DNA of 36,503 nt from a virus (Duplodnaviria > Caudoviricetes). The notes beneath the pieces were generated by a model, which saw only the letters and a list, made by a program, of their open reading frames with translations, was not told where the DNA came from and ran no database searches. Below are positions 1-36,503 of this stretch, one piece after another. Within the stretch, counting starts at the first letter, position 1, and every line of letters starts with the position of its first letter. The stretch lies in IMG/VR virus record IMGVR_UViG_3300008255_000075, positions 1 to 36,503 of that record. One strand, given 5' to 3'. Position numbers and translations under genes: made by a program.

Positions 1-123
1 ACAAAATAAGCCTCAAATTCTCTTTCGTCTTCTATTAAGCAAGCCTTAAACTTTTCTTGTTTTATATGGATTATTTCGTGAAGTAAGGTATCTAAACATT
101 CCCAACTATTATCGTGTTTTTTA
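1..123. repeat. Terminal direct repeat, left copy (circular assembly overlap)
   Basis: 1-123 is identical to 36381-36503. Confidence 0.97.
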
Positions 124-347
124 AGCCAAAGAATATAATAAGATAATCCATTTTTATCAGTCGTCCTGTAAACAAAACCGCTATTATGTGTATTATCATT
201 AAACATCGGCAGTCCTTGCTTTACTAAAATCTTAAACTCCTTAGTGCCATTTTTATCTGCCCATTTTTTTATATCATTTTCATTAGAGCCAACACACACT
301 AATAATTGTAAATCAAAGATGTCTATATTGTAATTAAATATCTTCAT
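1..347 (-). CDS. HEXXH zincin-like metalloprotein, 135 aa, spanning the origin (347..1 joined to 36380..36320)
   Basis: Manual translation MKIFNYNIDIFDLQLLVCVG...DTLLHEIIHIKQEK...EREFEAYFVEYLF...NK*. HEXXH motif plus downstream E-x-x-AY. Not in the ORF track because it crosses the window edge. Confidence 0.75.
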   Translation of the reverse strand, partial: MKIFNYNIDIFDLQLLVCVGSNENDIKKWADKNGTKEFKILVKQGLPMFNDNTHNSGFVYRTTDKNGLSYYILWLKKHDNSWECLDTLLHEIIHIKQEKFKACLIEDEREFEAYF

Positions 348-502
348 TTCTTTAATTTTAACTCCTCTATTTTATAAACCATCTCCCTGTCTAACAATTT
401 CTCGTGGCTAATCCAATCTAAGGTAGTCTTAAAGGTCTGAAAGGCTAGGACTGCTAAGAAGGTTAAGAGGATAAGTTTAAACCATTCAATTAGTGGTGGC
501 AT
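344..502 (-). CDS. Small hypothetical membrane protein (52 aa)
   Basis: Manual ORF MPPLIEWFKLILLTFLAVLAF...; ATGA overlap with the next gene. Confidence 0.6.
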   Translation of the reverse strand: MPPLIEWFKLILLTFLAVLAFQTFKTTLDWISHEKLLDREMVYKIEELKLKK

Positions 503-504
503 AT

Positions 505-711
505 TTATTTAAATTTAATTATACCGCAATCTGCTAAATCTTTTAATGCTAATTGAAATCCAAGATTAGCACCTTGTATCCTAGCTTTAAAAAGTTCTTT
601 TTTTAACCTACTTCTCCTTATAAATTGATACCACTTTGTTTCTTTAATCATTGCTTCATATTTATCGTAAGCAATGTATAAATGAACAATTGGACTTTCT
701 GGGATAACCAT
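505..711 (-). CDS. Hypothetical protein
   Basis: ORF track; tightly packed with neighbours. Confidence 0.7.
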   Translation of the reverse strand: MVIPESPIVHLYIAYDKYEAMIKETKWYQFIRRSRLKKELFKARIQGANLGFQLALKDLADCGIIKFK

Positions 712-712
712 A

Positions 713-916
713 TTATTTTAATCCTAAACCTTTATCAGTAAACCAAATCTCTTCCTCACTTGAATCTATTTGATTGAATAATTCTACGTAAATAGCGGAA
801 TCGTCACTAAGACCTAACATTCCTACTGGTATAGTTCCGCTCTCTATCATACCACCTACCTCACATAAGAGATTAGTAAGTTTATCACCAGCTAAAGTGT
901 CAAAATGTATTTTCAT
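713..916 (-). CDS. Hypothetical protein
   Basis: ORF track; 1-nt gap to the next gene. Confidence 0.7.
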   Translation of the reverse strand: MKIHFDTLAGDKLTNLLCEVGGMIESGTIPVGMLGLSDDSAIYVELFNQIDSSEEEIWFTDKGLGLK

Positions 917-966
917 ATTAGTAGATTTTAGGTCAAAATCTATAAAGATTTAGTTATTTTAGTAGG

Positions 967-1179
967 TTATTCTTCAATAATAGTAAACTGTTCTAAGTCG
1001 CTCCACCTCTTAGGATTACAACTATCATTATCACCTTCAACAGCTTGGAACTGAATTGTTTGTTTATGAAACACTCCGTTAGAATTAGAATATTTCTCAG
1101 TATTATACATTTCGTCATCATTGCCTAAAACAATGTAAATCCACTGCTCGTTGTATTTATCGTAGCATTTTATTTTCAT
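967..1179 (-). CDS. Hypothetical protein
   Basis: ORF track; ATGA overlap with the upstream gene. Confidence 0.7.
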   Translation of the reverse strand: MKIKCYDKYNEQWIYIVLGNDDEMYNTEKYSNSNGVFHKQTIQFQAVEGDNDSCNPKRWSDLEQFTIIEE

Positions 1180-1556
1180 ACATTTACAACCCCTTTAATA
1201 ATTAACTCCTCTAACATTTTCCCTAGAGCGTTGGCTAGGGTGTCTGCGTAAGTAAAATAGGTTCCACTATGAATATGGCTATCACCAGAAACTGATTTAA
1301 TAATGGTCATATTATTAACCTTACCACCTGCCTGTTTTATTGATTTAGCTGGCAATATATCTAATAGTGTCTGAGCGGAGAGGGCTGGAATGACATCTTT
1401 CTTGTTAATTTCAGCTTGGTTAAGATAACTTTCATTTACTAAAACTTGATATTCTCTTAAATCTTGTATCCACCAAGCATCAGTCTCAGCTACAAAACCA
1501 AGTTCTTTTAGTCGTTGGGAAATTTCTAAGGAAGTGTAGTCTCTTGTGTTTGGCAT
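1176..1556 (-). CDS. Conserved-type phage hypothetical protein
   Basis: N-terminal TSLEISQRLKELGF..WW and later PALSAQTLLDILP, a pattern common in phage accessory proteins. Confidence 0.75.
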   Translation of the reverse strand: MPNTRDYTSLEISQRLKELGFVAETDAWWIQDLREYQVLVNESYLNQAEINKKDVIPALSAQTLLDILPAKSIKQAGGKVNNMTIIKSVSGDSHIHSGTYFTYADTLANALGKMLEELIIKGVVNV

Positions 1557-1721
1557 ATTATTAAAATAAAATCATAAGTATTAGAAGCAGGGTTAAAACA
1601 ACTCCAACGCAAAATCTTATCCAATCGTGGTCTCTACAAGCCTTATCAAACGTAGAACCTACTATAAGCCCTCCTATAAGTATCATTATTACGTGTATCA
1701 TATTAGTTAAGACCAGCGTCT

Positions 1722-1880
1722 TTAGTTTATTAAAGGAATATTAATAACTATTTCCTCACCACACATAGGACACTTCCAAGTGTGTTCTCCTGGCTCTAGG
1801 TGTATGAGTGTTGGTGGCTCGTGTTCAGGTGAATTACAAACTTCTTTTGGATTGATTAACTTGTGATTGATAAATGGCAT
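1722..1880 (-). CDS. Small zinc-ribbon protein (52 aa)
   Basis: Manual ORF with C-x4-H and WKCPMCG. Confidence 0.65.
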   Translation of the reverse strand: MPFINHKLINPKEVCNSPEHEPPTLIHLEPGEHTWKCPMCGEEIVINIPLIN

Positions 1881-1923
1881 ATTTATTAAGTCTAATTAAT
1901 TTTTTAACTTAAACATTATTTTA

Positions 1924-2097
1924 TTAGATTACTTCTATCTGATAAATTGGAACAAATGATAAGCTTTTACCAATAACTACCACCGCATAAGGTCTGTCAT
2001 CTCCTCCACGAACATAACCGTCAATAAATCCAATGTCTCCGTTTTTAGCGTTTTCTTGATGAACATCTCCTAGTATTTTAACTTTTGTTTTTGCCAT
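1924..2097 (-). CDS. Small beta-rich hypothetical protein (57 aa)
   Basis: Manual ORF MAKTKVKILGDVHQENAKNGDIGFIDGYVRGGDDRPYAVVVIG... Confidence 0.65.
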   Translation of the reverse strand: MAKTKVKILGDVHQENAKNGDIGFIDGYVRGGDDRPYAVVVIGKSLSFVPIYQIEVI

Positions 2098-2102
2098 AAT
2101 TT

Positions 2103-2489
2103 TTACAGCCCACTGGACTTTAGATTATTTAAGAATTTAGTTTTATAAGCCTCGTTCATCATATTATATTCTGTGTCAGGTAGTGCTGATAAAATAGCCT
2201 CCATATGTTCATTAAGTGCTTGGGTAAGGATATTATCAATAAATCTTTCTATTGATTGTATTTCGTGTTGTCCTAAGTTTCTTAAAAAATATACTCCACT
2301 CTGGTCAGTAACGTTTCTTAAATCATCCTTATACTCAGCTAACTTCCTCTCTGTAAATGTCAAGGGTTGAATATCACACGCCAATCCGCACTTTTCGCAC
2401 TCAAAGTGCCAAGTCCCTATCTCGTCATCATCGTTAAAGTCTCCACCGCCAACAGATTTAACTGGAGCGGAACAACATTTTGATTTCAT
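2103..2489 (-). CDS. Hypothetical protein with N-terminal zinc finger
   Basis: MKSKCCSAPV...FECEKCGLACD. Confidence 0.75.
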   Translation of the reverse strand: MKSKCCSAPVKSVGGGDFNDDDEIGTWHFECEKCGLACDIQPLTFTERKLAEYKDDLRNVTDQSGVYFLRNLGQHEIQSIERFIDNILTQALNEHMEAILSALPDTEYNMMNEAYKTKFLNNLKSSGL

Positions 2490-2513
2490 ACATTTTATTC
2501 TTAATAATCTTTA

Positions 2514-2696
2514 TCTAAAGCAAGAGAGTAATGGTTGGGAATTGACGAGGATGTTTTGGCTGCTAAACATCTAATGCTTTGACGTATTCTCTGATGCTTG
2601 TATAGTCACCCAACACTTAATTATCCTCAGTGAATTTACTATAGAAGACACTGATTTGCGGTTACTTTTACGCCACATTCACCCTCTCGCTTTAGA
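2514..2696 (-). ncRNA. tRNA-like structured RNA 1 (not a canonical tRNA)
   Basis: ~20-bp closing stem whose irregular positions resolve as G-U pairs on the minus strand; D-arm-like GCG-UAAAAGUAAC-CGC; UCAGUG/CACUGA arm; T-arm-like GUUGGG/CCCAAC abutting the closing stem. Confidence 0.7.
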
Positions 2697-2728
2697 GAAA
2701 GACTGTTAAGGTCTTTCGTTAGATTATA

Positions 2729-2977
2729 TTAAGCACCAGTAACTCCCGATTCGTTTGGTTGAGTTGAACCCTCGTGGTTTAATACTAATCCTTTAATAGC
2801 CCACATAGCACTAGTTTCAAGTTCAGTGATTGCGATTGCTCTCTGTCTTGATTCTGGTAATGACAGTAAAAACTTATGAGTCTTAGTATAAACCTCTCTT
2901 ACCTCTTGAATAAGAGGTAACATTTCCTCCGCTGGCTTAAAGTATCCAAATGGATTAACTTGTGTTGCATTTTCCAT
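2729..2977 (-). CDS. Acb2/Tad1-like helical-hairpin protein (candidate nucleotide-signal sponge)
   Basis: FGYFKP...LPESRQRAIAITELETSAMWAIKGL resembles the R-x-x-(S/A)-L-A-I-T-x-L-E-x-x-x-M-W motif of Acb2/Tad1-type proteins. Confidence 0.65.
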   Translation of the reverse strand: MENATQVNPFGYFKPAEEMLPLIQEVREVYTKTHKFLLSLPESRQRAIAITELETSAMWAIKGLVLNHEGSTQPNESGVTGA

Positions 2978-2996
2978 ACTTTTATTTTTATTCCAG

Positions 2997-3320
2997 CTAA
3001 TGTGCTGGTTTATTAACTTGATTATATTTTTCTTGTATAAGGTTTAGCTTTCCGGCAAAGGTTTGTTTTCTTATTCTACTCCGTTCCCTCCTTAAAGCTG
3101 GCGTGTCTTGCTCTGTCTTATGACTAGAACTACTGCCTTTATGCGTATCAATATGTAATTTTATGCTTCGGTTATAATAGTCAACTATGGCGTGGTAATA
3201 AGACTTATTACTTTCGTTCTTCCAATAGATAATCTTTTTATAAAACCAAGCACTGCCATAAGGGAAGTATCCTGCTCGCACTAAAGCTAAGTGATGGTCT
3301 TCTTCTAATCGGATTAACAT
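2997..3320 (-). CDS. Hypothetical basic protein
   Basis: ORF track, 107 aa. Confidence 0.65.
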   Translation of the reverse strand: MLIRLEEDHHLALVRAGYFPYGSAWFYKKIIYWKNESNKSYYHAIVDYYNRSIKLHIDTHKGSSSSHKTEQDTPALRRERSRIRKQTFAGKLNLIQEKYNQVNKPAH

Positions 3321-3361
3321 AAGTTAACTTTAATTTTCCACAGGTTAGCAAAGATTGCCTT

Positions 3362-3511
3362 GATTATTTACTAAAGCGTGGTGTGATAAGGTTTGGAATT
3401 TCGCCAAACATTGGTGATGCCGTCTAGCTACTAAAATATTTTAGACCACTAAACGCTTGTAAAGATTTACGCTTTCTACCACTCATCACACTCACGCTTT
3501 AATAAACAATC
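3362..3511 (-). ncRNA. tRNA-like structured RNA 2 (not a canonical tRNA)
   Basis: ~29-bp closing stem with G-U pairs on the minus strand; UG then a D-arm-like GUAGA..UUUAC; T-arm-like GUUUGG-CGAAAUU-CCAAAC abutting the closing stem. Confidence 0.7.
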
Positions 3512-3512
3512 T

Positions 3513-3778
3513 TGTATCGCCTATGCCATTCTTCAGCGATACATACGGTGTTATAACAGGTCAGACACCTCACAATGGCACCGTAATTTTTGTAGCTGAC
3601 CATCTATAGTTGACTTCAGGTCATTTAACTTAAGATACCAATAAAAGGTTACCCAACTTCTCAACAGGCTTAAGCACTACAAAGTTGGCTGAGTTTGTAG
3701 TGATAATTCACTACTTATAGCAGATTAGATAGTGTAAAAGGACTATGCCTAATATACTTTACAAACCTGCTAAAAGTA
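3513..3778 (-). ncRNA. Array of intergenic hairpins
   Basis: Stems at 3513-3543, 3544-3585, 3675-3702 and 3712-3778; no ORF in the track here. Confidence 0.5.
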
Positions 3779-3783
3779 AGGAA

Positions 3784-3993
3784 CTAATCAGATAAATCAT
3801 AACAATCAGCCTCTCCTTCATTATACCCTGCTTGATAAACTCGGTCTATGGCGGAGGATAGAAATTCTTTAACAGCATAACACTCTTCATCAGTAAACCA
3901 GAAAGATGCCTTACCGTTATTAAACTCTTTATTAAACTCTGAAAGTATTTTGTCTTTTAGGTCGTTCATATTTTTTAATTTAACTTTATCCAT
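3784..3993 (-). CDS. Hypothetical protein
   Basis: ORF track; the start could be the second Met. Confidence 0.7.
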   Translation of the reverse strand: MDKVKLKNMNDLKDKILSEFNKEFNNGKASFWFTDEECYAVKEFLSSAIDRVYQAGYNEGEADCYDLSD

Positions 3994-4188
3994 AGCAAGT
4001 GGCTAATATGCCTTTATTATTTTAACTGCTTCCTAATGGTCGCAAGTTCCACTTGCTATGCCTTTAATAAACCTTTCGGTTCGTTTCGCCTACCTTCGAT
4101 AAGATTACCAACAATAGGCTCACACTTATACGCAAAGGAAGCTCTTCGGCAACGGACTGTTCGGCAACATAATGTTATCAGTCCGGGG

Positions 4189-4434
4189 TTATTTGAACTT
4201 CTTTAAGAAATCAACCCAATGTTTTAAATCTTTTATTGCTTGTTTTTTAGGTTGATACCATTTTAACTTACAGAATAATTTAGCATAATACATTACTTCA
4301 ATCTCAACTTCTCTTTTAGTATATTTTCTAACTGGCGTATAAGTAGATGTTACATAAACAACATCATCATCTATTTTATGTTGTCCGCAATATCCAGCGG
4401 TTGACTGTAAACAATTTAAGCATTCTCCAACCAT
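4189..4434 (-). CDS. Hypothetical protein with N-terminal CxxC..CxxH
   Basis: CLNC...YCGQH. Confidence 0.7.
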   Translation of the reverse strand: MVGECLNCLQSTAGYCGQHKIDDDVVYVTSTYTPVRKYTKREVEIEVMYYAKLFCKLKWYQPKKQAIKDLKHWVDFLKKFK

Positions 4435-4450
4435 ATTTATTTACTTTAGT

Positions 4451-4663
4451 TTATAAAAATTTAAGATTAGCATAGTCATTCCTTCCCTGACTATCTTGGG
4501 GGATAGAGATGACCTTTTTAGTCGATAGACGGTTTAGGATATTACAGACATTAGTCACACTAAACACTGTTCCGTTTTCTTCAGATAACCACTTAGCACA
4601 ATCATTAGCTGAAGCACCTTTGTGTTCTCTGAAATAATTTAATACTTTTTCTTTAGTTTCCAT
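4451..4663 (-). CDS. Winged-helix/HTH DNA-binding protein
   Basis: TKEKVLNYFREHKGASANDCAKWL...NVCNILNRL pattern; first gene after a promoter. Confidence 0.6.
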   Translation of the reverse strand: METKEKVLNYFREHKGASANDCAKWLSEENGTVFSVTNVCNILNRLSTKKVISIPQDSQGRNDYANLKFL

Positions 4664-4682
4664 AGTTATTCTTTATGTTGTT

Positions 4683-4711
4683 ATATTATCACAGATAGGC
4701 AGAAAAGTCAA
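4683..4711 (-). promoter_or_regulatory. sigma70-type promoter
   Basis: TTGACT-17nt-TAATAT with TG extension; shares TTGACTTTTCT with the 8247-8275 promoter. Confidence 0.7.
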
Positions 4712-4737
4712 TGATAATTTGTTAATGTTTTAGGGGG

Positions 4738-5151
4738 TTATTTTTTTTCGTTCTGACTTATCCACTCCTTGTAATAGTTTATCTTTTCTTGTAAGTCAAA
4801 GCGAGTAAACTTTTTAATCTCACGACCTTTTTTAATTAAATCATCCAGCCACTTTTGACCAAACCTATCTAGTAGATACTTGGTGTATTCGGGGTAGTTC
4901 CCGTTCTTAAAGACATTACAAAATGCGTCCTGAGGCCAACAATTATTTTCGTCCCACCTCGTTGACCTATTAGACCGAGAAACATAATGACCGCATTGAA
5001 GTTCTTTAATTGGGAGCGTTCTACCACAAGAAACACATCTATTCATTCCATCTTTACTTTCCCTATGTCTGATAAATAGTGAAAACCATTTATCAAGTTC
5101 GTGTGTTAGTTGGGATAAAGTTTTAGCTTTTTTCTTTGTTTGCTTCTTCAC
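4738..5151 (-). CDS. ninG: NinG/Rap-like HNH-type endonuclease
   Basis: FSLFIRHR..CVSCG..LQCGHYVSRS..TRWDENNCWPQ...CN..GN. Confidence 0.85.
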   Translation of the reverse strand: MKKQTKKKAKTLSQLTHELDKWFSLFIRHRESKDGMNRCVSCGRTLPIKELQCGHYVSRSNRSTRWDENNCWPQDAFCNVFKNGNYPEYTKYLLDRFGQKWLDDLIKKGREIKKFTRFDLQEKINYYKEWISQNEKK

Positions 5152-5386
5152 AAATTTTTACTAATTTATTATAGTCGTCTTTTCTTAATCCTATAAACGA
5201 ATTTTTATCCGTATCCTCTGTCCAAGCCTGATAAGAATAAACTTTATAAGGTATATTTTTAACTTCTAAAATATGCTCATAATTTTTATCCCATATATAC
5301 TGGTTTCTAACACGCTCCCGGTAGATTTCTTTCTTTAGAATAAGTTTACCTTCTAAGGCTAATTGTTCTAAGTCAGAGTATTTCAT
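5123..5386 (-). CDS. Hypothetical protein
   Basis: ORF track; ATGA overlap. Confidence 0.7.
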   Translation of the reverse strand: MKYSDLEQLALEGKLILKKEIYRERVRNQYIWDKNYEHILEVKNIPYKVYSYQAWTEDTDKNSFIGLRKDDYNKLVKICEEANKEKS

Positions 5387-5982
5387 AAAATAGGCTTAAA
5401 TAACTCGTAAAGTTTCTTTGTATCACTTATATCGCAGTAGCAATGCTCAACTCGTTCCTCCACACTTGCCGTTTGAAAATCTATGGGTTTTTTAGGCGTC
5501 CCAAAATAAATGGTTAATATCTCATCTAGGCTTTTCCACTTAGCTTGGTAATTTACTATCTCTTGTAAGTCACGGCAGTTAGGCGAGTAATATCTTTTAG
5601 TTAGTCCTTGTAAAAAGGTGTAAGGCAATTTAATTCCTTGTTTCAACCCTTGTTTAATCAATAGTGGGAGGTCAAAGCTCTTAATATTGTAGCCCACCCA
5701 AATATCATTTATATCATAAATAGGATTATACCAATCAGCAAACTCTTTAACGGACATAAACATCTTCTTTTCTTCATTCCTAATCACTCCGATACAAACA
5801 ATCTCGGCATAATCAGTATCGGTTGAAAGCTCTTTGTGAAGTCCAGCGGTCTTTTCTTCTAAATCAGCCTTAATCTTTTCGGGGTCTTTTAGATTAGCTT
5901 TGGCGGTTAAAAGGTCTTCTTTTATTTTTATTAGTTTAGGGTCTGGTCGGGATTCCAAATCTACGATTAGAACATTTGACAT
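5383..5982 (-). CDS. DnaQ-like (DEDD) 3'-5' exonuclease
   Basis: ExoI LIVDLES, ExoII VGYNIKSFDLPLL, ExoIII HCYCDI. Confidence 0.85.
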   Translation of the reverse strand: MSNVLIVDLESRPDPKLIKIKEDLLTAKANLKDPEKIKADLEEKTAGLHKELSTDTDYAEIVCIGVIRNEEKKMFMSVKEFADWYNPIYDINDIWVGYNIKSFDLPLLIKQGLKQGIKLPYTFLQGLTKRYYSPNCRDLQEIVNYQAKWKSLDEILTIYFGTPKKPIDFQTASVEERVEHCYCDISDTKKLYELFKPIL

Positions 5983-5987
5983 AATTT

Positions 5988-6380
5988 TTAATTATAATAC
6001 TCATTAGGGTCGGGTGATTGTATTCCGCTTTCCACTTCTATTTTTCTGATATACTCCGACATTTCAACTGTGCTTAAAGTTGTGGTGGTTGGTGGCAACA
6101 TTATTTCATTACCATTCAGATAGCCGACTCTATGACTTAGATATTTACTCTTGAAGTATTCGTGTAAATCTTCTTTGGAGTTTCCTGTTTCAGCTTCTAA
6201 GATAGTAAGGTAAACCCAGTAATAGTTATTACTCCTTAGGCTTCTAGACTTCTTGGATTTCTTTACAATTACCTCAACTTTATTCCCGTCTAAAGTTCCA
6301 ACATAAAGGTCAAAGTTTTCTCTATTATCAAAGTAAAGTTTAGAATCTTTAACTAACCCGTAAAACTTAGGAATTATCAT
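5988..6380 (-). CDS. NinB/DUF1367-like recombination protein
   Basis: RSLRSNNYYW..EDLHEYFKSKYL..TTTLSTVEMSEYIRKIE. Confidence 0.75.
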   Translation of the reverse strand: MIIPKFYGLVKDSKLYFDNRENFDLYVGTLDGNKVEVIVKKSKKSRSLRSNNYYWVYLTILEAETGNSKEDLHEYFKSKYLSHRVGYLNGNEIMLPPTTTTLSTVEMSEYIRKIEVESGIQSPDPNEYYN

Positions 6381-6389
6381 TTATTTAGA

Positions 6390-6812
6390 TTAAAATGGGA
6401 TAGAATCCAAAGGTATATTATCCACCTCTTGATACCCTGCTGGTGGCACATAAATTGGCTCTTGGTTGGCCTGTGGTGCGTTATTCTGTGTTAGTTGGCT
6501 AACTGTAGGATTATGTGATACTGGAGCGTTAGAGGGCATTGTAGGGCTTGCTGTGCCGTTATACTGATACTGGCCTTGATTCTGCGGTTGATAATCATTA
6601 ACTTGAACATACAATTTACCATCTTTACTAACCTTGACCTGTAGTTTGACTTGATTAGATTGTCTGCCATTAATTTCTACAGTCTTATAGTTAGCTCTCA
6701 TCCACTCCACGAATTTGTCGCAGTCAATTACAATGTCAGCTTTAACCCATTCTGGAGCTTTGGGGTGTGGGTTATAAATAAATAGCCCGTTTACAAATTT
6801 GTTGTTTTCCAT
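6390..6812 (-). CDS. Putative single-stranded DNA-binding protein
   Basis: Beta-rich core, Q/N/P-rich linker, acidic C-terminal tail ending LDSIPF; adjacent to ERF. Confidence 0.7.
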   Translation of the reverse strand: MENNKFVNGLFIYNPHPKAPEWVKADIVIDCDKFVEWMRANYKTVEINGRQSNQVKLQVKVSKDGKLYVQVNDYQPQNQGQYQYNGTASPTMPSNAPVSHNPTVSQLTQNNAPQANQEPIYVPPAGYQEVDNIPLDSIPF

Positions 6813-6816
6813 ATTT

Positions 6817-7281
6817 TTACCATTTAGATTGATTAGTTGCTGGCTCGTTGTGATAAGTAGTAGTTAGTTCGGGGCTGTCTTTTTCGGCATCATCACCAGT
6901 CGGTATATTAAAGGTTTTCATATAAATATACTTGACTGCCCCAGTGATTGCTTTATAAACTCCTTTATCGCCCATATCAGCACCGTGTCCTGTCGCAATA
7001 CCTTCTAAAAATTCGCCACTTTCAACATCATAAAACTTATAAGGCACTTCAACTTCAACTAAAAACATCGTGCTACCATTTTTAGAATTATAAGGGGTTG
7101 TTTTAATAGTTTTAGACGAGTAATTAAATACCACCTTGTTTTTATCTAAAAGCTCTTTCATTTTCTCGGTGATTTGTGTTTCTGATAGATAATTATACTT
7201 GTTGTTTTGGTTATATCCGTCCTTGTTCATTTTTTCTATGTCTTTTTGGACAAGATAAAGCTTGTTTAGAATTGCTTTCAT
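6817..7281 (-). CDS. erf: ERF-family single-strand annealing protein
   Basis: KDGYN..YNYLSE..GHGADMGDKGVYKAITGAVKYIYMKTFNIPTGDDAE. Confidence 0.88.
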   Translation of the reverse strand: MKAILNKLYLVQKDIEKMNKDGYNQNNKYNYLSETQITEKMKELLDKNKVVFNYSSKTIKTTPYNSKNGSTMFLVEVEVPYKFYDVESGEFLEGIATGHGADMGDKGVYKAITGAVKYIYMKTFNIPTGDDAEKDSPELTTTYHNEPATNQSKW

Positions 7282-7283
7282 AA

Positions 7284-7511
7284 TTATTTAATTTGCTTAA
7301 TAAAACGATAATGGCTAATAGCTCCTCGCTCACCTTTAATAACTGAAACGATACCAGCTTGCCTTAGACTTCTCAACCGCCTCTCGCAGTTACTCTCTAT
7401 AAAACCAAGCCTTTCTGCTAGTTCCCTTAACTGGTCAATCTTCACCACTCCCTTAGACTTCAAGTAAAGATATAAAGACATTTTAAGACTGTTGGCTCGC
7501 ATTGTTTTCAT
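7284..7511 (-). CDS. Winged-helix DNA-binding protein
   Basis: LRELAERLGFIESNCERRLRSLRQAGIV. Confidence 0.65.
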   Translation of the reverse strand: MKTMRANSLKMSLYLYLKSKGVVKIDQLRELAERLGFIESNCERRLRSLRQAGIVSVIKGERGAISHYRFIKQIK

Positions 7512-7660
7512 ACGATTGGTTCTTTAGTTAATAAGAACTCATCGGACTCGTGATATTGAAAGCAATCCCAACAAAGGGAAGTAGCAAGTAAACTTTCAAT
7601 ATCTTTTTTGTTCTCGCACCGCTTGCCACAATTTTGGCAGAGATTTGAAAATTTGTTCAT
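7508..7660 (-). CDS. Small CxxC..CxxC zinc-finger protein (50 aa)
   Basis: Manual ORF with CQNCGKRC...LCWDC; ATGA overlap with the downstream gene. Confidence 0.6.
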   Translation of the reverse strand: MNKFSNLCQNCGKRCENKKDIESLLATSLCWDCFQYHESDEFLLTKEPIV

Positions 7661-7797
7661 ATAATAGAGATTATTTTTATATTTGTGGCTGTGGGATTAT
7701 TTAGCTTCGCATTATGCGTTGGGGGTAAAACCCTTAATTGCTGTTGCTAAGTTGCTCCGCTCCCATTTAACTGACTGCTTTATCAGCACCACTTGTT

Positions 7798-8031
7798 TTA
7801 TTCTTCGTCGCTTCTGTCAGGGATATAAACCTCCCCAAAAGGATTAGTCAATCCTAAGTCTTCAAACTTCTCAAACTGTTCCTCACTCCCCTCAAAAATA
7901 TCTCTCACCTTTTCAGCGTTCACATTCTTTACAGTCAATCCACACTCCTCGGCTTCGTTTAGATATTCTTCTTGCTCGTTTGTGAGGTCTTTGTATGTGT
8001 CGTTCATAAAGTTAAAAGTTAATTGAGCCAA
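7798..8031 (-). CDS. Very acidic small protein
   Basis: ORF track; D/E-rich; the start may be the second Met. Confidence 0.65.
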   Translation of the reverse strand: MAQLTFNFMNDTYKDLTNEQEEYLNEAEECGLTVKNVNAEKVRDIFEGSEEQFEKFEDLGLTNPFGEVYIPDRSDEE

Positions 8032-8246
8032 TAATTAAGAAAGCAATGATTAGAGCATAAGTGGAAAGTGATAAACCTTTTTCTTTATAGTTCCAGTAAG
8101 CTCGGCTTTGGGATTGATACATAAGTTTGTGATTAAGATTTGTTATGGAAGTTTATTGGCCAAGGGGAAAGTGGATGGTTCTTAGCTTTTGATTGCTCTA
8201 GGCTGTAATCTCTACTAACCCCTCAGCTCAACTTCTCTATGTTTAT

Positions 8247-8275
8247 ATAGTATCATAGCAGGATAGAAAAGTCAA
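8247..8275 (-). promoter_or_regulatory. sigma70-type promoter of the recombination operon
   Basis: TTGACT-17nt-TACTAT with TG extension. Confidence 0.75.
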
Positions 8276-8529
8276 GCACTTATCACCCAATAAACACGGG
8301 GGTTGTAGAATGGGGGTTATTTTCTAGCCGAGTTATCACCAGCCCACTTCTTATATTCCCCCTCTACTTCAAAGGCTTAAAATAGCCTTTCCTCTAAACT
8401 TACAATCTCAAATCTATCAGTAAAGTCTATAAAGTCTGAATTAGTGTAAGTGTAAATCTTACCAGTTATCTTGTCTTTTAGGACAATTTTACCGATGTTT
8501 CTAAACATTCAATTAGTTTTCTTAATCTT

Positions 8530-9834
8530 TTAATTATTGAAAAAGGTATCCAATTTATCTTGAACAGGATTTGAAACAACATTCTTAATTTTTTCATAAA
8601 CACTTTTCTTTTCATATTTTTGTGGTTGATAATTTTCTATTAAATAATGCCCTCTATTAAATCTAGCCCAGAACGAGAACGCCCGACCGCCAGTTCTGTT
8701 CTTGGTAAATAAGATTTGGGTGTTCTCGGTGTAGTAGTCAGGGTATTCAGGACAGCGACCCTTATTAGTTTCTCGTTGAACCATAATCACCGTATCGGCT
8801 TCTTGGGCTATCCCTGAGCTGTCCTTTAAGTCATTCGTAGTCGGTTCAGCGTCTTCGTTCTTCTTAACGATGTGAGCCATTAAAAAGACGATGACATTTT
8901 CTTCTAGGGCGATTGTTTTAAGAGAACGGCACGCTTGCGTAAGATAAGCAGAATAGTTTTGTGACATATTTCTATCACCCTCTTTAATTTCAGGTGAAAG
9001 AAAACCTAGGTGGTCAATAAACACAGCTTTAATATCTTTTTCTTTTTTAGCTTTTTTAATAGCTTCTTTAATCCAACTAATCTTAGAGCTAGTCCTCAAC
9101 CTTTTATCAATGGCGGAGTAAATCCAATTCTTTTCAGATACGCCCATAGTCTGAAACTTACTCAAAAGTGATTGGGGCGTGACTTCAAACGAAAACCAAA
9201 GTGAGTTAATGTTTTGTAGAGCGAGGTTATAAGTTATCTCTTGACTAAAAGCTGTCTTACCGTGTCCTGTCTGACCAGATATAATAACAAGTTCCCCAGT
9301 CCCAAAACCTCCTACATTTTTACCAAGTTCCGTTAGATAGCTATCAACCAATTCAATTCCACTAGAATAAATCTCTTTACTTTTTCCTTTAGAGTTCAAT
9401 TGTTCTACAAGTTCAAAAGTTGGGAGGATAATAATTTCTTCGGTGGTTTGGATTAAATTAGAAACATCGCTGTTAATAATTATATTATCTAAGTCTTCTT
9501 CTAAATAACAAGCCTCGGATAGTTTATGATATTTATCAATTAGTTTTCGGTAATTAGATTTTTCTTTAATAATCCGTTGATACTCGTTTGGCTTAAACCC
9601 AGCTTCGGCTGATAACTTAGCGATGTATCCTTGACCGAAAGATGACAGCTTATCGCCTAAGATAGCGACATCATAATCTCCCAACTCAGAGAGAGCCTTA
9701 AAGAACGATTGGTTTTTAAGATTGTAAAAATCTTCAGCATTTAAGATTGTGGTGTTCCATAGTTCAGGATTGTTAATTAGACAACCTAAGTAGTTCTCTT
9801 CGGATACAATGCTGTGGGGCAACATTTTTTCCAT
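8530..9834 (-). CDS. dnaB: DnaB-like replicative helicase
   Basis: N-terminal LPHSIVSEE; Walker A SGQTGHGKT; FSFE; Walker B VFIDHL; DLKDSSGIAQEAD; KNRTG. Confidence 0.95.
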   Translation of the reverse strand: MEKMLPHSIVSEENYLGCLINNPELWNTTILNAEDFYNLKNQSFFKALSELGDYDVAILGDKLSSFGQGYIAKLSAEAGFKPNEYQRIIKEKSNYRKLIDKYHKLSEACYLEEDLDNIIINSDVSNLIQTTEEIIILPTFELVEQLNSKGKSKEIYSSGIELVDSYLTELGKNVGGFGTGELVIISGQTGHGKTAFSQEITYNLALQNINSLWFSFEVTPQSLLSKFQTMGVSEKNWIYSAIDKRLRTSSKISWIKEAIKKAKKEKDIKAVFIDHLGFLSPEIKEGDRNMSQNYSAYLTQACRSLKTIALEENVIVFLMAHIVKKNEDAEPTTNDLKDSSGIAQEADTVIMVQRETNKGRCPEYPDYYTENTQILFTKNRTGGRAFSFWARFNRGHYLIENYQPQKYEKKSVYEKIKNVVSNPVQDKLDTFFNN

Positions 9835-9844
9835 AGTTTTTTAT

Positions 9845-10573
9845 TTAATTATTTTCTATAAATTTTTCAAGAGCGGGTAGTTTTTTTTCTAAGTCCCAAG
9901 GTGAATACACTTGAGGGCAAAATGGTTTATCTTTAACACGCTTGTAATATTCTATAACCATTAAAATATTTTCAAACCCTTTAGTGTTTATAAGATTTTT
10001 ACAGGAAGCTCTTTGGGTTTTATTTTTATAATCTAGTAGAGGGTTAATTTCATCTTTAAGTGCTTTTATAATCACCCCCACTTGTTTCTCTAACTCTTTA
10101 TTAGAAGTATCCCCTGCGACATTAGTCGCTATATGTCTTTTGTTATTGTCTTTAATATTTCTTTTGTGTGTTAAAGCACCTTTACTAGTGCTAGTTAAAG
10201 CACCTTTACTAGTATAAGTTCTTGCTTTAACTAGTTCACTTGCTTTAACTAGCCACGCCCAAGTGTCATAATCTTTATTAAAACTGTAAGAATAGCCCTT
10301 TTTATCTAGTTCTATTCCTTTAACTAGTATGTTTGCTTTAACTAGGTATTGTAGCCAATGAACAATCGTTGGTCTATTACTATCTAAACCTTTTTGAAAT
10401 TGAGTAAGGCTAATGTTATCTATTTTTTTGTTATATCCCCAAGTTTTTCGTATAACAAACATACATAAAGCGAGAGGTATTCCAGTTTTGTGTGGAAAAG
10501 GAAATAATATTAACTTTTCTAAAACTTCATTTGCGATTGGAGTAAAGCCGTTCTCTTTTTGTGGACAAGCCAT
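9845..10573 (-). CDS. Lambda O-like replication initiator (probable start 10573, 242 aa)
   Basis: ENGFTPIANEVLE..IRKTWGYNKKIDNISLTQF; internal iterons; directly upstream of dnaB. The track's upstream extension overlaps an RNA structure. Confidence 0.88.
   Translation of the reverse strand: MACPQKENGFTPIANEVLEKLILFPFPHKTGIPLALCMFVIRKTWGYNKKIDNISLTQFQKGLDSNRPTIVHWLQYLVKANILVKGIELDKKGYSYSFNKDYDTWAWLVKASELVKARTYTSKGALTSTSKGALTHKRNIKDNNKRHIATNVAGDTSNKELEKQVGVIIKALKDEINPLLDYKNKTQRASCKNLINTKGFENILMVIEYYKRVKDKPFCPQVYSPWDLEKKLPALEKFIENN
10170..10345. repeat. Iteron cluster / probable replication origin within the initiator gene
   Basis: GTTAAAGCACCTTTACTAGT at 10170 and 10194; TTGCTTTAACTAG at 10222, 10240 and 10333; CTTTAACTAG at 10318; flanked by an AT-rich tract. 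Confidence 0.8.
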
Positions 10574-10600
10574 AGATTTTTGTTTGTTAATAATTCGTAT

Positions 10601-10671
10601 AAAAAAAGCAGGTAGTTGTGACCAAACAGGCTTCCCAGCCTTGTGGCTTTCGCCACGCACAACTAACTGCT
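10601..10671 (-). terminator. Branched hairpin with U-tract in the replication-operon leader (attenuator candidate)
   Basis: AGCAG-U-UAGUUGUG / CACAACUA-C-CUGCU-UUUUUU enclosing GUGGC-GAAA-GCCAC and AGGCU-GGGA-AGCCU. Confidence 0.6.
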
Positions 10672-10712
10672 CTCTTAATACGAATTTTAGGGATAGTTGT
10701 TTGGATAATCTT

Positions 10713-10740
10713 ATTGTAGCACGCCCACACAGATTGTCAA
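10713..10740 (-). promoter_or_regulatory. sigma70 promoter for the replication operon
   Basis: TTGACA-16nt-TACAAT with TG extension. Confidence 0.75.
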
Positions 10741-10754
10741 GCTAAGTTATCCAC

Positions 10755-10783
10755 TTGATTTATTTTTACAGCCGTGCTATACT
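10755..10783 (+). promoter_or_regulatory. sigma70 promoter for the packaging/structural arm
   Basis: TTGATT-17nt-TATACT with TG extension; divergent from 10713-10740. Confidence 0.7.
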
Positions 10784-11404
10784 TATAAGGTAAACATTAC
10801 TTGAAATAAAAGATACTCTCTAATCTTTACCAATGGGATTGATGGGAAAGTTAGCTCACTTTTTTAACAAGGTTTACGCTTATTGGAGGAATAATCAAAA
10901 CATTTTAAGACTCCATTTGCAAAGAGCCTTAGAATATAAAGGTGAAGTTCTGGGCTTCTAGTTATGAAACAGGGCAAAGGTGAAGACCAGCGTGCCTGTG
11001 AATAAACTTGAGCTTGGTATTTTGCTTTTATAAATAACCTATGCTTGTCAGCAGTGGTAAAACTTAAATCTAACCAGAACACAATGTGTTCTATTTTGCG
11101 TTATGAAATTACTAAAGGCGTTTATTAAGAAGTTTATATTCCGCATTAAGTTCTACATTAACCCATATGAAGCCTATCAAAGTTTCAAAAAAGAAATCAA
11201 AACCAAAGTTTACAGTAAAAGTAAAACTAGAGGAACTAGATAAAGTATTTCCCCAACGACTTTACGCAAAATAGATGGAAATTATATTAAAGGAGGACAA
11301 TATAATAATCCGCAATCAAGAAGTCTTTAATTTATTCCCTTATGATTATGAGAAGATAAAAGACTGCTTAATTATTATAGACGAGATATTAAATAAAAGG
11401 AGTT

Positions 11405-11857
11405 ATGGCAGAAACAAATCCTAATGGAGCAAATCAGTATCAGCTAGACCCCAGACAAAAGGTGTGTTGGGATTTATATGTTGACCCAAGTAGTCCAACC
11501 TTTAGTAATGGAATGCAATCAGCTATAAAGGCAGGCTATGAAGAAGCCTATGCTAATCAAATTACTACTACTGAATGGTTCAAAGAAAAAGTTAGGCGTT
11601 CAAATATGTTGAACAAGGCAGAAAGAAACCTTGATAAAGCCTTAGACATTCCAATAGAAGATGAAAAGTTAGGAGACAGATGTTTAAAGGCAACAATATT
11701 TGTAGCAGAGAGATTAGGGAAGCAAGAATACAGCACTAGACAAGAATTAACAGGAGCTGACGGAAAGGATTTAATACCAGACCAAGAAAGAAAAGAACTA
11801 GCTAGTGGGCTTATTAAAGAATACTTAGATGACAATACAGGAACTACTACAAGGTAA
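11405..11857 (+). CDS. terS: Terminase small subunit
   Basis: LDPRQKVCWDLY..NGMQSAIKAGY..ELTGADGKDL; overlaps terL. Confidence 0.85.
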   Translation: MAETNPNGANQYQLDPRQKVCWDLYVDPSSPTFSNGMQSAIKAGYEEAYANQITTTEWFKEKVRRSNMLNKAERNLDKALDIPIEDEKLGDRCLKATIFVAERLGKQEYSTRQELTGADGKDLIPDQERKELASGLIKEYLDDNTGTTTR

Positions 11858-13382
11858 TGATTTAATGGCTAAGAAAGCACTGTTCTTATTTAACCAGAGT
11901 GATAGTAATGAAGCAGTCAGAGTTAAGTTTAATCTTTGGAGTAAATACTCATTCCCAAAATACTTTACTTGTAAGGACGCAGAATTTCATAAAGACATTG
12001 ACGCTTATAATATTCAGACTTACAAAGGACAGTTAAAATCATTCACTGACATAGCATTTCGTGGAGCTAGTAAGACAAGTAGGACTAAATTGTTTATAGC
12101 ATTTGTAGTATTAAATGATGAAGACCACCTTAGAAAGTATATTAAAATCTTATCAGCAGACCTAACTAACTCTAAACAGATAGTAACTGATGTCTATAAT
12201 ATGCTGATAAGTTGTGATGACTTATACCCCGACACATTTCAAAAAAGCAACTTAAAGAGAGAAGAAACAATGTCTTCTTTTACCACTCACACAGGAGTTA
12301 AACTAATAGCTGATACAGTAGGCACAGAACAGCGTGGAGCTTTACAGAATGAAGCTAGACCTGATTGGATAATCTTTGAAGATATTGAAACCCGTAAAAC
12401 ACTTCGTTCGGCAGTAGTTACTAAGGCTATTTGGGACAACATAGAAGAAGCTAGGACAAGTTTAAGTAAAGACGGTTCATTTATAGCTAACTGTAACTAT
12501 ATATCAGAGCGAGGTAATGTTCATAAATTAGTCTTAAAAGGTAATGAACAGAATAAAGTTTTAATAATCCCTATTATAGAAAATGGGCAACCGACTTGGA
12601 AAGAAAGATTTACTTTAGAAGATATTGCTCAAATGAAGATGGATGATGATGACTTTGAGGGTGAGCGATTATGTAAGCCTAGTGCTGGTCAAGATATACT
12701 GTTTAATCGAGAGAAGTTAGATTTAATGGTAGCTCAAAAACCTATTGAAATAAAAGCTAACTTTAAGATATTCCATAAGTTCAACCCTAGCCATAGAACA
12801 GCGAGCGGTCACGATGTAGCTGGAGGGGTCGGATTAGACAGCTCAACCTCAGTATTTATAGACTTTGATGTAATACCAGCCAGAGTAGCCGCTACTTACA
12901 AAGATAATACAATTAAACCTGACATATTCGGATATGAAATTAAGAGACAGAGTGATTTATTTGGTGGAAGTCTAACAGCGATTGAAAAGAATAATCACGG
13001 ACACACCACAATAGCAATTTGTAAACAACAAGAAGTTAATCAATTTTATACACAAGGAAAAGATACGGTAATTAATGGAACAGAGCCTAGAGAGTATGGT
13101 TGGCACACTAATCAACTCACTAAGCCTAAGATGTTGTTTGCTCTAGCAAAGGCGATTGATGACGGACTGCTGTTGCTGGAAGACATAGACTTAATTAACG
13201 AGGCTAAAGGATATTCAAGAGACGATTTACTAGACAGGGATATTGACCCCAGATTAACAACAAGACATTTTGACCTTTTAATAGCTTGTGCTATTGCGTG
13301 GCAGATGAAAGACTTTACAAACATTAAAACAGAATATTACGAAGACGAGCCTGAAGTAACTTTTAAACAAATAGGAATATGA
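11829..13382 (+). CDS. terL: Terminase large subunit
   Basis: Walker A-like AFRGASKT; Walker B WIIFEDIE; nuclease GHDVAGGVGLDSS, IEKNNHG, FDLLIACAIAWQM. Confidence 0.93.
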   Translation: MTIQELLQGNDLMAKKALFLFNQSDSNEAVRVKFNLWSKYSFPKYFTCKDAEFHKDIDAYNIQTYKGQLKSFTDIAFRGASKTSRTKLFIAFVVLNDEDHLRKYIKILSADLTNSKQIVTDVYNMLISCDDLYPDTFQKSNLKREETMSSFTTHTGVKLIADTVGTEQRGALQNEARPDWIIFEDIETRKTLRSAVVTKAIWDNIEEARTSLSKDGSFIANCNYISERGNVHKLVLKGNEQNKVLIIPIIENGQPTWKERFTLEDIAQMKMDDDDFEGERLCKPSAGQDILFNREKLDLMVAQKPIEIKANFKIFHKFNPSHRTASGHDVAGGVGLDSSTSVFIDFDVIPARVAATYKDNTIKPDIFGYEIKRQSDLFGGSLTAIEKNNHGHTTIAICKQQEVNQFYTQGKDTVINGTEPREYGWHTNQLTKPKMLFALAKAIDDGLLLLEDIDLINEAKGYSRDDLLDRDIDPRLTTRHFDLLIACAIAWQMKDFTNIKTEYYEDEPEVTFKQIGI

Positions 13383-15295
13383 TACGAAAAGAATTAGCCG
13401 ATAAAATCTCAGACCAAGCTAAGAATGAGATTGATACCGCTAGAGTTTACAAACAAAACAAAATATCTAACTGGTCTCTAAACGAGGCTATGTATTACGG
13501 TAAGAAAATGTCTGATAGCGGAAGTCGTGCTAATGTTTCCTTGGGACAGATGCAAGAGTTTGTTCACACTATCCTTTCAAAGATTGATAACCCTTTACAA
13601 TTCAAGTTCACTAAGCGAAAGCCTAGCCAATTAAAGAGAGTTGAACTACTTAACTCCCTAAGGAAGTATGACCAAGATAGAGACTTTTGGGACTTAAAGG
13701 ACTTAGTAGGTAAGAAGCAAGCTATCATCTATGGTCGCTCAGTCTATGCTTACTATGCTTCAAGCGTAGAGGGCTATGAGAGCCACCTTGAGCCGATTGA
13801 TGTTTATGACTTCTTAATAGACCCTAGTGTATCTGGTATTGATATTGATACCGCTATGTATATGGGTAGGTGGGGAGTTATTAAGACTAAAAAAGATTTA
13901 GAACTAGGCGTGAAGAAAGGTCTTTACCACAAAGAAGCTGTCCGAGACATCTTGTTAGGTGGTGGTAATACTGAAACAACCAACCAAGAAGAAACTAATA
14001 AGCGTTCAAGGTCTTATGATAATACGGGATTTAAAGAAACTAAGAACGACAATAAGTATAAGTTCTGGGAGTGGTTTACTACATATCAAGGCACTCGCTA
14101 CTATGTCTTAATGGATGATAGTGGTAGGTGGATTAGATGTGAGAAACTGTCAACGATGTTCTCTAATGATTTGTTCCCGTTCTGGTCTTGGGCTTGTTTC
14201 CCTGATTTAACAGAGTTCTGGACACCTGGATATTGTGATTATGCTCGTGAGTTATTTATGGCTCAAGAAGTATCTATCAACCAGATGTTAGACAACGCCG
14301 AAGCAATCAATAAACCTCAGAAGATTGTTAGAGTGAATGACATAGAAGATATGTCTAAAGTTACTAAGTATCGTAAAGACGGAGTTATCCCAGTTAAAAT
14401 GGGTGTTGATATTGATAAAGCTATTCAGTTCGTAAAAGTTCCTTCTATTAACACCCCGATTGAAGTCTATAATATACTCGGTTCAATCCAAGATAGAGCT
14501 TCGGGAGTGACTGCTGGTGCGGCTGGTATCGCTGATGAAGACGGTAAGGTTGGTATTTATGAAGGTAATCAACAGGCTGCCGCTGACCGCTTTGGACTCT
14601 TAAATAAGTCTTACTCGTTTGGATATAAGAAGTTTGCTAAGCTTTATGAGTGTGGTGTTAAAGATAACCTGATTAAAAAGATTGCGATTGAAATACTTGG
14701 ACCGAATGGAGTTGAAGTTAAAATGATTGGTAAGCGAGATATTTACAAGAAGGGTGATGAGTATTCTTGTTTAGTAGAGGCTTCTGACGCAGAGGTTACT
14801 AATAGTCTAAGAAATCAAAACACTAAACTTAACTTCTTAAATGCTCAAGCTCAGAATATGTTAATCAATCAGAAGAAACGCTTTGAAATGACAGCTAAGA
14901 TTTCAGGCTTGAATGAAGATGAGGTGAGAGAGTTGCTTGATGTTAACTACTACGGAGACGAAGAGTTAATGAGTGAAGCTGACCGAGATATTGAAGCCCT
15001 GTTGAATGGAGATGTGGTAGAACCTAATGAGCTTGCTAACAACGCTTATAAGCAGAAGTTAGTTGATTATCTCCGAGACCATAAAGAGGATATAAGTAAT
15101 AAGCAATACTTTGAAATCGCCGCTTACATTGACTCTCTAACAGATATTATCTTTAGAAATGAAGCCCGAGAGTTTGAAACTGCTAAAACTGACGCAATGC
15201 TAGGAATGGGAATGCCTACACCTGAGGGAGCTGTCCCAGGAATGACACCAGAGCCTAATAAACTAAATAATCAATATGAAGTTCGTCCTCAATAA
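13379..15295 (+). CDS. Portal protein (podovirus/P22-like size)
   Basis: 638 aa directly after terL; DVYDFLIDP and QEVSINQMLDNA segments. Confidence 0.85.
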   Translation: MIRKELADKISDQAKNEIDTARVYKQNKISNWSLNEAMYYGKKMSDSGSRANVSLGQMQEFVHTILSKIDNPLQFKFTKRKPSQLKRVELLNSLRKYDQDRDFWDLKDLVGKKQAIIYGRSVYAYYASSVEGYESHLEPIDVYDFLIDPSVSGIDIDTAMYMGRWGVIKTKKDLELGVKKGLYHKEAVRDILLGGGNTETTNQEETNKRSRSYDNTGFKETKNDNKYKFWEWFTTYQGTRYYVLMDDSGRWIRCEKLSTMFSNDLFPFWSWACFPDLTEFWTPGYCDYARELFMAQEVSINQMLDNAEAINKPQKIVRVNDIEDMSKVTKYRKDGVIPVKMGVDIDKAIQFVKVPSINTPIEVYNILGSIQDRASGVTAGAAGIADEDGKVGIYEGNQQAAADRFGLLNKSYSFGYKKFAKLYECGVKDNLIKKIAIEILGPNGVEVKMIGKRDIYKKGDEYSCLVEASDAEVTNSLRNQNTKLNFLNAQAQNMLINQKKRFEMTAKISGLNEDEVRELLDVNYYGDEELMSEADRDIEALLNGDVVEPNELANNAYKQKLVDYLRDHKEDISNKQYFEIAAYIDSLTDIIFRNEAREFETAKTDAMLGMGMPTPEGAVPGMTPEPNKLNNQYEVRPQ

Positions 15296-15629
15296 AAAAA
15301 ATCAAATAGAGAAGTCTGACTTTACAGTCTTATACAACAAAGAAGACTTTCAAGGGGCTTTAGACCAAGGCTTAAAGAAGATTGAAGAACTAGAACTAAC
15401 TAAAAGAGTCCACGACGCTAAGTGTGAGAATGTAGCTCGTAATCACCCAGTCGTCTTGAAGATGGAAGAAGATATTAGGAATGTAGTCTGGCTATATCAA
15501 GATAATTTCATCAGCTCTAAGCAATTTGCTGAACAAATTAAAGCTCATAAGAAAGCCCTAAAAGACTTAAAAGATGAGATGAAGCAGGTGGAGAAAGGCA
15601 CAGGATTGAAGTTTAATAACCTTAAATAA
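15276..15629 (+). CDS. Hypothetical coiled-coil protein
   Basis: ORF track. Confidence 0.75.
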   Translation: MKFVLNKKNQIEKSDFTVLYNKEDFQGALDQGLKKIEELELTKRVHDAKCENVARNHPVVLKMEEDIRNVVWLYQDNFISSKQFAEQIKAHKKALKDLKDEMKQVEKGTGLKFNNLK

Positions 15630-15630
15630 T

Positions 15631-15888
15631 ATGGACGAAATTAAAGACAGTTTAGATAAAGCTAAAGCTATCCTGGTAGTTAAGCAGAGTGAGGGTGGTC
15701 AGATACTCCTAGATGCCCTTAAAAGCGATTTAAACGGCATTGTAGCGACTTTAATCAACGAATACGGTAAACTATCACATATTGAACTAATATCTCTTAT
15801 AAGCCATTTAAAAGCCAAAAGAGAGTTAATAGATAAGATTGAATATAGCGAGAAAGAAGTTGAAATATTAAAAGAAGAATTAAAATAA
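15631..15888 (+). CDS. Hypothetical helical head-module protein
   Basis: ORF track; lies between portal and scaffold. Confidence 0.75.
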   Translation: MDEIKDSLDKAKAILVVKQSEGGQILLDALKSDLNGIVATLINEYGKLSHIELISLISHLKAKRELIDKIEYSEKEVEILKEELK

Positions 15889-15889
15889 T

Positions 15890-16048
15890 ATGCCAAAAGG
15901 ATATAAAAAAGTAGTTGAGACTACTGAAGAAGAGATTGTCGAAACTCCTAAGACAAGAGTCTGCACTTGTGGTCAAGAGATTAACTCTGCTCCATTAGTT
16001 GCTGGTGAGACTGTCGCTTGTCCGTGCGGAGTTAAGCACGCTTGGTAA
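15890..16048 (+). CDS. Small zinc-ribbon protein (52 aa)
   Basis: Manual ORF MPKGYKK...VCTCGQ...ACPCGVKHAW; 1-nt gap after the upstream stop. Confidence 0.7.
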   Translation: MPKGYKKVVETTEEEIVETPKTRVCTCGQEINSAPLVAGETVACPCGVKHAW

Positions 16049-16151
16049 TTGCGACTGTGCCTCTTTATAGAGGCATTACGCAGAGACTAATCTGTTTTCC
16101 TTTCACTTATGGGATTATAAGTGGTTAGGGCTTACTAACTAAAAAAGCTAT

Positions 16152-16865
16152 ATGGACGAAAGTCAAACTACTCCTGAGTTGGAGGCTAAAGAAACTCAAG
16201 AGGTTGATGAGGTTCAGGAAACTGAAGTTCAAGAGCCAACCGTAGCTGAGATTATGAACAAGGTAGACGATAAGACTGTCCCTTTGAACACTTTCCTTGA
16301 AACTAAAAAGGAAAAGAAAGCATTGGAAAAAGAACTATCTAATCTACAAGCTCAAATCAAAGCTGGTGCTACTCCTAAGGAAGCTAAGGCTTCACTTAAA
16401 GAGATAGCCGACAAGTATGATGTGGATGTTAATTTCATTACTGAACTTTCATCTGCTATCTACGCTCAAGCCCAAGAAGATGTAGAAGAGAGGTTGAACT
16501 CTAAACTACAACCTCTAGAAGCTAAGGATAGGGAAGAAAAGATTAACAAAGCTTTTAATGAACACTACGAAAAGGTCATCGCTGAGATGCCTGAGTATGA
16601 GAAAGTAATTAACAAGAATGTTATTAAGTCCCTTTCATTACTTCCTGAGAACTCTAAGAAGACTTTTCAACAAATCATAGAGGAGACTTACGGTAATTCT
16701 GTCACTGGTAAGCGAACGATGGAAACATCTACTCCTCGTGGAGGGAAAGACCAATCGATAGACTTTAATAGAACTAACGACCCTGAGTATTTCAAACAGA
16801 TTATGGCTAGTCCAGAACTAAAAAAGAAATATAATGAAGGTCTACTCTCCCGAATAAACTTATAG
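16152..16865 (+). CDS. Capsid scaffolding protein
   Basis: Acidic N-terminus, TVPLNTFLETKKEKK coiled coil; immediately upstream of the capsid gene. Confidence 0.8.
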   Translation: MDESQTTPELEAKETQEVDEVQETEVQEPTVAEIMNKVDDKTVPLNTFLETKKEKKALEKELSNLQAQIKAGATPKEAKASLKEIADKYDVDVNFITELSSAIYAQAQEDVEERLNSKLQPLEAKDREEKINKAFNEHYEKVIAEMPEYEKVINKNVIKSLSLLPENSKKTFQQIIEETYGNSVTGKRTMETSTPRGGKDQSIDFNRTNDPEYFKQIMASPELKKKYNEGLLSRINL

Positions 16866-16883
16866 ACAGATTAAAAATCAAAT

Positions 16884-16919
16884 ATGTTGACTGATTTTAA
16901 ACCCCATTTTGACAATGCT
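16884..16919 (+). CDS. Major capsid protein, exon 1 (MLTDFKPHFDNA)
   Basis: ATG after an AT-rich leader; ends in U paired to a G of the internal guide; joins exon 2 in frame. Confidence 0.88.
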
Positions 16920-17100
16920 TAACTTGATAGGCTCTTGAGAACAATAGAAATATTGAAGCTCATAGGAAACGGCTTTAATTCGGTGGAACTCCAAGCTATT
17001 TAAAATAGATGGACAATACCGAGCCAGCAGAGAGAATTACGAAAGGTCTCTCGGGCGTGTGTGACGGTCAGAAAAATGACTAATATAATAAGCAAACTAT

Positions 17101-17754
17101 ATGAAAAAACATATTGAATTGCCGAAGGAAGTAAAAGAGTATTGTATAGGTTTTTTTCTAGGAGATGGTTATCTCTTTAAGATAAAAAACGGAAACAATT
17201 GTTCATTGAAAATCGGTCACGGACTAAAACAAGAGAACTATTTGATTTGGAAACATAAACTTCTTAATAATTTATCACGAGAGATAAAATATACTCGTAT
17301 AGACGACAAAAGAAGAAATAAGGTTTACCACATTAAAAGTTTTGAAACTCGGACTCACAAGTTTTTTACTCGCTATTGGGAACTTCTTTATCATAAAGGA
17401 AAAAAGAAGCTCCCCGAGCGGATACTAAAACAAATGACTCTAATAACATTGGCAGCGTGGATTATGGACGATGGGTGTCTTTCGGAAAACAATAAGAAAA
17501 GAAGGACAACAAATTGGAATTATACACTTGCTACTCATTGTTTTTCAGTGATTGAAATTCAATTACTTCTTAGGTATCTAGAAGAAAAATTTGGATTAGA
17601 AGGTAAGATGCATAGAGATAGAGATAAGTTTAAACTTTGGTTTAATACCACTAATTCTATAAAACTTGCTAACCTAATAAAACCTTATGTTCCCGAATGT
17701 ATGGAATATAAAGTCAAACCAATATTAGAAAGATACATAGTCAGGGGTGAATAA
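17101..17754 (+). CDS. Intron-encoded double-motif LAGLIDADG homing endonuclease (I-SceI-like)
   Basis: Motifs YCIGFFLGDGYL and LAAWIMDDGCL; C-terminal IKPYVPECMEYK. Confidence 0.92.
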   Translation: MKKHIELPKEVKEYCIGFFLGDGYLFKIKNGNNCSLKIGHGLKQENYLIWKHKLLNNLSREIKYTRIDDKRRNKVYHIKSFETRTHKFFTRYWELLYHKGKKKLPERILKQMTLITLAAWIMDDGCLSENNKKRRTTNWNYTLATHCFSVIEIQLLLRYLEEKFGLEGKMHRDRDKFKLWFNTTNSIKLANLIKPYVPECMEYKVKPILERYIVRGE

Positions 17755-17798
17755 ATATAATCCCCATTAAAAAGCCGACAGAAGAAGTAATTTGTTTT

Positions 17799-17828
17799 TT
17801 GACAATATAATAATTAATGTGTTATCAT
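17799..17828 (+). promoter_or_regulatory. Intron-internal sigma70 promoter for the HNH-like ORF
   Basis: TTGACA-18nt-TATCAT with TG extension, 26 nt upstream of ATG 17855. Confidence 0.65.
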
Positions 17829-17854
17829 AAGGTTATAATTATTAAAATAATCTT

Positions 17855-18316
17855 ATGTGGAACGACAAGGAGAAGCAACGAGCATATAATCTAAAATACC
17901 GTCTTGAAAATAAAGAAAGGTTAAAAAAACTTCAAGATGACTACTATGCTAAAAATAGGCTTAAAAGGATTAAATCCGCTAGAGATTATAATATTAAAAA
18001 CAGAGAGTTAATTAATAAAAAAAGAACTACAATACGGCATACGCCAATAGGCAGACTAAAGTCTATAATAAGTAGTGCTAAGACTAGAAAAATTGATTTC
18101 TTTTTAACTAATAACGAAGCTGTTGATATAATGTCTAAACCTTGTTTTTATTGCGGTGATAGTATCCCAGTTGGAATAGATAGAATAGATAGTAATTTAG
18201 GATATACAATAGAAAACTCTGTTGCTTGTTGCTCTATGTGTAATTATATGAAAAAAGATTTTACACAAAAAGACTTTATAGAGCAATGTAAAAAAATATC
18301 TTCTCACATTAAATAA
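17855..18316 (+). CDS. Intron-encoded HNH-like (beta-beta-alpha-metal) endonuclease
   Basis: Basic helical N-terminus; PCFYCG..GIDRIDSNLGYTIENSVACCSMCNYMK. Confidence 0.85.
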   Translation: MWNDKEKQRAYNLKYRLENKERLKKLQDDYYAKNRLKRIKSARDYNIKNRELINKKRTTIRHTPIGRLKSIISSAKTRKIDFFLTNNEAVDIMSKPCFYCGDSIPVGIDRIDSNLGYTIENSVACCSMCNYMKKDFTQKDFIEQCKKISSHIK

Positions 18317-18414
18317 TTATATTATTAAAACAAATATTATACCCTGTATGATATGACCTGAACACCATAGAAATATGGTGAAGGTGGAAATAGAAAGCCA
18401 CCGATAACATTCTG

Positions 18415-19581
18415 TATCAAGAAACCTTCCTTAAAACATTGGTTGGTAAATCTATTGCTAACCTCCGCTTTAAGGACTTAGCTAAGATGGGTGAAAGTGT
18501 TGAGCGTGTTGCTTATGACCTTTCTGGTGTTGTTGTCCGTTCCACTGTGCGTGGTTCTGCTTCTACTATTGACGCTGTGACTGACTCTTCTGAGCTGTTG
18601 CTGGTTAATGTAGAAAAGGAAGCTGTTATTCACATCTCTGATGGTGAAGCTACACAAGCTGGTCCTTTAAATCCAGGTGAGCAGATTGGTGCTGAAATTG
18701 CACATATGGTATCTCAAGACTTAGACGCTCGTATTCTCTATGAGACTAAGAGTGCTTTATTAGCTTTTGATACTGGCGATTTGACTACTGGTGTTTCTAC
18801 TGGTGTCCCAATCACTCTATCTAGCACAACTGTTCCTCAGATGACTACTCGTATGGCTGCTAAATTAGGTAGCAATAACCAAGTGTTGACTAACCTTGTT
18901 TGGGTTGTTGACCCTTATATTGCTTCTGATATTGAACAGTATCTAATGGGTAAGAGTATTGACCTTGCTGGCTTCGTCTTTAAGAATGGTTATAGTGGTC
19001 CAGTGCGTAACGCTGACCTTTACATCTCTAACAACCTGACTGGTGAAGCTGTGTTGACCTTCTCTAGTGGTTTGGCTTCTGATGGTGATACTATTACTAT
19101 TGGCGGTGTGGTCTTTACTTTGAAGACTTCATTGAGTTCTGGTCCTGCTGTTGCTGGTGAAGTTGTGTTAGGTTCTACCTTTGCTGACACCATCACTAAC
19201 TTGGCTGCTGCTATCAACACTCCTGGCACTACCACTTCTACCTTCACTGCTTTGAGTGCTGCTAACCAAGCTATTATTAGTAACACTTTGAAATTAGTTG
19301 CTACTGGCACAGCTACCACTCTGACTATTGTTGGAACTGGTTCTGGCCGTATGACTATTTCTGAGTCTGCTACTAATGTTGCTTTGACTTACAACTTTAT
19401 CCACTCTTACTTTGGTAAGAAAGGTGGTATTGATGTAGTGGTTCAGAACTTTAAGCCTGTTGATATGCGTCCTACTGATGACCGTAGAGGAACTAATATC
19501 TTTAGTTCATACCTCGCAGGTATCAAAGTTTTTGCGGATGGTGCCAAAAAGTACCTCGATGTTAAGATAATCGTAGCTTAG
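18415..19581 (+). CDS. Major capsid protein, exon 2 (spliced product 400 aa)
   Basis: YQETFLKTLVGKSIANLRF... in frame with exon 1; follows the scaffold; strongly T-ending codon bias typical of high expression. Confidence 0.88.
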   Translation, partial: YQETFLKTLVGKSIANLRFKDLAKMGESVERVAYDLSGVVVRSTVRGSASTIDAVTDSSELLLVNVEKEAVIHISDGEATQAGPLNPGEQIGAEIAHMVSQDLDARILYETKSALLAFDTGDLTTGVSTGVPITLSSTTVPQMTTRMAAKLGSNNQVLTNLVWVVDPYIASDIEQYLMGKSIDLAGFVFKNGYSGPVRNADLYISNNLTGEAVLTFSSGLASDGDTITIGGVVFTLKTSLSSGPAVAGEVVLGSTFADTITNLAAAINTPGTTTSTFTALSAANQAIISNTLKLVATGTATTLTIVGTGSGRMTISESATNVALTYNFIHSYFGKKGGIDVVVQNFKPVDMRPTDDRRGTNIFSSYLAGIKVFADGAKKYLDVKIIVA

Positions 19582-19590
19582 TAATTCATT

Positions 19591-19615
19591 GAGGGGAGCG
19601 TAAAAAACTCCCCTC
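19591..19615 (+). terminator. GC-rich hairpin after the capsid gene
   Basis: GAGGGGAG-CGTAAAAAA-CTCCCCTC; no clear U-tract. Confidence 0.55.
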
Positions 19616-19629
19616 TCTAAAGATATTTT

Positions 19630-20271
19630 ATGCAAACAGACCCAAGTTTAGCAGGTATCCTAATCCAAGAGACTAATAGTGAGGGTTTGATTACCTCTTG
19701 TCAGTCTTCTGGTAATTTAGATACAACTGCTTCAAAATTTGCTAAGGGTTGTGTCTTAGTTGATACGACAACTGGTCTCGCTTACTATAACTCTGGCTCT
19801 GTAGCTGTTCCTGTTTGGAACTCTACAAGTGAGGTTACAGCGGACGAGATGCCAGACAACACTATTAAGACCGCTACTATCACCTTAACTGCTGCTGAAA
19901 TTGTTGGCACTGATGCTGGTGATATTGGTCACGCTTCTGGTGCTGTCTTAGTTGCCGCTCCTGGTGCTGGGAAGTTGTTAGAGTTTGTTAGTGCTGTGTG
20001 TTCTTACACTTACGATACTGCCGCCTATACTGGTGGTGCTGACGATTGTGTAATTAGACAAGGTGCAACAGCTGTCTCTGCTCCTATTGCTAAGGCTGAC
20101 TTACTAGCTGATACAGCAAGCGACATCGCTTATGTAAACGCTCTAAGTGCTGCTGATATTAAGTTGACTGCTAATAGCACTCTTAACTTCGCAGGAACTG
20201 CCTTTACACAGCCTGGAACTGCCGCTGGCACATTGAAGATTTTACTCACATATCGTGAACATACTCTTTAA
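19630..20271 (+). CDS. Putative capsid decoration/minor structural protein
   Basis: A/T/G-rich, beta-rich; directly after the capsid gene. Confidence 0.6.
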   Translation: MQTDPSLAGILIQETNSEGLITSCQSSGNLDTTASKFAKGCVLVDTTTGLAYYNSGSVAVPVWNSTSEVTADEMPDNTIKTATITLTAAEIVGTDAGDIGHASGAVLVAAPGAGKLLEFVSAVCSYTYDTAAYTGGADDCVIRQGATAVSAPIAKADLLADTASDIAYVNALSAADIKLTANSTLNFAGTAFTQPGTAAGTLKILLTYREHTL

Positions 20272-20326
20272 TCCTTTTAGAGTCCGTTATTACTAACGGG
20301 CTTTATAAAGAAATTAAAACTACTAT

Positions 20327-20896
20327 ATGATTGGTTCTGAGTTAATCGCAAAATTCGAGACGCAAGTGGACGATATAACAGAGTTGTCTGCTTCTGATGA
20401 GTTAGACCTCTTAAATAAAGTCTATAATGATGTTTGGAGTGATAGACCTTGGGAGTTTACTAAAAAAGGCTTCTCTGGAGCTATAAGTGGGACTTCAATC
20501 GCTCTCCCTAGTGACTTTGCTTATATCTTTGGAGATGAAAAGATTGTTAAGGTCGGGACTGTTAAATATACCCTAGTTAGTTGGTCTGAAAGGGCTGATT
20601 ATGACAGTGCTGGTTATTGTTGGGTTGATATTGTCAATTCTCTCCTAGTCTTCTCGTCTTCTGTAAGTGGGACTGTGACTTATGATTATATCTTTTTCCC
20701 AGCTGACCTTACCTTAGCTACGAGTCCAGCTTTCCCTGCCACCTTTCATCACATTTTATATCACTTAATGGCTATGGAAGATTATATTATTCAACAATCA
20801 GACAAGGCTAAGAGTTATGCTCCTGAAAACCAAGCACAAGCCGATAAATGGATGACTAAATTAAGATATTGGAACGCAAATCTAAACTTATCATAA
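20327..20896 (+). CDS. Head-tail adaptor (tail tubular protein A-like)
   Basis: RPWEFTKK..IALPSDF..FPATFHHIL; position before the nozzle. Confidence 0.7.
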   Translation: MIGSELIAKFETQVDDITELSASDELDLLNKVYNDVWSDRPWEFTKKGFSGAISGTSIALPSDFAYIFGDEKIVKVGTVKYTLVSWSERADYDSAGYCWVDIVNSLLVFSSSVSGTVTYDYIFFPADLTLATSPAFPATFHHILYHLMAMEDYIIQQSDKAKSYAPENQAQADKWMTKLRYWNANLNLS

Positions 20897-22725
20897 TGGA
20901 CTTTCCTATCAAGCTCTTTAGTAAGGGCATACACAACACCCTAATAGACACTGAAATACCTAGAGAAGCCTCTAGCGGTTCTTATAATTGGATTACCCAA
21001 AGTGGAAGAATTATCTTAGCTGGTGGTCGTCAATTAGTTGGAACTGCTGGAGTGATTGGAAAGATTAACGGATTGTGGACAGGCTACAAGACGAATGGCG
21101 ATAAAGTTATTTATCGTAAGACTGCTGATAAAATCCAATACTTTGACGGAACTGATTGGGCTGATATTCTAACCAGCTTGACCGACACCGACATCTCGTT
21201 CGCTAACTATTCATCTCTAGCTGGTGCTTTCACCTTAATAAATGGAGCTGACGGGTTCTGGTTGATAAATAACGCTAATCCTGACTCTGCTGTTGACCTT
21301 TACGACTCGGCTAAGAACTTTAAGGGGTATATTATAATTGATAAGGGTCGCTGTTTACTTTGGAACAGGGACAAGGACAAGACAGGTCTTTATGGCTCTT
21401 ATATTGATTTACAAAACTCAACTGTCTACACCACAGTAACAGCAGAAGCAATCGCAGGTTCAGGAACTGGTCGCTCAGGCACTCTAGCTTTTAAAGCGAG
21501 TGGTGCTAAGCGTGTTTGTTTCGGTGTAACTTTTACAGATGGAACTGAAACATTTACTGATAACTATGACGGGACTCTAACAGGTTCGGCTGGTGGAACA
21601 GGAACTATCAACTACGCTACTGGTGCTTACGATATTACTTTCAATGCTTCAGCTGTCACTGTAACTTCTACTTATCAATGGCAAGACTTCACCGCTCACG
21701 GATTAGCAGACTTCACTAAGAGTGCTACAAGGCTCGCTGGTGAAGGTTTTCAATTCCCTCAAGACGAAGGTGGTGACGCTATCTTAAATGTTCTTATAGG
21801 GCAAGATGGGGCTTACTACTCAATCAAGAGTCAGAGTGCTTACCGCTTAGCGATTGAAGCTGTTGATACTAACGCTACTAATGATGTTTACCGCAAAGAT
21901 TTAGGACTTCCTAACTGGAGGTGTGCTATCTCAACTTCTAAAGGAATTGTATTTATAAATAACGCCAACCCAGTTAATCCAGTCCTAACTATCCTAAGAA
22001 AGAACGAGCTAGGTGATAGTGTAGAGCCTTATGTCTTATGTCCTCAATTTAACTTCGCTCTTTATAACTATGAAGACGCTTGTATTGATACTTATGACAG
22101 ATATGTGATTATCGCTTGTAAAACCCTAGACGCTGACGAAAACAATACAATCCTATTCTGTAACTTAGCAGACAACACTGTAGATATTGTGAAATATGAA
22201 GCTCGTGTCTTCACTAAAGACGGAATTAAACTTTATGTCGGTTCACCTATCACTCAAGATGTCTATCAGATTTTAGTAGGCTTTGATGATGAAAGTTTAG
22301 CGATTGAAAATGAATGGATTTCTAAAGGTGAAACTTACGGAACAGACTTATTAAAAAAGTTTAAGCGATTAAGATTTAAGGGTATTATTGACCCAGACCA
22401 AAACATTGAAGTGTGGGGAGATTTTGACAACGCAGGCTTCTCACTCTTAGCAACGATTGAAGGCTCGGCTGACTATGTAGATTATTCTAACCCTCAAACT
22501 ATCGGCTCTAACTTTATAGGTGGTGCTCAAATTGGTGGTGATGATATGTCTACCGCTTATCCATTTATCTGTGAGTTAAGAGTTAGAATGACCAAGTTTA
22601 ATAAGCGAAACTTAAAGTTTATCGCCACTGGGATTGGTTATGCGGAACTTCAAAACTTTGTTGATTTTGACATTTTACCTTATGAGAACAAACTGGCGAA
22701 GAAATATCGCACTAAACGAACTTAA
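20896..22725 (+). CDS. Tail nozzle / tail tubular protein B-like (P22 gp10-like)
   Basis: Beta-rich ~610 aa; probable start at the TAATG overlap (20896); C-terminal KKFKRLRF. Confidence 0.7.
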   Translation: MDFPIKLFSKGIHNTLIDTEIPREASSGSYNWITQSGRIILAGGRQLVGTAGVIGKINGLWTGYKTNGDKVIYRKTADKIQYFDGTDWADILTSLTDTDISFANYSSLAGAFTLINGADGFWLINNANPDSAVDLYDSAKNFKGYIIIDKGRCLLWNRDKDKTGLYGSYIDLQNSTVYTTVTAEAIAGSGTGRSGTLAFKASGAKRVCFGVTFTDGTETFTDNYDGTLTGSAGGTGTINYATGAYDITFNASAVTVTSTYQWQDFTAHGLADFTKSATRLAGEGFQFPQDEGGDAILNVLIGQDGAYYSIKSQSAYRLAIEAVDTNATNDVYRKDLGLPNWRCAISTSKGIVFINNANPVNPVLTILRKNELGDSVEPYVLCPQFNFALYNYEDACIDTYDRYVIIACKTLDADENNTILFCNLADNTVDIVKYEARVFTKDGIKLYVGSPITQDVYQILVGFDDESLAIENEWISKGETYGTDLLKKFKRLRFKGIIDPDQNIEVWGDFDNAGFSLLATIEGSADYVDYSNPQTIGSNFIGGAQIGGDDMSTAYPFICELRVRMTKFNKRNLKFIATGIGYAELQNFVDFDILPYENKLAKKYRTKRT

Positions 22726-22750
22726 AATATAATTATTAAATACTAAAAAT

Positions 22751-23911
22751 GTGCCTATAAAAAAACTATTAGCCGACTTTAGAACTTCATTATCTGCTAA
22801 GATTTCAGCAGGTGGAACTTCTGGCTCAATTCAAAACAACTTAGACGATGATGGGGTCATTTTACCGACTGGCTCTTATTACTTTACTTTAGACGCTGAC
22901 AATGCTCAAAAAGAACATATCAGAGCAACTCTAACCGCTAAGAACTTAACTGATATTTATTCAGTATCAAGGCAGGGTGTGGAAACATCTGGAACTGTTA
23001 GAGAGCATCGTATTGGAGCGACTGTTTCAATCACAGACTTTGCTCACATTCTCGTTCATAACAAGATTTTAAACGGAGATGAAGCTCTGGTGAATAAGAT
23101 TAGTTACGCTACTGACTTAACTTTTACAGACGACAAAGAACTTGTGCCTAAGAAGTATGTTGACGATATTGCTATCGCAGGTGCTCCTGACTCAACCGTA
23201 GCTGTCAAGGGTATTGTCTTGATGTCTTCTGCTCCCACAGTGCCGACAGCTCCCACAGCTCTTAACAGTGAAGAAGTAAGTGCCTCTGGTGGAACTGGTG
23301 CTGGCGAAGATAAAGTTGTTAGAGCTAATGCTTCTGGTTACATAGACAAAGACTTTATAGAACTAGGCACTGACCCAGGGCTTGAGTTTGTTAGTAATGG
23401 ACTAGAAGCTAAGATTAAAAGTGCTGGTGGATTGGTTAAGGACGCAGATGGGCTGAGTGTGGATACAGGAACTACTGATGGTAAGATTGTCCAAATGACT
23501 ACTGGCGATAAACTCCCAGCAGTAGATGGCAGTAATTTGACTGGGATAAATAATTATACTGTTATTAGTGCCACAAGAGATAGGACAGCTTCTAGTGGCG
23601 ATGTGACTTATGCTCACGGACTTGGCGTTGTTCCTAAAAAAATTACAGTAAATATGGTAACGGTAGGGGCATTTAGTTATGGTGTTTATGATGTTGGAGG
23701 CAACCAATATTGTAATTATGTTGACTCAGGAAGTGGTGGTTATGGCTCACATCAAGGTCAAGCCTCTAATGTAGTTGACTATGAAGGTAGTGGCGTGTCT
23801 CAATATGGTTCTATTACCGCAGTTGACGCTACTAATATAACAATTACTTGGACTAAGGCTGGTTCTCCTAGTGCTGGCACTTTATCTTTAATTATAGAAA
23901 GCGAGATTTAA
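22751..23911 (+). CDS. Tail-associated structural protein / short fibre
   Basis: GTG start; RQGVETSGTVREHRIGATV, KKYVD, LPAVDGSNLTG and YAHGLGVVPK fibre-type motifs. Confidence 0.65.
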   Translation: MPIKKLLADFRTSLSAKISAGGTSGSIQNNLDDDGVILPTGSYYFTLDADNAQKEHIRATLTAKNLTDIYSVSRQGVETSGTVREHRIGATVSITDFAHILVHNKILNGDEALVNKISYATDLTFTDDKELVPKKYVDDIAIAGAPDSTVAVKGIVLMSSAPTVPTAPTALNSEEVSASGGTGAGEDKVVRANASGYIDKDFIELGTDPGLEFVSNGLEAKIKSAGGLVKDADGLSVDTGTTDGKIVQMTTGDKLPAVDGSNLTGINNYTVISATRDRTASSGDVTYAHGLGVVPKKITVNMVTVGAFSYGVYDVGGNQYCNYVDSGSGGYGSHQGQASNVVDYEGSGVSQYGSITAVDATNITITWTKAGSPSAGTLSLIIESEI

Positions 23912-23970
23912 TTTCTCTATCTGCTCATTATTATTAGTGAGTAGTTAAGACTAAATTATAAAATATAAAT

Positions 23971-25290
23971 ATGGCAGTTTACATCAATTTAACAACTGGT
24001 CAAATGGCAAATGTCCCTACTCTTGGTATGGTGCCTTTTACTGGTCAAAGCCTTGCTCCTGAGGCACCTATCGTTCCCAATACTCCAGTTACTCCAACAC
24101 CAACAACTTCTGATATCTATTCAGGCATTGACTACGAAACACCAGAAGAGCGAGCTTTTAGAGAAGCACAGGCTCAACAGATGATGGACCAAGCTAATCT
24201 CCCGATTGACGAGAACGCTATTAGACAACAGACACAGGCTAGATTTCAAGCTGAGATTGACGCTCTAAACCGTGTCTATGCTGAGAAGGCTCGCCAAGAG
24301 GGTATCGCTGGTCAAGGTCGCTTAGGCTCGGCTGGTGCGGTTCAAGCTCGCAGAGGACTGCTCGGCTCTGATTTTGGTGCGGCTCAAACAGCAGGTCAAC
24401 AAGTCGCTAATCAAGAGGCGATGAGTGCTATTGAAAGCGAGAGAGCTTATAAAGAGAGTGGTATTCTTTCTCAAGCTCGTAACCTTGCTACCGCTGAGAT
24501 TGAAAAGAAAACAGAAGCCAAGAGATTAGGTGCTGAAAGCTATCTAGCTTATATTTCAGGACAGAAAGAAACCAGAAAGACGAATACTAAAGCTGTTGCT
24601 AAAATGCTTTATGATAACGAGGCTTTTGAAACCGAAGACTTGAACGCCATTGCTAAAGAGTTAGGCGTGAGTGTTGAAAGTCTAAAAGCTGAATACAACG
24701 ATTATAAGAAGACTGCTGACGCTCAACAAGCTAAAGCTAAGGCAGAAGCTGAAAAACTAGCTTTAGATACCCGTAAGACTGAGGCTGACATCGCTAAAAC
24801 TGAGGCAGATACCAAGACCCCACAAAGTGAATTAGTGGCTCGTGAAACAGGTCTATTGAAAGAGGGTTATTCTTATGTCCAAACTCCAGCCGAGAGAGAC
24901 CAACTTATTAAACAGGGTTATGATATCTCAATTATAGGTGGTCGGACTTATGCTAAAGCTCCTAAACTAACCACTAAGACAGTTAAGGTCGGTTATACTA
25001 CCTACTCAATCACTACTAACGAAGCTGGTGATGTTGTAAAGAAAACTGTTGTGGCTGGTGGTGGAGGTTCTGGAGTGCCTAGTTCAAACCCAAGTGAAAA
25101 GACAGCTATTACTGAAATGACTGGAGCGATGAGCCAAGTCGTTGGTGCTGATGGGTATATTAGTCCTCAAGACTACACTGAGTTAAGGAAACAATGGGCT
25201 GACGCCGGAATGAACACAACTACTTTTGACACTAAGTTTAAGGGGTATAGGAATCCAAATAATCCTAATTATGTAACTGTTAAACAGTAA
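23971..25290 (+). CDS. Probable DNA-ejection/internal virion protein 1
   Basis: A/Q-rich helical protein with QARRGLLGSDFG; position after tail genes. Confidence 0.6.
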   Translation: MAVYINLTTGQMANVPTLGMVPFTGQSLAPEAPIVPNTPVTPTPTTSDIYSGIDYETPEERAFREAQAQQMMDQANLPIDENAIRQQTQARFQAEIDALNRVYAEKARQEGIAGQGRLGSAGAVQARRGLLGSDFGAAQTAGQQVANQEAMSAIESERAYKESGILSQARNLATAEIEKKTEAKRLGAESYLAYISGQKETRKTNTKAVAKMLYDNEAFETEDLNAIAKELGVSVESLKAEYNDYKKTADAQQAKAKAEAEKLALDTRKTEADIAKTEADTKTPQSELVARETGLLKEGYSYVQTPAERDQLIKQGYDISIIGGRTYAKAPKLTTKTVKVGYTTYSITTNEAGDVVKKTVVAGGGGSGVPSSNPSEKTAITEMTGAMSQVVGADGYISPQDYTELRKQWADAGMNTTTFDTKFKGYRNPNNPNYVTVKQ

Positions 25291-25292
25291 AT

Positions 25293-26975
25293 ATGGCTTT
25301 TAATTTTGGAGTTGGTAGGAAAGTTGAAACTAAAAAAACTACTAAAGGTAAGTTTGGCTTTGGTGTTAAAAAAATAGAGCCAGTTGCTCCAGTTGCTCCA
25401 GTTGTCCCAGTCAATCCTTTGTTAAATATCAAACCAAACACCCCTTTATTAGGCAAAGGAATACAACCAACCACTACTATTCTCCCATCTATTAAAAATG
25501 CTGTTAATAAAGGTAATGTTCCACAGTTTAATGCTACCCCAATGGAAGCCCCTAAGCCTGTTACATTGGGCCAAGCGACTAAAAATATAGGAACTGGTAT
25601 TGCTAATATGTTTGTTGGTTCGTCTAAGAAGTTTGGCTCTACTATAGGAACTGCTGTAAGCACAGTTGACCCAGAAACTACACGCATAAGAGAAGAAGAA
25701 ACCTTACAAGCAACCAGAAACCAAATTGATAATTACCTAAAATTAGCCAAAGAAACTACTGACAAGACTAAAAAGGATAGATATTTAAAAGCTATTCAAA
25801 ATCTATCAGGTGATAACGATATTTTTAACACCCCAGAATATCAGAAAACAGCTAAACAGATATTTGGTGAAGCTCTTGGCACTGGTCTTGAAGTTACTGG
25901 ATTTAGCACGATAGCTGGTAAGGGCAGTAAGGCTCTGTTAGCTAGTAAGGAATTAGCTCAACAAGGTGTTAAACAGACTGGTAAACAGATTTTAAAACAA
26001 GCTGGCAAAGAAGCCTTGACTGTAGGTGCTCCTTTAGGTGTTGGTTATGGCGTGGCTCAAGCTATGCAAGACAACAAGTCTGGTGAAGATATAGTTAAAG
26101 AGGGGTTGAAAGGTGGAGCTTTAGGAGGTGCTTTACAGTTCGGATTAGGGGCTGGTCTTAGAGGTCTTGGCTCACTAGCAAAGCCTAAGACTGTAAACGC
26201 TATTACACCTAACAAGCCAGCACTACCTAAGAAGCCACAGGAGGCTATTACAGCGACTTTACCAGCAAAGACTACTAAAGTATCAACTAAGGTTAAACCC
26301 GTTGCCACAGAGCCAGTAGAAGACTTCGGAACTTTCTTAGGTAAAGAGAGTGAGAAGGGTGTTGAACAAGTTAAAAAACAAGTCGCTAAAGAAATAGAGC
26401 AGATAATACCTGACAAAAAGGCTCAAAAACTAGAGAGCCGAGTTTATGCCAGAATGAGAGAAAATATCCCGACTGAATTACAAGGAGATGCTAATTACTC
26501 CACTAAAGGATTAAAGGCTCAAGCTAAATCGTCTATTGAAGTTATAAATAAAAACCCTGAACGAGCTTACAAAATAGCTATGGGAATGGAAACGCCTAAA
26601 GGTAATCAGACATCAGCCTCGGTTAATATTGCTCTTGCTGAAAAAGCTAGACTTGACGGAAATAAGCAATTATATGCTGACTTAGTTAAAAATAGAAGCC
26701 TCGCCCAAACTAAGAGAGGTCAAGAAATAGTCGCTGAAAGACTTTTAACTGATAATAGTGTTGACTCTTATGTTAAACAAGCGATTAAGAACAGATTAGA
26801 GGCTAAGTCAACTAATATGTTTACCCCTGATGTGCTAAAGAGCCTTGGAAAGAAGTCTAAAGTTAGCGTGGTAACTTCTAATATAACAGAGCAGGCTAAA
26901 AATGTAGTAACTAAAGTGAAAGATTTTGATATAAGCGAAGCTCAAAAGTTTATTGATTCTATAACTTGTAAATAA
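25293..26975 (+). CDS. Probable DNA-ejection/internal virion protein 2
   Basis: K/P-rich, with Gly/Ala-rich hydrophobic helices (GALGGALQFGLGAG). Confidence 0.6.
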   Translation: MAFNFGVGRKVETKKTTKGKFGFGVKKIEPVAPVAPVVPVNPLLNIKPNTPLLGKGIQPTTTILPSIKNAVNKGNVPQFNATPMEAPKPVTLGQATKNIGTGIANMFVGSSKKFGSTIGTAVSTVDPETTRIREEETLQATRNQIDNYLKLAKETTDKTKKDRYLKAIQNLSGDNDIFNTPEYQKTAKQIFGEALGTGLEVTGFSTIAGKGSKALLASKELAQQGVKQTGKQILKQAGKEALTVGAPLGVGYGVAQAMQDNKSGEDIVKEGLKGGALGGALQFGLGAGLRGLGSLAKPKTVNAITPNKPALPKKPQEAITATLPAKTTKVSTKVKPVATEPVEDFGTFLGKESEKGVEQVKKQVAKEIEQIIPDKKAQKLESRVYARMRENIPTELQGDANYSTKGLKAQAKSSIEVINKNPERAYKIAMGMETPKGNQTSASVNIALAEKARLDGNKQLYADLVKNRSLAQTKRGQEIVAERLLTDNSVDSYVKQAIKNRLEAKSTNMFTPDVLKSLGKKSKVSVVTSNITEQAKNVVTKVKDFDISEAQKFIDSITCK

Positions 26976-26976
26976 T

Positions 26977-29205
26977 ATGATATTTTGCGTGCCTAAGCAC
27001 TTAATTGATAAAATTAAAACAAGCCAGTTAGCAAAAGAAACTAACATAAAAGACTTGTATAATATGAGCTCTAAAGAGAGGCGTGCTTTCTTTGCTAAAC
27101 ATACTGACGATGAAGTTGGTAAATTTATCAATACTGAGTTTGAAAAAGCTAGTATCTCTAAACAAAAGACTGCCTTAAAAGATTGGGCTGAGGGTGTATT
27201 TAGTCCTAAAGAAAAGCAAGGAGCTCAATACAAAACCGTATTAGATAAAATCAATAACCTTGAAAAGGCTGGACTATTAAACGATAAAAACAAACAAGGC
27301 TTTTTAGAAGATTTGATTAGTGATAAATTAGGTATTGGAGTCACTGCTAAAGAGGTTAGAATGATTGAAAAGAAAGCTATTAAAATACAAAAAATTCAAA
27401 AGAAACTCGGTGATAACTTTGGTAATGTTATTGATAATTTTGATGATAACCTAGAGTTCTTAAAGGCTAAGAAAGAAATGGACGATATGTTATTAGGGTT
27501 TAACCCAGCTTCAAGAGCTAAGGTATTTAGCGGAACTATTGCTAGAGGTTCAATGCTGGCTTCGGTTAAATCTCCTATCTTAAATATAGGTTCAAACACT
27601 ATTAACGGAGTTTTAGAAGGTTTTAGTCGCAGACTTTCAAGTCTACAAGCTAGAGGTGCTAATAACAAATTAGCTTTAGACTATATTAAAAAGGTAAATA
27701 AGATTTATCAAAAAACTGGCTATGATATTTCAAGGGCAATAAGTGATGACTTTGGTGCTTCTGGCTCTAGGGTTTTAGGTGATATTGTCCACGCTCAAGG
27801 TAAAGGGACTGTCCGAAAGGTTGGCAGGTTCTTTGAAGATACTGTATTTAAACAGTTAATGGGTGCTCCTGATGTGGCTTATTCATCTGCCCACTTCGCT
27901 GATACGGTAAATCTTGGCTCAATGAAACTAGCTAAAGGCGATAAGAAGAAAGCTACTCAGTATATGTTAGACGCTATGAGCTTAGACCCTAAAACTGACG
28001 CTGGTAAACTTCTAAAGGCTCAAGGTATTTTAGACGCTCAAGTCGCTACATACACAAATAAATCAGCTATCTCTAAAGCCTCAGAGGGATTAAGAAACAT
28101 CTTAAACGACATAGCCCCTGAAGCTCGTATTGGTGATTGGGTAATGCCTTTTGTGAAGACCCCAGCTAATGTTATAAATACTTCTTTAGATTACGCAGGT
28201 CTGGGGGCTGTTAAAGGTGTGGCTAAAATGGCTAAAATGATTGCTAACAAAAACTTAACTCAAGCTGGTGTCCAAGAAGCTGTTAGGGATATGGTTAGGG
28301 CTGGTATGGGTGGTGCTGGTGCTTTACTAATAGCTAATCAAATTGACCCTGAAAACTTTGTCGGAGCTTATGACCCAGCTCGCAAACAAATTGAAGCATT
28401 AAGAAACTCAAACTCTAATAGCATTAGAATTGGTGATAAGTGGATTAGTTTGGATTGGTTCGGACCATTAGGAGTTCCGTTGGCTGGTATTATGTATGCT
28501 AAGAAATATAGCGGAGGCACTAAGACTGGTGGAGCTCTCGCTTACTCTAAAGGGATTGGAAGACAATTATTACAAGTCCCTGGCTTTGAAGTGTTAAACG
28601 ATACCTACGACGACCTTTCTAAAAAAGGTAAAGAGGTTAGTCTTGAAGATACTGGTAAATCTATTCAGAAATCCGCCTTTGATAATTTATATGGCAGACT
28701 CGTCCCATCTATCTTTAGTGATGTAGCTAAGGCGACTGATGTTTATGAAAGAGAAGCCACTACTACTGGCGAGAAATTAAAAGCTAAAGTCCCATTTTTA
28801 AGAGAAATATTACCTGTTAAAAAGAATGTCTTTGGAGAAGATGTAACAGGGGAGCCTGCTTGGTCTGATATTCTACTAGGTGCTAGAGTAAAAACAAGTA
28901 AGGAAACGGAGATGGTTAAAAAGATAAATAAGTTAGTTGACGCTTCTGGTAAAAACCTATCTCTAACTGATTGGGACACTACTACTGGTAAGCAATTAAA
29001 CGAAGCTAAAACTAAACTAGGTAAAGAAGAATATGATAAGTTAAAAGTTGAGTATGGTAAGCAGTTAAAGCAAGAACTTGAAACCCTGATGTCTTCTAAT
29101 AAGTTTAATATGGCTAATGAAACCGCTAAGATAAATATGATTAACTCTTTAGATGAAAAGATTATAAAAACAGTCTTAAAAACTAAAGGCATAATCTATA
29201 AATAA
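26977..29205 (+). CDS. Probable DNA-ejection/internal virion protein 3
   Basis: MPFVKTPANVI and SIRIGDKWISLDWFGPLG motifs typical of large podovirus internal proteins. Confidence 0.65.
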   Translation: MIFCVPKHLIDKIKTSQLAKETNIKDLYNMSSKERRAFFAKHTDDEVGKFINTEFEKASISKQKTALKDWAEGVFSPKEKQGAQYKTVLDKINNLEKAGLLNDKNKQGFLEDLISDKLGIGVTAKEVRMIEKKAIKIQKIQKKLGDNFGNVIDNFDDNLEFLKAKKEMDDMLLGFNPASRAKVFSGTIARGSMLASVKSPILNIGSNTINGVLEGFSRRLSSLQARGANNKLALDYIKKVNKIYQKTGYDISRAISDDFGASGSRVLGDIVHAQGKGTVRKVGRFFEDTVFKQLMGAPDVAYSSAHFADTVNLGSMKLAKGDKKKATQYMLDAMSLDPKTDAGKLLKAQGILDAQVATYTNKSAISKASEGLRNILNDIAPEARIGDWVMPFVKTPANVINTSLDYAGLGAVKGVAKMAKMIANKNLTQAGVQEAVRDMVRAGMGGAGALLIANQIDPENFVGAYDPARKQIEALRNSNSNSIRIGDKWISLDWFGPLGVPLAGIMYAKKYSGGTKTGGALAYSKGIGRQLLQVPGFEVLNDTYDDLSKKGKEVSLEDTGKSIQKSAFDNLYGRLVPSIFSDVAKATDVYEREATTTGEKLKAKVPFLREILPVKKNVFGEDVTGEPAWSDILLGARVKTSKETEMVKKINKLVDASGKNLSLTDWDTTTGKQLNEAKTKLGKEEYDKLKVEYGKQLKQELETLMSSNKFNMANETAKINMINSLDEKIIKTVLKTKGIIYK

Positions 29206-29206
29206 T

Positions 29207-29311
29207 ATGGAATACATTCTCTGGATATTACTTTTACTATTTATCGCTTTTAGTAATATAAAACTTGAAAAAGATTTTTGGAAAGAAGCTAAACGAAAAC
29301 TAAGATTTTAA
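29207..29311 (+). CDS. Small membrane protein (34 aa)
   Basis: Manual ORF MEYILWILLLLFIAFSNIK...; 1-nt gaps on both sides. Confidence 0.6.
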   Translation: MEYILWILLLLFIAFSNIKLEKDFWKEAKRKLRF

Positions 29312-29312
29312 T

Positions 29313-32300
29313 ATGGACGACTTAAATGAAGCTATGATTGTCCAAAACCAAAAGAACGCTGATGATACTAATGGACTTTTGGAAACAATTATAACACAAA
29401 ATGAAAAAAACAATCCTCAACCTGAACTAGAGGCTATGATTGAGCAAGGTTCTAAGACTCAAAAGACCATTGAAGAGTCTAGCTCTAAGGTTGCTGACGC
29501 TGTCAAAGAATTAAAACCTGCTATGGACGCGGCTGGTTTTATTGCTAACTTTATGCAGGCAATAAAGGGTGATAAGGGCGATGACGGTTATAATCCAGAG
29601 AAAGGTAAGGACTATTTTACTGACCAAGAGATTAAAGACATCTCATCTGACATCCTAGAAAAGGCTACCCCTAAAAAGGGAAAGGATTATTTTGACGGAG
29701 ATGACGGCTATACTCCAGTAAAAGGTAAAGATTATTTTACTCCTAAAGAATTAAGAGAGATTATTTCGTCTTGTGTTGAGAGAATACCAGTGCCTAAAGA
29801 TGGTCTACCTGGAGAAAAGGGAGAAGACGCTGTTGTTGATTATGACAAGATTATTAAAGATGTTGTCAAAAAGCTCCCTAAAATTAAAAAGCAATCAGAG
29901 AAGTCTGTTGAAGACATTGCCGAACAGTTGAAAGGTAAACTGTCTTATGATGATTTGAAAGATTTGCCTTATGCGTTTAAGACTTCTGCTAGAGATTACG
30001 ACTTTATAGAATTAAAAGACGCTCCTAAATCTTATGTCGGACAGGGTGGCAAAGTCGTCGCTGTAAAAGCTGATTTATCTGGTCTTGAATTTATTAGTCC
30101 TGCTACTGGCTCTGGAGATGTCACTGGTCCTGCTTCTTCAACCGCTGACAATATAGCCGTCTTTAATGGCTTAACAGGAAAGATTATCAAAGACGGAGGT
30201 GCTAAGATTTCAGACCTTGCCACAGTTGCTTCCCTCGCCTCCTACATCCCCTATACAGGAGCAACCACTAACATAAACCTCGGTATCCATAACCTCACAG
30301 TAGATACCAACACTCTATTTGTTGACTCTGTTAATCACAATGTCTATGTCGGCTCTACTACTGGAACAGCAAAGTTTGAAACCACTCTCGGAGCTACAGC
30401 AGACTATTCTTTAGTCGGAAAATTTGCTGGTAATAATGGTTTTATTGGAATGTATGCTGATGATAGAACTTCTTTCAAGAGAATGTTATTGAAGATTGAA
30501 AACACTGTCGCACCTTCAGAAACTCTTGTTGTCTTCGCTTCTTCAATCGTAGGCGAAACATATTCAAGGTTTGGTTTTACAAGTCTTGGTAAACTTCTTT
30601 GGGGAGTAGGTGGAGCTTCTGATTATGACACAAACCTTTATCGTAGTGCAGCTAATGTTTTAAGAACTAGTAATAGTTTGATTGTTGACGGAAATCTTGG
30701 TATTGGAACTGCTACACCAACAGCAAAAGTTGAAATTGTTTCATCTGGTGCTTCTGGAACTACTCCTGATTTAGCTACTTACAGATATTCAAATGACTCC
30801 GTTGGCGTATTTCACGCTTCATTTAAAGCTCGTGGCACTCTTGCCAGTCCTTCTGCTGTTCAGTCAGGTGATACCTTAGGTGGTTTCTTTGCTCGTGGTT
30901 ATCATTCAGGCGGAGCTTTCCCAACAGCAAACACTGTCGGTATCCTTTTTAGAGCTTCTGAAAATTATACAGCAACAGCTAATGGAACGGAAATTGTCCT
31001 AGCCACCACTCCAAACGGTTCAACCACGAGAGTCGATAGAGTGACTATCTCGAATAGTGGAAATGTTATTATTAGTGATATTGGTGCTTCTGCCTCAACA
31101 GCAACACCAACTACATTAAGTTTAGGTAGCACTTTTGGCGATTCAGTTGCAAATAGTTTTAAGTTAAAAGTTTTTGAAAATAATGTTGGTTCTGCACACG
31201 GGTTTGGTGTTTCTACTAGTCAGTTTAATTACTTCGTTAATGGAACAACAGCAGACCACGTATTTAATGTTTACAACGCTGGAACACCTATTGAATTAAT
31301 GAGGATTAAAGGAACTGGTAACTTAGCTATTGGACAAGCCACAGCACCAGCAAGACTAACTATTTCAGAAGACAGTGCTACATACTCTCAAATAAGTGCC
31401 TCATTTGATATGGCACTCGGTATCGCAGTAAACACCGCTATTATTTCAGGACTAGACTTTAAGAACTTTAATAGCGGTGGACAAGTAAGGTTCTTAGCAC
31501 GAAATGACCAAGACGATTATATTGTTATGAACTCTTTTGGGTCAGCGGCAGCAGGAACTTTATTCGGACAAAATAGAACTGATTTATTTTCCATCTTCAC
31601 AAATGGAGGAGTTGATGCTGACAAGAAATTGGCAATCGGAACATTACAAAATGCAGACTTTATTTTGGGAACAAATAACCTTACTAGAGTTACGATTACA
31701 GGTGCTGGTGTAGTAAGCATCCAAAACCTCACAGCTTCTGAACTTATAGCCACAGACGCTTCTAAAAACCTTGTATCATTAGCGGTGGCTACTTATCCCT
31801 CACTTACTGAATTGACTTATGTTAAGGGAGTAACGAGTGCTATACAGACACAGTTGAGTGCTAAAGCACCTAGTGCAAGTCCGACATTTACAGGAACAGT
31901 TACTTTGCCTAAGACCTTAGAAATACAAGACACGAGTGCTGACCACCAGTACATTTTAGCTGTTAATGAACTAACCACTGATAGGACTGTTACCTTACCG
32001 CTCTTAACAGGAAATGATGAGTTTGTATTCAAAGACCACACTCAGACTTTAACTAATAAAACTATTACACAAAGAGTCATCACTACCACAGATGACGCTA
32101 CTGCTGTTATAGATGTTACCCTAACAGATACTTACGAACTTTCAGCAGTTGCTAACGCCACTACCTTTTCAACCACAGGGACACCAGTTGACGGACAGAA
32201 GATTATGATAAGATTTAAGGACGCAGGTGTGGCAAAGGGTTTAACTTGGGACGCTATCTTTGTAGCAATCGGAGTAACGCTACCAACAACCACAGTCGCA

Positions 32301-32381
32301 GGGAAATGGCATTATGTGGGTGGGGTTTATAATTCATCAGCTACTAAGTTTCACATCTTAGCAGTCGGTGTTGAAGCATAA
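29313..32381 (+). CDS. Long tail fibre/spike protein
   Basis: Short collagen-like GxY runs, three KGKDYF repeats, GNLGIGTATPTAK and related fibre repeats, QTLTNKTI. Confidence 0.8.
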   Translation: MDDLNEAMIVQNQKNADDTNGLLETIITQNEKNNPQPELEAMIEQGSKTQKTIEESSSKVADAVKELKPAMDAAGFIANFMQAIKGDKGDDGYNPEKGKDYFTDQEIKDISSDILEKATPKKGKDYFDGDDGYTPVKGKDYFTPKELREIISSCVERIPVPKDGLPGEKGEDAVVDYDKIIKDVVKKLPKIKKQSEKSVEDIAEQLKGKLSYDDLKDLPYAFKTSARDYDFIELKDAPKSYVGQGGKVVAVKADLSGLEFISPATGSGDVTGPASSTADNIAVFNGLTGKIIKDGGAKISDLATVASLASYIPYTGATTNINLGIHNLTVDTNTLFVDSVNHNVYVGSTTGTAKFETTLGATADYSLVGKFAGNNGFIGMYADDRTSFKRMLLKIENTVAPSETLVVFASSIVGETYSRFGFTSLGKLLWGVGGASDYDTNLYRSAANVLRTSNSLIVDGNLGIGTATPTAKVEIVSSGASGTTPDLATYRYSNDSVGVFHASFKARGTLASPSAVQSGDTLGGFFARGYHSGGAFPTANTVGILFRASENYTATANGTEIVLATTPNGSTTRVDRVTISNSGNVIISDIGASASTATPTTLSLGSTFGDSVANSFKLKVFENNVGSAHGFGVSTSQFNYFVNGTTADHVFNVYNAGTPIELMRIKGTGNLAIGQATAPARLTISEDSATYSQISASFDMALGIAVNTAIISGLDFKNFNSGGQVRFLARNDQDDYIVMNSFGSAAAGTLFGQNRTDLFSIFTNGGVDADKKLAIGTLQNADFILGTNNLTRVTITGAGVVSIQNLTASELIATDASKNLVSLAVATYPSLTELTYVKGVTSAIQTQLSAKAPSASPTFTGTVTLPKTLEIQDTSADHQYILAVNELTTDRTVTLPLLTGNDEFVFKDHTQTLTNKTITQRVITTTDDATAVIDVTLTDTYELSAVANATTFSTTGTPVDGQKIMIRFKDAGVAKGLTWDAIFVAIGVTLPTTTVAGKWHYVGGVYNSSATKFHILAVGVEA

Positions 32382-32383
32382 AT

Positions 32384-33049
32384 ATGGCATTCCCAACAGT
32401 CGCAGCGACAAATACATCAAATGTTTCTTTATCTACTACTCACGTGGTTAGTTTACCTGCCAGTATTTCTGCTGGAGATTTACTAATGGTTTTCTTTTTA
32501 GTTCACGAAGACCCAAGTGTAACGACACCTGACGGATGGACTTTATTAAAAAGCATTACTGACGGATATGCCGACCATAAACTTTATGTTTTTTATAAAG
32601 TGGCAAGTGGTAGTGAGGGAGCAAGCGTAACCATAACAATCGGTACAGCGAGGCGTTCAGCTGGTATATCCTTTAGAATTACAGGACATTCGGGAGCCCC
32701 AGAAGTTTCAACAGGTGCAACAGGAATGAATTATAATCCTGACCCAGATGCTTTAACTCCGTCTGGTGGAGCAAAAGATTACTTATGGATAGCTCTCTGT
32801 AAAAATGGCACGGCTGAGGCTCCAATTGCGTATCCTACAAATTATACTGGTAATAATCTTTGGAAAGCAAGTAATAATGGAACGGATTATCCGCCAGTGC
32901 TTGCTGTTGCCACAAGAGAATTAAACGCCTCTTCTGAAAATCCAGGAACATTTGAAACGCATTATGAGGGAACTTGGACAGCAATTACGATTGCCGTTTC
33001 TCCAGTAGCAACGCCAGCTAACACAACTAACTTCTTTCAATTATTATGA
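32384..33049 (+). CDS. Beta-rich virion/fibre-associated protein
   Basis: LPASISAGDLLMV..TTPDGWTLL..VFYKVASGSEG. Confidence 0.6.
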   Translation: MAFPTVAATNTSNVSLSTTHVVSLPASISAGDLLMVFFLVHEDPSVTTPDGWTLLKSITDGYADHKLYVFYKVASGSEGASVTITIGTARRSAGISFRITGHSGAPEVSTGATGMNYNPDPDALTPSGGAKDYLWIALCKNGTAEAPIAYPTNYTGNNLWKASNNGTDYPPVLAVATRELNASSENPGTFETHYEGTWTAITIAVSPVATPANTTNFFQLL

Positions 33050-33348
33050 ACAAATATATGAACTATCAATTAAATGACGAGGGAAAATTACTCGTCACAG
33101 AAGAAATCACTAAACCTCTAGGCTCTTGGGAAGAGTTAGACTCTTTAGAAAAAGAATATCAGCAAAGTATCGCTAATATTCAGAAAGAGATTGACGCTAT
33201 CCAAGCTAAGAAAGCAGAGATTGAAAAACTAAAACCAGTCTGGGAAAGCGAGAAAGGTATAGCACTTTTAGTGAGCGAGAGAGTTGAGCCTACAAAAGAA
33301 ACTTTTGTAGAGCCAGCCGAGCTTAGTAATGAAGAAGTAATAATTTAA
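33046..33348 (+). CDS. Acidic coiled-coil protein (possible fibre chaperone)
   Basis: ORF track; position after fibre genes. Confidence 0.5.
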   Translation: MNKYMNYQLNDEGKLLVTEEITKPLGSWEELDSLEKEYQQSIANIQKEIDAIQAKKAEIEKLKPVWESEKGIALLVSERVEPTKETFVEPAELSNEEVII

Positions 33349-33352
33349 TACT

Positions 33353-33541
33353 ATGAAACAAACAATTTTAACCACACTAGATTATTTACGAGGTAGGAAA
33401 ACGACAATCGCCTCAATCGTTGCCCTCCTAATTACCTATTCCCTAACGAAAGGATTTATAGACAACGACCTTGCTATCTTATTAAATGGTATTCTTGTTG
33501 CTTTAGGATTAACTGCCAACTATATCAATAATAATAGATAG
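33353..33541 (+). CDS. Putative holin
   Basis: 62 aa, LRGRKT followed by two hydrophobic helices. Confidence 0.65.
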   Translation: MKQTILTTLDYLRGRKTTIASIVALLITYSLTKGFIDNDLAILLNGILVALGLTANYINNNR

Positions 33542-33542
33542 T

Positions 33543-33824
33543 ATGGAGAAAGATATTCACAACTTAAAACTAAATCAACAAAATATGGCTGAAAAAATAG
33601 ATACTTTAGTTGCTTCGGTGAATGACATTAAAGTCTCTATCGCCCGCATTCCACAAGAGATACTTGAGTTAGGGGACGATAGATACGCTTCTAAACAAAG
33701 CGAGACGAGATTGAATAACTTAGAAGCGAGGATTGAGTCACGAAGTTATGACTGGCTAAGACAATCAGTTATCACAATAGTGGGGATTATCTTAGCTGCG
33801 GTGGTTTATTCACAAATAAAATAA
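33543..33824 (+). CDS. Coiled-coil protein with C-terminal TM helix (lysis-module type)
   Basis: Coiled coil followed by VITIVGIILAAVVY. Confidence 0.6.
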   Translation: MEKDIHNLKLNQQNMAEKIDTLVASVNDIKVSIARIPQEILELGDDRYASKQSETRLNNLEARIESRSYDWLRQSVITIVGIILAAVVYSQIK

Positions 33825-33826
33825 AA

Positions 33827-33964
33827 ATGTATAACAAATTAGGGAGGGGACTAAAATACGCCAAAGAAGTTTTACACTTAATACTTATATGGTTTTGGAT
33901 ATTTTTAGTGGGATTATTTATATCAATTATTACGTTCACGTTCTGCCAAATACTTAACTATTAG
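33827..33964 (+). CDS. Small membrane protein (45 aa)
   Basis: Manual ORF with a long hydrophobic stretch. Confidence 0.5.
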   Translation: MYNKLGRGLKYAKEVLHLILIWFWIFLVGLFISIITFTFCQILNY

Positions 33965-34160
33965 CCAGACTAGAGATGTTCAAATATAATTTGGGTATCT
34001 CTAGCCAGACTAGCAGTTATGGAAGACCAGTTTCTTTATGAATAAAGAAAATTATTCATATGGACTTATTCTCACCACACTACCATCCTAAATCAAGAGG
34101 GGCGTAAAAACCCCTCTCCCGTCTTGTTCATTTCAAACTGGGGTTCAGTTAAGTAAAGTT

Positions 34161-34550
34161 ATGTCAAATGTTAAAAGCAGGGATATACCCTGTATCCACC
34201 AACCATATTATAGTAAGTATGTTCTTGCTAATAATTCTGTGGACGGTAAAGTTGTAGAGTATGAAGTGTCAGAAATAGCCACTGATATTTTAACTCCTGA
34301 TTGGTCAGGTGATAAATTAGCCACTTATAGTTTTATAGAGAAAACTCTTAAAGCTATGACTGGAAGAGTCCTTACAATTATAGACGCTTCTATTTCTGAT
34401 AAACAACAGAATAAAGCAATTAAGGATTTGATTAGAAAAGAGTTTGTCTTAGAGTTTGAAGCTATTGCTGATTTACTCTTAGATAAACAAAGATTAGAAC
34501 GAGCTCAAGAGGGAGCGGTTCTAATGGATATTAGTGAAGTTTTAGCTTAA
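34161..34550 (+). CDS. Hypothetical protein flanked by an inverted repeat
   Basis: ORF track; GRVLTIIDASISDKQQNKAIKDLIR. Confidence 0.75.
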   Translation: MSNVKSRDIPCIHQPYYSKYVLANNSVDGKVVEYEVSEIATDILTPDWSGDKLATYSFIEKTLKAMTGRVLTIIDASISDKQQNKAIKDLIRKEFVLEFEAIADLLLDKQRLERAQEGAVLMDISEVLA

Positions 34551-34718
34551 TAAATTAAACACTTTACCCCAGTTTTAAGTGAATATGAATAAAAAATTAT
34601 TAAAAATTGAGTTACAAATCTTAATGACTTACATTAAGAATTATACGAAGGGTCACGATTATTATCAAAGGATTCGGTCGTTTAGATATAATAATCTTTA
34701 TAAACAAGCTGATAAAAT

Positions 34719-35657
34719 ATGCCAAACTTTAAGACAGGGCTAATACTAGAACAACCCAAAGTATCCGATTGGGTAGTCGGGGGATTTACTCCTTTAGGTT
34801 CTAAGATTTTGAACCCTAGAGGTATTTGGATGACCCCCGACCCAGTGGAGTATCAGGCACACTGGGGGTTTGATAGAATGGCGTGCGTCTCTTATTCACT
34901 TCTTAACTGCTTAGAGGCTTTACATTATTACGGGAATGGACACTTTATCAACTTTTCAGACCGCTTCCTAGCGAGGGCTTCAGGGACTACAAAACAAGGT
35001 AATCATTTATCAGAAGTGTTTGACACCGCTCGTAATCTAGGATTGGTCACAGAAGACTATTACCCCGACACAGATTTAGGCTGGAACGAATACTACAAAG
35101 ACATCCCTAAAGAAACTTACAATAAAGCAAAGGAGTTCTTGACTGAGTGGTCATTATACAGGGAGTGGGTGGACACTCAAGATAAAGAACTTATATTTAA
35201 CAAACTATATGAAGCCCCATTACAAGTTACAGTTCTGTATTCTACTGGGAATGGTTTACTTAATCCTACTTCTAGCACAGGTGTTAAATACAATCACGCC
35301 GTAATGCTCTATGGGGCTAAGTGGAAAGAATACTGGATGATTTTTGACCACTATGAACAAGTCTATAAAAAGTATGCTTGGGACTACGAATTTGGAACTA
35401 TCTTAAAACCCAGCTTAATTAAAAAACTAAATAATTATATGTTCAAAAAAGACCACGCTTATCAATTAGTCCAAGGCGAAGGACAAAAGACAGGGCTTTA
35501 TATTGAAGATAAAGGACTTTATATCGGGGACTCAGTTGATGTCTTAGTAAACTCAGCTATGCGATTAAAAACTGATTATATCCCAACTCCCACACCCGTA
35601 ACCTTAGAGATGTGGAACTCTGTCGATAAATTTGATATGAGCGGTAATAAGCTCTAG
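34719..35657 (+). CDS. Papain-like (C1-type) cysteine peptidase
   Basis: Q..MACVSYS (Cys), FSDRFLA..GTTKQGN, NHAVMLYG (His), YWMIFDHY (Asp). Confidence 0.8.
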   Translation: MPNFKTGLILEQPKVSDWVVGGFTPLGSKILNPRGIWMTPDPVEYQAHWGFDRMACVSYSLLNCLEALHYYGNGHFINFSDRFLARASGTTKQGNHLSEVFDTARNLGLVTEDYYPDTDLGWNEYYKDIPKETYNKAKEFLTEWSLYREWVDTQDKELIFNKLYEAPLQVTVLYSTGNGLLNPTSSTGVKYNHAVMLYGAKWKEYWMIFDHYEQVYKKYAWDYEFGTILKPSLIKKLNNYMFKKDHAYQLVQGEGQKTGLYIEDKGLYIGDSVDVLVNSAMRLKTDYIPTPTPVTLEMWNSVDKFDMSGNKL

Positions 35658-35673
35658 GACTGCCTAGGATAAT

Positions 35674-35715
35674 AAAAAAGAATACAGTAGTATATTTTAC
35701 CGTGTTCTTTTGTTT
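35674..35715. terminator. Probable bidirectional terminator between the convergent arms
   Basis: A-tract, AAGAATAC..GTGTTCTT hairpin, T-rich tail. Confidence 0.55.
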
Positions 35716-35752
35716 CGTGTAACCTTGACCCCTCTGGAGGCCTAATTTTTAG

Positions 35753-36064
35753 CTATTCTTTAACTCCATCAATTAAATCAGCAATGTAACCTGCGATGAC
35801 TAGACCATAACCCTTGAAGACTAGAGTTTTAATCTTAGAAGCGTCTTCAACACTTAATTCCAATGCGTCCTTAGTCCCGTTGACTTTCTTGGCCAAGACC
35901 CAGCGGTTCATCTTTTCTACATTATCCAGTCCTTTCTCGTCTTCAAAACTGGAGCAGAGAGCGTTGACCATTATCGTTTTAACTGTAATCACTTCAGCTT
36001 TTTCGTTTTTAATAGGCTCGCCATCTAAAGTCTTAATGACTTCATTTACACTTAGTTTAATCAT
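35753..36064 (-). CDS. Conserved-type phage hypothetical protein
   Basis: IKTLDGEPI..VNAL..EKMNRWVLAKK..ELSVEDASKIK; last gene of the minus arm. Confidence 0.75.
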   Translation of the reverse strand: MIKLSVNEVIKTLDGEPIKNEKAEVITVKTIMVNALCSSFEDEKGLDNVEKMNRWVLAKKVNGTKDALELSVEDASKIKTLVFKGYGLVIAGYIADLIDGVKE

Positions 36065-36380
36065 ACTTTTATTTTATCTGTGCCTTAATGACACTATTAC
36101 TATTATTACTCGGCTCTTTTTCTAATAAAGCCTGTAAGTCTAAGTCTTTAGGGACTTTAACTAATAAAAGGCTTTCAATGTGCCTCAACCTGTCTTGGAT
36201 ATCATAGAGTAAGTCTTTGATGTGTTCAGTGTTGTCCATAATTTTATCTTAAAATAATAATAGCTAAAACTACCCATTGAAGCCAAACGTGAGCTTCTAA
36301 AAATTTGATTGGTGACATATTATTTATTTAATTTTAATCTTTTAACTAATTCTCGCCTCAACACCCTAAAAAGATATTCA

Positions 36381-36503
36381 ACAAAATAAGCCTCAAATTC
36401 TCTTTCGTCTTCTATTAAGCAAGCCTTAAACTTTTCTTGTTTTATATGGATTATTTCGTGAAGTAAGGTATCTAAACATTCCCAACTATTATCGTGTTTT
36501 TTA
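36381..36503. repeat. Terminal direct repeat, right copy
   Basis: Identical to 1-123; an ORF reads through the join. Confidence 0.97.

Follow-up and report, generated by a model that had tools for sequence, protein, structure and literature searches.

A capsid-gene group I intron carrying a LAGLIDADG and a PacI-like nuclease: a possible case of homing at two levels

Why would a phage keep two different endonuclease genes within one ribozyme in its major capsid gene, and where would each enzyme act? This question is raised by the window, a 36,503-nt stretch of viral DNA (Caudoviricetes) whose features at the capsid gene are listed in Table 1. The capsid gene lies in the head module, after the terminase, the portal and a scaffold-like gene, and its product matches phage capsids of the HK97 fold (Foldseek E 6e-10). 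Exon 1 starts with ATG 16884 and exon 2 is in frame with TTG 18439; ligation is predicted to produce the junction GACAATGCT followed by TATCAAGAA, and the spliced protein would be 400 aa long. The original prediction of an intron at this point was borne out, as coding is continuous exactly across the junction (FDN[AST] followed by Y[QEA]) in 30 of 31 IMG/VR viral relatives; the one exception, L002, is interrupted at the window's site by an intron of 339 nt. Among 118 other homologous capsid proteins, 107 are continuous and 11 were called from the exon-2 boundary.

The intron begins, as had also been read, with an in-frame UAA (16920) directly after codon 12 and ends with omega-G 18414. Capsid translation from TTG 18439, which had been named as the alternative to splicing, was ruled out as the true start because 107 of the 118 homologues have 20 additional residues. 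Splicing is likely to be obligatory for the capsid, given that the N-terminal 12 residues are conserved in these 107 proteins. L002 differs from its intronless near-twin L003 at only three positions (-4, -1 and +3) in the 250 nt around the site, differences that would fit co-conversion, as in homing, or adaptation to the guide sequence.

Table 1. Features of the interrupted capsid gene, in window coordinates
Feature	Position	Strand	Basis or remark
Major capsid gene exon 1 (12 codons, MLTDFKPHFDNA)	16884..16919	+	N-terminus match to continuous relatives
Group I intron, 1495 nt, phase 0	16920..18414	+	Boundaries from 30/31 intronless relatives; core covariation
Guide sequence forming P10 (7 bp, to exon 2) and P1 (U.G at 5' splice site)	16923..16932	+	Sequence
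P2, GAAA-capped	16936..16962	+	Missing from several sisters, e.g. L308, L034
5' core: P3 5' strand, J3/4, P4-P5-P6, J6/7, P7 5' strand (A, bulged C, GGUCA)	16970..17070	+
P3	16970-76/17771-77	+	Sequence pairing
P4	16980-84/17018-22	+	Sequence pairing
Predicted sigma-70 promoter of LAGLIDADG gene, GTGACG-17-TATAAT	17061..17089	+	10/12 matches
P7, A[C]GGUCA/UGACCU	17064-70/18354-59	+	Sequence pairing
LAGLIDADG cassette, 673 nt, GTCAG direct repeat at bounds, closing stem P7.1	17071..17743	+	Absent from 19 sister cores
P7.1	17077-82/17738-43	+	Coordinates as originally predicted
Double-motif LAGLIDADG endonuclease, 217 aa, I-SceI-like	17101..17754	+	PF03161 E 1.7e-34; I-SceI E 5e-12
P7.2	17744-47/17762-65	+	Sequence pairing
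P7.2 stem-loop and P3 3' strand	17744..17777	+	P7.2 84/84 cells paired, compensatory changes
P8 base	17778-81/18344-47	+	Sequence pairing
P8 with long extension looping out ORF2; arms 17788-17815/18312-18339	17778..18347	+
Predicted promoter TTGACA-18-TG-TATCAT (17799-17828) and 11-bp hairpin (17826-36/17847-57) over ORF2 AUG	17799..17857	+
PacI-like His-Me finger endonuclease (ORF2), 153 aa (CxxC, DR, GY, N, CCxxCN)	17855..18316	+	PHROG endonuclease VII/HNH
3' core: J8/7, P7 3' strand, P9, P9.1, omega-G	18348..18414	+	3' end folding z -3.1
P9	18363-80	+	Sequence pairing
P9.1	18383-87/18398-402	+	Sequence pairing
Major capsid gene exon 2, 388 aa	18415..19581	+	HK97-type capsid fold by Foldseek

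The ribozyme core was read from sequence pairings, with P6 assigned by eye only. The guide CUUGAUA (16923-29) pairs over 7 bp with exon-2 UAUCAAG to form P10, and the adjoining GGC (16930-32) pairs with GCU to form P1, in which the U that ends exon 1 makes the U.G pair. This layout is identical in seven same-site sisters, and the U at -1 is present in 8/8 same-site introns and variable among intronless alleles. Over 21 cores, the strands were paired in 129/147 cells for P3, 104/105 for P4, 84/84 for P7.2 and 63/63 for the P8 base, with several pair types per position and compensatory changes in all four; these covariation values were reached by 0 of 2000 strand shuffles, a comparison that ignores the relatedness of the cores. 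The G-binding site reads A[C]GGUCA/UGACCU in 21/21 cores, and P7 is uninformative for covariation because it is invariant. In group I introns the G-binding G-C pair of P7 follows a bulged base, here in the A-U plus bulged-C form. Local folding exceeded that of shuffled sequences at the intron's 3' end (z -3.1) and not at the 5' end (z -0.69).

Between P7 and the P3 3' strand, two stems (P7.1 and P7.2) are present in the window but a single one in each of the 19 sisters without the cassette, as it is the LAGLIDADG cassette that brings in the other. Two stems in this position, P7.1 and P7.2, are a mark of subgroup IA2, to which the classic phage introns belong. A twintron or two tandem introns were rejected, as the family profiles match one 5' core and one 3' core in the window locus (L032) and Rfam matches none. 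Rfam RF00028 returned no group I match on the window or on the compact ORF-less sisters L002, L046, L097, L110 and L114, although L110 also has another intron, unrelated to this family, that the Rfam scan did pick up at 67 bits. According to the accessible part of PMC11878797, some group I subgroups are missed by this model. A ribozyme family that RF00028 misses, found almost only in head genes, is one addition of our survey.

The ORF in P8 had been described as HNH-like; it is a nuclease gene, but not that of a classic HNH enzyme. Pfam HNH gave no match to it, and at the start of the beta-beta-alpha element, where a classic HNH has its catalytic His, Arg110 is invariant in 55 sequences. The top match by both sequence (E 0.14, weak) and fold (E 4.7e-4, TM about 0.5) is PacI, a restriction enzyme with an 8-bp site. 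The motif is invariant in the 55 sequences and, as in the PacI-like group 20, Y117 replaces the catalytic His and C97, C100, C125, C126 and C129 are invariant. The survey saw this nuclease in introns only at the capsid site of the window (five loci plus one remnant, about 50% identical); dozens of full-length relatives were found at 46-71% identity, a search of viral contigs returned eight distant loci, and in L034 a further PacI-like ORF stands free, away from the intron. Transcription from the predicted promoter would free the ORF2 AUG from its hairpin in L034, L074 and L105, and only partly in the window and L067.

The LAGLIDADG ORF is looped out of P7.1, as predicted, with its last codons extending through the 3' strand of that stem into P7.2. 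Its two LAGLIDADG helices, aligned to I-SceI, carry the catalytic Asp residues in GFFLGDG (D22) and AWIMDDG (D124). The -35 box of its predicted promoter is intron core sequence, and the spacing is the same in 3/3 cassette-bearing introns; the promoter scan overall was at chance (16 found versus 12.6 expected). Near either predicted promoter, no convincing I-TevI-like operator resembling the exon junction was seen (best 11 and 10 of 16 nt). The P7.1 strands GACUA/UAGUC themselves resemble a canonical P7, and no further inner-intron element was seen.

The sister introns supported the idea of a double invasion, and the survey of homologous introns proposed along with it found zero and one ORF at the same site. 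L002 and L114 have no ORF, L034, L074 and L105/106/108 have only the P8 ORF, and L067 has a decayed P8 ORF. The window and L002, L034, L074 and L105 together present alleles with and without an optional LAGLIDADG ORF at one intron position. The cassette is present in 2/21 full cores, and only three cassette-bearing introns were documented (one ended by the contig end), plus a contig piece that is possibly the L308 element. In L117, a 673-nt cassette as in the window sits at the same core nucleotide, with 582/673 nt identical and 87% protein identity (dN/dS 0.12, dS 0.59), inside a capsid gene with no significant capsid similarity to that of the window (best blastp E 1.5); the exon junctions differ at 12/22 nt. 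In L308, a different phage with its intron at the window's site, 107 of the first 111 cassette nt are identical, and its 5' core matches that of the window at 92/109 columns.

A further addition of the survey is that the cassette recurs in a sister intron whose host capsid gene is unrelated, and that the cores bearing it are not a clade. A single clade of cassette-bearing cores was rejected (AU p 0.00057), as it was without P7.2/P8 (0.0012), with the 3' part alone (0.040) and with the 5' part including L308 (0.00069), in trees of 79-203 columns of hand-cut, covarying RNA that have few supported branches and in which core recombination is possible. The 22-mer spanning the cassette-free junction has at most one mismatch in 13/19 sister introns and at most two in 15/19, and it has no match in the window within five mismatches. 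Sister introns without the cassette are also present in this phage's run (joints 17030-17742 and 17071-18351), which may be the source of the window. LAGLIDADG relatives between 87% and 35% identity were not found. A pattern scan of viral contigs for introns with an occupied P7.1 gave 68 loci and one family member (L255, the L117 phage again). The LAGLIDADG gene was found in 0/28 candidate stretches of GTDB genomes and 0/4 sister-bearing records, of which three were incomplete or unscored. Among 50,697 annotated phage records, its matches were all below 31% identity and a compact intron core had no match. The counts are lower bounds because the metagenome scan (two N-terminal patterns) covered 43/64 parts and the 3'-core viral scan 38/64.

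After comparing these alleles, we propose that homing of the intron into capsid alleles that lack it is the work of the P8 enzyme, and that the LAGLIDADG enzyme homes into cassette-free sister introns, a proposal to which we give an even chance of being right. The PacI-like enzyme, presumably the older resident, would carry the whole intron into uninterrupted capsid genes. The LAGLIDADG enzyme, a later invader, would cut the conserved P7/P7.2 junction of cassette-free sisters at a predicted site of about 22 bp with GTCA at its center and copy the cassette in, whatever the host gene. Insertion would destroy its own predicted target and add stem P7.1, so that the ribozyme would still fold, and self-splicing would restore the 400-aa capsid, for which it is presumably needed because of the in-frame stop at the start of the intron. 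Each nuclease is probably transcribed from its own intronic promoter, and on the capsid pre-mRNA a hairpin would mask the P8 start codon, in the manner of T4 I-TevI. The chance-level scan and the partly freed AUG in the window and L067 count against the intronic promoters.

Homing into introns is favored because proteins that are 87% identical sit in unrelated capsid genes with differing junctions. Lateral movement of the cassette is favored by its near-identity in L308 despite the diverged 5' core and by the AU tests; on the other side stands a dS of 0.59 between the window and L117, by which the transfer was not very recent. The junction is favored as the target because its 22-mer is near-invariant in sisters and absent from the window, and an active enzyme because both catalytic Asp are kept under a low dN/dS. 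The P8 enzyme is favored as the homing partner because its intron-borne copies occur only at the capsid site and it has many relatives at 46-71% identity. The weak E value, the nature of PacI as a restriction enzyme and the free-standing ORF in L034 count against homing of a PacI type. Additionally, the few L002/L003 differences at the intron site, the cassette-free sisters in the same run and the movement of optional ORFs into single-ORF introns in Podospora all favor the two-level reading.

Ordinary recombination has to be weighed against this scheme. The flanks of the cassette are near-invariant family-wide and also allow its exchange by homologous recombination, the 5-nt GTCAG repeat at its bounds allows precise loss, and recombination proteins resembling Erf, NinB and NinG are among the phage's gene products. 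The cassette could then be a passive passenger, moving via the core flanks or being an old resident lost at GTCAG, with no cutting of introns; its rarity fits this and would not be expected of an invader that is efficient and has targets in plenty. Nevertheless, we consider a passive passenger unlikely, since purifying selection with intact catalytic residues needs a function, and ancestral presence requires precise loss in 19/21 cores and misfits near-identical cassettes on diverged cores. Transposition of the whole intron with its LAGLIDADG gene was disfavored by the AU tests. Quite unlikely, in our view, is a maturase that binds the ribozyme family, makes the much-used capsid mRNA splice faster and is kept and exchanged as a helper. 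The protein does track the ribozyme family and not the exon site, it is under purifying selection, and the accessible part of PMC3984707 reports a LAGLIDADG maturase for a Thermotoga 23S intron. However, the gene is missing from 19/21 cores, six of these at the same site, both catalytic Asp are retained, and maturase activity alone offers no route of spread, although the protein might have it as an additional function.

That both enzymes cut outside the intron, with the LAGLIDADG aimed at an exon junction or at some other gene in competing phages for redundant homing or the interference originally proposed, seems very unlikely. Nucleases of introns are able to take part in competition among phages (PMC11620839, accessible part), and some of the strands predicted to contact DNA are not the same in the proteins of the window and L117. 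In contrast, the similarity of these proteins at such different host junctions argues against cutting of the intronless exon junction, and a free target elsewhere would leave insertion at one core nucleotide unexplained. A division of labor between the nucleases is plausible as first suggested, although the comparison of introns speaks for homing at the exon site (P8 enzyme) versus invasion of intron cores (LAGLIDADG) rather than for a maturase or interference. We regard it as highly improbable that splicing is bypassed by a P8-promoter transcript that enters exon 2 and starts a capsid lacking 12 residues at the last three bases of the intron. Such a start would fit the in-frame NUG ends of 7/7 complete same-site introns (CUG in the window; AUG, UUG and CUG in sisters), the persistence of the P8 promoter in ORF-less L002 and the lack of Shine-Dalgarno motifs in the genes of these phages. 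However, CUG is a poor start, U-G is a usual end of a group I intron, the 12 N-terminal residues are kept in most homologues, and recent ORF loss accounts for the L002 promoter.

Neither a capsid intron nor a ribozyme with two nucleases is new, and the rarity implied by the original prediction was overstated; the comparisons that follow hold for the accessible parts of the papers cited. In the DNA polymerase intron of Bacillus phage phiNIT1, which is reported to splice in vitro (PMC11878797; AP013029), we find the elements P, Q, R and S once each; a LAGLIDADG gene lies between P and Q and an HNH gene between R and S. Like the window's intron, this one ribozyme houses, each in its own loop, a LAGLIDADG_2 gene (PHROG 11023 in both) and a gene of the His-Me/HNH kind, but it lies in a polymerase gene, has a canonical GACUA/UAGUC P7 and carries in its P5 region a LAGLIDADG that is 30% identical, together with a classic HNH. 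Its authors described two successive introns, and that text reports no ORF movement between introns (PMC11878797). In Podospora anserina mitochondria, the introns nad1-i4 and cox1-i7 are biorfic, with an optional second ORF that passes to alleles holding one ORF only (PMC4964425). These group I introns also combine a resident and an optional ORF, but as alleles of one intron at one site in fungal mitochondria, whereas the window cassette occupies sister introns in unrelated genes; the accessible text of PMC8393795 does not mention biorfic introns.

Group I introns in capsid genes are known from mycobacteriophage LittleE, lactococcal phage Tuc2009 and crAss-like phages (PMC3706429, PMC7886860). 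Like that of the window, they bear an endonuclease in a major capsid gene and need efficient splicing; unlike it, they have one ORF per intron, another ribozyme and other hosts. The T4 introns in td, nrdB and nrdD (I-TevI, II and III) share the intronic promoter, the start-hiding hairpin and the ORF end over the core (PMC2988022), but carry single GIY-YIG or HNH ORFs in DNA-metabolism genes under late or middle promoters that are not sigma-70-like. PacI (His-Me finger group 20) shares with ORF2 the fold, the DR..GY..N..CxxCN motif and a Tyr for the catalytic His (PMC5714182), but is a stand-alone restriction enzyme, whereas ORF2 is intron-borne with a long N-terminal helical arm. Viral members of group 20 are listed there as possible restrictases and not as intron-encoded (PMC5714182).

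What may be new, and we advance this tentatively as somewhat short of an even prospect, is a LAGLIDADG enzyme without exon targets that homes into the core of an intron family, next to a co-resident of the PacI tyrosine type and in a capsid-tropic ribozyme subfamily missed by Rfam. With other introns as its targets, such a core-aimed enzyme would escape the usual fate of homing genes, the exhaustion of empty exon sites. Because the family spans many unrelated head genes, phages that are not related but share a host, likely a member of the Parcubacteria, could pass the cassette from one to another, and the enzyme would cut any co-infecting phage with a cassette-free sister intron. Invasion of introns by endonucleases, usually inferred afterwards, becomes directly testable here with the cassette, its predicted 22-bp target and natural zero-, one- and two-ORF alleles. 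With an intron nuclease of the PacI type, the phage homing enzymes would gain a catalytic variant. Capsid genes of uncultured phages are also mis-annotated around this intron, to which Rfam is blind: the 11 of 118 homologues called from the exon-2 boundary start at the last codon of the intron.

The capsid intron is real. The reading obtained by joining its two exons is unbroken in 30 of 31 viral relatives, and in the remaining relative (L002) this site holds an intron of 339 nt. Another 118 homologous proteins comprise 107 continuous ones and 11 that start at the exon-2 boundary, the latter probably being mis-called intron alleles. The exon-2 product has an HK97-type capsid fold (pLDDT 83; Foldseek E 6e-10), and terminase, portal and scaffold-like genes lie upstream. 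The phage record itself is complete (36.5 kb) and bears terminal repeats. A capsid relative (65%) was found in a Parcubacteria MAG, and KKR15411.1, a member of the LAGLIDADG cluster with the same sequence as the protein of sister locus L117, is annotated in another. Therefore, the host is likely a member of the Parcubacteria, although phage contigs can be mis-binned. At 11405-32384, most of the gene starts inspected lack a Shine-Dalgarno motif and follow an A/T-rich stretch that ends in AAT or TAT.

The original prediction described a complete group I core, and all of its elements were found at or near the places assigned to them. We gathered sister introns with DNA patterns and family profiles, the latter matching 53 loci, many of them duplicates. 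Excluding duplicates, the 600-nt loci and, for want of a 5′ match, L095 and L124 left 21 distinct cores with both halves. Pairing was seen, with compensatory changes, in 129 of 147 cells for P3, 104 of 105 for P4, 84 of 84 for P7.2 and 63 of 63 for the P8 base; none of 2000 shuffles, which ignore relatedness, reached these values. All 21 cores have P7 as A[C]GGUCA/UGACCU, in contrast to GACUA/UAGUC in the Rfam consensus, and Rfam RF00028 matched neither the window nor five compact sisters. We infer that the capsid intron self-splices. A second, canonical and unrelated group I intron (RF00028, 67 bits) lies at L110:1666-1866 on the minus strand; this contig also carries a family intron.

Sister introns also interrupt capsid genes in other PHROG major-head families, at least five in number (1357, 9953, 1328, 267 and 3437), and all eight exon-2 products tested were assigned to major-head PHROGs. 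In L039, L046, L100, L107 and L112, family introns occupy a small gene between scaffold and capsid (around 3400-3700 in the oriented loci). This gene belongs to no known family, and in four of the five loci a 5′ ORF reads through the P3-P7 core. Across the family, ORFs occur in three loops: the 5′ end (classic HNH), P8 (the P8 gene) and P7.1 (the cassette). Beyond its family intron, the capsid region of L152 holds another, weaker family-like one (L152:4062-4653).

Capsid exons of the window and distribution of ORFs among family introns
Feature	Position in window	Loci
Capsid exon 1	16884-16919	
Capsid exon 2	18415-19581	
Classic HNH gene at intron 5′ end		L117, L100, L039, L046, L152
Same-site intron, no ORF		L002, L114
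Same-site intron, P8 ORF only		L034, L074, L105/106/108
Same-site intron, P8 ORF internally deleted		L067
Same-site intron, with cassette		window, L308

The lasting interest of the locus lies in the apparent movement of its LAGLIDADG cassette from intron to intron. The 673-nt cassette sits between P7 and P7.2, has a GTCAG repeat at its borders and supplies its own stem. Its protein is rare, forming its own cluster of only eight, with the next relatives at 35% identity. The same cassette (582 of 673 nt; 87% amino acid identity) occurs at the same core nucleotide in the sister intron of L101, L117 and L307, which follows codon 2 of a PHROG 1357 capsid gene unrelated to that of the window (blastp E 1.5 or worse); between the window and L117 copies, dN/dS is 0.12 and dS 0.59. 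This sister is a second two-nuclease intron, its other ORF being a classic HNH gene at the 5′ end. L308, from another phage, matches the window at 107 of the first 111 cassette nt but at no more than 92 of 109 columns in the 5′ core. Trees of the cores with ORFs removed, built on short alignments with few well-supported branches, rejected the grouping of cassette bearers as one clade (AU p 0.00057, 0.0012, 0.040 and 0.00069). A contig piece from run X1 spans 17652-17861 with 22 differences and links the LAGLIDADG end to a P8 extension and a start codon. This piece and L308 may be one element, and run X1 may be the window's own source. At 17066-17082, the 5′ end of the cassette can fold onto the P7 5′ strand as a GGUCA/UGACU hairpin, which could delay ribozyme activity until transcription reaches P7.1′, 660 nt further on. 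Glycosyltransferase- and methyltransferase-like ORFs, judged from motifs by eye, adjoin the 3′ side of the L117-phage capsid gene (L307:3774-6527).

Our preferred reading, held at about even odds, is a two-tier arrangement in which the P8 enzyme homes the intron and the LAGLIDADG enzyme invades sister introns. The P8 enzyme would cut intron-free capsid alleles and so mobilize the entire intron, a step that we consider probable. The LAGLIDADG enzyme would cut any sister intron at its intact P7/P7.2 junction and then copy the cassette in, which we slightly favor; 13 of 19 sisters carry this cassette-free junction with at most one mismatch, and the window lacks it. Once inserted, the cassette could also travel with its intron. 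LAGLIDADG enzymes make staggered cuts, and, speculatively, GTCA, the 4 nt at the centre of the repeat, fits such a cut. Loizos et al. (1994) reportedly dealt with how an intron endonuclease recognises intron sequences.

Alternatively, the cassette moves by passive recombination or is repeatedly lost, which seems unlikely to us. It is rather more doubtful that the LAGLIDADG protein is a maturase, a role with precedent in PMC3984707; this protein resembles I-SceI and retains both catalytic Asp residues. Exon or competitor sequences are improbable targets for cutting by the LAGLIDADG enzyme, and the exon junctions of the window and L117 differ at 12 of 22 nt. A separate point is the bypass of splicing through an in-frame NUG at the intron end, which we regard as very improbable. 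The L117 intron (L117:116-1505) begins with an in-frame UAG and ends with an in-frame AUG; with these ends, the phage could make a nearly complete capsid protein without splicing.

The capsid intron with two nucleases claimed in the original prediction proved genuine, but it is less rare than was stated. Introns in capsid genes are on record for LittleE and Tuc2009 (PMC3706429) and for crAss-like phages (PMC7886860). For phiNIT1, PMC11878797 reports a polymerase intron that carries an HNH and a LAGLIDADG gene, interpreted there as two introns. However, in the genome record (AP013029; L318:1280-2880) the intervening sequence contains the P, Q, R and S elements once each, and each of the two genes has a loop of its own; therefore, a phage precedent exists for two nucleases in one ribozyme. 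In Podospora, optional ORFs transfer into single-ORF introns (PMC4964425, citing primary papers). Within the open-licence literature, which leaves subscription papers outside its scope, we found no account of the window's ribozyme family, of any cassette common to phage introns at unrelated sites or of an intron-encoded PacI-type enzyme.

The P8 protein has no catalytic His; across 55 aligned relatives, D109-R110, Y117, N121 and five Cys never vary. PacI is its best match in sequence (a weak E of 0.14) and in fold (E 4.7e-4, the sole match below 0.001); in that enzyme, a Tyr in the loop stands in for the His (PMC5714182). Intron-borne copies, about 50% identical, were seen only at the window's capsid site, and many full-length relatives exist at 46-71%, counted without regard to genomic context; together these suggest an old association. 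L034 additionally carries a free-standing PacI-like ORF (4784-5248; 35% to that of the window) just 3′ of the capsid gene.

In all six introns tested, the P8 extension opens with a sigma-70-like site that matches at 11 of 12 positions, taken as the best site within a 70-nt stretch without a shuffle control; the window-wide promoter scan was at chance level. The P8 AUG is predicted to be base-paired on the long transcript of L034, L074 and the window, and partly so on those of L105 and L067. If transcription instead begins at the predicted promoter, the AUG becomes free in L034, L074 and L105, whereas in L067 and the window it is released only in part. Such control looks like that of T4 I-TevI (PMC2988022). 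Across 250 nt around the site, L002 differs from its intronless near-twin L003 only at -4, -1 and +3. The ORF-less intron of L002 retains the P8 extension and an 11/12 promoter-like site (L002:3860-3890). These were probably left after loss of the nuclease gene, and the predicted promoter would fire into capsid exon 2.
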